IMG/VR virus record: IMGVR_UViG_3300021426_000064
Coordinates: 1 to 64,000 of that record
Reading direction: 5' to 3' (one strand)
Length of the DNA stretch: 64,000 bases
DNA from: a virus
Lineage: Duplodnaviria > Caudoviricetes
The position numbers and the translations under genes were made by a program. A model generated the notes under the pieces. The model was not told the origin of the DNA. It did not search any database and was given only the letters and a program-made list of their open reading frames with translations. Positions 1 to 64,000 of this stretch are shown piece after piece (the stretch's first letter is position 1; the number at the start of each line of letters is the position of its first letter).

Positions 1-196
1 GGTTATCCCGGCGCTCTACATGCCAGCCCTCTTTGCCATATTGGGCAGCCAACTCCCGGTCGATTGCTTCCAGTGCCTGCCTTACCCATTCGCACATCTT
101 TGCCTCAAAATATTTTCTCAGCTTATCTTCTCGGTTAATATTATTTTTTGTGGTCTTTACTATGTTGATTATTTCTGCTACTATATTGTTATTCAT
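1..196 (-). CDS. ISLre2-family (UPF0236) transposase, N-terminal part, runs off the window
   Basis: Hand translation from ATG at 196: MNNNIVAEIINIVK...ALEAIDRELAAQYGKEGWHVERRD, which resembles ISLre2 transposase N-termini. Not in the ORF track because it has no stop in the window. Confidence 0.7.
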   Translation of the reverse strand, partial: MNNNIVAEIINIVKTTKNNINREDKLRKYFEAKMCEWVRQALEAIDRELAAQYGKEGWHVERRDN

Positions 197-289
197 GGGA
201 ATCCTTTATCTGTGTTTTTTGAGCATACACTATGATACAGGGTTCCTTTTTCTATTGCAAACAATTGACCGAGAAATATTTTACACTAA
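1..289 (-). mobile_element. Left end of an ISLre2-family insertion sequence
   Basis: Minus-strand AGTGTAAAATATTTC (about 272-286) lies upstream of the transposase and resembles ISLre2 terminal IRs. Exact end uncertain. Confidence 0.55.
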
Positions 290-643
290 GAAGACAATGG
301 CCTGCGAAGCAGGCTCGGAGGAAGACATGGTGTAATCCCATACTCCCTCCTGACCGGCTCGATGTGGCAGCGAAAAGACGCTCCTTTCCGGCGGTCAGCG
401 CCGGATATCGAAGAAGACAAGTGTATCGAGCCCCTGCCGTATCTGGCGGCCATGAGCCTGACCAGATACCGCGCATGAAGCCCGAAGGGCGGCTTCGGCG
501 AGCGAGCAATGTCTCGGACACACGCCATCTCTTTTTGCCCGAAGACAAGATGCAGACCACACCTTTGTTGGTGCGATACCGTTGCGGGCGGCGTGGGGCC
601 GAGACGAGCGAAGCGAGCCGAAGGCCTTTCTGTATCTTATCTC

Positions 644-672
644 TTGACTTAATCAACTATATATGGTATAAT
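644..672 (+). promoter_or_regulatory. sigmaA-type promoter
   Basis: TTGACT-17 bp-TATAAT with TG extension, upstream of ORF 705. Confidence 0.75.
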
Positions 673-704
673 TAAATTACAATCAAGAGAAAGAAGGGGT
701 AGTT

Positions 705-962
705 ATGAAACTAACCGATGCGCAGCGCGGTGCAATCACTTCAGCAGTAGCCGACTACATCGAATACTACGTAAATGAAGATACAGATTCGTTGGACATT
801 AAAGATAGTAAACTATCTTCGTTATCGTGGGGCCAGTTGTACAACGTCCTTTGCTTGATATATAATACTGGTTCTCCCGATCAGACTATCCAGAATAAGC
901 TAGATAGTAAAGAGTGGAGCGCTCCAGAGGAAGTAATTCAATATATCGAGCTTACTTTATAA
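705..962 (+). CDS. Hypothetical protein (85 aa)
   Basis: RBS GAAGGGG, own promoter, converges on the early operon. Confidence 0.7.
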   Translation: MKLTDAQRGAITSAVADYIEYYVNEDTDSLDIKDSKLSSLSWGQLYNVLCLIYNTGSPDQTIQNKLDSKEWSAPEEVIQYIELTL

Positions 963-1499
963 TTACCAGCCGCGGCTATTAACATCCCAAACAGACATCA
1001 TAATACCCACCAACTCTTCGCGCTCTTCGAAAGCACGAATAATGGTGGCCTCGCTAAAGACACAGGATAATACGGAGTACATCGCCTCCATACCATTCTG
1101 TGTCTTTTTACTGTCTGCGTGACCTGGCGCAGCAGGATAGGTTCGTGCGGTTACATAACGCGAATCATTATCTGCAATATCTGAAGACGCATCCCGATCA
1201 AACTTTAAGTTTATCCGCACATATCTTGCAGAGTCATTTGTCATAATTTTAAAATCTGTTCCTTCAAACAAGTCTTCTCTCCAATCAATATCTACTTTCA
1301 TAAACAGCCCGGTTACTGAGCGAAAATACCCCAGCATCCATGCCATAACCACTTCCATGTATTTCCCGGCAGGAAAGTCAGTGTTGCTTAGTCCTTCCAA
1401 TCTGAAATCGGAAAACATCTTCTTGGACAAGCCGGCTTTAAAAGCCTTTCTCTTAAACACCATCAATTCTTTTGCGTTGTTAATATCTTTCTGAGTCAT
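963..1499 (-). CDS. Hypothetical protein, possible PD-(D/E)xK-like fold
   Basis: AGGAGG RBS. EDLFEGTDF...INLK weakly resembles the nuclease motif. Confidence 0.6.
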   Translation of the reverse strand: MTQKDINNAKELMVFKRKAFKAGLSKKMFSDFRLEGLSNTDFPAGKYMEVVMAWMLGYFRSVTGLFMKVDIDWREDLFEGTDFKIMTNDSARYVRINLKFDRDASSDIADNDSRYVTARTYPAAPGHADSKKTQNGMEAMYSVLSCVFSEATIIRAFEEREELVGIMMSVWDVNSRGW

Positions 1500-1568
1500 A
1501 TCTCATTCCTCCTAATAAAAAAACAAAAAAAGACAGACTATTTTTGTGCCGTCTGTCAGGGCAAAAAT

Positions 1569-1856
1569 TTAAGCTATCTTTCCTTCCTGTTCCCACTGCA
1601 GCTTTCTGCGGTCCATATATGCTGAGCGCACGCCCGTTGCCGCTTTCTGCATAGGATGACCGAGCTGGAGATATCTTGTCTGATACTCTTGTCCGTCTTT
1701 GTAACTCTTAAAGCATACGTTGGCAAACGTATCGAACCAGAAGCTGCAGGTTTTATTCCCGGCCTCGTCCTCAAAGTAACCTTCACGTTCACCTGTGAAG
1801 GTTACATATCTCTTTACCTGTTGATTTCCAATATGAATAATAGTTTCGAATCTCAT
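1569..1856 (-). CDS. Hypothetical protein
   Basis: Start moved to ATG 1856 (MRFETII), which follows GGGAGG. Confidence 0.65.
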   Translation of the reverse strand: MRFETIIHIGNQQVKRYVTFTGEREGYFEDEAGNKTCSFWFDTFANVCFKSYKDGQEYQTRYLQLGHPMQKAATGVRSAYMDRRKLQWEQEGKIA

Positions 1857-1887
1857 GATGTTTTCCTCCCAAATAAAAAGCAAAAAC

Positions 1888-3159
1888 TTATGCAGCCATA
1901 TCTTTCCAGTCGAGCTTTGCACACTCGCCATCTAAGATATGTACCTTGCTTTCCGCCCGCGTTACAGCCGTATAGAGCCAGCGCGCATTGGTAAGCTGCT
2001 CGTTGTACAGCTTTGATGTGCCAGTGATGTATACTTCCTCCCACTGGCTGCCCTGACTCTTATGAGCCGTAATAGCGTAGCCATAGGTGCAGATAGTTAC
2101 AGTCGGGGAAAGCATCGGGCGCCCACACAAATCCACAAAATCTCTTTTGTAGCCATCACGCCAATAGCGAAGGCCGGCGAGATTCTGTGGTGCAATGGAA
2201 GCGCCATTATAGCTAGGTACAAGAATCAAGTGATGTACCTCACCATCTTCTTTGTACCGATAAAACTCTGCCACGATAGGCAGTGCTTTCTCCCGATTGG
2301 GCACACGGATAAACAGCTTGTCCTTACCCAGAAGCTCAATATTTTCAGGCACCTTCATAGTTTCTCCATTACGCAGAAAAGCGCCGTTGGATATACCCAT
2401 GATAGGCTCACCTGCCTGCAGAATCTTTCCGTCAAAGCCAAGAGCTTTGCGGACACCCTGGTTGAAGCGAATACGCGCCTCATTCTTCCAGGTAACCATG
2501 GTGATATCTTTACCCGCTTTTAGCTTGGCGAGGTAATCATTCCACAGTACCGGCTTGCTCTCAACCGATACGTCACCATGGGTAGAGGTCGGGGAGAACG
2601 CCGTCTTTTTCTGGCGCAAAGCTGTTGCCCAGTCCAGGATAGCGCTGCCATCACCCTGACGCATTACCTGCGTCAACACAGACTTATATTCATTGTCGAA
2701 CACTGTACGACTATACTTGCCGACAGGTGGGAGCTGGAACGGGTCTCCCATATAAAGGATCTTGCTTTCCTTCTTGGTGGCAAACTCCTCAAGGTCGTCC
2801 AATAGTTTGTCAGACAACATGGATGCCTCGTCGCAAATGATGAGCAGCCGCTTATCATCGTCATCTTTGGTGGCGGCCTTCTTAATGAAGTTACCGTAAC
2901 GGTCAACGGTGTACAGGAGCTTATGTACGGTCATAGCTCCTTTGTTTCCTTTGCGGCGCAACACTTCTGCCGCCTTGTTTGTTGGCGCGATAAATACCAC
3001 GCGGTACTTATCTTTCTTGGCAATACCGGCAATCTCACCTGCCAACGTGGTCTTACCTGTACCAGCATAACCCATAAGTGTCCATGCCAGTACATCGCCT
3101 TTAATAAGCTGGGTTTCGATATTCGTTAACGCTTCTTTCTGCTGTTTATTCCATTCCAT
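1888..3159 (-). CDS. SF1B helicase, Dda/RecD-like
   Basis: GYAGTGKT Walker A, APTNKAA, IICDEASM, MGDPFQLPPV, YAITAHKSQGSQW, WLYTAVTRA. Confidence 0.92.
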   Translation of the reverse strand: MEWNKQQKEALTNIETQLIKGDVLAWTLMGYAGTGKTTLAGEIAGIAKKDKYRVVFIAPTNKAAEVLRRKGNKGAMTVHKLLYTVDRYGNFIKKAATKDDDDKRLLIICDEASMLSDKLLDDLEEFATKKESKILYMGDPFQLPPVGKYSRTVFDNEYKSVLTQVMRQGDGSAILDWATALRQKKTAFSPTSTHGDVSVESKPVLWNDYLAKLKAGKDITMVTWKNEARIRFNQGVRKALGFDGKILQAGEPIMGISNGAFLRNGETMKVPENIELLGKDKLFIRVPNREKALPIVAEFYRYKEDGEVHHLILVPSYNGASIAPQNLAGLRYWRDGYKRDFVDLCGRPMLSPTVTICTYGYAITAHKSQGSQWEEVYITGTSKLYNEQLTNARWLYTAVTRAESKVHILDGECAKLDWKDMAA

Positions 3160-3177
3160 ACTATTTCCTCCTAACAG

Positions 3178-3206
3178 TTGAAGTTACCCGAAGAAAATGA
3201 TATAAT
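3178..3206 (+). promoter_or_regulatory. sigmaA promoter for a putative antisense sRNA
   Basis: TTGAAG-17 bp-TATAAT with TG extension, pointing into the small minus-strand peptide gene. Confidence 0.7.
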
Positions 3207-3268
3207 CTGAGTAACCAAGGAAGTCCGGAGCGCACAACTCCATCATCCTCCCTTGGGGCAAAACTTAA

Positions 3269-3370
3269 TTACCTAAGAAGCTCTATGAGCCACTGGATAA
3301 TTATGAGTCTAGCCATTACTGATGTTGCGACGAGTGCAATGACTGCCAACAACAGGAGTAACTTACTCAT
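3269..3370 (-). CDS. 33-aa hydrophobic peptide, probable type I toxin
   Basis: AGGAGG RBS. MSKLLLLLAVIALVATSVMARLIIIQWLIELLR. Below the ORF-track cutoff. Confidence 0.65.
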   Translation of the reverse strand: MSKLLLLLAVIALVATSVMARLIIIQWLIELLR

Positions 3371-3452
3371 ACCATTACCTCCTTTGGTTTATGGAGTTTT
3401 CTTTTGGTGTTTCAACCGCCCAGTTTTACGTCATATGACAGGACAATGCAGT

Positions 3453-5321
3453 TTACTTTTCCGCATCGACAACTACAACAATGCCATCATAGCCTTCAAG
3501 ATGCTCAGCAACCGGCTTAACACCAGTAGCTTCTTTTACCATCTTGTCATAACCCTTCTCGAGTTTGATACGGAGCTCATTGGTGAGCCATTCCGGTACA
3601 TCGCTGGTATAAATGGTCATCAGCTTCTTACCATTAAGCGTCATCTGCATATAGTCCGTGGTTACAACTTTCGTCGTAGCCTTAACCGTATGCGGGCGGA
3701 GTTGAATCTGCATACCAACAACATCCTTTGTCGACACTTTAGCTGCGCGGGCAGCACAAGTGTCGAGCATCGTGCCTTCACCATCCATCTGGTTATCCTT
3801 ATCAAACAGGATGCAGAAAGACTTGAGGGTAAAGCCCTGGTCGGCACGCATACCCATACCACAGGTATGAGAAGACAGGCGGGTAGCTGCATCAACTAGC
3901 ATAGTACCCGTCACTTTCTCGCCTTCACGGATAGTAAACTCTCCATGCGTGGCACTATAGAAGATTTTATTGAATTTCTCAATATTCTCTTCCGTGGATG
4001 CATCGAAGAACATCATCGTGTCCTGACGCTTCTGGGAGGTAGAGTAGATGTTGCATCTATCTGCATCAAGCGTCATGATGATATCTTCCTGTTTAACCCA
4101 CTCTTTCTTGATGGCCACAACTTCATGCTCCTGCATGCGGTATGCCGGATCGTATCCGCTTAAGAGAGCGTAGCAATTACGCAGTTCAACGAGCACAGAT
4201 ACGCCATCACCATAAACAGGGACATATTCATTCTTGTCCATATCGTGGGTAACACCAATATTCTTGGTGATGTAAATCTTGCCTCCTTCCTCTAATCCAT
4301 CGATCTTTCCAAGAAGGTAACGCAAGCAACGAGCTGCCTTCTCTTGGATTTTCTTGCCGGACGTCTCATCCGCCCGAACAAGATCAGAGAAGTCAACCGT
4401 AGCTACTTTATCCGTAGCAAGACGTTCACCAGAGAACTGGTTACGTCCTATAGAATTACCAAGAACAACACCTGTCTTGGCATACGGAGCCGTGAATGCA
4501 GTCACTGGAGCCGCTGTAATATCGACCACACACTGGCAGCCAATATTATTGTTGGCCTGTACAAAAGTCAGGCTCTGCATCTGTACAGTAGCCATGCCTT
4601 TGTCAGCCTTCTTCATGAGGGTTCTACGGACTTTATTGTCCAGCTTGTGGCTGCCATGTTTCAGGATAGAGCCAAGCTGAGTGCGAAGACTCGGCTTTTC
4701 AGCAGCCTGAAGGATAACAGCACGATAGTTGCCTTCAACTACCTTCTTAGAAATCCCCTTACGACCGAGAATCTCATCCAGTTCGGACAAATCCTTAATG
4801 TCCGTCTTGTGAGCGACAATCTTGGCAGCGTATACCGCACCAATGCCGTTAAGCTTCATGAGCTCAGAGACAATACCGCAGTTGATATTTATTTCCTTCT
4901 GTTCAGAAGCTGCCGCCACTTTAAGTACAATGCCAAGCTTCTTACGCTCGACAAGGCTCATAATACGGTCACGGGAGATACCGGCTGCCACCATATCGAG
5001 CGGCGTACGGAATTTCTTTGCCTGTTTATCTTTCCAATAACGGCAAAGACGATTCACTTCACGGTGCGTAAACACCGAGCACAGAACCATCGGGCTCTGT
5101 TCATTGATATTAACCATTGGGCGGCCAGTACGAATGTACCAGTTATGGCTGAGAACCTTCACGGATTCCCAGGAAATACCGATGTTTGCCAGTGCCTTGA
5201 ACGTAGTAGCACTTACACCACGTTCGCTGCAGAACGCAAAGATTTTCTCTGCGTCCTTGCGGCAGATACCTGCCAGTTCCAGTTCAGAAACGGATGCAAA
5301 CAGTAAATTTTCTCTAGTCAT
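3453..5321 (-). CDS. Multi-HhH (ComEA-like) protein fused to the N-terminal half of a YonO/RdRP-like two-barrel RNA polymerase
   Basis: ININCGIVSELMKLNGIGAVYAAKIV (HhH) plus further GI-type HhH repeats. C-terminal MDGEGTM...IQLRPHTVKAT matches the DGxG...QxR...K motifs of cellular RdRP/YonO. Confidence 0.65.
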   Translation of the reverse strand: MTRENLLFASVSELELAGICRKDAEKIFAFCSERGVSATTFKALANIGISWESVKVLSHNWYIRTGRPMVNINEQSPMVLCSVFTHREVNRLCRYWKDKQAKKFRTPLDMVAAGISRDRIMSLVERKKLGIVLKVAAASEQKEININCGIVSELMKLNGIGAVYAAKIVAHKTDIKDLSELDEILGRKGISKKVVEGNYRAVILQAAEKPSLRTQLGSILKHGSHKLDNKVRRTLMKKADKGMATVQMQSLTFVQANNNIGCQCVVDITAAPVTAFTAPYAKTGVVLGNSIGRNQFSGERLATDKVATVDFSDLVRADETSGKKIQEKAARCLRYLLGKIDGLEEGGKIYITKNIGVTHDMDKNEYVPVYGDGVSVLVELRNCYALLSGYDPAYRMQEHEVVAIKKEWVKQEDIIMTLDADRCNIYSTSQKRQDTMMFFDASTEENIEKFNKIFYSATHGEFTIREGEKVTGTMLVDAATRLSSHTCGMGMRADQGFTLKSFCILFDKDNQMDGEGTMLDTCAARAAKVSTKDVVGMQIQLRPHTVKATTKVVTTDYMQMTLNGKKLMTIYTSDVPEWLTNELRIKLEKGYDKMVKEATGVKPVAEHLEGYDGIVVVVDAEK

Positions 5322-5414
5322 GATAAAATCCTCCTCGGGCTCGACGGCCCTTTTCTCTAAAAAACAAAATTTGACAGACTATTTATCGAGCGCCGTCTGT
5401 CAGGGCGCAGAAAA

Positions 5415-8400
5415 TCAAAAGTCGATATCGATATCGATGGCTTCTATGTCATCGATGGTAAGGGCAGAGGATTCCTTAACGGACTCTTCCGGCAGAGCAT
5501 CATACTCTGCATTCTTCTGCTCCACTTCCGTCAGCACAACAACGGCACGATTGCAATTGCTGTCTGCATAAACAACGGAAACTGCTCCATTCAAACCTTC
5601 GTAGAAAGAGCGAACGGCAGCATCGTAGCTGTACTGCTCATGATTCTTGCGAACGAATGCATCTACATCCGTATCCGTCGTGAACCCATGGCTACGAACA
5701 GCAGCTTCCTTGTTGTAATGCTTGCCATCCTTGCTGCCCTTTACATAAAGGCCGCCAAGAACTTCAGTATCTTCTCTCATGCCAAGGCGGGTATACTTAC
5801 CATCCTTAACATTTGAAAGAAGAATACGATGACCAACTTTAGAAGACATGGCATCAACGATAGCTTTGTTAATAGCAACTTGCTCGTCATTAATAATCCA
5901 CTGTTCTTCTGCGGTTTCACCATCCCATTCCGGATTCGGCATCCAAACAGATTTAAGGTCAAGCTCAAATGCTACCTGGGTACGATCCACTTCGGGAATG
6001 CTGATAAAGTCCGTCATTGGGCGGACAATTGCTGGGGAGTCATCACGCATAGCAATCTGATACATGCCATCCAGAACATTTAAAGACACATAAAGGTCTT
6101 CAATCTTCTTCATTTTGGCTGTATAGATTTCACCATCTTTTACAACAACGCTCTGCCCTTCAGTCAGAGACTCAAGAGCTTCCACATTGTTGTAACGAGC
6201 GTTAATGAATTCCACAGCTTCGTTGTTTTCACTCATCTGAATAGCAGCGTAAGCTGTTTCCTCTTTGAGGAGCTTGCTCATATTGCTGCCTGCAGAAGTC
6301 GTGATATCTTCGCCGCCTGCAAGATAACCAACGAGGTCGTCAGGAGAGACCTTGCTGTTATCACGAGCCACCATCCAGCGAATGGTGTTGGAAATAGCGT
6401 CGAAAGCGTCATCATACTTCTCATGCAGAGCTTTGCGGATTGCATCACTCTTAGAGTTGCTGACATCGCCATATTCATCAGCATTTGCGGCAAGCATTGC
6501 TTTGCGGTCTTCACGATAGACTGCATTGATTGCGCCACCCATGCTGATCGCTACCTGCAGGCGGTTTTCAATACGCTGGTCTGCAATGTGCATGATGGCT
6601 ACATCGTAAGCATTTTCACGACGAGCCTTATACTCTGCAGAATTAACTGCTGCTTTGTAGCGGGCAATTAATTCGTTGAGCTTTTCCATGGACTTTTCAA
6701 TTGCATACCGGCGATAGCTGGCGAAGAAGTCGTTGAACACAACAACCTTACGATCGTTCTGTCCTTTTCCTTCTGCCGGCCAGAAGAGCTGAACCGGCTC
6801 TTCAGCCATCACACCACGGAAACCTTCGCGGCTGATTTCATTGCCGTCCATGTCAAGAAGAATAACCTTTTCGTCCTTACGGAGCAGATCATCTTCCTTG
6901 ATTTCGGCTTTAACGTCAGCTTCCGGGTCATGGAATGCTGCCCAGTCGATAACGAAACGCGCACCAAACTTCAGCGGCGTAACCGTCATCGTTGCCTTAA
7001 GAATGGCTACAAAGTCCGTATAAACCTTGTAGAACTTCTTTTCGGCATCGATGGTGCATTCCTGAGTGTGACGGATAAGAACGTCGAAGTCTTTAATGAT
7101 TTCGAGCAGCGTATTCCACTGCTCTTCTATCGTGCCTTCAAAGCGAGTCATATGAACCGCTTTTTCAAATGCATGGTAGGCATCAAGAGTTTCGCCATTC
7201 TCATAGGTCTTCGGAGCCGTGCTTGCGGTTTCGCGGCCATAAGCATCCTTGCTCCAGGTAAGCGGAGTGTGATACTTGCCGTCGCCAGCGTCAGCTTCCG
7301 TACCAGCTTCCCATACTGTAGAGAAACAGGAGATATAAAGTTCTTTTACTTCATCACTCCAATCGATGGCGCAGAGGCCCTGGATGAGTACACGGCCAGC
7401 GTTAGTCACAGGACCAACCTTCTCATTATGATTCTGGTTGATCATGTGGAAATTGGTGGAGTACATACCTCCATTGATCTCATAACGCTCACCTTTTTCC
7501 TCCGGCTTGGTCGGTACGATATCAACAGCCAGCGGCTTAAAGCCGTAGTTGTTGAGGAACCAGGGGATATCCTTCTGACCTGCACGATGCAGGATTACAG
7601 AAGTTTTATCTCCGTCACGGTCCGAGCCGGCCAATACACTGCCAATGGCTGCCAGGTCAGAAGGCATCTCAATGATACCTTCTTTAATGCTGGCATACTG
7701 CTCAGCAGCGCAAATGACTTCCTCTTCCGTGAGATAGCCACGTTCAACGAGGTCCATCAGGGCATCGTTGATTTCCTCGTCGTCCATAAAATGAACGAGT
7801 ACGGTTTCGCGAGTACCCACAGACGGATACTTCATGAGCGCACCATAACGCTCTTCTCTGGCGGCATTAATACCGTCAAAGAAGCGAGTAGCACGAGGAT
7901 CGACAACATTCATGATGTTGCCATTGATACCTGTAACACCGACCTTCAGTGCTTCTTCAACACCGAAACGGCTCTTAATGAGCTCATACACCGGGTCGAT
8001 GCTAATCATGCTCGTATGACCGTCAAGATGATAACGGTCGAGTTGAACATGATTAGAGAGCGTACGGGCGATGTCGTTCGTGGCACCCTTAATGAGCTGC
8101 GGCCACACATTAAGTGCATCGCTATTCATGCTCATAAGTAGGGAAGAAGTATAGCCAGTATCAACTTCTTCAAAGCCACGATAATCATTGCGGCAACGGC
8201 CGTCAAGGTCAGACACCTCGTCAACCGTATGGTCTATAGCAGTTTTGATGACTTCATCCAGGTCGCTAAGCACCTGTTCTGCATTGGCGCCATTTTTAAT
8301 AGCGTCGTTTGCATTGCGGAAAAGCTTCATCCACATCTGTGCGGACGAATATACGTTCTTATCTTCATCCTCTGCATGAGGAATCATGAGGACATTCATC

Positions 8401-8627
8401 CCGGTTGGGGTGGTGACATCAAAGATGTCCTTCCAGAAATTGCGGTCACCCACAATCTCCGGCAACTCAATGCCATTGGCGATAGCTTTAAAAGCATTAC
8501 CTTTTACCTGTGCCGCTGCGTTTACGCGCAGAGCTTTTTCTGCAGCTTTAGCCTTTTCTTCGGCATTGATTTTTTCAATGATAGTTGCACGGTTAACTAC
8601 GGTGTTTGCGATAGTCTGAGTCTTCAT
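5415..8627 (-). CDS. Catalytic (DxDGD) half of a YonO/RdRP-like two-barrel RNA polymerase
   Basis: Start at ATG 8627 after AGGAGG. Motifs YSSAQM, KYPS, LAGSDRDGD, VGPVTN and TIDAEK occur in the same order as RdRP LNRQ, xNP, GSDxDGD, lGxixN and aVDxxK. Confidence 0.78.
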   Translation of the reverse strand: MKTQTIANTVVNRATIIEKINAEEKAKAAEKALRVNAAAQVKGNAFKAIANGIELPEIVGDRNFWKDIFDVTTPTGMNVLMIPHAEDEDKNVYSSAQMWMKLFRNANDAIKNGANAEQVLSDLDEVIKTAIDHTVDEVSDLDGRCRNDYRGFEEVDTGYTSSLLMSMNSDALNVWPQLIKGATNDIARTLSNHVQLDRYHLDGHTSMISIDPVYELIKSRFGVEEALKVGVTGINGNIMNVVDPRATRFFDGINAAREERYGALMKYPSVGTRETVLVHFMDDEEINDALMDLVERGYLTEEEVICAAEQYASIKEGIIEMPSDLAAIGSVLAGSDRDGDKTSVILHRAGQKDIPWFLNNYGFKPLAVDIVPTKPEEKGERYEINGGMYSTNFHMINQNHNEKVGPVTNAGRVLIQGLCAIDWSDEVKELYISCFSTVWEAGTEADAGDGKYHTPLTWSKDAYGRETASTAPKTYENGETLDAYHAFEKAVHMTRFEGTIEEQWNTLLEIIKDFDVLIRHTQECTIDAEKKFYKVYTDFVAILKATMTVTPLKFGARFVIDWAAFHDPEADVKAEIKEDDLLRKDEKVILLDMDGNEISREGFRGVMAEEPVQLFWPAEGKGQNDRKVVVFNDFFASYRRYAIEKSMEKLNELIARYKAAVNSAEYKARRENAYDVAIMHIADQRIENRLQVAISMGGAINAVYREDRKAMLAANADEYGDVSNSKSDAIRKALHEKYDDAFDAISNTIRWMVARDNSKVSPDDLVGYLAGGEDITTSAGSNMSKLLKEETAYAAIQMSENNEAVEFINARYNNVEALESLTEGQSVVVKDGEIYTAKMKKIEDLYVSLNVLDGMYQIAMRDDSPAIVRPMTDFISIPEVDRTQVAFELDLKSVWMPNPEWDGETAEEQWIINDEQVAINKAIVDAMSSKVGHRILLSNVKDGKYTRLGMREDTEVLGGLYVKGSKDGKHYNKEAAVRSHGFTTDTDVDAFVRKNHEQYSYDAAVRSFYEGLNGAVSVVYADSNCNRAVVVLTEVEQKNAEYDALPEESVKESSALTIDDIEAIDIDIDF

Positions 8628-8719
8628 GATAATTTTCCTCCTTTTGGGGCTCGACGGCCCCTCTACAAAAAAAACAAAAATTGCCCAGTTTAAGGTCGTA
8701 TGGCAGGACCAAAACAAAA

Positions 8720-9250
8720 TTAAAACGGCAAATCTTCCCACTCGGTTAGCGAATTGAGGTCAAACACTTCTGCTTCCAGTGCTTCATCAATGCCTCTATG
8801 GGAAACATGTGAATCTTCTCCAATGCCGTAGCAGTTATAAGCAAACTGCTTAATCTTCTCTTTCGAGTAAGTTTCTAAGAGTTTAACCAACAATATCGTG
8901 GAGACAACATGCTCCTCCACCAAGAGGTCGGCGCCGTCGACAAAATCAGCAGCGCCAATCTCCTCCTGCATACGACCAAACAGCTTTAGTGCTGCATCGC
9001 CTTCTGCACGTTCAGCTTCCTCCAGAAGCTCAACAAGATTATTGAACTCCAGAGTAATATCCTCGTCCGGCTCATCGCCAAACGGATTGGTAATATAAGC
9101 GCCTCCTTTCTTAACCACAATGAACTTACCTTTTTCATAGGCTTCTCTACCACCAAACATCAAGGCCCCATTAGGAAGCACTTCATAATGAGCAATAGCT
9201 TCGCCCATAACGATTACAACAGCAGCCTTAACAAGATTCAGTTTAAACAT
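8720..9250 (-). CDS. Hypothetical acidic protein
   Basis: Start at ATG 9250 after AGGAGA. Ends EWEDLPF, an SSB-like acidic tail. Confidence 0.65.
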   Translation of the reverse strand: MFKLNLVKAAVVIVMGEAIAHYEVLPNGALMFGGREAYEKGKFIVVKKGGAYITNPFGDEPDEDITLEFNNLVELLEEAERAEGDAALKLFGRMQEEIGAADFVDGADLLVEEHVVSTILLVKLLETYSKEKIKQFAYNCYGIGEDSHVSHRGIDEALEAEVFDLNSLTEWEDLPF

Positions 9251-9339
9251 GATAAATCTCTCCTTTCGGGCTCGACGGCCCAATACAAAAATAAAAAATA
9301 AAAATGGATAAAAAAGAGTCCAGTATCCCAATAAGACAC

Positions 9340-9368
9340 TGGACTCAAACAATAAATAATGGTACAAT
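9340..9368 (+). promoter_or_regulatory. sigmaA promoter for a second putative antisense sRNA
   Basis: TGGACT-17 bp-TACAAT with TG extension. Confidence 0.6.
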
Positions 9369-9432
9369 GAGATAAACAGGGGGGAGTCCGGTGCTCTCGC
9401 TCACCATCATCCTCCCCCTGGTCAGACTACCC

Positions 9433-9540
9433 TTACTTCATCAGCGCATCAACGATGAACTTCAGTAAGAAGTATCTGACCGCAACTTCAACTGCTGCCA
9501 ACACGAGGCACAGCAACAGCATCTGTATCAGTTTTCTCAT
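9433..9540 (-). CDS. 35-aa hydrophobic peptide, probable type I toxin
   Basis: AGGAGGTG RBS. MRKLIQMLLLCLVLAAVEVAVRYFLLKFIVDALMK. Confidence 0.65.
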   Translation of the reverse strand: MRKLIQMLLLCLVLAAVEVAVRYFLLKFIVDALMK

Positions 9541-9600
9541 GGCATTCACCTCCTTTCAGGTAGTGCCAAACAATCTGTGCTGGCATGAGCACATTATGAA

Positions 9601-9628
9601 GCCCCTAAGCCAATCAAGACTTAGGGGC
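9601..9628. terminator. Hairpin, probable terminator
   Basis: GCCCCTAAG...CTTAGGGGC inverted repeat just after the ORF 9639 stop. Confidence 0.55.
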
Positions 9629-9638
9629 TCTTAATATG

Positions 9639-10415
9639 TTAATGCCGTTTGCCTACGATGTAGACCTTGCGGCCTGCATCACGGAGACGCGCAACTAAAT
9701 CGCGCACCTCCTGGCTGGACTGGTAGAACCAGTCCTTACACCAAACGGCTACTATGCGCGGCCGTTTAATGAAAAACTCAGTGTGATCCCACTGAGCTAG
9801 GTCGAGCTCATCACGCGTCGTAAAGAGCCCGTTGGCCCGGTAATCTTCCGGGTCGAAAATTCTCTCTCCGCTATCGGAGAGAGTGGACCAAAGGTCCATA
9901 TTCGAGGCAATAGTTACTTCGCCTCGAACGAAGAGGCCGAAGCCTCCGATTTTCTGCGTCTTCCACGAGGCGCAGACTTCTCCTTCGATACTCTCGAAGG
10001 AGTTAATTGCCTGCTCTATTTCAAGAGCAGACTTACGGCCGGCGAAACCAGTCGCTAGGCCATGGCTGTAAACAGCCACTTGAAGGAGGCTGTCCGGTTT
10101 CATAGCCTCCTTTAATTCTTGTGCCTCACAATCGGGGCACTTGCTGTCCATTTTTATATGGACAATAAATTCTTCGTTGCATTTAGCAACGAAAAGGAAT
10201 TCTCCCTCCTCTGGGAGATATCCGCTAAATATTTTTCTGTGCCCACACTTATGATGGGCACAGACCTTTGCATTCAGCTGGCCAACCAGCCAGCCGGCGT
10301 CCTCCTCATCTAAGAGATGGACGGGGAAATCACGCAACTCACGTTGCGCGAACTCTAATTTTTCCTCCAGTTCGTCATTAAACAAATCTTCGAAATCAAC
10401 AAATAAAGTAGCCAT
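9639..10415 (-). CDS. Hypothetical protein with possible Zn ligands
   Basis: 258-aa ORF with CAHHKC and CPDC. Confidence 0.7.
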   Translation of the reverse strand: MATLFVDFEDLFNDELEEKLEFAQRELRDFPVHLLDEEDAGWLVGQLNAKVCAHHKCGHRKIFSGYLPEEGEFLFVAKCNEEFIVHIKMDSKCPDCEAQELKEAMKPDSLLQVAVYSHGLATGFAGRKSALEIEQAINSFESIEGEVCASWKTQKIGGFGLFVRGEVTIASNMDLWSTLSDSGERIFDPEDYRANGLFTTRDELDLAQWDHTEFFIKRPRIVAVWCKDWFYQSSQEVRDLVARLRDAGRKVYIVGKRH

Positions 10416-10796
10416 GATAGGCCTTTCCGCCCTCTCGGACTCGGCACTTTTTCGTTAAAAGATGGTAGTATGCCTATGGGGCACGACGGCCCGTCACTAC
10501 CGTATAAATAAAATCCCGCTCCTCCCTGGGCTAATATGCCAGGTTCAGGATCTTCACCAAAATACTAGGTACTCCCGGAAATTTTTCACAAATTTCGTTC
10601 CCCTATAGGAAATTTGACATTATCAACTATCTGCCAAAAATCGCCGCCCGCCCTATAAGGCCATAAGCCTTCCTCTCATGGACACCGGCAAAATGATTGC
10701 CGGCCTGCCTGCATGTTTGCTTGCTTAATTATGCGTTCAGATGTATAATAAGGGGTAAGAATAAAATGGTTATTTGCACAAAAGGAGGCGTTTGAC

Positions 10797-11216
10797 ATGG
10801 GTGTTGATTGGGGAGAATATTATGGCACCGAAGACCCAAACGAAATGAGCGCCATGATTGGCAAGGGCGGGATGACCACGCATATTGGCCGGAAAACTAA
10901 AAAGAAGACATATTCCACTGAAGAGGCTGCTGCAATTGGTTGTGTAGAAGCCATCGCAGAATTTGATAAAAAGAATTCGAACGCCAAGATAACTGAAAGG
11001 AATCGCCTTGCCTTTCACGCCTCCTTCCCTATAATGACAATGATTGACGCTGTGCGCGATATTGAGCATGAAATCTCATACGAGGAACGACAAGCTCTGG
11101 AAGACGAAATAATCGAAGCAATATATCAACACAATAAGCACATGGAAGATATTCTTAACAGATGCAAAGAAATAAAACGTAAGGCTAAAATACTGGATAG
11201 TAAACTTCCGTTTTAA
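10797..11216 (+). CDS. Hypothetical protein
   Basis: AGGAGG RBS. Promoter TTGCTT-17-TATAAT at 10721-10749. Terminator-like IR at about 11229-11287. Confidence 0.7.
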   Translation: MGVDWGEYYGTEDPNEMSAMIGKGGMTTHIGRKTKKKTYSTEEAAAIGCVEAIAEFDKKNSNAKITERNRLAFHASFPIMTMIDAVRDIEHEISYEERQALEDEIIEAIYQHNKHMEDILNRCKEIKRKAKILDSKLPF

Positions 11217-11534
11217 ATAAGCACAATAAAAAGACAGACACTTCCAAGACTACCAATCGGAGACATCTTGAAACTGCCTGTCTTTTTATATATCGCACAC
11301 GCTTTTGCCTGTCTATTAATTTTCAGAATATTTCATCTTTATTCTATGCACTGCGGGCGGCAATGATAAATGATTAATCTTCAACAATCTTCCTGCCATA
11401 AACAATATAAATCATACCAAAAGCAAAATAAAATAATATCAGAACCTCTGTTGTTTCCGCTACCCTATTGTGTAATATCGGCCATAGAGAAGGAAAATCA
11501 AATACAACTACACAAAAGGGGTAAAGTTACAGAA

Positions 11535-12248
11535 ATGAAAAACTCAACCACCAAACAGTTCGGCGACAAACAAGAATTCAGCTTAAAGGACGTTCGTGAG
11601 CGCGACGATATGTACAACCGTTTCGACGCAAAACAGCGCACATATTTCCATGCAATCAAGGAACATGTGTTTACGTTCTGTGAAGCCACCACCGGTAGCG
11701 GCAAGACCACAGTATCCATCGCGGCAGCATTAGATTTACTAGCAAACGGCGAAGCCGACCGAATTGTCTATGTACGCACTCCTGATGACCGAAGTCTTCG
11801 TCTTGGATTTCAGCCGGGGACGCTCGAAGAAAAATGCGCAATCTATTGGGGGCCTCTTTGTGATGCACTATTAACACTTGGCATTACACCAGACATAGCA
11901 GTCCAAATGGTTAATCTTGGGCTTCTGGTAGAAACCACGGACATCTCTTTGCGGGGTGTTAATTTTAGTCGAGCCGTAGTTGTATTTGACGAAATCCAGA
12001 ATGCGGATGTGGAAACCATGCGCACTGTATTTACCCGCTGTCACGAGAATTGTCATATTGTAGCCGCCGGCGACCGTAAACAGCACGACAATAAAAAGAT
12101 TGACGACGAGTTCTATGAGTACTGTATGTTCCTCGCCGAATCCGCGATGGGTAACAAATGCGAACTCACCCACAATTATCGCGGTGCTTTTAGCCGGCTG
12201 GCCGAAAGTTATGTCGCTCGCAAAGACAGAATTAAACAGGCCGCGTAA
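11535..12248 (+). CDS. phoH: PhoH-family ATPase
   Basis: ATTGSGKT, LGFQPGTLEEK, LRGVNF...VFDEIQN, TRCHENC..V..GDRKQHD. Start moved to ATG 11535. Confidence 0.9.
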   Translation: MKNSTTKQFGDKQEFSLKDVRERDDMYNRFDAKQRTYFHAIKEHVFTFCEATTGSGKTTVSIAAALDLLANGEADRIVYVRTPDDRSLRLGFQPGTLEEKCAIYWGPLCDALLTLGITPDIAVQMVNLGLLVETTDISLRGVNFSRAVVVFDEIQNADVETMRTVFTRCHENCHIVAAGDRKQHDNKKIDDEFYEYCMFLAESAMGNKCELTHNYRGAFSRLAESYVARKDRIKQAA

Positions 12249-12971
12249 AAATCATCCCAACCCGCTCGCTATTTTTTCTAACAGACAGTCTTTCATTATA
12301 CCCCTCTAAAACGCAAAATATGAGGGGTGTTTTATTTTTGACGGCACTTTACCGGTTGAACACCTTTTCATCGCGCTACGTTAAATCTATGGGGCCTATA
12401 GAGAAGATTTCAGGTAAAGTTCTGAAGGCAGGTAAGCGGCGCGGGCCGAATCTAAAAAATTTTAGAGCTTAAGGATCTTATGCGTGTATCTTCCCTATAG
12501 AGAAGAACAATAATAAAGTATTATGATTAACCTTCAACATAAGAACGTAAGAAGAACATTGTAGGTAGGTTATATATGGGACATATAGATATATACCACG
12601 GACAATATCTTACTGCAAACATGATAGCATCTGTTATATGGGGATACATTGTATTTGCGGTAGGTAAGAAGACGATAGTTCTATAGGGGACAATATGTAA
12701 GAAGTCACCATTATAGACAGTTTTTTTGTAGGGGCACATTGTTGCGCATGAGGACGTAGAACATCTTTCGGCGGCACGGGGCCGGGCATAGAAGCTGCTG
12801 ACAGGGGAAGTTGAGGGGGCGGCGACCCCCTCAGTTGCTGCTCTAATAGCAGCGGCTTTAATAGCATTTAAGAAGTTCTCATTGACATGTACGAGCAGGT
12901 CAGAGTAAAATAGACAATACAAAAAGCCTCGCACCGGCAAATACCGTGCGAGGCTCAGGAGGAATTAAATA

Positions 12972-14966
12972 TTGAAAATCAGAGTTAAACAATTGGCGCA
13001 TAAATTCGTACAAGCTGGCGCCAAATCTCACCCCTTCACTCGCCACTATTACCGCGATAACAGCGATAAAAACATTTTGGCGAAGTACAGGGAAAAACAT
13101 AATAACACGGAAATCTACGAAAATTTGTACACAATGACTGTGGAAGATGATGCCAGCAAAGATGCGAAATCCATCTGGCAGGCAAATAAAGAACAGGCCG
13201 TTCTTACCGGAGACTTTGTTGTTGACCTAGATCTGCACGGCGCCGGCGACAAACCGGAAGCCTACGATGCTGTTCGCAATGATACCATTGGCGTTGTAAA
13301 ACGTTTATGTCAGCTACTTCACATCACTGAAAGCCAGATGAAGATATACTGGAGCGGCGGTAAGGGATTCCACGTTGTAGTTCCATATGCAGGTTTGCTA
13401 TCAGCAAAGAATCTGAACAAAGGATATCGCAGACTGGCACAATGGCTTAATCGCTACTACAAGACGATTGATCTGACATTGTACGATGAACAACGAGTCT
13501 GCCGCATCCCCAACTCTATCCATGGTAAGACAGGGATGTATTGCGTTCGTGTATCTTGGGAACAGCTTCAGAGTATGGATCTGATACAAATGATGCAATG
13601 GGCCTTTAACCCCCGTCCAGATGAAGACGTCTTCTTAAACGAAAGCCACGTAAGAAGTGTGTTTGGTTCAAATCTAGAACGGCTCTCAGGCCTTATACTA
13701 CGCGGGTTGAAGGGTAGTAGGAAAACTAAAAAGAAACAACCCCGTACAATAACCGTAGAAGAGAGAGAGGGTGTTTTTCAGAGTATTTTCAGATTCAAAC
13801 AACCAGGTGTGATTTCCGAGTCTGCCGTAAAAATGTCGATTCCCCAAGCAATCAAATATGTTAAGAGCTCTATTGACATGGAAGAACTTACTGGACTGCA
13901 CGGACAATTTTGTGACATTTTTCACGAAGAACAAACACCCTCTTCTTGTTGGCTACGCCCTAACGCAAACCATCGTAATTGGATTTACAAATGCAGTTCA
14001 GCGTCTGCAGAGCTTACAGTTGATTCTATTGGTTTTACAATGTGTTGCTTGCACTGCACCACTGTAGAAGCCCTTGAGCATCTCTGCTCTAAAGCTAATA
14101 TCAAGCTTGTGCACAACGAACATGGTAAAGACATTCGGGAATTTATACGAACGAATAAGTTAGCTTACAAGAACCTTAACAGGATAAAGGGTGCCCATAA
14201 CTTAATCGGTAAGGTTCTCAAAGGTGCTTACGACGAATGTTGTGCTGACGTTCAATACATGGCTGAGCACTATAACATGAATAAACATGGTGACGATATC
14301 TATGGCTCTGTTAGTTCCCGTTATTTATCCAAGAGACTAGGAAATAAGAATGATCATTCGTCTTCGTGCAAGAAACTAATTTTACTAGCCAGTTTAGGTC
14401 TTGTTAAACGTTTTACGGATGAAGATCTCCCTTTCTACGATACTTTAAGAAGGATGCCTTTTTATAAAAAATGTATGAGAGAACATTATGGTTGCACGAT
14501 TCAGTTTTACAAATTAGCTGACCTTAGCAATAAAGAAGTACGCAAGGTTATCCGAGATAGAATCAGAGCATGGGTAGACAAAGGATCGCCCATTAAGAAT
14601 ATCAATCGTCAGGTTATCTCTGATGTATTCGGGGAAGAAATAGCTTCAGATGTCTATGCCAAGCACGATGCTTTAATGGCTAAGCGCGCATCCGTAGCAA
14701 GTAAAGTCACAGAGGAAACTGAGGTAATCGCTATCGACAATATTGAAGAACAATGGCGCTTGGAAGAGGTTGAATGGCTTAGAAAAGAAATGCGTGAAAA
14801 TGCCAGACGGCCAATGTTTGATGATTGGGTATTTGTACCTGCTACTGTAGCAGCGCCTCCCAAGACAAAAGCCGTCAAAGCTCCAAAATCGCGTACAGGC
14901 GCCGCGAAGCGCACTGCCCCATATACTTATATGCCTCAGAGCTTACAGGGGTGTCAGGCAGCCTAA
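12972..14966 (+). CDS. Archaeo-eukaryotic primase (PrimPol) with a CHC2-like Zn finger and a C-terminal domain
   Basis: VVDLD, WSGGKGFH and RVCRIPNSIHGKTG (AEP). CDIFHEEQTPS...YKCSS...DSI (CHC2-like). Confidence 0.8.
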   Translation: MKIRVKQLAHKFVQAGAKSHPFTRHYYRDNSDKNILAKYREKHNNTEIYENLYTMTVEDDASKDAKSIWQANKEQAVLTGDFVVDLDLHGAGDKPEAYDAVRNDTIGVVKRLCQLLHITESQMKIYWSGGKGFHVVVPYAGLLSAKNLNKGYRRLAQWLNRYYKTIDLTLYDEQRVCRIPNSIHGKTGMYCVRVSWEQLQSMDLIQMMQWAFNPRPDEDVFLNESHVRSVFGSNLERLSGLILRGLKGSRKTKKKQPRTITVEEREGVFQSIFRFKQPGVISESAVKMSIPQAIKYVKSSIDMEELTGLHGQFCDIFHEEQTPSSCWLRPNANHRNWIYKCSSASAELTVDSIGFTMCCLHCTTVEALEHLCSKANIKLVHNEHGKDIREFIRTNKLAYKNLNRIKGAHNLIGKVLKGAYDECCADVQYMAEHYNMNKHGDDIYGSVSSRYLSKRLGNKNDHSSSCKKLILLASLGLVKRFTDEDLPFYDTLRRMPFYKKCMREHYGCTIQFYKLADLSNKEVRKVIRDRIRAWVDKGSPIKNINRQVISDVFGEEIASDVYAKHDALMAKRASVASKVTEETEVIAIDNIEEQWRLEEVEWLRKEMRENARRPMFDDWVFVPATVAAPPKTKAVKAPKSRTGAAKRTAPYTYMPQSLQGCQAA

Positions 14967-15146
14967 TAGAGGCCTTAGGATTTATTTTACACGAACAGAA
15001 TATGTAAGAAGTAAAAACGTATAAGAAGTTAACCTTGTATATGTCTAGGCCCACCCCCTATTTATGGGAATACTATAACCTAGCAACGGTAATACTTGCC
15101 TTGAAGCTATGTAGTTCGGAGACAAAAACAACGGAGGAATAAATAC

Positions 15147-15488
15147 ATGGATAATAATACTACAGCAGAGCAGGCGCAGGATCTTAGCGAAGTTGTTATC
15201 GTAAAAGAAGCCGGCATGGATGCGCCATATAAGCTTGAAGATGCCAGCATTGAATTTGACATAGCAATTTCTGATGCGGGCGATCTGATTTTCAAGGGCG
15301 GCCAGCTTACTACCAGCTACTTCATTCAGAATACCGAGCTTGATCACCTTGAAACCTGGAGATACTTTATTGAGGGTGTAAAAATCAAGAACATGCATAT
15401 TTCTACCAAGCTCGATAAGATTACTTACAATTTTAGCGCGAATGGCTTTGTAGACTATACAGTTAGTGCGGAGGAAGACAATGGCTGA
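15147..15488 (+). CDS. Hypothetical protein
   Basis: GGAGG RBS. First gene of the late cluster. Confidence 0.7.
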   Translation: MDNNTTAEQAQDLSEVVIVKEAGMDAPYKLEDASIEFDIAISDAGDLIFKGGQLTTSYFIQNTELDHLETWRYFIEGVKIKNMHISTKLDKITYNFSANGFVDYTVSAEEDNG

Positions 15489-16212
15489 GGAAAAAGAAAC
15501 AGATATAAAAGCGCCCACAGCTGCAGAAGTTGAACTTGAGGAAAATCAGCGCAACTATGACAGGATGATGGCCCGGCTTAAAACAAATGTCTGGGGACAT
15601 AGCCAGAAGGGGCTGCTCGCACTCAAGGCAAGTATGCAGCAGCTCTCGCTTAAGACAGGGATGTATGCCCGTATTCCAATTTATTGTAAGGGCGAAGGCT
15701 GTCCTTACAATGAATCCTGCCAGTTATATTTTGATGGGCTTGCACCGGTAAATGAGCCTTGCCCTCAGGAAGTTGCTTTGATTGGCCGTAAGGTTGCTCA
15801 GTATACTGACGAATTCGATCTGGACAAAGATGATGCCTCCCCCACCGATAAAGCGCTTGTAGAAGAAATTATCCTTATGGAAGTTTCCATGGAAAGATGT
15901 AAGGCGCTTATGTCACAGGAGGTAAACCCGATCCAGAACGTTGCAATCGGACTTAGTGAAGAGGGCGAGCCGATTTATCAGCCGCAGGTATCCAAAGTTG
16001 TGGAAGCCTATGAACGTTTTTCCAAAAAACGTAATGCGGACTACAATCTCTTAATGGCTACTCGCAAGGACAAGAAGAAAGACATTGAAGAAGAAAAGCA
16101 GGCTGACATCTATTCGATTATTGAGGAAGCTCAGAATACTGAGGGATTCTTTGATATGGATAAGCGGCCGGATGTTCAGGATGCTGAATTTACGGAAAGC
16201 GGGGAAAAATAA
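15481..16212 (+). CDS. Cys-motif protein, candidate terminase small subunit
   Basis: CKGEGCPYNESC...CPQE, helical C-terminus, located upstream of terL. Function inferred from position only. Confidence 0.4.
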   Translation: MAEEKETDIKAPTAAEVELEENQRNYDRMMARLKTNVWGHSQKGLLALKASMQQLSLKTGMYARIPIYCKGEGCPYNESCQLYFDGLAPVNEPCPQEVALIGRKVAQYTDEFDLDKDDASPTDKALVEEIILMEVSMERCKALMSQEVNPIQNVAIGLSEEGEPIYQPQVSKVVEAYERFSKKRNADYNLLMATRKDKKKDIEEEKQADIYSIIEEAQNTEGFFDMDKRPDVQDAEFTESGEK

Positions 16213-16532
16213 TGAGTGCCAGTGCGGAAGCCATAAATAAAATTGGCACTGCTGCCAGCGGCGTTTTTAACTTCATGAAAGAACCATGGGTGAAAGGTTA
16301 TAAATATGCTACTGGCGAAGGGCCAAAAACATGGAAAGGTTTAGCTAAGGAAGCCTTTGGTGGTGCTGAAGGAGATTTAACTGCATTTAAGGTTGGCGAC
16401 GAACGTTATAACGGTGCTAAGATTGCCGGCGCCTTAGGTGGGCTTGGTATCGGTTATCGTTTTGCCTCTGGCGGTGGCGCCTATAGAGATAAGAATGGCA
16501 ACACAGATATTGCGGGTATACCCTTTATTTAA
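16212..16532 (+). CDS. Small Gly/Ala-rich protein with a hydrophobic segment
   Basis: ORF coupled to the previous stop. Confidence 0.65.
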   Translation: MSASAEAINKIGTAASGVFNFMKEPWVKGYKYATGEGPKTWKGLAKEAFGGAEGDLTAFKVGDERYNGAKIAGALGGLGIGYRFASGGGAYRDKNGNTDIAGIPFI

Positions 16533-16550
16533 AACTCGGAGGTTATGTGA

Positions 16551-16922
16551 ATGGGTATTACTGGCAGTATTTTTAAGAAAGCCGTGGGCGGCGTTAAAGC
16601 GTTTGATAATACCATGACCAAGGCGGCGGACAAGGTTTTGCAGGCTCCCGGCAAAATCATCAGATATGATGAGTCTGGATTTCCTATAGGACTCAATAAA
16701 AAAGGTAAGGCTGTTCTTATTGGGGCAACAGCTGTGGGTTCGGCAGCCAGTGCATACAATGAGAATGAACGTAAGCACTTAGGAACTATCGATAGTAGAA
16801 TAGTCTCCCCTACTCCAGATTATTCTGTTTACCGTAACGGCTCTACCCTGTCCGCTCCGGGCGGTGCAGACGGTTCCCTTGTATTTGCTTTGGATAAAAC
16901 TAAGAATGGGGGCTTCTTATAA
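16551..16922 (+). CDS. Small Gly/Ala-rich protein
   Basis: GGAGG RBS. AVLIGATAVGSAA hydrophobic stretch. Confidence 0.65.
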   Translation: MGITGSIFKKAVGGVKAFDNTMTKAADKVLQAPGKIIRYDESGFPIGLNKKGKAVLIGATAVGSAASAYNENERKHLGTIDSRIVSPTPDYSVYRNGSTLSAPGGADGSLVFALDKTKNGGFL

Positions 16923-16924
16923 TC

Positions 16925-17377
16925 ATGGGGATTCCATCTAAGATCGTAAACAAGATGTTTAAAAACAGTAAAGGTGAATGGAGTAAAATGGCTATGGCCG
17001 GAACGGCGGCCAATTTATACTTCGGCGCGTCAGAGTATGCAGACAAGCGTGCCGAAGGAGATGGCGTTGTCTCCTCTGCCATTTCTGCAGCTGGAGATAT
17101 CGCACTGGGTATTCTTGCTCCTATGCCGTTATATATGGGGGCTATGATGGCCCCTGCACTTGCTGAAGGGGCCGTGGATGCATACCATGCCTTAGACCAG
17201 TACGGACGCCAGTTGAAATCACAGCGGCGAAACCTGCCTTTTCAGAATGCTACCTTTGTAGATTCACAACAGACATATACGATGCGCCAGGCCGGCATGA
17301 ACCTTGCACGGCAGGGACAAATGGCCGCGCAACAGACTTCAATGGGTAACGAGGCATCAGCCTTTGCCCGTTATTAA
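16925..17377 (+). CDS. Ala/Met-rich membrane-associated protein
   Basis: Hydrophobic core IALGILAPMPLYMGAMMAPALA. Confidence 0.65.
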   Translation: MGIPSKIVNKMFKNSKGEWSKMAMAGTAANLYFGASEYADKRAEGDGVVSSAISAAGDIALGILAPMPLYMGAMMAPALAEGAVDAYHALDQYGRQLKSQRRNLPFQNATFVDSQQTYTMRQAGMNLARQGQMAAQQTSMGNEASAFARY

Positions 17378-17397
17378 AAACTCGGAGGTGAGAAAAA

Positions 17398-18369
17398 TTG
17401 GCTAATAAAAAGAATAAGCAAAGACAGACGGCTGCCAATTCGACACCGGCACAACCGCCGAAGCCTCATGCGTTAGATGAAATAATAAAAGCCTCAACCA
17501 ATAAAGTTGGACAGCTTAATGAAAAAGTGGCTGATGAAAACTTCTCGAAATATATGCGGGAGCAGCAAAATTATTACGATACTCAAGTCGATAAAAAATC
17601 AATGTCTTTTGGCGAGTATCTTGGTAAGGCTAATGAAGGCGCCAGTACCGAAGCTTTTAATCGTCTCGATGATTTTGCAATGAGAACTCAAGTTGCTAGA
17701 AACAATGTACAGGCAAACATTGAACGTTACCAAGGCAAATTAGAAAGCATTGGAGATACCTCAAAACTAGGATACACTGAACTGCGGGAGCATTTTAATC
17801 AAAAACAGTTGTCTTCAATTTCAAAGCAAGCGGCACAGCAAACTGGAAAAACTTCATTGATGGAAGGTATGAAGAACAAAATTGGATACGTGAAAGCCGC
17901 AGCGAAAGACCATGCATTTAATTTATTTGGGGGTGGAAGCGCAGAGAGAATGGATGATACTCATCATTACAGAGACCAGTTCAAAACTCAACAAACGCTA
18001 AAACGTATAGATAAGACCCGTCAAACAGAAGAAAATATCATGCGCGAGAGATTGGATAAGAAGAAGGCATCGCTTCAGCGCGCGGTAGATTCTCACAACG
18101 ATCTTATGAAAAATATAGACAACTATGATGTTAAGAGTATCAATGCAGCTCAGACTGGGAAAGGGGCTTTTACTGCTGCAGCACACAACTCAAAGGCTGC
18201 AGCAATGTCGAAGAAAGCCGCCTCTAAGAGCTTGGGCTGGAAAGGTAAGGCCGGTGCTGTAGCAGGTCTACTTGCTCTTGGCGGTATTATCGGTAATCAG
18301 TTCGCGGGCGGCCATAAATCTAATGCTGAGCTCTACAACCCCAACCCGCAGCCACAGTATTACAGCTAA
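17398..18369 (+). CDS. Coiled-coil protein with a C-terminal TM helix
   Basis: TTG start after GGAGGTG. AGAVAGLLALGGIIG near the C-terminus. Confidence 0.7.
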   Translation: MANKKNKQRQTAANSTPAQPPKPHALDEIIKASTNKVGQLNEKVADENFSKYMREQQNYYDTQVDKKSMSFGEYLGKANEGASTEAFNRLDDFAMRTQVARNNVQANIERYQGKLESIGDTSKLGYTELREHFNQKQLSSISKQAAQQTGKTSLMEGMKNKIGYVKAAAKDHAFNLFGGGSAERMDDTHHYRDQFKTQQTLKRIDKTRQTEENIMRERLDKKKASLQRAVDSHNDLMKNIDNYDVKSINAAQTGKGAFTAAAHNSKAAAMSKKAASKSLGWKGKAGAVAGLLALGGIIGNQFAGGHKSNAELYNPNPQPQYYS

Positions 18370-18496
18370 GTAAGATGTTTCACGCGTTTGCCAATGTTGC
18401 ACGCTCTGGAATCCGCATAATTATTAGCTTGATGTATTTTATGTATTGCATTTTTCAAGTTTTCATGGTAAAATAAAAGCCATGGAGGTGAGGATT

Positions 18497-19090
18497 GTGA
18501 ACCCGCATCAACACTCACATGGCGGTGCCCGTCCCGGTGCAGGCAGGCCAAAAAAGAAAGCGCGTGACTTACAGAAAACACATAGCATCCGGGCTACAGA
18601 TAAAGACTGGAAGGAAATTCAATTGGCGGCCAGAACCATCAAGGCGTGTTCTTCTATAGATAAACGCCCACGCATTTTTATGCTCACTGACGATGAACAA
18701 GATAAGGTAAACCAATTCCTTCTAAATGGCCTTATCGAGGCTTGGCAAAATGCGCGCTGGGGTGAACCAGATACTACACCTCCACCCCAACCACCTCTAC
18801 TACAGGAGCAAAAAGAAATAGAGATAACAAAGCCTCGCAATTTTAGCGAGGAAGAAGCAGTATCTATATTTCTTGAATACTATCGAACTAACCCCATTGA
18901 ATCCGTATCTCTCATTCAAAGCAAACTTGAGCAAGAACAGCGAATTCGCGAAGCCAGAGAACGGCGGCAGCGGCAATCGGCAACAATGGATAAGTTCGAT
19001 GAGAGGATGCAGGATGCTATGGACTCTATCGATGATATAAATGAACGCATAGCAAAAATGTTACAATTTCCTGGAGCCGGTACGAAATAA
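18497..19090 (+). CDS. Putative DNA-binding regulator (GGARPGAGRP motif)
   Basis: GTG start after GGAGGTG. HGGARPGAGRPKKK. Own promoter TTGCAT-17-TAAAAT at 18446-18474 and terminator at about 19074-19110. Confidence 0.65.
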   Translation: MNPHQHSHGGARPGAGRPKKKARDLQKTHSIRATDKDWKEIQLAARTIKACSSIDKRPRIFMLTDDEQDKVNQFLLNGLIEAWQNARWGEPDTTPPPQPPLLQEQKEIEITKPRNFSEEEAVSIFLEYYRTNPIESVSLIQSKLEQEQRIREARERRQRQSATMDKFDERMQDAMDSIDDINERIAKMLQFPGAGTK

Positions 19091-19212
19091 TATCGTATCG
19101 GCTCTTTTTTATGTCTGACAATAGGGCAAATAAATACACATTGCCGGTAATACGGGGAATGAGTTCCTTAATAGCCATTCCCCTTTTCGTAGTGCTATGG
19201 AGGAAAACTTCT

Positions 19213-22200
19213 TTGGATGAACGTAAGAAAATCAAGCTGCAACAGGCGGCAGCGATTTTAAAAAATCCGGTACTCTGGGCTAAAGCTTGTGTAAAAACAG
19301 TGGATAATGCCACAAAACAAGTAGTACCTTGGGAAGCCAGATGGTATCAGAAAGAGATGCTTCTGGATAACTCTATAAAAAAGGTTGCTCGATGTGGGCG
19401 ACGAACGGGTGGCACTCTGCCCGTCCCCGACAAATTGCTGGAATACTTGGCGGCACATCATAAAAAACGTCAAGGGAATCAGCAGCGAACCTTATATTAT
19501 ATAAGGACGTTCAGAGACTAGACGCGGGGTCTGATTGTCTTGTAATCAGTTAAATAAAAAGGGGAATGCAGGATGATTTTTGAAACTAAGCGCAATGTAG
19601 TTAACAACGTATTTTCCGTAGAAATCTCTTTCGCCGGCTACGGCACGGATGAGATGGACGAAAAGCACGAACAGGCTCTCTTTAATGACCTGGGCAATCC
19701 GGTTATCAATCTGGGCGCAATCGTGTTCGAAGGCCGCTTTGATGTTGATGGGGACAAGCGTGTTGTTCCCGCAGAAGGCGAAAACGGCGACGTTGTTAAG
19801 TTTATCCAGAATGTAAAACGCTATGAACTTGCTCCGGGCTTTGTTGTAAGCTTCAGTGCCGATGCCGGCGATGTTGCAAAGTCTGAGCTTGGCGAAAAAC
19901 TCAACACGGCTCGTCTCGTAGCTGAAGCAAAGGCTCTGCTCTTCCAGCAGAAGGTGCACGAAGCTATTAAGGCTGTTGTTGAGGAGCTGAAAGCGCAGCG
20001 CACCCGTTTTGAAACGGAGACTGTTGCCACTCTCACTGTCTAATAGGGGGTGCTTGCGATATGAAGCTGAAATACGATTATGTCGTGAAGAAGCGGAAGA
20101 TTACCATAGAGCTTGAGACTGTGGATTTCACAAACAAGGAAATTCGTGCTCTTGAAATGCTCGGTGAACCGGTAATCAACTTTCAAAAAACATATCCGGG
20201 CGGATTTACCATTGCTTTGTCCAAGAAACTGCGCAGCGAGTTTAAGGCCCGCATTCGCATTGACGGGACAAATGATGTAGAGGCAGCCAACGAGGCTGGC
20301 CAGAAATTCCTCGCGGATATCAAGGAGCTTCTCGAGCTTGAAATGGAAAAACTGATGGATTCTTACGAAGATCAGGTTTTCCCGCCGATGCACGGCAAGC
20401 TCGACATTTCGGAATATAAATAATCCGTAAATATTAAATTCAAGACAATCGGAAAGGGATAGTCCTGGCCGGAGTTTTTATTTCCGGCTTGAAGACCGAA
20501 ACCATGTGCATAGATTCATTGCACAAGGCTTGTACTAATCGCTCGTTTGTATGCCTGTACGCAGCACCGTATGAGGTTCAGATACGAGCGATTTTTAACC
20601 GTTTGAACGAACTTATTTCTCTTTCCCCTGCTCTGCAGGCTATGGTAGTTTCCAATACAAAAACACCATTTGAAATTAAGTTCAATAACGGTTCTGCAAT
20701 ACGTGGCCAGACCACAGGCGCATCGTCAGGCGGCGGCGCTGTAGGGTTTCGTGGCCAGAGGGCTGACGCGCTCTATTTAGACGAATCGGATTGTTGCTTT
20801 CTTCCCTGTTTTATGTTATAGTATGTTTAGTATTAGATGTGTAATATTAAAAGCAGGAGAAGCAAAAATGAACATTGAAAATATCAAAAAAGATTACATA
20901 TTAGCCATGTTATTTGGGATGATTCTTGGTGATGGATGGCTAAGCGTCAGTGTGCGCAGTTACAAAGACTGGACATATGAAGTTTACAATATAGGTATTT
21001 CTGGGGATGTACAAGATTTGCAATGCATGATTGTTGACGCAAAAGCTAAGTTTGGCGATATTGGTAAAGCAAAAATTCATTCCAAGAGAAGTTTTTCTCC
21101 CCAGTATGGTATTGACGGCACAACAAATTATTTTGTTATGAATACAAAAATGGCAAAAATTTTTAAAAAGTTGGGTATGCCAGTTGGGAATCGTGTTCAA
21201 CAAAACTTCCTTCTACCAGACTGGATAACAAAGGGGGACGCTGCTATAAAAAAGGGGTTTATCTCCGGACTTTATGCTGCTGAGGGTGACAACTTGCTTT
21301 TTCAAAAAAACGACAAAACTCTAAAAGCACCATCTTTTGTTTTAGCTAAGCGACTGGAGCTTACCACTGGTTTTAAAGAATTTTGCGGCCAGGTTTCAAA
21401 CATCCTTCTGGATTTAGGGATTCAACATTCCATCAATTATACCAAAAAACATACATGTGCAGAAAATGTATTCGCAAGTTTTGATATTCATAACTCTATT
21501 GATAATATTTTCCTTTTCACTTCAATTCTCGATATGCGATATTGTCTTAGAAAACAGAAACGATTTACCATGGTTAATGAGTATTATAAAAAACGTATCG
21601 ACGAGGTAAATATCGCCAAAGAAGCTTACACTTATACGTTAAATCATCCAGAAGAAAGAGTTTCTGATATTGCGAAAAAATATGGGTATACCTATACGAG
21701 GGTGGCAAGCTGGAGAAAAGGAAAAAGGAATCCGGGAACAGGAAAGAGCACAATGACATTTTCAATGTTTAAAAAAACATATAGTTCGATTAAAACTCCG
21801 TTAAACGGGGGAAAGCTCGCTATAAGTAGTGAGAAAATCCCGTGCTAACCTCTGTGGTGACACAGAGAAATGCCTAACGACTAGGTGTGAGGCTCGGAAG
21901 AGTCAATAGGATCACCCACGAAAGCGGGGGAACGCCCAATAGTCTTATCGTCGATGTATCATTCTATTGGGACGAAGATATAGTCTAACCTCTGTGGTGA
22001 CACAGAGAAACCAAAGATAAAGAGCTTTGGTGTTAATACAAATGTATATGAGCAATGCGGATTTCGACTCGATCCTGGCCATTGCGGCCGAACGAGAAGG
22101 GATACGCGTATTTCTCTCGAGTACCCCAACCGGCGCGCGTAAGCGTTTTTGGCAGGCGTGCACAGATCCAAGTATGCATTTTAAGGAATTCCACTATCCA

Positions 22201-23334
22201 TCTACATGTAACCCTCAGTGGGGTCCAAAGATGGAAGAAGAATTCCGTTCCCAGTTATCTGAGCAAGGTTATATCCATGAAGTTATGGCTGACTTTGGTT
22301 CTCAGGAAACTGGTGTATTTGATAAGGATAAAATCGACGCGGCAATGAAGTTTATGCGGTATGCATATTCCCCTCTCACCTACTCTCAAAAAATGAAGGT
22401 GGACGAAAATGGATGGAATGTGGAAATGTATATTCCTCCTGAGAATATGACGATAGGCGTATACAAACCAACTAAGCTGCGCACAATGGGAATTGACTGG
22501 GATAAATATGGCGCTTCCTCCTCTATCATTATTCTTGATTACGTGCCTCGCTTTGGCCGATTCATGGTAGTGAGAAGAATCGAAGTTCCAAAAGCAGAAT
22601 ACAGCTTCGATAAGGCTGTAAACATGATTATTGAATTAAATAGGGTTTATAACCCAGCATTTATTTATGCGGATAGAGGATCAGGCGAATACCAACTAGA
22701 GATGCTGCATAAATACGGGGATCAACATCCTGAGTCTGGCCTTAAATTAAAAGTTAAGGGATTCCAGTTCTCGCAAAAGATTCCGGTTATTGATCCCGTT
22801 ACACACGTTACCGATCAAAAACCAATGAAGCCATTTATGGTGAACCAGTTGAGCATGTGTATTGAGCGCAATCAGCTTATCATGTCTCCATTCGATGAGA
22901 CACTGCATAAGCAGTTGGTCGACTACGAAGTTGTTCGCGTCGGTGCTAACGGCAATCCGGTATACACAAGTGTAAACGAACACTTTGTGGATGCTCTGGG
23001 TTTAGCGTTCTTAGCATTCGCGCTTGAGATGCCAAATGTTGCTAAGACAATTGAAGATGTGGACTTTACAGCTCACATGGTTAACGGTGAGTCTCCGTTT
23101 GCCAAGAGAGACAATGCTTCGACAAGCAAGAACTGGCGGGGCGCATCTAACCCATGGAGCAATGCAAGTCTAATGAACGGCACTGTCTCCTATAAAGACG
23201 CTCAGGATAAGAGCGATGGGGATCAGCCAAAATTCTTCCGCGCACCACTTGCTGGTACAGCTGCCAGAAGAAAGAGTAATTGGGGATCCAGAAGAAGCTC
23301 AGGTTTTGGCTTTTGTGGAAGATCAATGTTCTGA
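19213..23334 (+). CDS. terL: Terminase large subunit, three exons: 19213-19410, 20492-20791, 22045-23334 (595 aa spliced)
   Basis: Joining the exons restores Walker A CGRRTG|KTETM and Walker B LYLDESD|YM. Exon 3 has SSTPTG, MGIDW, YADRG and EHFVDAL nuclease motifs. Confidence 0.93.
19573..20043 (+). CDS. Intron-encoded protein A (156 aa), unknown function
   Basis: RBS present, codon usage similar to the capsid and sheath genes, no HEG motifs. Confidence 0.8.
   Translation: MIFETKRNVVNNVFSVEISFAGYGTDEMDEKHEQALFNDLGNPVINLGAIVFEGRFDVDGDKRVVPAEGENGDVVKFIQNVKRYELAPGFVVSFSADAGDVAKSELGEKLNTARLVAEAKALLFQQKVHEAIKAVVEELKAQRTRFETETVATLTV
20061..20423 (+). CDS. Intron-encoded protein B (120 aa), apparent paralog of A
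   Basis: ALEMLGEPVINF aligns with ALFNDLGNPVINL in A, with a similar beta-beta-helix...helix pattern. Confidence 0.78.
   Translation: MKLKYDYVVKKRKITIELETVDFTNKEIRALEMLGEPVINFQKTYPGGFTIALSKKLRSEFKARIRIDGTNDVEAANEAGQKFLADIKELLELEMEKLMDSYEDQVFPPMHGKLDISEYK
20792..22044 (+). ncRNA. Group I intron 2 of terL (IA-like), with a LAGLIDADG ORF in L1
   Basis: Exon AATCGGAT pairs with IGS GTTCGATT (21784-21791). AAACGGGG/AATCCCGTG, TAACGACTAG, AAGATATAGTCT core elements. Ends ...AATACAAATG. Confidence 0.9.
20868..21848 (+). CDS. LAGLIDADG homing endonuclease with a C-terminal HTH
   Basis: LFGMILGDG and FISGLYAAEG motifs. VSDIAKKYGYTYTRVASWRK (HTH). Start at ATG 20868 after AGGAG. Confidence 0.88.
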   Translation: MNIENIKKDYILAMLFGMILGDGWLSVSVRSYKDWTYEVYNIGISGDVQDLQCMIVDAKAKFGDIGKAKIHSKRSFSPQYGIDGTTNYFVMNTKMAKIFKKLGMPVGNRVQQNFLLPDWITKGDAAIKKGFISGLYAAEGDNLLFQKNDKTLKAPSFVLAKRLELTTGFKEFCGQVSNILLDLGIQHSINYTKKHTCAENVFASFDIHNSIDNIFLFTSILDMRYCLRKQKRFTMVNEYYKKRIDEVNIAKEAYTYTLNHPEERVSDIAKKYGYTYTRVASWRKGKRNPGTGKSTMTFSMFKKTYSSIKTPLNGGKLAISSEKIPC

Positions 23335-23404
23335 TAGATAGTCGGCGCCGGAAAAATGGACGCCGATTTTTACTAAGGTAGACATATAGTAGAAGGAAAT
23401 AGAA

Positions 23405-25396
23405 ATGGCAGAAGAAAGATACGATAGGCATGACATACTAGCCATACCAGACTTAACCCCCAAGCGGAGTTACGAGTCTGATGGTATAGTTCAAGCACCA
23501 GGCCTGCAAACTCCCATACAAAAGCCTGTTCGCGAATTAAAAGTAATAGATGATTTGGACGAACTCACGTCGCTTGCGGATTTGCTGCCTCCAGAAATTG
23601 GAGATATCATTCGCGATATAAACAGGGTTCTGTCGGAAGATTCTCAAGGCAAATTAATCATCGCGATTGAACAGGGAGGCTTTCCTCCTCCAATTACGAT
23701 TATTCCACCATCAACACCGCCAGAAGGAATAGGGCCTGTAAATTTTCCTCCGATTAGTGGCGGACCAGGAAGCGAGACTTGGGGGCCAGGTACAGGATTA
23801 CCAAGTAATGGCGGTGGCGAAATTGATGGCCCGGGAAGCGAGACTTGGGAGCCGGGTACAGGTTTGCCAGGTAGTATCGGTGGTGGAACGGAAGGCCCTG
23901 AAGGAGAAATGGGTGGCCCAGGGACAAGCTCTCCTGGTAGTGGCGGCAGCACAAGTGGTGGTCCTGGTAGTGGGACAGAGCATCCAGGAACATGGCCTTC
24001 AGAACAGGAAGGCAGCGGGGGTGGCGGCCCTGGTAGTGAGACGAAAGGCCCCGGAATAGAAACGAAGGGGTACGGCACTTCCCATCCGACAGACGGTACA
24101 TGGATAATTGGCGGGCAACACGAGCCGAATGATGGCGATTATGATGTCGACGATATTTTCTCTGCCCCGCCAACTTTTACCGTGGAATTAGAGCCTACGG
24201 ATTCATTAGTAGATCTTGCCCGAAAAGCATATCGAGATGACGACCTGGACATCAAGGCCGATTATGTCGCCAAGATGACGCAAAATATTGCGCGCTTTTA
24301 TCAGGTTATGTCCACCTTGGCAGTAGACGGAGGCATGCCTGACTATTCGTATCTTATGCGCGAATTTGACGGAACGGCAGTATCAACGAGTGATGCAAAT
24401 CAAAGACATCTTATCGATTACATCTGTAAAAATCAGATTATCTATGACCAGCGCCTTAGACAAATGAATTTAACACATACTGCGGAGAATACGCTGGTTA
24501 TGACTCGCGGTTTCTCCGCAGCGGAGGCACAGCGCGAAAGATATTTTGGCGAGAAATTTAAGGCCAATATGAATGATACCGCCTCCACTCTTTCTAATGA
24601 TATTTTAGAGAAAGAACGTCAGAACGCAAACAAGAAATACAAAGAAGCTGCCTACAATATGTATAAGTATCTCGATTCGGCGGCAAAATATACGAATGCT
24701 TTGCTTAACATTCGCATCGACGAAGCGGCGGCAAAGGTGCAACTCTCAAATACCGGTAGCGATATTTATGCAATTACGCCTCCGCCTCCCCCAACAGCAG
24801 ATAATATTGATGATGGGTTCGAGACTACCCAGAAGCAAACTGAGATCGGCGAAAAATATGTTGAGGAAGCTCAGAAAGATTCTGTTATGGGATATCAGGC
24901 TTCTGGTGGCGGTGCGTCGTATAGTGGTGGAGGCAACTACACAAGTAATACCAATATCCCTAGTGTAGGTATAGCGCCGGGCAAGGGTGTTGAAAATATT
25001 CCCAAGGGGCAATCTCCAGAGTGGGCTGTTAATATGTGTATTCGTTGCTCAAAAGGGTGTGGTATTCCCGCCGATTGGATTTACGCTCAATTTAGAAACG
25101 AATCCGGTAATTTTGAAAGGCCATGCGCACAACACAATTATGGCGGTATGTCAAGTACGAGTGGTGGTTGGATGACATTCAATACACCTGATGATTTTGC
25201 CGATTACATGGCAAAGGTTCTGCCTCGATGGGTTGGCAGTGATGGAAAATCAACAACCCAGGCAAAGACAATGTTGGAATATGCTATCGCGCTTCAAACC
25301 GATAGTTCTCCGTATTGCGCGGAACCGGCTGGCGTAGAACCCTACTACGCAGCAATGTTGAACTGCCTCGGAAATCAAGGTACAGTTTTAACCTAA
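23405..25396 (+). CDS. Virion-associated protein with Gly/Pro repeats and a C-terminal lysozyme-like (glucosaminidase) domain
   Basis: WIYAQFRNESG...HNYGGM resembles the FlgJ/GH73 signature. Confidence 0.65.
   Translation: MAEERYDRHDILAIPDLTPKRSYESDGIVQAPGLQTPIQKPVRELKVIDDLDELTSLADLLPPEIGDIIRDINRVLSEDSQGKLIIAIEQGGFPPPITIIPPSTPPEGIGPVNFPPISGGPGSETWGPGTGLPSNGGGEIDGPGSETWEPGTGLPGSIGGGTEGPEGEMGGPGTSSPGSGGSTSGGPGSGTEHPGTWPSEQEGSGGGGPGSETKGPGIETKGYGTSHPTDGTWIIGGQHEPNDGDYDVDDIFSAPPTFTVELEPTDSLVDLARKAYRDDDLDIKADYVAKMTQNIARFYQVMSTLAVDGGMPDYSYLMREFDGTAVSTSDANQRHLIDYICKNQIIYDQRLRQMNLTHTAENTLVMTRGFSAAEAQRERYFGEKFKANMNDTASTLSNDILEKERQNANKKYKEAAYNMYKYLDSAAKYTNALLNIRIDEAAAKVQLSNTGSDIYAITPPPPPTADNIDDGFETTQKQTEIGEKYVEEAQKDSVMGYQASGGGASYSGGGNYTSNTNIPSVGIAPGKGVENIPKGQSPEWAVNMCIRCSKGCGIPADWIYAQFRNESGNFERPCAQHNYGGMSSTSGGWMTFNTPDDFADYMAKVLPRWVGSDGKSTTQAKTMLEYAIALQTDSSPYCAEPAGVEPYYAAMLNCLGNQGTVLT
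23757..24065 (+). repeat. Degenerate in-frame repeats, GPGSETWxPGTGLP
   Basis: At least five GPGS/GPGT units are visible in the translation. Confidence 0.8.
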
Positions 25397-25404
25397 ACAA
25401 AATA

Positions 25405-26105
25405 AATATCCCCCGGCTTAGCCGGGGGTTTTACATTAACGGCCTATAAGGCCTCTTTTTACCAGCTGCGCTTAAAAGCGCTTGTACGGTCCGCCACACG
25501 CTACTTATTTCCGGTTACCCGTAAACGGGTCTATCGCCTCTAGCGTTAGCTGCTCGGCCATATGGTCTTCACTTAGTTGCTGCTTTATATATTCCGCTAT
25601 CTTCTTTTCGTTCTTTCCTACGGTACTCACATAATATCCTCGACACCAAAATTGTCTGTTTCTATACTTATATTTCATATTCCCCCATTTCTCATATATC
25701 ATCAGACTACTCTTCCCCTTCAAAAATCCCATAAAGTTCGATATACTAAATTTCGGTGGTATCTCTACCAAAATATGGATGTGGTCTGGACATGCCTCAG
25801 CTTCCAGTAAATTCACCCCCTTCCATCTGCACAATTCACGTATTATCTTTCCAATCTCATACCTCATTTGCCCGAAAAACACTTTCCGCCTATACTTCGG
25901 CGCAAAAACAATGTGATATTTACACTCCCATTTCGTATGTGATAAACTATGGATGTCGTTCTTTTGCATTACGACAAAACCCTCCCTATTCATAATTTTG
26001 CAGTTGACGGACCGCAATAATTATTTTCTAGGGAGGTTTTTCTTTTCCTTTAGAGACTCATCGCTAAAGCTTTACGGAACCCCTGGTCTAACCAGGGGTT
26101 TTCTA
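25405..26105 (-). mobile_element. IS200/IS605-family element, tnpA only
   Basis: Terminal hairpins CCCCGGCTTAGCCGGGG (about 25411-25427) and CCCCTGGTCTAACCAGGGG (about 26080-26098) flank tnpA. Confidence 0.85.
25505..25969 (-). CDS. tnpA: IS200 Y1 HUH transposase
   Basis: SLSHTKWECKYHIVFAPKYRR, DHIHIL, FWCRGYYVSTVG, EYIKQQ. Confidence 0.95.
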   Translation of the reverse strand: MQKNDIHSLSHTKWECKYHIVFAPKYRRKVFFGQMRYEIGKIIRELCRWKGVNLLEAEACPDHIHILVEIPPKFSISNFMGFLKGKSSLMIYEKWGNMKYKYRNRQFWCRGYYVSTVGKNEKKIAEYIKQQLSEDHMAEQLTLEAIDPFTGNRK

Positions 26106-26142
26106 ATACCAATAAAAAGACGCCCTTAGGCGTCTTTTTCAT

Positions 26143-27264
26143 TTAATACTTAAAAATCTTCTTCATTATATCTTTTGTTTTCTGTGAAATATCAGGGTTG
26201 GCATTTACTGCGTTAAAGATAATACTTTTAACTGTATTAGCTTCGTTCTCTGATTCCGCGACAATTGGGAATGTAATAAACCCGTCCGGCAGCTTCTCAT
26301 CAATCTCAGCACGGCCAACAATTGTCTGCATGCTCGGGGTGGTATATATAAGTTCAATATCTTCAACAGTCTTTGCTTTACCAAGCGTCTTAATATCGGC
26401 GGCAGTCAACTTATTCTTATATAACCCCTTATCGTATATATAATGTTGCAACTCATTATCTAACAGAGAAATGGCACAGGCAAGCTGTATTGTGATCTTT
26501 ACACCATCAACGCCATCAACATATGGCCATAGCTCCGGGATGAGATTTCTCAATTGATAGAGTCTTTTAAGAGAGCCGCCACTCACACCCATAACCTGAC
26601 CAATTTTATCCATGATTCTTACCCGATGTTCATTCCACTTGCGGTTAGGGCGCGTATCTTTTTCCAGGCGGTTCATATTGATAACAGCCTGGGCTTTAAC
26701 GGCGGTAGTATTTTCTCTACGGATTACATTATCAAAAATAATGATTTTGCGAGCTTCGACATCATCCAGTTCATCAAAGTCATAAACATAGCAGTTCATG
26801 GCTTCAAACCTCTTGGCCATTTCCGGGTTATTGTTGTCGGGGCTCGTGAATATTTCGTGAAGTTCCTGAAAAGCGCGATGTCTTGTGTGTCCGCCCAGAA
26901 TCATATATGAACCGTTCTCCTGCTTCCATACAAGCGCAGGCGAGAGCTGACCATAGGCAACAAGGTTCTTCATTAAGTCAGTAAGAATGGTTTTATCCTG
27001 ATTGGGAAAGAAGTTCCATTCTTCCTTAGCCGGGATAAGTTTTGAAATAGGAACCATTTCTGTATGATACTGTGGATAGAGTTTTTCAATTTCATGCAGC
27101 TGCTGTTCGCTCCTGTCTCTGTCTTCATTCGATATTGGAGCAACCGTCTCTTCGCCACTTGCGATCTTCATCCAGTCATAATTTGGTAGTGAGGACTCAT
27201 CATCGTAAGAACCAGCCTTTGCAAAAGCCCCCATTGATACCGTCTGTTTATGCTTCTTGCTCAT
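26143..27264 (-). CDS. parB: ParB/Srx-family partition protein
   Basis: YGQLSPALV...YMILGGHTRHRA followed by an HTH region, downstream of parA. Confidence 0.85.
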   Translation of the reverse strand: MSKKHKQTVSMGAFAKAGSYDDESSLPNYDWMKIASGEETVAPISNEDRDRSEQQLHEIEKLYPQYHTEMVPISKLIPAKEEWNFFPNQDKTILTDLMKNLVAYGQLSPALVWKQENGSYMILGGHTRHRAFQELHEIFTSPDNNNPEMAKRFEAMNCYVYDFDELDDVEARKIIIFDNVIRRENTTAVKAQAVINMNRLEKDTRPNRKWNEHRVRIMDKIGQVMGVSGGSLKRLYQLRNLIPELWPYVDGVDGVKITIQLACAISLLDNELQHYIYDKGLYKNKLTAADIKTLGKAKTVEDIELIYTTPSMQTIVGRAEIDEKLPDGFITFPIVAESENEANTVKSIIFNAVNANPDISQKTKDIMKKIFKY

Positions 27265-28090
27265 AAAGCACCTCCGTGATTTCTCTGTAAAGCTTTTTAA
27301 AATCTGCGGAAATCTTCTTGTTATGGAATTTTTCCGTTACCGCGCAATGATAATTAACGGATTTACGCGCATCTTCGCTTTCACGAATAGTCGTATCAAA
27401 GAGTCTGCCTTCTGCTTTTCCTCCATTAAGCTTAGCAAGTTCTATAGGGATAATCTCCCTAGCTGAAGGAATATACTCTTTCGTCCCGCTCGTGTTATGC
27501 TTTACTCGATTAAAGAAATATCCTAGTAATTTAATATTGGGATTTGCGCGGCGCCGGCTCTTAATTATGTTCTGATACACCTGTGATAATCCAGCAACAC
27601 TTCTCTCATCCGGATCCATGGGCACAAGAATATAATCACAGCTTTGCATTGGGAGCAATGTGTCTAGGCCAATGGACGGATGCGAATCCATAATAACGAT
27701 ATCATACTCATTCATATCTTGAATAGCCGCGACAAGTTCCGTCCATGGATTTACACCTTCGTTAAGGCGAAACTCGCGAACCTTTCCCATAAAACCCTCA
27801 CCTTCTATCAGTAGTGAGCCTGGTATCATATCGATATTCTTATACTGCGTCGGCATAATAAAGGTACGTGGCGAAACTTGAGCTCCATATATTCTTGAAA
27901 TAATCCCGGCCATAATATCGTGCTGCGGATCGGCCTCAACCTTCATTGTTTGTGTAAGGTTCATCTGCGCATCTGCGTCTATTAGGAGTACCTTCTTTCC
28001 GTCATTGGAAAATAGGTAGGCCAACGCAGCGGTGGTAGTTGTTTTACCAACGCCCCCCTTATGGTTTGCTATACATATGGTTTTTCCCAT
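27248..28090 (-). CDS. parA: ParA/Soj-family ATPase
   Basis: NHKGGVGKTT, LLIDADAQMNLT, DIVIMDSHPS. Start at ATG 28090 after AGGAGG. Confidence 0.93.
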   Translation of the reverse strand: MGKTICIANHKGGVGKTTTTAALAYLFSNDGKKVLLIDADAQMNLTQTMKVEADPQHDIMAGIISRIYGAQVSPRTFIMPTQYKNIDMIPGSLLIEGEGFMGKVREFRLNEGVNPWTELVAAIQDMNEYDIVIMDSHPSIGLDTLLPMQSCDYILVPMDPDERSVAGLSQVYQNIIKSRRRANPNIKLLGYFFNRVKHNTSGTKEYIPSAREIIPIELAKLNGGKAEGRLFDTTIRESEDARKSVNYHCAVTEKFHNKKISADFKKLYREITEVLYEQEA

Positions 28091-28223
28091 CAACAACAAC
28101 CTCCTCATAATAAAAATCTCCATAAATAGTCTATCATAAATACTCTTACTATTCCACTACTATCGTTAATATTATTCTATTTTGCCATTTAGCAGTCCTG
28201 CATATCGCTTAAAAACGACCTAG

Positions 28224-28258
28224 AAAATTTAGGGGACCAAATCGGTCCCCTAAATTTT
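28224..28258. repeat. Perfect 15-bp inverted repeat, candidate parS or operator
   Basis: AAAATTTAGGGGACC-AAATC-GGTCCCCTAAATTTT upstream of parA. Confidence 0.55.
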
Positions 28259-28374
28259 TGTTTAGTGAATAACAAAAACCCTGTGGTAATATGCGCTTAG
28301 ATTGTAGACCGGAAAGGACGGTGTGAGGTATTTTTCAAAAACTTAGACGCCAGATTGCTAACACATTCTTCTCT

Positions 28375-30462
28375 TTGTCTGAAAGAGTTGGCGGCGTACA
28401 AAAGACTAATACAGGTGTGATGGCAAAGAATAAGTTTGCTATTGCTTCTGCCGTTCTTGGCAGCTATATAGGATATTCCCGACGTGATGGTATATTTTTT
28501 AGATGTGAATATGACCTTGACGAAATAAAGGCTGCGGCCGAGACAGAGGGGTATTTAGCTACAGCCATCCAGAAATATAGTGAGCTTTTTATGAAAGCAG
28601 GGTATACCTTAAAAGGTACAAGTGATGCTCCGGCGGATTATCTTAGACAGCGCTTTAAGATGATGAGCTATATGGGCGAATTTGAACCATTTCCTCTTTT
28701 AATGAGAGAAACTGCTTTTGACCTTGTTAAATTTAGTAATGCATTCTGGGTAAAGAATCGCGCAGATAAGATTCCCTTTGTTAAAGCAACAGGAATTGTG
28801 AGCTCAGAAAAATGTGTAGCGGGATATTCAAGATTAGACCCGGCACAAGTTCGCGCCCAGTTCGACAAAGACGGTAAGCTGTCGGCATACAAGCAGGTAA
28901 CACCTACAGGCAGAGAAAAGGTTTTTAAAACCGAAGATGTGATTCATTTTGTTTTGAATCGCTCGGCCGAATCCGTGTGGGGAACGCCACGATGGATTCC
29001 AGCATTGGAAGATATTCGTTTTCTTCGGACGATGGAAGGCAATGTTGCGACAATAGCTCATAGGTTCTCAGCGCCTATCGTCCATGCAAAGGTTGGTCTA
29101 CCTCAGGAGGGTAAGGGTGGCACCAAGAAGGAAATTGATGACACCAGAAATCTTATCGAAAATACGCCCCCTGACGGCATGATTATCACTCCGGAAAGAG
29201 TTGCCTTCTCTATAGTTGGTGCCGAAGGAAATGCTCTGGACTTAAAAGATTATCTATCTTATTTTGAGAATCGCGTGTTTACCGACCTCAATACTTCCCA
29301 GACAATGATGGGGCGTGGAGGCAGCAAACAAGATGCTGACTCTATGGAAGAGCAGGTTCATAACGCTGTTAAAGATAACCAAGCGGCGTTTGCTATTCAA
29401 TTTAAGGATGCTGTAATAACTGAGCTCTTGCTTGAAGGTGGCTTTAATCCCATCCTAAATGAAAACGACGATGTTGATCTTGTATTTAATGAGATTAATC
29501 TCGACACAAGGGTTAAGCTGGAAAACCATATCACAAATCTCTTCCATGCTAATGCAATTACTTACGAAGAAATGCGAGCAGGTATTGGTTATAAGATTGG
29601 CAACATTGATGAGGATAGAGATCACCTGTATTCAAACTTTATCGAACAGGCTAACCAGCTTGAGCAAATCGAAGTCAACCATCAGAACGCTATCGAAATA
29701 GCAAAACTAAGCGCACAGCTTACAAGCTCTACTGAACAAGATAGTGGCGGGGATGATGATAAATCGTCTTCCGCAAAAGCAACAAAGAAAAAGAAGAGTA
29801 CCTATACAAAAAAGAATACCGGCAATGGCAAGGGTGTAAAAACTGGGAAAAGGACGGGGGCTGTAAAAGCTACCGATTCTCCTTCCAATCAATACGGCAC
29901 ATACAGCGCCAAAATTAAAGAGTCTGCTATTATTAATGAGTTTTCTTCCAAACTTAATGATAGTGGCAGCAACGCTGGAGATATAAAAAACAGAATCAAG
30001 TCCTACGTAAATGATATGTCAGTAAAGGGTGCAAAAGAGGGGTATGTAAGGGCTAAGGATACATTGGATCCTGGCAATGAACACCAAAAACCGTTACTTG
30101 CCCCGCAAAATAGTGTCTTAATAAACTATTTTAACAAGAATATTGATGAGTTTTTTAGTGATATAAATAAAAAGCTTAGTAATACGGGGGACGAATGCGG
30201 TTTTAAACGGCTGTTCGAGTCACAAAAATACAGGCTCACTATGCTTACGGATTTTGTTTATAGGAAGTCTTATTGGTACTCTTACTTAAAAACATGTGAG
30301 AGCCACGGAGTAAATCGTGTCAAAGTACATTGCCGCGAAGAAAGCCGACATAAAGAAAAATATGACGGCAAAATTATTAATCCGAAAAACTTCAACATAA
30401 ATGATATTCCGGGATACAGCACGAATTGCAGCTGCTATTTAGAACCACTAGAAAATGAATAG
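28375..30462 (+). CDS. Portal protein with a C-terminal extension
   Basis: DLVKFSNAFW, EDVIHF, WGTPRW, ITYEEMR. Position before the protease and capsid genes. Confidence 0.82.
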   Translation: MSERVGGVQKTNTGVMAKNKFAIASAVLGSYIGYSRRDGIFFRCEYDLDEIKAAAETEGYLATAIQKYSELFMKAGYTLKGTSDAPADYLRQRFKMMSYMGEFEPFPLLMRETAFDLVKFSNAFWVKNRADKIPFVKATGIVSSEKCVAGYSRLDPAQVRAQFDKDGKLSAYKQVTPTGREKVFKTEDVIHFVLNRSAESVWGTPRWIPALEDIRFLRTMEGNVATIAHRFSAPIVHAKVGLPQEGKGGTKKEIDDTRNLIENTPPDGMIITPERVAFSIVGAEGNALDLKDYLSYFENRVFTDLNTSQTMMGRGGSKQDADSMEEQVHNAVKDNQAAFAIQFKDAVITELLLEGGFNPILNENDDVDLVFNEINLDTRVKLENHITNLFHANAITYEEMRAGIGYKIGNIDEDRDHLYSNFIEQANQLEQIEVNHQNAIEIAKLSAQLTSSTEQDSGGDDDKSSSAKATKKKKSTYTKKNTGNGKGVKTGKRTGAVKATDSPSNQYGTYSAKIKESAIINEFSSKLNDSGSNAGDIKNRIKSYVNDMSVKGAKEGYVRAKDTLDPGNEHQKPLLAPQNSVLINYFNKNIDEFFSDINKKLSNTGDECGFKRLFESQKYRLTMLTDFVYRKSYWYSYLKTCESHGVNRVKVHCREESRHKEKYDGKIINPKNFNINDIPGYSTNCSCYLEPLENE

Positions 30463-30476
30463 GAAGGTTATCACAC

Positions 30477-31865
30477 ATGCCATTAGCTCTTAGAGAAGTT
30501 GAAGGGTATGATGTAACGAATCCTACCGCCCCTATCAGCTCGGAAAAACTCAAAGAATGGTTTGAGAAGTGCAAGAACTTTAAAGAGTCCGAGCATACCG
30601 CAAAACCGGATGGTTTTTTCACGGCCTGTATTGAAGCCATTCACGGCGATACACCGACCAGAAATTACACGCGGTATATGACGAGCAGTTTCAAGAAGGC
30701 AATTCCAACATGGACCTCGCCTTATCCTGTCCCTAACATTATGTATCACAACGATTATAACGGTGAAGTTGTTGGGCGGATTATCGAGGCCAAACAGGGA
30801 GATTCAAAAAGACTCCCTGGAGCCCAGGCACTTATCCTCACATCTGCCATCCCGGAATGGAAAGACAAGGAAAAGGTTCAAAATGGGCTTTACAGTACGG
30901 TTTCTATTGGTGTTTCCGCAACAGATGTCCGTTGCAGTATCTGCGGCGCTCAGCTAAGTGAAGGCGATTTCTGTGAACACCAGCGTGGGTATACTTACAA
31001 AAACGAAGAAACCGGCAAGAAAGAAACCTGCTATTGGGACGTCTATGAATGGGAAGCAAAGGAAATTTCGTTTGTCATTGTACCGTCCGACAAATACGCA
31101 GGAATTGTATCCTACTCCTACAATTATGCATCAGATGATGAGTCTACAACGGAAACTGAAAAACCAAAAGGCACACCTCCGGCAAGAAAATGGAGGATGT
31201 CCGGCTCAGAAGATAACGATGCTTCAAATACAAATAAAATGACTGAATCGCAGAATTCCGACAGTCTGTTACCACCACCAACAGCTAAGCAGGAATCAGA
31301 AGGAGAGAAAACATTGAACATTCAGGAAGCAGAACAGAAAATCGCTTCTCTTGAAACGGAAGCGAAAGCCCTGAAGGGGGATGCTGTTGTTCTTCAGGAA
31401 AAAGTTGACGCTTTGAATAAGGACAAAGTTTCCCTGCAGGAATCTATCGCAGAGATGAAAACTGCCGTTGAGGAAAAAGACCTCGCATTGAATCATGAAA
31501 AACAATTGCGCGAAGCCGCTGAAAGCAAAGTTGAAGGCCTGGAAAAAGAAGTAAAGGCCAGCCTTGCTGAATCCCTGGCTACGCTGCGCGAAAAGGCTGG
31601 TAAGCCCGCAATCGAAAAGCTTGCAGACCGCTCGATTGATTCCCTGCGCGATGCAATTACTGATATCAAGGCTGAGCTGAAGGAAGCTGCCGACAAGGCT
31701 GCTAAAGAAGCAAAAACTGCCGAAGAAGCCAAGGCTGCTGAAGAAGCAAAAAAAGCCAAGGGCTCTGTCAAAGAAAATACGTTGAAGGAATCGGAAGAGA
31801 CTCCGGGTGCAAACGTAGCTGAAGAAGCAAAGTCCCCCGCTGTTGCCGAAGACTTTGATCTTTAA
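30477..31865 (+). CDS. Prohead protease with a coiled-coil scaffold
   Basis: MYHND...VVGRI, VSIGV, CSICG...CEH, EISFVIVPSD, then an Ala/Glu/Lys-rich tail. Confidence 0.85.
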   Translation: MPLALREVEGYDVTNPTAPISSEKLKEWFEKCKNFKESEHTAKPDGFFTACIEAIHGDTPTRNYTRYMTSSFKKAIPTWTSPYPVPNIMYHNDYNGEVVGRIIEAKQGDSKRLPGAQALILTSAIPEWKDKEKVQNGLYSTVSIGVSATDVRCSICGAQLSEGDFCEHQRGYTYKNEETGKKETCYWDVYEWEAKEISFVIVPSDKYAGIVSYSYNYASDDESTTETEKPKGTPPARKWRMSGSEDNDASNTNKMTESQNSDSLLPPPTAKQESEGEKTLNIQEAEQKIASLETEAKALKGDAVVLQEKVDALNKDKVSLQESIAEMKTAVEEKDLALNHEKQLREAAESKVEGLEKEVKASLAESLATLREKAGKPAIEKLADRSIDSLRDAITDIKAELKEAADKAAKEAKTAEEAKAAEEAKKAKGSVKENTLKESEETPGANVAEEAKSPAVAEDFDL

Positions 31866-31885
31866 TCAGGGAGGACATTTATAAA

Positions 31886-33532
31886 ATGGCTTTATATCCT
31901 ACTTCTATGGAAACTCGTTATAAGCTGCAGCCGGGTGGCCGTGGCGAAGTATTTGTTGCTGATCAGCCGGGTTACCGCGATGGCGCTGCTCGTATCAATC
32001 GTACGCAGAACAGCATGAGTGAAGCCCCGCACGAGGCACTCACTGGTAAATACATTCTGGATAAGCGTCTGCCGGCACAGTTTAAGTATGGCTTTGCTGT
32101 TGGCTACAACAATATGGTTATTACAAAAGGCCGTATCGTAGCAGCTGACCCGTACATGGATCGTCAGGACTGGACTACGGATCGTCAGTTCAATGTATTG
32201 ACTCTGGCAAATGGTGGCGCACTGGTTCGCCTGCGTAAAGAAGGCGACGTATATCCGACGAAGGATACGTTGATTTCTGAAGAATCTCGCGGTGGCAAAG
32301 TTGCTGGTATTGGTTTGAACTGGATCCCGGTTGAAGGCATGGAAGAAACCTGGGGCGAAGGCGTATATCGCGCTTGTAAAACTTCCGGCTCTGCACAGCT
32401 CGAAGCTGCTAGTATGGGCATTGATGTTGAACACACCGGCAAGGTTGTTGAAAATGCGGAAAAAGCTACCGACGGCACGGTTGTTGGCGGTAAAGTTACG
32501 GATGATGTTCGTGCTGCTAACGTTCCCCTTGGTATGCTGGGCAAGAACCAGTACACCCAGTTTAACGACGACAGCATGGACGGCATGATTCCTGGCCCGA
32601 TTCTCACGGATAAGATTGTTGAACTCCCGTACTTCCAGTTCAAGGACAAGGCAGAAAAGCAGCCTTGGGGTGCTATCTACGGTACGCTGAAAGTCGGCGA
32701 TCTGGTTAAATCTGATGAAAACGGCCGTTTGGTTGTATCTCCGCTGTCTTATGATGTTGCTCTCGATACAATGACTGCCGCAGAAATCGAACGTGAACGC
32801 CAGCAGGTTGTTGGCCAGGTTATTTCCCTGTCCCATGATATGGTTCCCGAGGGTGGTTATGAACTCGCTCAGTGGGCTCTGGCTGACCGTCTGAAATACG
32901 AAGGCTTGAATCCGGAAATCTACACGCAGACAAATCGCCCTGGCGAAGATGCAGTATCCGCATCCGTATTCCAGAGCACTGGCCGTTATCCCGGCTATCC
33001 GTACGACAAAGCGTACAGCGAACACGACCTGCATATGTTGGGCATGGGTGGTAACCACTATGATAAGTTTATGCCGCTCGAATATCAGCTCGATAATGGT
33101 ATCCCGGGCCTGACCGATGGTCACAACGCCGTTGTTCGTGATTTTGAAAACAATCATGCAGCTGTAATCTTTGCTCGTAAAGACAATACGCAGCCGTATG
33201 TTCGTTCCGTAATCAAGGTTTGCCAGAATGGTAACTTTGAGGATGGTTCCTTGAAGGTACAGCTTGGCGATGGCGATTTCATTGATGTTAACAGCCAGAC
33301 TGTTAAGGGCGAGCCGCAGAAGCTCAACGATGCCTTCGCTGTTACGTACTACAACGCCGTTCAGGGGCTTGTATGCATCGAAGTTGTTGATGAAGCGAAA
33401 GCTGACGAGATGCTGAAAGACAAAGAACTCGTTGTTAACCTGAAATACAAGAAGCGCGGCCTGAATGGCGTTCCGACCTTTATGGATTGGGATGGCTGTG
33501 TAGGTAGTGCTAAGATTATGCTTCAGCGCTAA
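31886..33532 (+). CDS. Head structural or decoration protein
   Basis: Lies between the protease and MCP genes, has strongly biased codons, LKVGDLVKSDENG motif. Confidence 0.6.
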   Translation: MALYPTSMETRYKLQPGGRGEVFVADQPGYRDGAARINRTQNSMSEAPHEALTGKYILDKRLPAQFKYGFAVGYNNMVITKGRIVAADPYMDRQDWTTDRQFNVLTLANGGALVRLRKEGDVYPTKDTLISEESRGGKVAGIGLNWIPVEGMEETWGEGVYRACKTSGSAQLEAASMGIDVEHTGKVVENAEKATDGTVVGGKVTDDVRAANVPLGMLGKNQYTQFNDDSMDGMIPGPILTDKIVELPYFQFKDKAEKQPWGAIYGTLKVGDLVKSDENGRLVVSPLSYDVALDTMTAAEIERERQQVVGQVISLSHDMVPEGGYELAQWALADRLKYEGLNPEIYTQTNRPGEDAVSASVFQSTGRYPGYPYDKAYSEHDLHMLGMGGNHYDKFMPLEYQLDNGIPGLTDGHNAVVRDFENNHAAVIFARKDNTQPYVRSVIKVCQNGNFEDGSLKVQLGDGDFIDVNSQTVKGEPQKLNDAFAVTYYNAVQGLVCIEVVDEAKADEMLKDKELVVNLKYKKRGLNGVPTFMDWDGCVGSAKIMLQR

Positions 33533-33555
33533 TAACACGGAGGTAAATAATAATA

Positions 33556-34800
33556 ATGATTTCTCTTAACGAACGCCTCACGAAGGCTGAAAATAGAATT
33601 AAGGCTTTGAAAGAAAACGAAGCCGCAAAGAAAGCCGGCAAGCCGGCTGTTCACCAGATGAAGGGAGATGCTTCCCTGAAGGAAATGGAAGCATACAAAA
33701 CCTTCCTGCAGCAGCTCAGTGGTAAGGATACGTCCAATAAAACCGCTCGTGTTACCCTGAACGAAATGCTGACATCCACGGATATCATTGACATGATTCC
33801 GAAGGTAATTTCCGGCGAAATGATCGAAGCTGCTGAACCGCAGCTTCTGGCCGCAAATCTCTTTACAAAGATCCAGGCTCCGGGCAATGGCGTTACGATC
33901 GTTGTTCCTGTTGTTGGCGAAATCTATGTTCGTGAAGTTGCTGAAGGCGCACCGTTCGAAGAAACTGCTCCGGACAATGCTACGCTCGAAAACAGCCGCC
34001 TGACCATCGACATCAAGAAGTATGGCTCCAAGGTCTCCATCACGGAAGAGGCTATGAGTGACTATACCTGGGATGTTCATGCTCTGACGATTCGCCAGAT
34101 GGGCCGCGCATTTGCTCGCAACAAGGAAGAAAAGTGCTTTAAGGAATTCTCCAAGCACGGTCATGTTGTTTTTGATAACGCTATCCGCGATCAGCGTCCG
34201 GAAGCAGGCACGCATGGTCTGGATAAGAAGGGCAATGAAAACAATACCCTGTCTGTAGAAGACTTCCTGGAAATGATGCTTGCTGCAATCACCAATAACC
34301 ACACACCGACGGACTTCTTTGCTCATCCGTTGGTATGGACGATCTTTGCTGCCAATGGCATGGTTGGCGCTGGTATGAGCTTCGGCGCTCTTGGCGGTCA
34401 GAATGTAAACCCGAGCGGCGGTACGCAGGGCAGCCCGAACTTCTCTGGCTTGCAGAATAACATTGGCAACCAGCAGTTCATTCTTCGTCCGGAAGATGTA
34501 CAGAACCGTCTGCCGATTCCACTCACGGTTAACCTCACTCCGCAGGTTGCCTTCAATAAGGAACGCAAAGCATTCGATTGCTACATCGTTGACCGCAACA
34601 ATGTTGGTATCATTGCTCAGCGTCAGGAAATCACCATGGATAATTGGACGAATCCGGAACTCGATGTTCAGTTTATCAAGGCTAAAGAACGCTTTGGTGT
34701 TGGCATCCAGGATCATGGTCGTGGCATTATGGTTGCCCGCAACATTGCTGCCGAGAAATCCTATCCGGAAAGCCTCCCGGTTCGCGTTATTGCAGAATAA
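33556..34800 (+). CDS. Major capsid protein (HK97 fold)
   Basis: IPKVISGEMIE, EVAEGA, KYGSKVSITEE, AKERFGVGI. Highly biased codons. Followed by a terminator. Confidence 0.88.
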   Translation: MISLNERLTKAENRIKALKENEAAKKAGKPAVHQMKGDASLKEMEAYKTFLQQLSGKDTSNKTARVTLNEMLTSTDIIDMIPKVISGEMIEAAEPQLLAANLFTKIQAPGNGVTIVVPVVGEIYVREVAEGAPFEETAPDNATLENSRLTIDIKKYGSKVSITEEAMSDYTWDVHALTIRQMGRAFARNKEEKCFKEFSKHGHVVFDNAIRDQRPEAGTHGLDKKGNENNTLSVEDFLEMMLAAITNNHTPTDFFAHPLVWTIFAANGMVGAGMSFGALGGQNVNPSGGTQGSPNFSGLQNNIGNQQFILRPEDVQNRLPIPLTVNLTPQVAFNKERKAFDCYIVDRNNVGIIAQRQEITMDNWTNPELDVQFIKAKERFGVGIQDHGRGIMVARNIAAEKSYPESLPVRVIAE

Positions 34801-34831
34801 TATCTGCTCTAATTTCCGGGTTAATCATATC

Positions 34832-34860
34832 AAGAGGCAGTCATTTGACTGCCTCTTTTT
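34832..34860 (+). terminator. Rho-independent terminator
   Basis: AAGAGGCAGTCA-TT-TGACTGCCTCTT followed by T tract. Confidence 0.8.
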
Positions 34861-34922
34861 AATTAAGGGAAATCCTTTGGTAATAGCGGCAAATGTAGAG
34901 ACTAAAATAACCGGAGGATTTT

Positions 34923-35312
34923 ATGGGTAAAAAATATACCGAAACGGAAATTGAAAGAATACAGAACGAGCTATCCAATCAAGTAGAGAAAGAAAATGAC
35001 TTTTTAACTGAGATTGAACAGCTCTCAGAGTCAATTGCCCACCGTCTTGTACAGGGGCGTCACACAAGGGAACGTTTCTTAGACACAGACTTTATCTTCA
35101 ATCTGAGATATGACGATGTGCGAAAGATTATCTATGTAATGAGAACGGATCCTGTAAAACTGGCAATTGGCATGGGGCACTACAGGCCCGCAATTTTCGC
35201 AGAAGAATACAACGAAAACCTGACCATGGATGAAAATGTTTACATTGCTGTTAAGGCAGCGTTATGCTCCAAGGCGGGAATTATAAATGTCGACGAAGCA
35301 GGTAACGACTAA
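34923..35312 (+). CDS. Hypothetical protein
   Basis: GGAGG RBS. Confidence 0.7.
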   Translation: MGKKYTETEIERIQNELSNQVEKENDFLTEIEQLSESIAHRLVQGRHTRERFLDTDFIFNLRYDDVRKIIYVMRTDPVKLAIGMGHYRPAIFAEEYNENLTMDENVYIAVKAALCSKAGIINVDEAGND

Positions 35313-35330
35313 CGGAGGTTTTTATAAATT

Positions 35331-35951
35331 ATGGCAAATGTAATCGCTCGAGTAAAACTGGCTCCCGGCGAAACGGGTTTCTTTGACAGCTCGACAAACA
35401 CGTATCTTAACTGGAGTCATCCGGTAGCAGATATCGAACTGGGTTCCGACCTGAAATCTTTGCGGGCTGCAGTAAAGGCCAAAAAGATTACAGTTATCGA
35501 AGGGTCTCTTGGACAGAAGAAAACCTTTAAGCAGGTTTTGATGGAAGCGAAAAGTAAGCGCACCGGACAGCCCCTCGAGGAATTAATGGGAGACACGCCG
35601 TTGGCCTTTGAACCGACTGAAATTATTGGCAGCGATAATAAAACGGACGGCAAGGTTGCAGTGACAAAAACTACGCTTGATATTAAGCCGGACAAAGAAC
35701 TTGTTGAACAAGCGGTAACTGAAAGCAAGGTTGCCACCGAAACAGCAAAGAAGACTGTAAAGGCAGCAGATACAAAAGTTGAAGAGGATAAAAAGGTTGA
35801 AGAAGCCTCCGCAGCTGAACCGGTAGAAGATAAGGCGAAAGAGCCCGAGGAGAAGGCTGCACCTAAGAAGAAAACCACCAGCAAGAAAAAGTCAACCAAA
35901 AAGGTTGATGAAGAAGCTGCGGTTGAAGCTGAGGAAAAAGCAGACAAGTAA
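35331..35951 (+). CDS. Hypothetical protein with a Lys/Glu/Ala-rich tail
   Basis: GGAGG RBS, located in the neck region. Confidence 0.7.
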   Translation: MANVIARVKLAPGETGFFDSSTNTYLNWSHPVADIELGSDLKSLRAAVKAKKITVIEGSLGQKKTFKQVLMEAKSKRTGQPLEELMGDTPLAFEPTEIIGSDNKTDGKVAVTKTTLDIKPDKELVEQAVTESKVATETAKKTVKAADTKVEEDKKVEEASAAEPVEDKAKEPEEKAAPKKKTTSKKKSTKKVDEEAAVEAEEKADK

Positions 35952-35967
35952 AGGACAGGTGTAAATC

Positions 35968-36786
35968 TTGTATCAAAAGTTTACCGTGGAGTCGGTGCGC
36001 GTATTTGAGGCCGACCACCTAATAAAAATCGGTTTTACCTTTGATGTGGATGAAGACTCTGTTACTGAAACCTCGGTTTATCTAACACTGAAAAACGGGG
36101 ATATAAACCCCATTACAATGTCTAAAGTAACCGTGGATGGCCCCACGGTTACTTTAGAATATGAGTCTCTACAGGTAAATACCGATTATGAAATTGTCGT
36201 CACTAAAGATGTCCGCTCTATTATGGAAGATGAGCTGGCTATTGAATTTAAAAAAAGGATACGTCTAAACTCTCGCGTAGATAGCGTAGTTAACATTATC
36301 GCCCCTATTGATTATGAGGAATTGGAAAAGCCACATTTTTTGTTTTCTGAAGAAAAGGGCAAAAGCGGCAAGGCGTTTAATCGCTTCAGAATTCAAGTGG
36401 CGCCAGATTACGGTTTCTTAAACGTGATCTACGATACAGTTATTGAGTCGAGGAATGAAATAACTCTTTCGGGCCTCAAGGCGAATCCACAATATTTTGT
36501 CAGAATGCGTGTTGAAGCTAATGACGATGAATATGGCAATTGGACAAAAGGCAGAACCTTTACGTTAAAAGGCGAGCCAGAGCCAGATTACACAGTACCA
36601 ACAACAAACAAGCCCAAAAAGCCGGAAGATTGTGACGATGTTGTATTTGAAGATGACTTTGAGATTATTGGTTATCCGGAAAACGGTATAACGCCTGATG
36701 GTAGTTTTATCATTGAGTTTGACGAGGACATTGATACGTCGTCCATCGATATTGCAAATATCGTCCTTACAAGAAAGCAGGTATGA
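35968..36786 (+). CDS. Ig-like/FN3 domain virion protein
   Basis: IKIGFTFDVDEDSV...NTDYEIVV (Big-like). LSGLKANPQYFVRMR...YGNWT (FN3-like). Confidence 0.65.
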   Translation: MYQKFTVESVRVFEADHLIKIGFTFDVDEDSVTETSVYLTLKNGDINPITMSKVTVDGPTVTLEYESLQVNTDYEIVVTKDVRSIMEDELAIEFKKRIRLNSRVDSVVNIIAPIDYEELEKPHFLFSEEKGKSGKAFNRFRIQVAPDYGFLNVIYDTVIESRNEITLSGLKANPQYFVRMRVEANDDEYGNWTKGRTFTLKGEPEPDYTVPTTNKPKKPEDCDDVVFEDDFEIIGYPENGITPDGSFIIEFDEDIDTSSIDIANIVLTRKQV

Positions 36787-36787
36787 T

Positions 36788-37462
36788 ATGGAGCGAGTCA
36801 ATTTTTCTTATCGAGTATTTGACAACTGTCTGGAAATTATCCCGGATGGCGGTATTAAAAATAATAGCATCTATAAGCTGACATTGAAAAACATTCGATC
36901 CGCTGAAGGACATAAAGTGCTTGACAAACAGAGTCTTGAGATTACAACAGCCATGACACCAGCATATTGCAGCGTTGATGCTATCCGTACTCTCGTGGAT
37001 GTATTTGATATATCCGAATCGACGATCTTATTTCAAATTCGCCAAGCCAGTAAGGAAGCAGACTTTATCTGGCGCTCTGTTTATAACAAGCCAATAACTC
37101 GCGATGCGGATGGCAACTATCCGTTTCCTGTCGAAAAATTTACAGAGGTGCGCGCAAGCCAACTCGCATTGACAAGAGCATACATTACTGGCACATCTGA
37201 AAGCGGACTTGAAGGAACACTGGGTAAGATCACTTTTAAGAACGGCGAAGAGCTCGGAAATATCCGAAAGTTGATAGATTCCCTAAAGGCCGAGGCTGAT
37301 AAATGGCAGGATGCTATCCGGGGGTATGTCTTTGACGGTAGAAATAAGCCCGCATTTGCATTGCGCGGCAATCATTCTCTTCGTGCTACGCCGGCCGCAG
37401 TTATTCTCAGGAATTATAATCGTGACGGCAATATGGGGCTGAAAGGAGGATTTGTCATCTAA
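36788..37462 (+). CDS. Probable head-tail adaptor
   Basis: Start at ATG 36788. YCSVDAIR motif and position. Confidence 0.55.
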   Translation: MERVNFSYRVFDNCLEIIPDGGIKNNSIYKLTLKNIRSAEGHKVLDKQSLEITTAMTPAYCSVDAIRTLVDVFDISESTILFQIRQASKEADFIWRSVYNKPITRDADGNYPFPVEKFTEVRASQLALTRAYITGTSESGLEGTLGKITFKNGEELGNIRKLIDSLKAEADKWQDAIRGYVFDGRNKPAFALRGNHSLRATPAAVILRNYNRDGNMGLKGGFVI

Positions 37463-37923
37463 TGTTAAATCCAAATTTCAATAAAAAGATTCGAGCCATT
37501 ATCCATAAACTGGAATATCCAATGTATGTCGTTATTCGTGACCAGTCCATGTATTGCCCATGTCGCGATGCAAATAATACGCCAGATCCAGACTGCCCAA
37601 AATGCTTGGGAACGGGAAACAAAATAAAAATCAAAAAGATAACCGGCGTTATGGAACCGGACGAAGTATCTCTGCGTCTTGAAGGACAGCAACAGGCAGC
37701 TCCATCAAACTATTATTATTTTGATGCAGAAAAGGTTCCAAAAGAAACGGTGCTTGCTGGCAATATTATTGTCCGCGAAGATGAAGCAGATATCTTGCAA
37801 GGGGCAAAGAAGTTCCGCTCAGACTCTAATAAGGTCATTTATTACTACGAAGAAGCCGTCCCTATGAAATCCAATCTGAAGCTCTTTTTAAAGAATTTTT
37901 ATAATCTGGTGAGAACAAAATGA
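37462..37923 (+). CDS. Probable head closure or neck protein
   Basis: CPC...CPKCLGTG motif and position. Confidence 0.55.
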   Translation: MLNPNFNKKIRAIIHKLEYPMYVVIRDQSMYCPCRDANNTPDPDCPKCLGTGNKIKIKKITGVMEPDEVSLRLEGQQQAAPSNYYYFDAEKVPKETVLAGNIIVREDEADILQGAKKFRSDSNKVIYYYEEAVPMKSNLKLFLKNFYNLVRTK

Positions 37924-38939
37924 TTACAAGTATAAAGGAAATTGACTTACACAAATCAGTTCTTCTCATTGGCATCGGTGCGACAAATAAGTACCTGCAT
38001 GACATTGTAAAACCGGAAAGGGTATCTGAAGCACGGGAGGTTTTTGGTGACAGCGACCTTGTAGATTCATACGAACTTCTAGTAAGAGGCAATGAGGATA
38101 AAGACATTTTCATTATGAATATCGAGGTTATGACTGATTATCTTGACATTGCACCGCTCGTATCCAGTTACGATTTCTCCTACGTAGTCCCTATAGATGT
38201 CGGTATTGCAAATTTTTTCTATGACCCAAATAAAGATGGGAAAAAGACCTTTTATATTCAGTATCTAATGGAGTCGCTACCGGAAGAAAATAAAACGGTA
38301 TTTTTGGTTACTGACACGCATGCTAGTTTATATCAAGACATTGACCAGTTTTTAGAAAGCATGAATTATCGTGAACGGGAGTTCAGAAGCAGCCTCCAGT
38401 TAAAGAAAACTAAAAGGCATATCACGTTTGTAGCGAACAATTTAAGTGGCATTGCGTATGGTAATGTAGAGTTGTGCCGCATGATTCTACTTACCGATGT
38501 AAACGAATACCCCGCAGACAGTGACGAGCTTCATGCAATATTCAGTCTTGATTTTAACGACAATGTAAGTAGCATGGCTTACTTTAAGACTCATGCTGAC
38601 AAGACCACGTCAGTAGAAAACCTTCTTAACTTTGATGAGGAAGAAGAGCCGACAAAGATATTCTTTATCTATAGGATTTGCCTTTACATCGCGAAAGAAC
38701 TGGATTTCACCGATTATATTGGCTCCAAATATATCTCTTATAAAAAGCAGCGCATTGCTGCTATTGTCTCAGACTATTTACGTACACTGGTTGGATATGT
38801 ACTGATAAATTATCGAATAGACGAATGTTTTGCAAAGGAAGATCCAAGACATCCTGGAACAGTTGACATTATTTTGAGTTATTCTATCCAGCCAATCGGG
38901 TGTGCAGAACGTTTTATTACAAGAACATTGAGGATTTAA
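37920..38939 (+). CDS. Sheath-like protein (short paralog or initiator)
   Basis: N-terminal AREVFG and C-terminal YIGSK...VDIILSYSIQPIGCAERF mirror the sheath termini. Confidence 0.5.
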   Translation: MITSIKEIDLHKSVLLIGIGATNKYLHDIVKPERVSEAREVFGDSDLVDSYELLVRGNEDKDIFIMNIEVMTDYLDIAPLVSSYDFSYVVPIDVGIANFFYDPNKDGKKTFYIQYLMESLPEENKTVFLVTDTHASLYQDIDQFLESMNYREREFRSSLQLKKTKRHITFVANNLSGIAYGNVELCRMILLTDVNEYPADSDELHAIFSLDFNDNVSSMAYFKTHADKTTSVENLLNFDEEEEPTKIFFIYRICLYIAKELDFTDYIGSKYISYKKQRIAAIVSDYLRTLVGYVLINYRIDECFAKEDPRHPGTVDIILSYSIQPIGCAERFITRTLRI

Positions 38940-38942
38940 AGC

Positions 38943-39620
38943 ATGATAGAAACATTCGATAGTAAGGTCCACAGTACAGATGCTTTTGAGCAAATGCTGC
39001 AGCGACGCGAAAACGGCCGTCGCCGAAATGAAGCACAAGAGCAACGAATCCTAAAAACAGACACTGATTATTCCAGAGCCGAAAAGGGCGCGTCAATGAA
39101 CGACTTCTTTGAGTTAGTTAAGAAGATGGTTTTGCGAGGATTAAAGAAGTATAAGGTTGAGATTGTTCCTAATGACGGCCCCCGTAGAGTTCTTGATCCG
39201 GCTGAAAAAATCGACCACCCGATCATTTATTACAAAGTTGTCTCGCGGGTCCCTCGTGATAAAAACTATAAGCCGAGGTTCCGCGAAGATATTTATGACA
39301 AAAATCCCGATGGAAGCGAACTTCGTCAGGGTGCAATATATGGACAATTTTTTGATTGTGAAATTCAGTTTGACATTATCGCCAGTGATTACAGCACCGC
39401 TGATACGGTAATGAATGCTTTTGAAGATGCAATGCAAAAGTATGCTGGTTTCTTTAAAAGAAACGGTGTAAGTGAAGTTTTATTCGCAAAACAGTTTACT
39501 GATGAAAACCTTGATATCTACCGGCAAAGAATGTCAGTAAGGTCCTTGGTTTACGACGTAGCTATCGAGCGTATCCGGCTTGCTTATGACACAACAATTA
39601 TGGAAATCACTCAATCTTAA
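38943..39620 (+). CDS. Probable tail terminator or completion protein
   Basis: Position just before the sheath gene. GQFFDCEIQFDIIA. Confidence 0.5.
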   Translation: MIETFDSKVHSTDAFEQMLQRRENGRRRNEAQEQRILKTDTDYSRAEKGASMNDFFELVKKMVLRGLKKYKVEIVPNDGPRRVLDPAEKIDHPIIYYKVVSRVPRDKNYKPRFREDIYDKNPDGSELRQGAIYGQFFDCEIQFDIIASDYSTADTVMNAFEDAMQKYAGFFKRNGVSEVLFAKQFTDENLDIYRQRMSVRSLVYDVAIERIRLAYDTTIMEITQS

Positions 39621-39641
39621 TCTAATCATGGAGGTACTCTA

Positions 39642-42600
39642 ATGAGTGTACTTAACGAAGGGAATAATCTCCCTGGTACAATCATCGACATAGAGAGCGA
39701 AGTTAGCCGAGACTACGACCCGTCTCTCTGGGGAACCACAGAATCTGTGGTAGTGATTGGTACAGCATTTCAGGGCCCGGTAGGCGTTCCGACTCAGATC
39801 TACAATGTGGATATGGCTCGTTACTTCTTCGGTGCAACGTACGACAGTGCAACTCATCGCTCTGCATCCCTGGTTGCTAACATCCAGGCTTGTTTTGACC
39901 GTGGTTGCCGTACGATTTACGCAATGCGTGTTGGTGGTAAGGATATTTACAAGGATTTCCGTCTTTGTGAAGCTTCTGAAAAGTATCGTCTCCGTATTGC
40001 TGGTCAAACCCCGACCAATACAACGAAACAGAGCTATCTGCGTATCAACGTAGCCTCTGGTTTCGAACAGATTACGCTGTATAAGCCGGCAGCTAAGGCA
40101 ACAATTGCTGAAAGAAAACAGGCTTATGTGGATGACATGAATTCCATTCTTGCCTTCCAGATCAATTTGAATGCTGATGTTGGCCTCACCCGTAACGATA
40201 AACTCGTTGACCTGGTGCGTCATTTCAACAGCAATGAGCATAACAACGTGTTTGTTATGAGCATTATTGATGCTGATGGCAACGATGTAACGACTGCTCC
40301 CGAGGCACAGGAACTGCGTATTGGCTCCCTGTTCTCTGGCGTTTACTTTGTCGGTCGTGACAAGAATAGTGACGCCGCTCCGGCATATTCAGTTGTAACG
40401 GCCCGCGCTATTATCAACGAGAATGACCCGAAGCCGTACAGCTCTTACGATGAAAAGTTCTATCGCGTGGTAGAATTCAACTCTGATGTATCGAGCGAAT
40501 ATCCGATTACCGCACGTCGTTACGACGAACTGAAAAATCTCCTGCAGGGCGCATCCGTTGTTGCTGGCAATGATTACAAGTTCCTTGAAATGGCAGGCAT
40601 TGTTGACCGTGTTTGGCTCCAGGATGACGTCGACTATGAAGAAGCAGAACTGAGCAAGTTTGAGCTTTACAAGCGACTGGGTTCTGGCTTTGCAATTACG
40701 GCTCAGGCTATTGAACGTAAGGGTAAGGATAGTAAGGGCCGCGAACGTCGTCCCCGCATTATCGAAACTCCTGCAGATGATGCAAACCATATTGTTGGTA
40801 TCACCGACGGTATTTACTCTCTGCTCGAAAACACGGAAAGCCAGTGGCGCGTACTTGCTGCTGCTAACGCCGACGACAAAGCAGACGGCAAGCTGCCGAA
40901 AGCAGAAGCTTTCAAGATTGCTACGCCGAATCAGGTTAAGCTCTTTGGTAACCCTGTAAGCGGCAATGGTGCTCTTATTACGGCTACGCCGAAGGTTGCC
41001 GAAGATGACCTGACGGCACCGAAGGAATACGAATTCCACTTCATAAAGGTTGACGAGGAAGAAACCGAATACGACAACATTGAGGATGTATACACTGACC
41101 ATGTTGTAAAAATCGTTTCTCGCATTGACACTGGCGTAGCTGGTCTCAAGGCTATGTTGAAGGCAGATAAGTATCCCAACGGTACACTGTTCCTCGTTTT
41201 TGAACCGAGCAATTTGACGGAAGGTCATCTGTATCGGATTCTCGACGGCAAGGTAGCACTGCTTAACATCGCTCGTCTGGAAAACGAACTGTTCAGTGTA
41301 AATCGCGAACTTTATGTCGGTCAGATTGTAAATGGCGACCTCGTTTTTGTTCCGGCAGATGTTGTTGTTACGGCTGGAGCTCCCACAACATATCTCTTGA
41401 AAGAATATGTTCTGGTAGATAACGGCACGACTCTCTTTGTTGCTGCAGTAGATGAATCCACGGCTAATGCAGGCAAGGGCAAGCTTCGTCCGCTGGGTAC
41501 GCTCGAAAGCATGCTTGGCGATAATGATAACAAGACTCTGGTCTATGTCGAAGACTCTTATGCCCAGAAGAACCTTATCAACATTACGACGGGCGCGGCT
41601 GACTTCATTCCGCTCGAAGAATTCATGGAACTCCTGCAGGAAGATCCGTCCCTTAATAAGCTGTTCAACTTTGAACTGACTGAGGATGGGGCAGACCTGA
41701 TGTCGGAATATCCTGAGGATATCGAAGCGAATTACGTTTCCTCTACTGGCGGAAACCTCTACTTCGAACAGGTTCTTGCTGATGGCACTGTAGCTCCTGG
41801 TGAGTACTACGGCCTTGCTGAAAATAAGGAAATTGGCTACGACTACAGCAAGTACATTCCGTTCCGTACGAACGATAACTTTGTACGTCAGCTCGCACAG
41901 CACTGTGCAAAGACTTCTCTTGGCACGTCCATGACTCATGGCGTAATTGGTTACAGCCCGCTTCGCAACTATTCTCTTAAGTCTATTGCGGCTCGTGTTG
42001 AAGAACTGGTTAAGGTTAACTACTCCTTGTACGCCAAGAAGTGGAATGGCCGCGAGTTCCTGAATATCGACGGCAATCCGTACGAAATCGGCGGCAATGT
42101 TACTGTAACCGCTTTCCAGTACCCCATAACCTCCTCCAAGGATGGCGTAACGACTACTGTGAACGGTGCGGCTGGCTATGCTGGTATGGTTTCCGTACTG
42201 CCGGTTGATCAGAGCACGACGCTTCAGCCGACTGGCCTCAATGCTATTGACTTCTTCTACTCCAATACGCAGTTGAAGAGACTGATTAGTGCAGGTTATG
42301 TCGCTGCTCGTATGTCCGAGACGAAGGGTATCTGCATTGCAGATGGTGTAACCATGGCCCCGGCTACTGAGTTTAGAAACCGCATCTCCATTGTCCGTAC
42401 AATGAATGCTTGCGGCGATTCTATTCGTCGGGCTGCTGAGCCGTACATCGGTAAGAAGAATAGTCTCCAGAACCGCAGCGCCCTTAAGACGGCTGTTGAC
42501 TCTGCACTCAATAGCTTGACAGAGACGCTGATTTGGGATTACAAGTTCGAGATTGTCAACCTGAGCTCCTACACGAGCGATGCTGAAATTGACATCACTT

Positions 42601-42686
42601 ACGAAATCTTCCCGATGAACGAAATCAGGAGCGTAACTAACAACATTACTATTTCCCACCAGTCCACTGGCGGAAATAAGTCCTAA
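39642..42686 (+). CDS. Contractile tail sheath protein with large insertions
   Basis: LPGTII, VVIGTAFQGPV, IYAMRVG, YAGMVS, EPYIGKKN, IFPMNEIRSV. Confidence 0.9.
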   Translation: MSVLNEGNNLPGTIIDIESEVSRDYDPSLWGTTESVVVIGTAFQGPVGVPTQIYNVDMARYFFGATYDSATHRSASLVANIQACFDRGCRTIYAMRVGGKDIYKDFRLCEASEKYRLRIAGQTPTNTTKQSYLRINVASGFEQITLYKPAAKATIAERKQAYVDDMNSILAFQINLNADVGLTRNDKLVDLVRHFNSNEHNNVFVMSIIDADGNDVTTAPEAQELRIGSLFSGVYFVGRDKNSDAAPAYSVVTARAIINENDPKPYSSYDEKFYRVVEFNSDVSSEYPITARRYDELKNLLQGASVVAGNDYKFLEMAGIVDRVWLQDDVDYEEAELSKFELYKRLGSGFAITAQAIERKGKDSKGRERRPRIIETPADDANHIVGITDGIYSLLENTESQWRVLAAANADDKADGKLPKAEAFKIATPNQVKLFGNPVSGNGALITATPKVAEDDLTAPKEYEFHFIKVDEEETEYDNIEDVYTDHVVKIVSRIDTGVAGLKAMLKADKYPNGTLFLVFEPSNLTEGHLYRILDGKVALLNIARLENELFSVNRELYVGQIVNGDLVFVPADVVVTAGAPTTYLLKEYVLVDNGTTLFVAAVDESTANAGKGKLRPLGTLESMLGDNDNKTLVYVEDSYAQKNLINITTGAADFIPLEEFMELLQEDPSLNKLFNFELTEDGADLMSEYPEDIEANYVSSTGGNLYFEQVLADGTVAPGEYYGLAENKEIGYDYSKYIPFRTNDNFVRQLAQHCAKTSLGTSMTHGVIGYSPLRNYSLKSIAARVEELVKVNYSLYAKKWNGREFLNIDGNPYEIGGNVTVTAFQYPITSSKDGVTTTVNGAAGYAGMVSVLPVDQSTTLQPTGLNAIDFFYSNTQLKRLISAGYVAARMSETKGICIADGVTMAPATEFRNRISIVRTMNACGDSIRRAAEPYIGKKNSLQNRSALKTAVDSALNSLTETLIWDYKFEIVNLSSYTSDAEIDITYEIFPMNEIRSVTNNITISHQSTGGNKS

Positions 42687-42759
42687 TGCTGTTAGAAGTA
42701 AAAGGTTATAAGGCGGGCTTTCCCGCCCGCCTTAATTTTATATAGTGAGGTAAATGTAA

Positions 42760-43715
42760 ATGGCAAATGCAAATAGCTCCACTTACACGAACACCTACAC
42801 CACTTTTTCGGGCTGCGATATCGTATGCTCCTTCGGTTCTCAGATTATTGGCGAACTGCAAGGTATTAGTTATTCGGTGAAGAGTTGCCGATATTAGTCG
42901 ATTTACAGATAAGGCTAATAAAGCAGTGGGGAAAAATCCTGGAAGGCTAAGTCAAAAGATAAGCTAATCAGAGGTGAAGGCGAAAGCCAGCCGCAACGCA
43001 TAGGTTTTGAAATAATAAACCCACGAGGCCCCACCTGTCTCTGTATTAAGTCGTAAGACAAGATAGAAAAGATATGCTGAACATCATAGGAAACTATGAG
43101 AACTGGAGGATAAAAAGCCTTCAGGATAACAAAATTTGAACTCGTGAAAAGGCTCCGGTGTACACGATGGGTTCTGCAAATCCTCGTTCTTTCTCTCGCG
43201 GAAAGAGGGGTATCGCAGGTACTCTCGTGTTCGTGGTTTTCGATCATGACGCTCTGCTTAAAGGCTTGGCTGAACATGTCGAAAACAACAAAGTGTTCCA
43301 TCGTATCGGTAAGGATATTAACTGGAAGCCGATGACGATTGATCAGTGGGATAATGAGATGAAGAACATCGCCGCCCAAGGTGACAAAGGCACCACCAGT
43401 CAATCTGCCGGTACTCGAACCCAGGCAATATCTCAGCAGGCAGAACCGATTATCGCGGACGAAATACCCCCATTCGATATCACCATTTCCATGGCAAACG
43501 AATACGGGAAAGCAGCGGTCATGGTGCTGTATGGCGTAGAAATTCTGAATCAGGGCAGCCAGTTCTCTATGGATAATATCCAGAGCCAGATGGCTTGCAC
43601 GTTCGTTGCTGCTCGTCTGAAATGCCTTGAGGCTGTCGACATGGCTACTGGTAAGACCATTCCTAACGGCAACTCTACTATCAACATGGATGAGTACACG
43701 ACAACCCAGAATTAA
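42760..43715 (+). CDS. Tail tube protein, two exons: 42760-42878 and 43139-43715 (231 aa)
   Basis: Splicing gives TFSGCDIVCSFGSQIIGELQGISYSV|TREKAPVYTMGSANPRSFSRGKRGIAGTL. Gene follows the sheath. Confidence 0.88.
42879..43138 (+). ncRNA. ORF-less group I intron (260 nt) in the tail tube gene
   Basis: P1 TCGGT/GCCGA with U-G. P10 GAGTT/AACTC. AAATCCTGG/AATCAGAGG. P7 GCATA/TATGC. Terminal G. Confidence 0.88.
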
Positions 43716-43797
43716 ATAACCAATAATGGTAATATCGGGGTAGCACTCAAAACGGGTGCTACCCCGATATTTTTTGAGTGTTTGAAGGTGATTTTGT

Positions 43798-45867
43798 TTG
43801 ACAAAAAACGAAAAAGAGCTTTGGAATGATTACCAAACTGCATTAACAAACAGTATGGTTGCATCAAGAAAAGCGCAAGCGGAGTTTACTAAAAAGAATC
43901 CCGGCAAACAAGCCACGGCTGCTGACCTTATCAATTATGGTTATGACGCTGACGCAGTTAATAATCAACTTAAACAAAAACGACAGGGCCTTATTGATAA
44001 AGGGTTTGTCATAAAAGATGGCAAATGGCACGCGCCCGACGGGACAAATGTTTCCAATAAAGGGAAATTTCAGCCGCAGGAGTTATTCAGCGATCCCCCC
44101 GCAAGAGCGGATGGCAGGGGAGATGTGTCGGACGATGCACAAACATCCAAATATTCGCAGGCGCGAGAAAAAGTCCTGCAAGATATCCAAGTCGCAATCG
44201 ATGAGTATTTTGCTGAATCTGAAAAAACAAAGGTTATTCCGCAAATACAGAAAGCAATAAAAGACTTGAGTAGTGGAAAAGACAATAGCGTAAAAACGGC
44301 TATTGGCGACTATTCTCTTAATGAATCCGAAGCAGCATCGTTGCAGCAGGAAATGGACTCTCAGTTTGAATACAAGGTAACGGCTGCATGGGAAAAGAGT
44401 TACAATAAAAAACCTCGCGAAGCCGTAGCTGATCCAGAAAAACATGTGAGTGATGACGAAGCTTACGATATACGAAAAAAGTATGCTCAGAATATAAAAG
44501 CTGCAGAACAGCATGTTACAAACACGGTAGAGGCGGCGCTGAAGCAATTTGAAAAAAATAAACAACTCCCCACAGAAAGCGTTTTTGATAATTATGTAAA
44601 AAATTACATAGGTCAGACCGTTCATAAAAGCGAGTTCTTTCCTGTAGATATGCCGGAAAAGGAAAGAGCCTGTATTAGTAATTATATTTACCAGGATATT
44701 AGGGGAGACTTACTAAATAAATACCGAGAGCTTGCTAAAGGTGAAAGTCAGGTTACAGGCAAAACTCCTGGCGAGATAATCGCAGGCAGTACTGGCAAGA
44801 CTAATGAGGCAACAAAACCCAAGGTTACAAGCCGGACAGTCTCAGGCTTTGCAAAAACAAATATATCATTTTCAGGCTGCGATATGGTTATCACTGCTGA
44901 AATGGTGACAACAAAAGGTACTCCTGTATCGGTAATGGTAGGCGAAGCTCAGACTATTTCCTATTCCATCTATCGCAAGCTCAGCCCAATACTAAATATT
45001 GGTAATATCAATGCCAAGGATTATGTGGGCGGCCCCAGAACAATTGCCGGCAGCTTAGTTATGACTGTATTTAACCAGCATTGGGGGACGCAACTTATCG
45101 ACCAGTTCTCAAAAATCGAAGGCTATGCATCATCCCGAAAAGTCTTGATGGATGAACTAGCGCCAATGAACATAACTATTAGTATGGCAAATGAATATGG
45201 TATTTGCTCCAGACTTGCAATTTACAGCGTTCGTATATTCTCTGAAGGGCAAGTCATGTCCATTAACGACATATTCACGGAGAACACCTTCCAGTATGTT
45301 GCCTTAAATATTGACTATCTTGCGGATGTAAATACAAAAGAAGACTTAGAGCCTTTGTATCGCGATGCAATTATTGCGCACGAAAAGATGGTTGAGGAAG
45401 CGTCAAAGACAGGCATCAGTAAAAGTGGCAATAGCGGTAATACGCCACCAAATCAGGGTGGGGGCGATAGTGTATCGAAGGATGGCAAGATAGAGTTTGA
45501 CCCCAATAAGGATACGTCAAAACAAAAAGAAGATACAAAATCGCAACCATTATCGCAGCCACAGACATCAAGTGGCGGTTTTACCGGTCTTAATGGAGAG
45601 CAAATTCCTTACGTGTCTTGTGGTGATAACAAGGCTGGCGCTCTTAATAAAGCGGCGTCATTAAGAAAGGAATATGCAGAAGCAGTTATTGGTGACTTGA
45701 ACAAAATTGACGATTTAAAGAAAAACCCGGATTCGCCCGCCAACGAAAAGGTAATGAAAGAGCTTGCCCGAATAACGAGATGGTACAGAGAGGCAGTGTT
45801 GGAAATAACAAAACATTATGAACAGGTCGATCCTATGGATATTCGTACCGACAGAACAGGGGTGTGA
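43798..45867 (+). CDS. Tail-tube-domain protein (tube initiator or baseplate) with long extensions
   Basis: Internal SFSGCD...GEAQTISYS...GPRTIAGSL...PMNITISMANEYG is paralogous to the tube. Confidence 0.75.
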   Translation: MTKNEKELWNDYQTALTNSMVASRKAQAEFTKKNPGKQATAADLINYGYDADAVNNQLKQKRQGLIDKGFVIKDGKWHAPDGTNVSNKGKFQPQELFSDPPARADGRGDVSDDAQTSKYSQAREKVLQDIQVAIDEYFAESEKTKVIPQIQKAIKDLSSGKDNSVKTAIGDYSLNESEAASLQQEMDSQFEYKVTAAWEKSYNKKPREAVADPEKHVSDDEAYDIRKKYAQNIKAAEQHVTNTVEAALKQFEKNKQLPTESVFDNYVKNYIGQTVHKSEFFPVDMPEKERACISNYIYQDIRGDLLNKYRELAKGESQVTGKTPGEIIAGSTGKTNEATKPKVTSRTVSGFAKTNISFSGCDMVITAEMVTTKGTPVSVMVGEAQTISYSIYRKLSPILNIGNINAKDYVGGPRTIAGSLVMTVFNQHWGTQLIDQFSKIEGYASSRKVLMDELAPMNITISMANEYGICSRLAIYSVRIFSEGQVMSINDIFTENTFQYVALNIDYLADVNTKEDLEPLYRDAIIAHEKMVEEASKTGISKSGNSGNTPPNQGGGDSVSKDGKIEFDPNKDTSKQKEDTKSQPLSQPQTSSGGFTGLNGEQIPYVSCGDNKAGALNKAASLRKEYAEAVIGDLNKIDDLKKNPDSPANEKVMKELARITRWYREAVLEITKHYEQVDPMDIRTDRTGV

Positions 45868-45873
45868 TATTTT

Positions 45874-47673
45874 TTGTTTGCTAGAAACACAATAATGCCG
45901 GTAGAGATTCATGGCGATACTCTAAAAGCCATGTTCTTCGGAGGGTATTATAATCACTCCACGGTAATAATTCAGGGGGTTCCAAGCGGAGATATTCTCA
46001 ATAAAATTGAAAATGCAGAGACGATAGTTGAAGAAGATGATTTGCTTGGTTATCCCTGTATGGAAATAAAAGGGCTGTCGCAAGGGAGCTACATTGTTTA
46101 CACAACAACGGTTGATGGTTCAGAGCGTTCGGAGGCATACCACTTTACTGTAACCGGTGATAGCAAAGCGCAAATTCTTCAGCAGGCGGCAGAGTCTGCA
46201 GGGGTATGGCAAAGCAACTACGTAAAATCCACAGTTGCAGATATGTCTGAGCGCACAGACGTAATAAAATGGTTAAATCAACGAATCAAAGAAGCTAAAA
46301 ATACGGACGATAAAATCAGCGCATCTATGGTTCTTTATATGTACGTCAGTCTTATTAATAAACGCGCGCAAAAATGTTGCTTTACACCCGAACCGTTTAC
46401 CCTGGAAGCGTTAAGTGGTAACTTTCGTCTTGATGGAGAAGCCGTACGTGTAATTCGACACAATCTTCAAAATGGAAAATGCGAGACTTTTATCCCTTCT
46501 ATATTGCAGGATTTGTGTCATATGCAAGAAGAAGATGGCGGGATCTATCTGTATGTTGAGGTGGGTGAAAGTGGCCTGCCGATAAACTATGCATTGTCAT
46601 ACAAGCCAGAAGCGAAAACGATGGCGCTGATAAAGGAAGAGATGATCCAAAGAGGACAAAAGCTGCAGCGGGCGCTTGAAAGAACCATTGATTATCCCAT
46701 ATCTTATCTTGAATTTTCAGAAGAAGAGCTGCAGTGGGTTTCCATAATCGACAAGCTCCGTGACGGGATTCCTTTATTTAGGGCGCCGAACATCCAGTAC
46801 AAACATGGGGTGATTACCGTAACGCCTCACGAAGAAGACATTGCTCTCTTAGATTTTGTCAGCGGCAACTTGTATCTCGCTATTAATGAGCTCGAATATT
46901 GTCTCGGAAGTAATCGGCGCCGAGTAAAAATGCAACCCAAGGAGTTTCATATTTATAACGACAGCTTTGGTATTGGAACAGAACCGTATCTGTATTGGAT
47001 TGAAAATAAAGATGGGCAGGTGCTTTCCGATATAAGAGTACTAAACCTATCTGTAGATTCTGAAATGGGTGGGATTGTGTATGATACGGATGATGCGAAT
47101 TACATTAATGAACGACTTCGAAAATTAGAACTGTATCATTACAAAAAACATCTTATTCCTATAGTTCAAAACAATACCACAACACAGGCTAACTTTGAAA
47201 AGATAGCTGATGCCTTTTCTGTATGCGAATCGGATGGAGAGACGCAGCCGGCAGGAGTGGCGGACAATATTCTTGACCGCAATATTCTGCGCAGTAATAT
47301 TCTCACGTTTGCCGAACTCAGCATGGCTGTAATGCGGGACAGGATTACCTATAGCCGTTACGGCACAAATATTGTCAAGGCCCCGTTCTATTATCGCAGC
47401 AAATTAAATACAATCGTCCTCCCCATGGGGCAGGATATATTATACAAAATTGTACGATATGATTTTAAAAATGGTCGGCAAGTTGATTATATCCCAGCGC
47501 TGAAACAAAGCACAAGAGAATACAGATTTAACAATACCGAGTGGGCATTTGTAACCGCGTTAGACACAAACGATATGAGAACATCTGGTTATATTATGTT
47601 GGACTTTAGTAAGCGAGGAGTGTCTGCCAACGTATATACGTATATGGCAACAAATGTGGAGGTGAGCTATTAA
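45874..47673 (+). CDS. Hypothetical tail or baseplate-region protein
   Basis: 599-aa ORF within the operon. Confidence 0.6.
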   Translation: MFARNTIMPVEIHGDTLKAMFFGGYYNHSTVIIQGVPSGDILNKIENAETIVEEDDLLGYPCMEIKGLSQGSYIVYTTTVDGSERSEAYHFTVTGDSKAQILQQAAESAGVWQSNYVKSTVADMSERTDVIKWLNQRIKEAKNTDDKISASMVLYMYVSLINKRAQKCCFTPEPFTLEALSGNFRLDGEAVRVIRHNLQNGKCETFIPSILQDLCHMQEEDGGIYLYVEVGESGLPINYALSYKPEAKTMALIKEEMIQRGQKLQRALERTIDYPISYLEFSEEELQWVSIIDKLRDGIPLFRAPNIQYKHGVITVTPHEEDIALLDFVSGNLYLAINELEYCLGSNRRRVKMQPKEFHIYNDSFGIGTEPYLYWIENKDGQVLSDIRVLNLSVDSEMGGIVYDTDDANYINERLRKLELYHYKKHLIPIVQNNTTTQANFEKIADAFSVCESDGETQPAGVADNILDRNILRSNILTFAELSMAVMRDRITYSRYGTNIVKAPFYYRSKLNTIVLPMGQDILYKIVRYDFKNGRQVDYIPALKQSTREYRFNNTEWAFVTALDTNDMRTSGYIMLDFSKRGVSANVYTYMATNVEVSY

Positions 47674-48281
47674 TGGCAAGCATCATCAGCACATTTCAGA
47701 AAGCTACTGACGCCGTGTATCCATCAGAAGTTATCAATAGAACCAATATCTATAACTCCATGGGGGGCGATCTAGGTTTTCGAAATGCCTTTACCGTCCA
47801 CGACTTAAATGGGCGAAGATATTACTCGTCAATCGATGCAGCGATTCTCTTTAATGGCCAGATGGTAGATGAAATCGTGCAGATTCAGTGGACTATTGAA
47901 GAGCAGACAATGCCTCTGTTCGGATATAACAGTTATGTATGGGACGAAATCGCCAAAGGATCAAGAATTATTCGCGGGGCATTTGCAATAAACTTTGTTG
48001 TTCCGGACTACTTAAATATGATCCTAGAGAAGTCAATTAAGGACGGCAGCTTCAAAAACACAGGAAAACAGACTGAGCCTAATAAACATTCTGCAATGTA
48101 TTCTAATTCCTTTTCCATTGGCATTGGGTATGGAAGCAAAGATGATATTGTTGGGGAAACCCCGTGTATCATTTTGGAAAATGCAGTCATCCAGTCTTGC
48201 GGACAAGCGCTGGATACACAGGGGGCAAACCTCGTAGAGATGTACCAGTTTATCGCTAGGGACAGGAGTTATTCAAGATAA
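47673..48281 (+). CDS. Tail-tube paralog
   Basis: YYSSID...QIQWTIEEQTMPLFGY...GSRIIRGAF. Confidence 0.65.
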   Translation: MASIISTFQKATDAVYPSEVINRTNIYNSMGGDLGFRNAFTVHDLNGRRYYSSIDAAILFNGQMVDEIVQIQWTIEEQTMPLFGYNSYVWDEIAKGSRIIRGAFAINFVVPDYLNMILEKSIKDGSFKNTGKQTEPNKHSAMYSNSFSIGIGYGSKDDIVGETPCIILENAVIQSCGQALDTQGANLVEMYQFIARDRSYSR

Positions 48282-48355
48282 ATGTAATAACCTTTTTCTC
48301 TTTAGTAATGTGTGCCACGTAGAGCAAACAAATTAGAGAGAAAGAGGTTATTATT

Positions 48356-49504
48356 TTGCGCAAACTCGCATCTATTCAGGTTATTAAAAAAATAGAGCCA
48401 ATCGAAGGTGCTGATCGCATCGAAAAAGCAACAGTTCTTGGTTGGCATGTTGTAGTTCAAAAAGGACTTTATAAGGAAGGCGACCGCGTTGTCTATTTGG
48501 AGATCGACTCTGTTCTTCCGAAAGAACTTGCTGAACGGGCCGGATTCGCAGATAAGTATTTGAAGACGCGTCGCTTTAAAGGTGTATACTCCCAGGGCAT
48601 GTGCGTCCCACTTACCGAACTTTATCATACAAAATTTCCGTACGGCAGTGGCAGCGCAACAAACATTGTAGAGGCCGCAAAAGATGGCCGTTGGGACGAT
48701 ACGGATGTAACAGAATATCTCGGTATCACAAAGCATGAGGCCGACCAGCGCAACGATGAGCAGTGGTGGAAGAAGAATCGTGCAACGGTAAAACCACCAA
48801 AGAAGTGGTATACGAAGTTCCGTCTTGGCCGCTGGTTCTGGAAAAAGTTCCTTTACAAACCCACATCTGGCCCGTTCCCATCTGACCTCGTGCCCAAAAC
48901 GGACGAGACTCGTGTTCAGGTTCTTGGCGATGTTTTGGAAAAATATAAAGGGGTTCGTTGCCAGTATACGGAAAAGCTGGATGGCTCCTCCATCACGTTC
49001 TGGAAAGACAAGAAGGATAAGTTGCATGTATGCAGCCGTAACCGCGAAATCTTTGACGAGAAAGATTTTATGTACGCCACAATCGCAGATAAGTATGCCG
49101 ATAAGTTTGGTTATGGTTTTGTATATCAGGGCGAAATCCTCGGCCCGAATATTCAGGGAAACAAGTATGGCGTAAAAGATTACGAGGTATATATTTATCA
49201 GGCATACTGCCCGGAAACAAAAGTTTATCTTGCACCGGGAGAGCTTAGTGCACATCTTCAGTCTGCAGGGCTTTCGCAGGTTCCTATCCTTGGTGAATTT
49301 GATCTTACTGACGATATTGATGCACTGGTTGATATGTCTATTGGCATGAGCGTTCTGGCAAGCCGTGGCAAGGATACGCAGCGCGAAGGCATTGTTATCC
49401 GCCCGCTCGAGAACATAGATGGCCTTTATGACAAGCGTTTTGTTGGTGGCCGTCTCTCTTTCAAGGCAATCAATCCTAAGTTTCTAGTAAAATACAATTT
49501 GTAA
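48356..49504 (+). CDS. RNA ligase, DRB0094/Rnl2-like, with an N-terminal OB domain
   Basis: MRKLASIQ...IEGADRIE, TEKLDGSS, QGEI, REGIVIR, SFKAIN. Confidence 0.9.
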   Translation: MRKLASIQVIKKIEPIEGADRIEKATVLGWHVVVQKGLYKEGDRVVYLEIDSVLPKELAERAGFADKYLKTRRFKGVYSQGMCVPLTELYHTKFPYGSGSATNIVEAAKDGRWDDTDVTEYLGITKHEADQRNDEQWWKKNRATVKPPKKWYTKFRLGRWFWKKFLYKPTSGPFPSDLVPKTDETRVQVLGDVLEKYKGVRCQYTEKLDGSSITFWKDKKDKLHVCSRNREIFDEKDFMYATIADKYADKFGYGFVYQGEILGPNIQGNKYGVKDYEVYIYQAYCPETKVYLAPGELSAHLQSAGLSQVPILGEFDLTDDIDALVDMSIGMSVLASRGKDTQREGIVIRPLENIDGLYDKRFVGGRLSFKAINPKFLVKYNL

Positions 49505-49518
49505 GGGGAAGAAAATAA

Positions 49519-50334
49519 ATGGCACTCAAATTAAATTATATGGAAGAACAGAAGACCGAGCCGGTTGTTATTAATTATCCAACCCCGGTATATACGCTGA
49601 ATAAAAAGAAAGAACTCCAGACTGCATTTGAAATCTCCAAGCTGCTTGATAAATTTTTACAACGATTAAGAGATGCGGCAAAATCCCTCATCAAGAAAAT
49701 ACATGTATCCGAGATTGACCGATGGAAGGCAAGAGTTCCAGGGATTGATTGGGACGCAAAGCCAACTCCAATTACATCAGATTTGAATGTTGACAATACT
49801 CCTCTGCCGCTTTTCAATGAAAAACATTGCACATCAGAATACACAAAAACTTACACAACATTTAGCGGAAAGGATACTATCGTGTCCTTTAATGGTAAAA
49901 TTATGGGAGATCTCCAATCTTTTGAATACGAAGTGGATGGCGAAATGAAAGGTGAAGTCAAGCTGACCTGCTCCCAATTCGAAAAACATTGCCTACAGGC
50001 AGATGATACATTAGCCGTTGTAACGATGGTTAACGAGTATGGCAGTGGGGCGTTCCAGGTATTCAGACTGAATAAGTTGAAGAAATACTACACTTGGGCT
50101 TCCATGGATGCTATTCTTTCAAATGAACAGGCAATCTACGACTGCGAGCTCCTGATTCCGCAATCCCCAATACCGGACACTGTAAGACTCATGCCTGAGG
50201 AAACGTTTAATGACATGGTAAAGAAGGTGTACGCCGGGTGCGCCCAAAAGAACTATCTGCCAGATACACAGAAGATTGCCGGGCACATCGCTAACCGCAT
50301 GTACTTTTACTATCTGTATAAAAACTTCTGCTAA
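49519..50334 (+). CDS. Protein with a degenerate tail-tube-like domain
   Basis: YTKTYTTFSGKDTIVSFNGKIMGDLQSFEY and MVNEYG match the tube motifs. Confidence 0.6.
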   Translation: MALKLNYMEEQKTEPVVINYPTPVYTLNKKKELQTAFEISKLLDKFLQRLRDAAKSLIKKIHVSEIDRWKARVPGIDWDAKPTPITSDLNVDNTPLPLFNEKHCTSEYTKTYTTFSGKDTIVSFNGKIMGDLQSFEYEVDGEMKGEVKLTCSQFEKHCLQADDTLAVVTMVNEYGSGAFQVFRLNKLKKYYTWASMDAILSNEQAIYDCELLIPQSPIPDTVRLMPEETFNDMVKKVYAGCAQKNYLPDTQKIAGHIANRMYFYYLYKNFC

Positions 50335-50740
50335 TTGACACTCCCCATACGTAAACGCAGGGGATTCTTAATTCAACGACCGTGGCGAGTTGGCCTAAGT
50401 CAACTCGTCTTACACAATCTCCAAAAGCGTAGATTCCCGTGTGTCCCACGGTATTTGTGTATGCGAATGCTTGTTATCTTTACAGCGGTGAGGTCTTTAA
50501 ATCACCGCAGGTTGATACACGCAACCTCAACCTGCTAAGAACTGGTTGCCCGTAGGCCTTGGTTTTCGATTCGTCCAGTTTCTATTGTGGCAGGGCTTCT
50601 CCTTTCTTTCGTATTCTTTAGGTTAAATCTATTATACTACAAAAGTTAGCAGTTGTCTGCCTTCAATTGCTTACGCAAATTCGGCAGACCCGCCTTATAT
50701 CCCAATAGCTAAGCTAGGGGTTTTACGGCGGATTAAAATA
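50335..50740 (-). mobile_element. Non-autonomous IS605-type miniature element retaining a TnpB omegaRNA-like right end
   Basis: Minus strand. Left end AATCCGCCGTAAAACCCCTAGCTTAGCTATTGGGATATAAGGCGG. Right end TACCGTGGGACACACGGGAATC...GAATCCCCTGCGTTTACGTATGGGGAGTGTCAA. No tnpA or tnpB ORF. Confidence 0.75.
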
Positions 50741-50774
50741 ATAAAGACACCGAGTTTTATGCTCGGTGTTTTTA

Positions 50775-52085
50775 TTATTTTAATCCGCCAGGTAAATCGC
50801 CATGCTTTTCCTGCCACTCTCTAAGAAAGTCATTATTTTCAGGTGTCTGTATTGTAGAATCATCCACATGGTTGCGAATAGATTCTGATATTTTAAGCGG
50901 CTCAAAGATAAGATCGTAATTAGAAGCCGCATCTATGACGTCATCTCTGTATTGTGGGGCGCGAAGCACAATCCTGGTTGCCAGCGTTTTGAACGGCTCA
51001 TCAGATAGATTGCTTTTAAGCATTGTTCTAAGGTATCCGCCTGAATTGATAGAATCTGGCGGGGTTCCTTTTTCTTGAAGTTTGCCTAAATTAATGCAGG
51101 TCTCGAGAATGGCGCGCCAGACTTTAGCCGGCTGTGACTGATACTTTGCTATCGATGTTTTACCAAACCCCAAGGACTCCATCTTTGAAGATAGGTAGTC
51201 CCAAGAAGGAACACCGTATTCATCAAAAATAGCATAAACATGATGAGCTGGCAGCAAGGGTGTCGGCGCCGCATTTAATGCAACGACAAAGATGAATTCG
51301 GTAAGTCGCTGGCCGGGGACATTTGTCGTAATCTCATCCTCGTTCAAAATACGGAACTGAGATTTTGGCGAGGAGTTGATATCCTCAATAGCTTTTTGTA
51401 TGACATTGCGCTTATAGTCATTAGGGCTGGCCAGCTTAAATTTCCCTGTCTTGGGATTAACAGGGGTAGGGACACGCAAGCGAAGCTCTTTGTAAGATAC
51501 CGTTATTCTGTATGGATACGGAGATTCATTAATCTTTTCCTCTGCAACCCTTGCAGAGAGCCATTCATAAAATGGATAGGTGTAAGCGCTGGAGCTTTGT
51601 TCATGAAATTCATAATCCATTTGAAAAGCAGGGTTACACAACACATTCTCTATATAAAAATCCTGATACTCTTTATTTATTGTAATGCGGACAAGTCCTT
51701 TGCTCTGATTTTGCTTAACCGAAGAAAGTATCCAGTACGTAGCTTTTTTAAATCCCTGATTTCTTTCGGTGTTATGTTTGAAATGAACTGTAACATTGAG
51801 GGGGACTTTTGTCAGGTCGTCAAAGACCTTTTCGAAAGATTGGTAAAGAGAGTGCCAGCTTTTCACATTTTTGGCTACAGCTAGTTTGCGGAAATCTATA
51901 TCAAAGGTGATGGGGACGGTTATATCTCCGCCATTTTCTACATAGTCTTGGATGCCCTTACGAATAGCAACAATGAAGTCAGACTCATGTTTTGTTGTGG
52001 CGCGATTCGGGCTGCCTGCTGCGAGTTCTAGGCTAGAGAAAAGTGAAGTCTGCTCAAAATGCTTTTCCAAAGATAACGCCTCCAA
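50775..52085 (-). CDS. Plasmid replication initiator, Rep_3/RepB-like
   Basis: SSAYTYPFYEWL...VSYKELR...DYKRNVIQKAIEDIN pattern, adjacent to an iteron array. Confidence 0.75.
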   Translation of the reverse strand: MEALSLEKHFEQTSLFSSLELAAGSPNRATTKHESDFIVAIRKGIQDYVENGGDITVPITFDIDFRKLAVAKNVKSWHSLYQSFEKVFDDLTKVPLNVTVHFKHNTERNQGFKKATYWILSSVKQNQSKGLVRITINKEYQDFYIENVLCNPAFQMDYEFHEQSSSAYTYPFYEWLSARVAEEKINESPYPYRITVSYKELRLRVPTPVNPKTGKFKLASPNDYKRNVIQKAIEDINSSPKSQFRILNEDEITTNVPGQRLTEFIFVVALNAAPTPLLPAHHVYAIFDEYGVPSWDYLSSKMESLGFGKTSIAKYQSQPAKVWRAILETCINLGKLQEKGTPPDSINSGGYLRTMLKSNLSDEPFKTLATRIVLRAPQYRDDVIDAASNYDLIFEPLKISESIRNHVDDSTIQTPENNDFLREWQEKHGDLPGGLK

Positions 52086-52147
52086 TCAATAACTTCATTT
52101 ACAAAAAACATATTAGCACGGGCAAATAATAAAATCAAGAATAATTT

Positions 52148-52576
52148 TCGGAGGTTTTATAAAGATAATAATAAAAGAAATAAGAAAAACATATAAGGCA
52201 TGGTAATTTGCGCTGAACCCGCATAGAATAAGGGGAAACCTCCGAGTTTTTTATAAACCTCCGAGTTATAAATAGACTACATCCGAGGAAAAAATCAGCA
52301 ACCTCCGAGTTTTATATAACGACCTGCGAGTTTTTCATAAACCACCTGCGAGTTTTTCATAAAAATATACACAACCCTGTGGATAACTGTGTTGATAACT
52401 CACATAGAGTTGTGGATAAGTGTGCCGGATTGCCCATGCGTATAGGGGATGTGGCAATTTTAATGTAAAACTCGGAGGCTGAAGGAAAACGTTATAAATA
52501 ACTCGGAGGCCGGATTATGTTATGTAAAACTCGGAAGTCGTTTTTTGTGTAACGCATTTTATGTAAAACTCGGAAG
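52148..52576. repeat. Iteron origin of replication with DnaA boxes
   Basis: ACCT(C/G)CGAGTT-type repeats at about 52236, 52255, 52279, 52300, 52322 and 52344. TGTGGATAA at 52378 and 52411, TGTTGATAA at 52390. Inverted AACTCGGA(G/A)G copies at about 52463, 52500, 52522 and 52561. Confidence 0.85.
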
Positions 52577-52653
52577 TTGGTGTTGGATTATCTTGTTAAC
52601 AACAGTAATGTACGAACTAGCAAATAAGAACATATAGTTTTGTGGAGGAAATA

Positions 52654-53103
52654 ATGAGTAAAGAAAAAGATACCAATATTGACGAGCAGGCTGAAATTGC
52701 AGCTCTTGAAGCAGAAGCGCTGAAGGAAGAGCAGCCGTCAGAATCTGAGCAGGTAGCAGATGAATTGCCGGTGATCCCTGGTACAACAGTAACGGCAGCT
52801 GAACTTGATAAATTTAAACAGGAGTACAAAAAAGTGTTCCTGACGGATTATATGGGTAAGCGTTATCTGTGGCATCGTCTCAACCGTAAGAAGTTTGGCG
52901 AAATTTGCGATGCCACAGAAGATATTAAGGATGATGACGAGCTCCTGTCCGCCCGCGAAAAAGAATTCGTAAAAGCATGCGTTCTGTATCCTGGCGCAGA
53001 AGAGGTTGCAGAAGACGTTGAGGACGAGATGATTTCTTCCCGTATCTCCAGAGAAATCCTTTTCAAATCCGGTTTCTATCAGCCGACCACGGTAGAGCTG
53101 TAA
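52654..53103 (+). CDS. Probable tail assembly chaperone
   Basis: Acidic protein with LNRKKF...CVLYP, located before the giant tail protein. Confidence 0.6.
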   Translation: MSKEKDTNIDEQAEIAALEAEALKEEQPSESEQVADELPVIPGTTVTAAELDKFKQEYKKVFLTDYMGKRYLWHRLNRKKFGEICDATEDIKDDDELLSAREKEFVKACVLYPGAEEVAEDVEDEMISSRISREILFKSGFYQPTTVEL

Positions 53104-53110
53104 TCGCGAG

Positions 53111-54094
53111 GTGATTCCCATGAAGATGAAAACGGGTGGGATGGCAAAACAACAGCCTCACGAGGTAGACCTGAAGGAACTGTACGAACAGTATTTGGAT
53201 AAATACGGTCAGGCCTTCATGCATGATTTTGGCGAGAATGGCGTTTTCATATTCAAAAGTCTTGGACGAAAAGATTTTCGGGAATTACGCGATTCAGACG
53301 CTATTAATGATTATGCCAAGGAAGAGATCATCTGCGAGCAGTGCGTTCTTTATCCTAAAGGGTTTGACTTTGAGAATTGCGATGAAGCTGGTCTTCCCAC
53401 GCAGCTTGCCAATTTAATTTTAGAAAAATCCCTGTTGAAGAGCAGCGACCAGCTTGCGAAAGCTATTCACTATTTTCGCGACAGATTATGGGATACGACA
53501 GATGAACAGCTGACGTGTATAATTCACGAGGCGTTTCCGGAATACACAATCGAAGAGATTGCGAACTGGGATGTCATGAAAACCGCGGAATATATGACAA
53601 AAGCCGAATATATCCTGCATAAGCTTCGCGGCATCCCATTGACAGATACGCAGGGCAATGAAGTAGAGTACGTTCCGCCCAGTGTACGTCAAGAGGTGCA
53701 GCAGCCACCACAGAATAACATGCCTACACAGACAATGGAAGAACGCTTTGCGAAAGTTGATAATGTGCCTGCACCAAAAATGGATCGCAACGAAGTGCTT
53801 AGACCCAAAAAGCAGCCACAACAACCAACCCCGGTCCAAAGCGGTAAGGATAAGCAAGCGAGACTTGCACAGCTCAGGCATTTGCAGCAGGTGGCTCCTA
53901 TCGACCCGAACACAGGAATGGCTATCGACTGGGCAAATGATTCTGTTATGCAAAAAGGTTTTGATGCTTTGCGCAACCAGAGTTTTGATGATAGGCCGAT
54001 CGCGGAAATCCCAATCGATGATTCGGAAGAAGGCATGAATGCAATTCCTGAAGCACTTAGAAGTAGATTCAAAGTTATCAAGCAAGAGGACTAA
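53111..54094 (+). CDS. Probable tail assembly chaperone, paralog of the preceding gene
   Basis: LGRKDF...CVLYP is shared with ORF 52654. Confidence 0.6.
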   Translation: MIPMKMKTGGMAKQQPHEVDLKELYEQYLDKYGQAFMHDFGENGVFIFKSLGRKDFRELRDSDAINDYAKEEIICEQCVLYPKGFDFENCDEAGLPTQLANLILEKSLLKSSDQLAKAIHYFRDRLWDTTDEQLTCIIHEAFPEYTIEEIANWDVMKTAEYMTKAEYILHKLRGIPLTDTQGNEVEYVPPSVRQEVQQPPQNNMPTQTMEERFAKVDNVPAPKMDRNEVLRPKKQPQQPTPVQSGKDKQARLAQLRHLQQVAPIDPNTGMAIDWANDSVMQKGFDALRNQSFDDRPIAEIPIDDSEEGMNAIPEALRSRFKVIKQED

Positions 54095-54097
54095 CGA

Positions 54098-57000
54098 ATG
54101 GCTGAAGACAAGCTTTATGAAGAAGCAAATGAAGACCTCAGTGATACACTCATAGATTTTGGCACAGATATAGCCGCCGCAGGTGTAGCGGCGGTTTCTT
54201 TTTATCGTGCTGGCGGAGTGAGAGCACTGTCAAAAAAACTCTCGGATTATAGCCACTCCGGATTAAAAAGAGCTGTTGATGATTTTCGAGCGCTTGACTA
54301 CGATCATATTAATTATCGGACGCTAAAAAAATCATACGAACAGATTCGTAATGGGATGAGAAATTTTAAAGCTCAACCTCATGACAATCGCATTCGCTGG
54401 GAGGCAAGGCCAGGCACGCCCATAGAGCTGATCATGGAAGCTGCAAAGCTTCGAGAGTCATCACCTGTAATACAGGAAAATGCCAGATGGCAAAGAGAAG
54501 TTGTAAGGCGCATACAGAAAACCGCATACAAGAATCTGAGCGCTGCGCTGGGCGCTGCAAAGATAAAAAACAGGGACACGATAAAATTAGCGCAGGCTCA
54601 AATGGCAAAGCTCGTTGCCCATGTGGCCAGCGAAGCAAGAAAAGGACATGTAGATTTTGATACAGCAAGGCTTCAGAAAAACTTTAAGGTAACTGGCGCG
54701 GGCGGAGATTTTTATCAAAAAGTTATTGACACTGCAAAATCGCAGGCTGAAAAATTCTCCCTTAATGCAGCAAAACATAAAGGGAGAACTATTGAAAACC
54801 AGATAGCCGACAGGCTTGAAGCAGTAGAAACGCTTGAACGGGCAGCCGGAGGCAGATACTCTGGAAATACCCTTCGCGATAAAGCATTTGGCGATGGGCT
54901 GGTAACAATCCGCGACACACTCAGTCATGCAGATAGGTTCAATGACACTGACGGCACCTTATTTATAGGTAGTGACCATTCCGTAAAAGAAAGGTCTTTT
55001 CTAAAGGCGTTACAAGAACTCCATGAAAGAGTAAAAGCTAAAAACGATAAAGAAATGCTTGAACGCTTTGAAAATATCGTTATAGACCCGCATCTACGTA
55101 AAACCACTGATGGGGAAATATATTCTCTTGACCCGCTGTATAAAGCAAGATACAAGGTTCTCAAAAGTCTGGCTTACACTATGCCGGGGAAAATTCTGAA
55201 GCTTGCAGATATGATGATGTCTGAGACTACGCCGGCGTTTTATCAGTTCAAAAAGGGTACGCTTAATCCGGTGCTCGCGGCTTTTGAAGAAGGCAACACG
55301 ACCAAGCGCATCATGAGTGACTACTTCTACATGGCCGGAAAAGTATTCCGGTATGATGAAGAAAGCAACAAGTTGCTGGATGAATCCGTAAAAGAATTAG
55401 ATGGAGGCACACTCTTTTCCACTAGATTTGCAGGCATGGCAAACCTGTATAAAGACATCAATGGCCTTAATGCTCAGCGCGTAAGACAAGACGGGTCAAT
55501 AAGCAAGATTCTTGACCTTAATGCTGCACCAGGAATGAATCCGTGGGATTATCTGGCTGGATATTTTAGCGGAGAACGGGATAAAAAATATCTACCCAAC
55601 GTCATTAAAGATATCAAGAGTGGGAATCTTTTTTCAACATCTGACGATATTGATGATGTGTACGAAAGATTGTCCAGCTTAAACATCTTTTTAAATAAGA
55701 GCACAAGAGGCTTGACGCTGCCTATGCTCAGTGCTCTTGAAAATGTGGCGAGAGAAACCGCTGCTCAGGACGGTAGAGACGCCCTTGAAATTATCAGCCT
55801 CCTAAGACTAAATAATGGAGAACAAATTCTTGACGGCGTAAAAGCCATGGTTGGAGCTCATGGCGGTACAGATGGCGCGTTTTTGAATAACCGTCTTAAT
55901 CGTCTGGTAAGCAAATTTGCACGAAACGAATCCGCAACAAAGGGATCTGTCGAACTTTTAGAAGACATTTCTGGTGCTTGGACTGATGATATTTCCGCTG
56001 CCGGTGGCTTAGATTTTTATGGGCAGCTACAGAGAGAGCTGTCTAAAGAAGCGTTAATGCGTATGGCAGAAAACTCTCGTGACGAGGCAGGCGGTCTATA
56101 TAATGCGATAAAAGGTGTTATTGAAAAAAGCAGCATGTCTCACGCTGACGAGGAAGCCGCAAAAAGACTGGCCTATACGTCAATCTTGGATAATGAAACC
56201 ATGAATGCGTTTACCGGCTTCGGAAAATATCAGCGTAGCGAGTATGATGTTGTCGATCCGATAACCAACCAGTCCTTACTGGAGAGCCTTATTGCAAAAT
56301 ATACCACTGTTGCGGGCGGAAAAACTACGCGGGCAGGCGAACAAGATGCGTCCAGGGTTATCCAGGATATGGTTAATGATGGCCATGAATGGCAGATGCT
56401 GCATGCTAATGGACGCAACCATGAGAGTGATATACCCGAGCAGTACATTGAATCCGACTATGCAATACTCCGCAAAAGCTCCGGGCCTTTGGAAATTCTA
56501 AAAGCCATAAATCAATCCATAACGGATAGTTCGTTAGATGCACTCAAAGATGAAGGAATGAACTTCATTAATCAGCTCAAGGCTGGCGGACATGATGCTG
56601 GGAATCTATCCAGAATGACGATGGTTCCGTATTTCTTCTTGCGGCGCTTAGGTGGAGACGATCTGCCTCCTTTCTTACAGTTTTCAAACGAGGCTCTTGA
56701 TAGCACATGGGGGTTAACAAAAGCAATAGCCAAAAGAATCGCTCCTGTGGCTATCGGAGAAACTTATCTTGAGTGGGGCGACGATACTGTAGGTGCAGTT
56801 ACCGGTGTCAGACCAAGTGCGGGATTCGTAAACACTCTGGATTACATGGATATTGGCGCGAGGACTATGCTGGATATGACCGGGATAGGTGGCTTTCTTG
56901 AAAGCGAATCTTACGTCAATCCTATCATGCAATATTGGGGTGGCCGGGATGGCTATTATGATGCCGATGAAGAACGTGATTTTATTGCCAATGGATATGA

Positions 57001-60000
57001 AGCGGTAAGGCGCGGGCGTTATTGGTCATTTGGTTCGGTAAATGAGTTCCGTGGTTCGACAGTCGAGTATTATCAGCCAACACTTACCAGACGACTTAAT
57101 AGCGACTACTACAACAAATCATTGTATAGTGGTTATTGGGATAAATGGGGGCATTCTCTGTTACCTACACCAACAGCACCATTTTCCCCGCTCGTTTATT
57201 TAATGGACCCGTACTATCTTGAGGAAGAGCATAAGGAAGATCGCCCATATACGGTTTCCGGCACAATGTTTGATAAAGAAACTCCTTGGGGTATCATCCT
57301 TAATCCTACAATCGGTGAACTTGTGAAACCGGTTGTTAAGATGAACCAGGACAGGTTGACGGATGACGGGCAGGATGTAAAAGCCATTATCTATGGTATA
57401 AATCAGCATATCCGTGATACTGCTCAGGGTGACCACGCATACGCCATGGTATTCGACCGCGAACAGATTACCGCCGGCGAATATACTTCATATGCATCCC
57501 CCTCACTTGGCCAGTATAATATCCGTATTGGTAAGGATCGTGGGGAGCAGATGCGTCAGGAGCAGCTTGATGCTCTTGGCGGGCCGATGGAACCAGAGCG
57601 TCGCGAAACTCTTTATGAGGGCGGCGGTTCTGGTGATGGCTCTGGTGGCGGCGGATTTGGATTCGGCGGTTCTGGCGGCGGAGGTTCTTTTGGCGGGCAA
57701 TACCCGCTTGACCTTTTGGGACAGACAAATCGAAAAATATACGTAGCTGCCGCCCGCAATGAAAACAAAGGCGGCATGATCACCACCGACTATATTCGCC
57801 ATAGTAAAGTAGATGAAATCCTCGGCAACGAAGATATGGGTGACCTGATTAACGCCGGAGCTGGTGGCGATCTTGTTCACGAGACAGCTCAGTCGCTAAG
57901 ATTAATTGGCGGTATCTATGGTTATGGCGCAAACAGAGCGTTTGGATTCGGCGAGCGTGATGGAAAGCAAATTGCAGATGCCGGAGACATTGATTCTTTT
58001 AGTCGTTCATTCTGGGATGAATCCGTTGGTGGTATTGGCGGCGGCGTAGCAGAAATTGGGCGTCGTTTTATCCCGGAATACAGGCGAAACATTCGTGTCA
58101 ATCCGCTCTTAAATACGATGCCAGATTGGCTTCCGGAGAAGCTAAGATTCGGGGACCCGTATACGCAATTGCCTAAAGGAGAGGCTCGTCTTCCTGGCAA
58201 GGGGTACGAGGCGTTAAATGAATTGCACCCGGACTCCTATGGAATTTATGGCAGCTACGACCGTTATAAGATTTTGGCTGACGTTGCTCCAAACTCAACA
58301 GAGTTTAAGGTCTGGAAAAAGATTGCGAACGCTACAGTTACCGACCCTGCTTTAAAAAAGGACATGGAAAAAATCCAAGAGCGCGTGAATGAGCAAAACA
58401 AACAGCACGATTTTTACGACTATCGGATTCTCGGTAAAGACGTGGATTATCAGGACGCTATTATCCAAGAGGTCAACAAGGATGGTTCATTCCGCATTCG
58501 TGGGTCGAATAGATTATTAACTCTTGCAGGCATTGAGTTTGATAAAACGACCGCGATGAGTGGGGCTGGTAATCAGATTATGGCCGAGTATTTACATCCC
58601 GGCCAGAGTGTAACCATCGCAACAGATTCGAATGAGTATAACAGAGACAATCCTGACGGTACAAATAATGGGGAAGGCACTGTAAATGCAGCGGTATTTG
58701 TTGATGGTGAAAGTGTCAGTGAGCTTTTACTTAATGAGCACAAGGACGTAATCAAAAAGAAAAAAGACCATCTTAATGCTGCGGACGTATATGCCCTAAC
58801 AAGTACATTTGACCGCGTGCTTGGCGGTGCTGCAGAGATTGTTGCTCATGCCGATCTGCCGTTAATCCATGATCGGTGGTTGCGTGTAAGAAGTCCGCTT
58901 GAATCGTATAATGCAGAACAAGTATACGGCACGCCATACCAAACATGGTCAGATGTGTGGGGAACGTATATCCAACCGGCTATGGAGAGGGCAGTGTCGG
59001 ATCATTGGGGTGTAATCCGTGGTGCCGCAGAATGGTTCGCTCTAAATAACTTGCAGGCCAGAGAAGGTATTGGTAAAACAAAGAAAATGCTACTATCTGG
59101 AGCGGCCGCGCTAATGGATAGAGGGGCGTTTATTGGCAGTAGTATTGCTACATTCTTCCGTCCTGGTGATGGCGAATTGTTCCAGAAAGGCGGTAAGATA
59201 GGCTTAGGGTTGTCGCTCCTTGGCAATCTGTATACCAGCGCACAGTCAAGTCCAACAGAGGCAGCCGCGAGCTATGCCACGGTTGGCTGGATGGCTGCAG
59301 ATGTGCTGGATACAGAAAAAGAAAAATTCACCAAAGCGCTTAGCGGTTCTATAGAGAAGTTTTTCCGAAATGAAGAATCGTGGAAGTTTAGAACAAAAGG
59401 TGCGTTTATCGGCGCGGCTGCTGGCGTGGCCATGTCTGGCTTATTTGGCCCATCAATTGAAAGTGGAGAGCGTGCCCATTGGACTCCGGACAGGATAAAA
59501 CAAAAGTGGGAACTTGAAGATTACTTTGACCGCCTGACATATATAAAATATACGGGGCTCTATAACCGCGCAGCAGAACTTGCCAAGAGCGAAGAAGGCA
59601 CGGACGTAAAGAAGATTTTCGATGACTATGAAGAATGGAGCGATTGGCGCCGCGAAATTATGCAGGACTCGGATGTAAACAACACCGAGTTCACACATCT
59701 AGCCAAGAAGAGAATCCAGCGAGCGTTAGATGGTCTTCATGATGAAATCTTCGGCAGTAATGATGAGAATAACCATCGTTTTGAATATAGCAATGGCTTT
59801 TCGATAAACGATCTGCCTGGTGTCCGTAATGGTGTATTCCATTCTGAAGAAGTATCCGAGGAAGAACGGCTTTATACACTGAATGCTTTGGTAACGATGG
59901 GAGTCCGATACAATAAACCGGGCACGTCGCGCACTCAGGAAGATCGTGACATGAGCCAGCTCAGAGAATTTGAGCGCGTGTATGGAACTAAAATTCCGGA

Positions 60001-60793
60001 CTACTATCAGATACATCACATTGTAGAGTTCTCAGAAAACGGTGCGGATGACCCATCTAATATGATTGCTCTCAACCCGGACGATCATCAGTATATCACC
60101 GAACAGCAAAAGAAAATCTCGGAGGGCGATTTTACTGCTGCTGAAATTGGTGCAAGAACTGCCATGCGTATCGGCGAATATGGACGGGCAGCACTGCTCT
60201 ACAAGAAGGCCGCGGAATCCACTATGTACGGTTTGCGGGCGGATGCTAGGTGGACAGATGTTGTAAAAGCCTTGCCAAAATACGAGCGAGATTACTTCAC
60301 TGAGTTCATGCGTGAAAACGATCCTGAAAAGCGCGAGGAAATTCTGCAGACCGTATCGCCATTTTTAAGGCGAGCATTGAAGCAGGTCTGGAAGATGGAC
60401 TACGAATCTGATAAAGGGCCGGACAATGAAGAATATTTTCAGAGTCATAATCTGCCAAACTTCCAGTGGGAAGGGTGGGATCCGGATTCTGACCTGAACA
60501 AAGTAAAAGCAAAGACCATTAAAAACGAAGGCATGCTTTTCTCCGATTTTGGAATATACGAATCTACGTATCGTGACCAAGAAGTTATCAATGCGCCAAA
60601 TCTATCACCTAAAGGTGGAGACGATCCGATAACGGTACAGGCAAATCTGCAGGCAACTTTGTCTGGTTTGGGGCTTATGGGTGTCGAAGTTTCTGTCGAG
60701 CCAAAGTCCACAAAGGGTATTACCTCGGTAATTAACGTCACGAAGGTAACATCGTATAAGCTGGGAGAAACGGTTGATAACCTATTCTCCTGA
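54098..60793 (+). CDS. Giant (2231 aa) tape-measure or ejection-type protein with embedded HNH and SNase-like segments
   Basis: Position after the chaperones, hydrophobic Ala/Gly segments, IHHIVEFSENGADDPSNMIALNPDDH. Confidence 0.65.
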   Translation: MAEDKLYEEANEDLSDTLIDFGTDIAAAGVAAVSFYRAGGVRALSKKLSDYSHSGLKRAVDDFRALDYDHINYRTLKKSYEQIRNGMRNFKAQPHDNRIRWEARPGTPIELIMEAAKLRESSPVIQENARWQREVVRRIQKTAYKNLSAALGAAKIKNRDTIKLAQAQMAKLVAHVASEARKGHVDFDTARLQKNFKVTGAGGDFYQKVIDTAKSQAEKFSLNAAKHKGRTIENQIADRLEAVETLERAAGGRYSGNTLRDKAFGDGLVTIRDTLSHADRFNDTDGTLFIGSDHSVKERSFLKALQELHERVKAKNDKEMLERFENIVIDPHLRKTTDGEIYSLDPLYKARYKVLKSLAYTMPGKILKLADMMMSETTPAFYQFKKGTLNPVLAAFEEGNTTKRIMSDYFYMAGKVFRYDEESNKLLDESVKELDGGTLFSTRFAGMANLYKDINGLNAQRVRQDGSISKILDLNAAPGMNPWDYLAGYFSGERDKKYLPNVIKDIKSGNLFSTSDDIDDVYERLSSLNIFLNKSTRGLTLPMLSALENVARETAAQDGRDALEIISLLRLNNGEQILDGVKAMVGAHGGTDGAFLNNRLNRLVSKFARNESATKGSVELLEDISGAWTDDISAAGGLDFYGQLQRELSKEALMRMAENSRDEAGGLYNAIKGVIEKSSMSHADEEAAKRLAYTSILDNETMNAFTGFGKYQRSEYDVVDPITNQSLLESLIAKYTTVAGGKTTRAGEQDASRVIQDMVNDGHEWQMLHANGRNHESDIPEQYIESDYAILRKSSGPLEILKAINQSITDSSLDALKDEGMNFINQLKAGGHDAGNLSRMTMVPYFFLRRLGGDDLPPFLQFSNEALDSTWGLTKAIAKRIAPVAIGETYLEWGDDTVGAVTGVRPSAGFVNTLDYMDIGARTMLDMTGIGGFLESESYVNPIMQYWGGRDGYYDADEERDFIANGYEAVRRGRYWSFGSVNEFRGSTVEYYQPTLTRRLNSDYYNKSLYSGYWDKWGHSLLPTPTAPFSPLVYLMDPYYLEEEHKEDRPYTVSGTMFDKETPWGIILNPTIGELVKPVVKMNQDRLTDDGQDVKAIIYGINQHIRDTAQGDHAYAMVFDREQITAGEYTSYASPSLGQYNIRIGKDRGEQMRQEQLDALGGPMEPERRETLYEGGGSGDGSGGGGFGFGGSGGGGSFGGQYPLDLLGQTNRKIYVAAARNENKGGMITTDYIRHSKVDEILGNEDMGDLINAGAGGDLVHETAQSLRLIGGIYGYGANRAFGFGERDGKQIADAGDIDSFSRSFWDESVGGIGGGVAEIGRRFIPEYRRNIRVNPLLNTMPDWLPEKLRFGDPYTQLPKGEARLPGKGYEALNELHPDSYGIYGSYDRYKILADVAPNSTEFKVWKKIANATVTDPALKKDMEKIQERVNEQNKQHDFYDYRILGKDVDYQDAIIQEVNKDGSFRIRGSNRLLTLAGIEFDKTTAMSGAGNQIMAEYLHPGQSVTIATDSNEYNRDNPDGTNNGEGTVNAAVFVDGESVSELLLNEHKDVIKKKKDHLNAADVYALTSTFDRVLGGAAEIVAHADLPLIHDRWLRVRSPLESYNAEQVYGTPYQTWSDVWGTYIQPAMERAVSDHWGVIRGAAEWFALNNLQAREGIGKTKKMLLSGAAALMDRGAFIGSSIATFFRPGDGELFQKGGKIGLGLSLLGNLYTSAQSSPTEAAASYATVGWMAADVLDTEKEKFTKALSGSIEKFFRNEESWKFRTKGAFIGAAAGVAMSGLFGPSIESGERAHWTPDRIKQKWELEDYFDRLTYIKYTGLYNRAAELAKSEEGTDVKKIFDDYEEWSDWRREIMQDSDVNNTEFTHLAKKRIQRALDGLHDEIFGSNDENNHRFEYSNGFSINDLPGVRNGVFHSEEVSEEERLYTLNALVTMGVRYNKPGTSRTQEDRDMSQLREFERVYGTKIPDYYQIHHIVEFSENGADDPSNMIALNPDDHQYITEQQKKISEGDFTAAEIGARTAMRIGEYGRAALLYKKAAESTMYGLRADARWTDVVKALPKYERDYFTEFMRENDPEKREEILQTVSPFLRRALKQVWKMDYESDKGPDNEEYFQSHNLPNFQWEGWDPDSDLNKVKAKTIKNEGMLFSDFGIYESTYRDQEVINAPNLSPKGGDDPITVQANLQATLSGLGLMGVEVSVEPKSTKGITSVINVTKVTSYKLGETVDNLFS

Positions 60794-60848
60794 GTAATTT
60801 TTGACGACTGTAATCTTGCAGTCGTCTTTTGTTTTAGGAGAATAATTA

Positions 60849-63800
60849 ATGGCAAATAACATTTATTCCAACCGGGCGACATCCCGACTTGCAAATAGAG
60901 AAAGACAGAATCGGGCGGCAGAAGACCGTTTAATTAAAAGAAGCAGTCAACAATATTCAGAAGAGCTTAGACAGTACAATGAAGACAAAAAGGCTTCAAA
61001 AAGTGTGACTGACAATTCGTTGGTGAAGCCGGTATTTCAGCACCCAATAGACTTAGAGATAGAACTTGAGATCTTAAATAACCAAGCGCTGATTCCATCC
61101 ATGTCTAGAATTGCTAATTTTGACTGGGCGGGCGCAAATGCAGTTTATGGGGCGCTCCCAAAGCGCTTTAATGAACGGGGGGAAGTAAGTACTGAAGTAG
61201 CAAATATATATGAACAAAAATTCCTGCCCGTAGTGGGAGAGCTGTTAAATAGCGTACAATCCCCTACGCAGTTAAGCACGGTGCAATCTGGTGATGAATT
61301 ATTAAAACGCACAATCATTCAGGATGCCCAGCTTAACTATGCCTTCAATCACAATGCCCTTGTAAAAACGAATATGCAAAAACAAAAGAAAGTTGTTGAG
61401 CATATCCAGAAGACCGGGAAATTTATTGAGTATGACCTCGAGGGTATTGGAAACGATATAACCGAATTCTCCTTTATTGAATTTGACACCAAGGCCAAGG
61501 CCGGCACGCCGGTAAAGAAATGGATGACCGGCCTTACCGGTGTTAATTCGGAAACCGCAAAAGAACTTCAGTCATTAATTGACGATTATAGACAGTTCGG
61601 TTTCAAACATGGTGACCAAAAAAATGGTGTATCCGAAGCAGATCGTTACAAACTGGAAGCCATTGCTAAGCGTGGGCATAAAAAGACGGTTGTAGAAAAT
61701 AAGGATGGCATTAACATCCTTAAAAGTTATGCTGTTAACGAAGACGTTTTGATTCCGCAGGTCGAAGATTTAGAGCGCGGTCTGCAAGGGCTCATTGATG
61801 ACTATAATGTCATCCACAGTGCAAAACCCAAAACATATAGTTTCGACGGGAGACAGTACCAACTCTATCGCGACGACTATATGATGCTACGCATGCTTTA
61901 CGACGCAAAAAAGCGCAATATAGCCCTGTCAGGTCTCAACGTTTTTGGTTACGACAACGCCCAGATAAACCGCAAATTCAACCAGGCTACTGGTGACGCA
62001 TATTTGTTATGGAAGCAGATAACCGGTACGGGCGACATGAATGACGCATTCCTCATTATGGATAAAACAATGATCCATCGTGAGAAAAATGATCCCGCAA
62101 AAATTCTGGCAAATGTTAATGGCGCTCTCGAAGATATTGTGGCAAATCCGGGGAATACATTAAATACATCCCGGGGGCAGCAGGCAAGATACGGTAACAT
62201 GATTGACCCGGCAACCGGAAAAATCATAAACGGCCCCGACCGTTACCAGCAGATGATGCATGAGCTGTTTAATGGCGTAATCTATGCGCAGCACGCAGCT
62301 TTCTCGGATACAGCTATTCAAGGCTTCACAACTATTGATATGCTGAAGGACAGCTCTTTTACGGCTACAGTAAAAGATGAGAACGGGAAGAATGTAGCAA
62401 ATCCTGATTATATATTCAGTGATAGCAAAATGGAACCCGAAAGACTCGCTAAGGCCGGGGATATCTTTTATGTCCAAAAGGGTGTTATGGGGAATACCGC
62501 TGCTGGCGGCATGAGCTTCGTTGTTGACGGATTATCTGGCGATATAAGATTTGACGGAGTAAGATTTGATGCTCAGGGAAAACTCCTGACAAAAGAGAAT
62601 CTGGTAGCGCCGGCACTAAAGAGTAATACTTATGCTATGCTTGCTGGCGTAAAAGAGATATCTGTTGACAGCGCTATCGGAAGAGAATATGGAAAAATCA
62701 AAGGCACGGCCGGGGCGGAAAATCTCGTAGCCTTGATGTTCTATCAGTATGGCGAGGCATATAAAGGAGACGCCGAAGGAAGATTAAAGGACTTAAATGT
62801 CTGGGTAGGCACAAAAACCGAAGCGGAGGAATTTCTCGGTTCTAACCCGTATGTAGGTTCTGTTGTCCCTCAAAGCGCTCCAAAGACACTCGAAGATTGG
62901 CGCACCATATCTTCGACAAACGGGCATATTGATACAACAGGAGTGTCTCCCTCTGTAAATGAAAAATTTGGCAAGAGGCATGAAGATGGCTCTATAGCAG
63001 ACTTAAGTGAGGCTGTAGAAGAATCTAATATAACAAAGCAGCGGGATTCTGCAAGTAATTGGCTCCGCAGCCTCAATTATAATAAGGCGAAAAACGCACT
63101 GAAATATATAAAGGCTCTAAATGAGGAAAAAGAGAACCGCAAAGCAGGGGGGAGTATTTCAGAGTTTGCAGTTCAGCGCCTTAAAGAAGTTGCGGGAGAT
63201 CGTAAAGCCCTGGAAAAAGCATACGGAATGCTTAAACCGTACGAGGACGCCGAAGAAGTATTAACACAAACTATTGCTAATGCGACTTACTCAGCAGGAT
63301 ATTTGGATAAAGTAAAAGATATTCTGGAAGAGTCTCTGGAGTTGACCGATAAGCTGGCTGGCGCAAATGCGAAAAAAGAAGTTAAGGATCAGTATTTTGT
63401 ACAAATCTACGAACATGCGCTGAGTGTATTAGCTGAAGAAACTGAAGGGGAGAAAGCTAAAGCACAGGCCGGCAAACAGGCAGCAGGTGGGCACCCAAAG
63501 GTCGATAATGAACTCAGGACTTACACACCGGCTCAGGCATATGGACAAACAGCCGAAGGACAGCTTAGAACTGGCAAGCAGGCTCGATCTATCTTGTTGG
63601 ATATTTCCAGTATCATGCCAGAAAACCGCAGTCATAATGCGGGGCTCAACAGTCAAACCGGTACATTCTTTGAGATTGATCCAAACGAAACTGAGCCTCA
63701 CTGGGGGGCCAGACTGTCTAAGCTCCTCGGAACGGAGAATAGGGCTGTGGCGGTGCGCAAACTAGGCGCTCTTATTTCTAAGCAGTATGGAGAAATTAAA

Positions 63801-64000
63801 GGCGTCAAGAGACTTTCGCGCGATTTAGAAAATATGCCTGCAGAACCCTCGGCAATGATGCTGAGGGTAAACCAGACGCTGGATATGATCCAAAGATTCC
63901 GACCAGAAATACTAAGAAATCCAGAAACAAAATATCTGGATACAGTTAACGGTCCGGCCTCTGTCGATACTCTTAATGGCCTTTCTGAAGAAAAGCAGAA
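60849..64000 (+). CDS. Giant protein (>1050 aa, runs off the window) with a DEDDh exonuclease-like domain
   Basis: ATG after AGGAG. Frame spot-checked open to the window end. Motifs IEYDLEG, SGLNVFGYD and QHAAFSD. Confidence 0.7.
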   Translation, partial: MANNIYSNRATSRLANRERQNRAAEDRLIKRSSQQYSEELRQYNEDKKASKSVTDNSLVKPVFQHPIDLEIELEILNNQALIPSMSRIANFDWAGANAVYGALPKRFNERGEVSTEVANIYEQKFLPVVGELLNSVQSPTQLSTVQSGDELLKRTIIQDAQLNYAFNHNALVKTNMQKQKKVVEHIQKTGKFIEYDLEGIGNDITEFSFIEFDTKAKAGTPVKKWMTGLTGVNSETAKELQSLIDDYRQFGFKHGDQKNGVSEADRYKLEAIAKRGHKKTVVENKDGINILKSYAVNEDVLIPQVEDLERGLQGLIDDYNVIHSAKPKTYSFDGRQYQLYRDDYMMLRMLYDAKKRNIALSGLNVFGYDNAQINRKFNQATGDAYLLWKQITGTGDMNDAFLIMDKTMIHREKNDPAKILANVNGALEDIVANPGNTLNTSRGQQARYGNMIDPATGKIINGPDRYQQMMHELFNGVIYAQHAAFSDTAIQGFTTIDMLKDSSFTATVKDENGKNVANPDYIFSDSKMEPERLAKAGDIFYVQKGVMGNTAAGGMSFVVDGLSGDIRFDGVRFDAQGKLLTKENLVAPALKSNTYAMLAGVKEISVDSAIGREYGKIKGTAGAENLVALMFYQYGEAYKGDAEGRLKDLNVWVGTKTEAEEFLGSNPYVGSVVPQSAPKTLEDWRTISSTNGHIDTTGVSPSVNEKFGKRHEDGSIADLSEAVEESNITKQRDSASNWLRSLNYNKAKNALKYIKALNEEKENRKAGGSISEFAVQRLKEVAGDRKALEKAYGMLKPYEDAEEVLTQTIANATYSAGYLDKVKDILEESLELTDKLAGANAKKEVKDQYFVQIYEHALSVLAEETEGEKAKAQAGKQAAGGHPKVDNELRTYTPAQAYGQTAEGQLRTGKQARSILLDISSIMPENRSHNAGLNSQTGTFFEIDPNETEPHWGARLSKLLGTENRAVAVRKLGALISKQYGEIKGVKRLSRDLENMPAEPSAMMLRVNQTLDMIQRFRPEILRNPETKYLDTVNGPASVDTLNGLSEEKQ

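Follow-up and report, generated by a model that had tools for sequence, protein, structure and literature searches.

The locus described here raises the question of what a group I intron is doing in the Walker A (P-loop) codons of a phage large terminase gene (terL) when its passengers are two genes, here called A and B, that bear no resemblance to homing endonucleases. Phage group I introns are viewed as selfish elements, with homing endonucleases as their sole passengers; the present intron would be a counter-case, being held across a widespread clade of gut phages while carrying two strongly conserved genes of apparently non-nuclease nature. It lies in a window of 64,000 nucleotides (the whole stretch of DNA that was analysed), which in turn lies within a viral record of 184 kb that is estimated to be 78% complete. 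As portal, protease, major capsid protein and tail sheath are all encoded in this record, gene content marks the phage as a large myovirus, an uncultured gut phage known from metagenomes alone. Its terL gene spans approximately 19111 or 19213 to 23334 and is divided into three exons by two introns (Table 1), of which the second is mobile, being missing from relatives that are 99-100% identical (L011/L013 are without it).

Table 1. Features of the terL locus, in window coordinates, with the evidence for each
Feature	Coordinates	Strand	Evidence and remarks
terL exon 1	19111..19410	+	ends ...ARCGRRTG; ORF list; exon 1 profile matches in all relatives
Group I intron 1 (predicted)	19411..20491 (1081 nt)	+	within the Walker A codons of terL, GRRTG/KT; covariation; L038 junction
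Internal guide sequence GCCCGT	19419..19424	+	pairs with exon ACGGGT to form P1, with a U-G wobble at the splice site
Ribozyme core, 5' part (P3, P4, P5, P6, J6/7, P7 5' strand, P3' strand)	19425..19529	+	RF00028 model positions 49-158; covariation
P8 5' strand	19530..19542	+	pairs with 20441-20453 at -19.1 kcal/mol; relatives have counterpart helices of different sequence
Gene A	19573..20043 (156 aa)	+	conserved phage protein without nuclease motifs
Gene B	20061..20423 (120 aa)	+	distant paralogue of A
P8 3' strand	20441..20453	+	pairs with 19530-19542
J8/7 and P7 3' strand (AAGGGATAGTCC), P9 hairpin, terminal G	20454..20491	+	motif in every intron-bearing lineage; P7 covariation
terL exon 2	20492..20791	+	KTETMC ... 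ALYLDESD; end of Walker A through Walker B; Terminase_6N and phrog_675 matches
Group I intron 2	20792..22044	+	RF00028 53.6 bits; LAGLIDADG ORF 20823-21848 (LAGLIDADG_3)
terL exon 3	22045..23334	+	remaining ATPase domain and nuclease domain; phrog_2, E 1.3e-13

The limits of the first intron can be placed to the base. Exon 1 ends with T19410 (GGT), and the last base of the intron, G20491, directly precedes AAG ACC; likewise, exon 1 ends in GGT in all 20 lineages that include it, and the intron ends with a G in front of AA(A/G)AC, the Lys-Thr codons, in 21 out of 21. Rfam model RF00028 matches from P3 to the P3' strand (19425-19529) with 31.4 bits and an E value of 1.7e-5. This does not reach the gathering score of 50, as intron 2 does, because the model cannot span the 900-nt insert in L8, with the remainder of the core 900 nt further 3'. 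Overall, covariation is seen in P1, P3, P4, P6, P7 and P8 across 21 distinct lineages. An unguided RNAalifold run over nine lineages detected P1, P3, P4 and P6, and 12 of the 26 pairs have changed in a compensatory manner; the changes in P1 (exon GGGU with GCCC) are one-sided. The variable pair of P7 is A-U in 14 lineages and G-C in six, the lone apparent exception being a pattern-matching artefact. P8 forms a helix of 12-16 bp in nine of the 11 lineages folded, nearly every lineage having an unrelated sequence there; for L023 and L019, the most distant of the lineages, the strongest duplex has an interruption or spans only 9 bp. Strands taken from the same locus pair with an average of -19.0 kcal/mol, as against -7.1 kcal/mol for strands paired across loci, which upholds the earlier proposal that P8 strands some 900 nt apart enclose two intact ORFs.

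The splice junction can be read from an intron-less relative, L038, in which terL is uninterrupted at the site (ARCGRRTGKTETMC): its DNA, ARCGRRTGKTETMCID, is exactly the predicted ligation product, and its TerL protein has GRRTGKTETMC. When ligated, the exons of the window keep the reading frame, the same as that of the uninterrupted L038 TerL. A search of the + strand within intron 1 found neither a sigma-70-like promoter nor an intrinsic terminator. Together, the core match, the covariation, the boundaries, the L038 junction and the lack of internal promoter or terminator lead us to assign 19411-20491, on sequence evidence, as a genuine and functional-looking group I intron that is predicted to be cis-spliced from the P-loop codons of terL. 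The original prediction of such an intron, with splice sites that rebuild GRRTG/KT, thereby gains a partial Rfam match, covariation and a natural junction in its favour.

Both A and B are intact and preceded by strong Shine-Dalgarno sequences, and the P8 strands lie just outside them, 30 nt 5' of the start codon of A and 17 nt 3' of the stop codon of B. Neither protein gave a meaningful match in Pfam, PHROGs, NCBIfam or PADLOC, and no homologue of either was found in 50,697 deposited phage records; metagenomic homologues are many for both, and the A family alone comprises at least 178 clusters at 50% identity. The likeness between A and B, which was initially noticed in short shared motifs, extends to paralogy: with broad profiles, hhalign aligns them collinearly across 104 columns with a probability of 91% and an E value of 1e-6, although weaker inputs give less (BLASTP E 0.04; 3% and 25% with narrow profiles). 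AlphaFold models of the two (pLDDT 87.5 each) have a common topology, consisting of a β-hairpin, a helix, a small sheet and a long C-terminal helix. By the broad profiles, A and B are distant paralogues within a single phage-specific family of small β/α proteins.

The fold of this family is without an informative match in Foldseek searches of the PDB and BFVD, in VIA-align against 48,161 chains and in the ESM Atlas; the sole structural relative found was the family's own viral cluster. The best VIA-align Z scores are 4.9-5.0 for A and 5.3-5.4 for B, with one unrelated PDB chain at the head of both lists, and there are no nucleases among the structural match rows (best PDB Z 5.0 and 5.4, respectively). 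PDB sequence profiles yielded chance-level matches only, to ACP and GFP, with E values above 0.007. Moreover, only one acidic position is conserved in the family. The statement in the original prediction that the ORFs are not homing endonucleases is consistent with all of these searches: neither the sequence families nor the folds reveal an endonuclease of the LAGLIDADG, GIY-YIG, HNH, His-Cys, PD-(D/E)xK or EDxHD kinds, and no known fold is matched.

Against close relatives, dN/dS is 0.04-0.07 for A and B, equal to that of the terL exons, and at larger distances their dN also equals that of terL; by this measure, A and B are under purifying selection as strong as that on terL. The capsid-like codon bias that had been ascribed to A was recovered: of the 29 genes scored for codon preference, just four exceed +0.05 (A, the major capsid protein, the sheath and g31886), and the score of A equals those of the capsid and sheath genes. 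The corresponding values are approximately -0.02 for B, approximately -0.1 for terL exons 1 and 3, near zero for exon 2 and -0.12 for the LAGLIDADG gene.

Around 90 loci from relatives, gathered partly with a TerL alignment, were profiled with exon 1, exon 2, exon 3, A and B profiles, and they fall into four layouts. In layout I, the order is that of the window, namely, exon 1, intron half, A, B, intron half, exon 2; it is found in the window's clade and in L019, L023, L043, L045 and L052, and a variant with B alone is found in L053, L063 and L066. In layout II, A-B or B alone stands directly 5' of an unsplit terL (11 loci: L038-L042, L044, L062, L064, L065, L067 and L068). A further locus, L024, also has A-B upstream, but its terL contains a LAGLIDADG intein at the same site. 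Layout III has an unsplit terL with neither A nor B nearby, and in layout IV the Walker A site in question holds a LAGLIDADG intein; such inteins at the TerL P-loop occur in L024, L055, L075 and L077. Every layout I locus has both intron core motifs, and none of the 12 upstream-layout loci (the 11 of layout II plus L024) has intron motifs. Inspection of gene context in intron-less relatives, which the original prediction had put forward as a check, thus places the same A-B pair immediately 5' of terL in several of them.

A convincing copy of A or B was not found anywhere in five genomes of layouts III and IV, three of which are 94-100% complete; the lone B match among them is marginal (E 0.007, with an internal stop). 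As the genes are absent from several complete or near-complete related genomes, they are accessory. A is absent from the B-only genomes. The distribution of A-B, patchy at deeper distances and terL-hugging, also resembles that of selfish endonuclease genes.

Intron 1 itself behaves differently from its neighbours. It is kept in every split-terL member of the window's clade, and the order exon 1-A-B-exon 2 is held in all relatives down to approximately 46% identity in A, whereas three other terL intron sites, including that of intron 2, vary in presence even among genomes that are 99-100% identical. Judged by this distribution, intron 1 is a fixed element in the window's clade rather than a sporadic one, and in this sense the earlier description of it as 'domesticated' is apt.

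On the terL tree, layouts I and II are interleaved. L043 (layout I) pairs with L024 (layout II, with the intein) with 99% support, as does L066 (layout I, B only) with L068 (layout II, B only), also with 99%, and L038 (layout II) falls inside the window's otherwise all-layout-I clade with 100%. The same groupings of these loci recur in the trees of A and B, albeit with weaker support (82-94%), and for this reason an artefact of terL recombination was rejected. A history of 'two ancient alleles' was also rejected, as upstream-type loci cluster together on no tree. Long branches are usual among layout II copies. L066 and L068 are collinear save for the swapped order of exon 1 and B; in intron-less loci, the flanks of A-B were examined for remnants of exon 1 or of an intron half, and none were found. 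The trees indicate that the position of the cassette has changed several times.

What, then, might A and B do? In P0174, a distant member of the A family, an A domain forms the N-terminus and leads into collagen repeats that strongly match tail-fibre PHROGs, and in L027 a free A-like gene stands just before this fibre gene. In L026, two tandem A-like genes lie beside tail-fibre-like and lysin-domain genes; more generally, the tandem A-like paralogues of L026 and L027 adjoin tail-fibre-like or virion-structural genes. Additionally, two family members weakly match 'virion structural protein' PHROGs. Longer versions of B, with a fused part, were also sought without success; as evidence this is weak. 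The collagen-fibre fusion, the neighbours of the A-like genes and the codon usage suggest that A and B are probably made in abundance and take part in assembly or associate with the virion, perhaps as an anchor for fibres. The virion role that had been proposed for them thus gains indirect support from these three lines of evidence. In a comparison with the small terminase subunit (TerS), which is recognized by an HTH DNA-binding domain, an oligomerization core and a match to TerS families, the position of A-B just 5' of terL fits and no TerS family is matched; the A and B models have the β-hairpin, helix, sheet and long helix described above, and one member of the A family is fused to a collagen fibre.

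We consider it likely that intron 1 is a cis-spliced P-loop intron with A-B, a terL-linked pair of late, non-nuclease genes, as cargo in L8. The loop of the P8 hairpin would hold the cassette, so that the pair rides in the intron. In the lack of any promoter or terminator found inside, A and B would be co-transcribed with terL, and the template for their translation could be the precursor or the intron RNA after excision; as the P8 strands lie just outside both reading frames, ribosomes on A and B need not block folding. That the same pair occurs directly 5' of an unsplit terL in relatives argues for a terL-linked late gene pair, and that layout II phages keep A-B indicates that the pair is not bound to the intron; from the comparison of layouts, A-B is best described as terL-linked cargo, neither an endonuclease nor an intron-specific maturase. 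More speculatively, the ribozyme may have been co-opted as a device for gene expression: the pair would have moved more than once between the position upstream of terL and the intron and, once inside, splicing would free a separate RNA whose ends are clamped by the folded core, giving A and B an output and stability distinct from that of the terL message, yet timed with terL. This extension is tentative, and we hold it to be possible rather than likely.

The cargo reading has to be weighed against others. A-B could be a new and unrecognized module for homing or mobility, free-standing beside its target or within the intron, that drives its own spread. The cassette is, after all, always beside or inside terL, at the P-loop, where a LAGLIDADG intein occupies the same site in relatives; it is missing from other related complete genomes, and its interleaved upstream and in-intron states mirror the route by which a free-standing endonuclease comes to be intron-encoded (PMC3984707). 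We nevertheless regard such a module as unlikely, given that neither a nuclease family nor a nuclease fold is matched and only one acidic residue is conserved, that the intron is fixed rather than sporadic in the window's clade, that purifying selection on A and B equals that on terL, that codon usage is like that of the major structural genes and unlike that of the neighbouring LAGLIDADG gene, and that one family member is fused to a collagen fibre. Improbable, too, is a role for A and B as splicing helpers, either a maturase or RNA chaperones, for a ribozyme whose P8 strands are 900 nt apart. The conservation of the cassette within a fixed intron would accord with such a role, and the low-Z rows include weak similarity to RNA-associated folds (small α/β); these structural matches, however, are all under the noise level stated by the tool, and the family includes a fibre fusion and members that neighbour tail-fibre-like or virion-structural genes. 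The pair is kept under constraint in relatives that have neither the intron nor intron motifs at the site, an observation that also counts against the new maturase family entertained in the original prediction.

Two further readings concern the intron rather than its passengers. The possibility that it is bipartite, with halves that are transcribed apart, joined through P8 and trans-spliced to give terL, had also been raised at the outset. P8 is long enough, at 12-16 bp, to hold two RNAs together, and organellar group I introns split in loops are reported (PMC3873408). Here, though, all parts are contiguous on one strand, no promoter-like or terminator-like site was found inside on the + strand, and the gaps between P8 and the ORFs are 17-30 nt; trans-splicing is accordingly very improbable. 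We give practically no credence to the idea that the terL pieces are decayed fragments and that the RNA similarity arose by chance. The Rfam score below gathering would fit with it, but the covariation of six helices across 21 lineages already contradicts it, the exons are under strong purifying selection, and they join exactly to the sequence of the uninterrupted homologue.

Group I introns in phage terL genes are known, from the Bastillevirinae (PMC11878797) and from the Jug gut phages (PMC12880540). As in those cases, the introns of the window break conserved ATPase motifs, and several can be present in one gene; indeed, intron 2, with its LAGLIDADG ORF, is a typical terL intron. However, the known examples are sporadic and either lack an ORF or carry an HNH, GIY-YIG, LAGLIDADG or Vsr-like endonuclease, whereas intron 1 carries two non-nuclease paralogues and is fixed in its clade. 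Host genes are found inside organellar group I introns, rps3 being an example (PMC8393795), and there, too, a useful gene that does not encode an endonuclease sits in a loop and is inherited with the intron. The rps3 cases are organellar; the present one involves a protein-coding gene of a phage, two genes rather than one, and the occurrence of the same genes outside the intron in close relatives.

The two positions of A-B are also reminiscent of collaborative homing and of the way in which free-standing endonuclease genes invade introns (PMC3984707, a review), whereby a gene is beside the intron-bearing gene in some genomes and inside the intron in others. In that process, the mover is a homing endonuclease and cleavage explains the move, whereas neither A nor B showed any feature of a nuclease. 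IStrons combine a group I ribozyme with non-endonuclease cargo (PMC4227781), and the ribozyme similarly renders the insertion harmless to the interrupted gene; their cargo, however, is an IS transposase and the element transposes, in contrast to a conserved phage gene pair at one fixed site. The LAGLIDADG inteins of the TerL P-loop share the Walker A site, but they rely on protein splicing and an embedded endonuclease and bring no extra genes. In the literature, we found no description of a clade-fixed phage group I intron whose cargo is a pair of non-nuclease genes that alternatively stand upstream. What is new, as far as the genomes of the relatives allow it to be read, is that the same gene pair alternates between a place in the intron and one just upstream of terL. 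The locus would therefore provide a natural system for asking whether a ribozyme loop can harbour and express ordinary genes, how genes enter and leave introns without an endonuclease, and whether the amounts of packaging enzyme and of other late proteins are coupled through splicing. A phage protein family is defined here as well, that of the 178 or more clusters noted above, for which no known fold is matched.

A minor point concerns the start of terL, for which the two candidates are ATG 19111 and TTG 19213. The latter is preceded by GGAGG at 19199-19203, a terminator-like hairpin (19073-19105) abuts 19111, and the choice also rests on the N-terminus of the intron-less L038 TerL; translation probably begins at TTG 19213.

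The codons for the Walker A motif of terL, into which intron 1 is inserted, are also the site of in-frame LAGLIDADG inteins in other relatives (L024, L055, L075 and L077; see the table), with matches to both Intein_splicing and LAGLIDADG_3; thus this single P-loop site is empty in some lineages, and in others it holds either an intein or a cargo-bearing intron. The second terL intron, inserted immediately past Walker B (LDESD|YMSNA), is a classic mobile intron containing a LAGLIDADG ORF. It is missing from L011 and L013, two relatives with 99-100% identity, which instead carry a terL intron at exon 3 residue ~160.

The ribozyme of layout I, the arrangement in which genes A and B lie inside the terL intron, has diversified, while its cargo has stayed in the same loop. 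At about 1280 nt, the intron of the more distant lineages represented by L023 and L019 is larger: additional P7.1/P7.2-like helices separate P7 from the P3′ strand, and P9 and its surroundings are extended. In single-strand folding of intron 1, the P8 5′ strand can alternatively pair into a local hairpin (CTGATT ... AATCAG), and comparable pairing is visible in close relatives; this may keep the strand until its distant 3′ partner has been transcribed.

A strong terminator-like hairpin adjoins the annotated ATG of terL (19111). Because an in-frame TTG at 19213, together with GGAGG at 19199-19203, agrees with the TerL N-terminus of L038, a locus with the intron-less layout, the real start is probably this TTG rather than the ATG. 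In L038, similar T-rich motifs precede both A and terL; they are possible late promoters or terminators of a phage-specific type. Additional terL N-terminal fragments are found upstream of the actual gene in L024, L060, L070-L072 and L075, and may be relics of earlier gene conversion or cassette replacement. Elsewhere in the window, a weak RF00028 match falls where, according to the initial sequence reading, the tail tube gene is interrupted by an intron that lacks an ORF.

Locations of features in the window and related loci
Feature	Location	Match
terL intron 2 (group I)	window 20792-22044	RF00028, 53.6 bits
LAGLIDADG ORF in terL intron 2	window 20823-21848	
Walker A inteins	L024:7647-8867; L055:6465-7715; L075; L077	
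Regions in larger layout I introns	L023:354-683; L019:1-296	
Local hairpin, P8 5′ strand	window 19530-19552	
Terminator-like hairpin	window 19073-19105	
T-rich motifs ACGCGTGTTTTTATTTTT / ACGCTTTTTGCTTTTTT	L038:6120-6471 and 7409-7502	
Terminase_6N-like gene (176 aa) and exon 2-like pieces	L024:3392-3922; L060:1342-1605; L070-L072; L075 ~5933-6151	
Tail tube gene region	window 42869-43100	RF00028, 22.1 bits, E 1.6e-4
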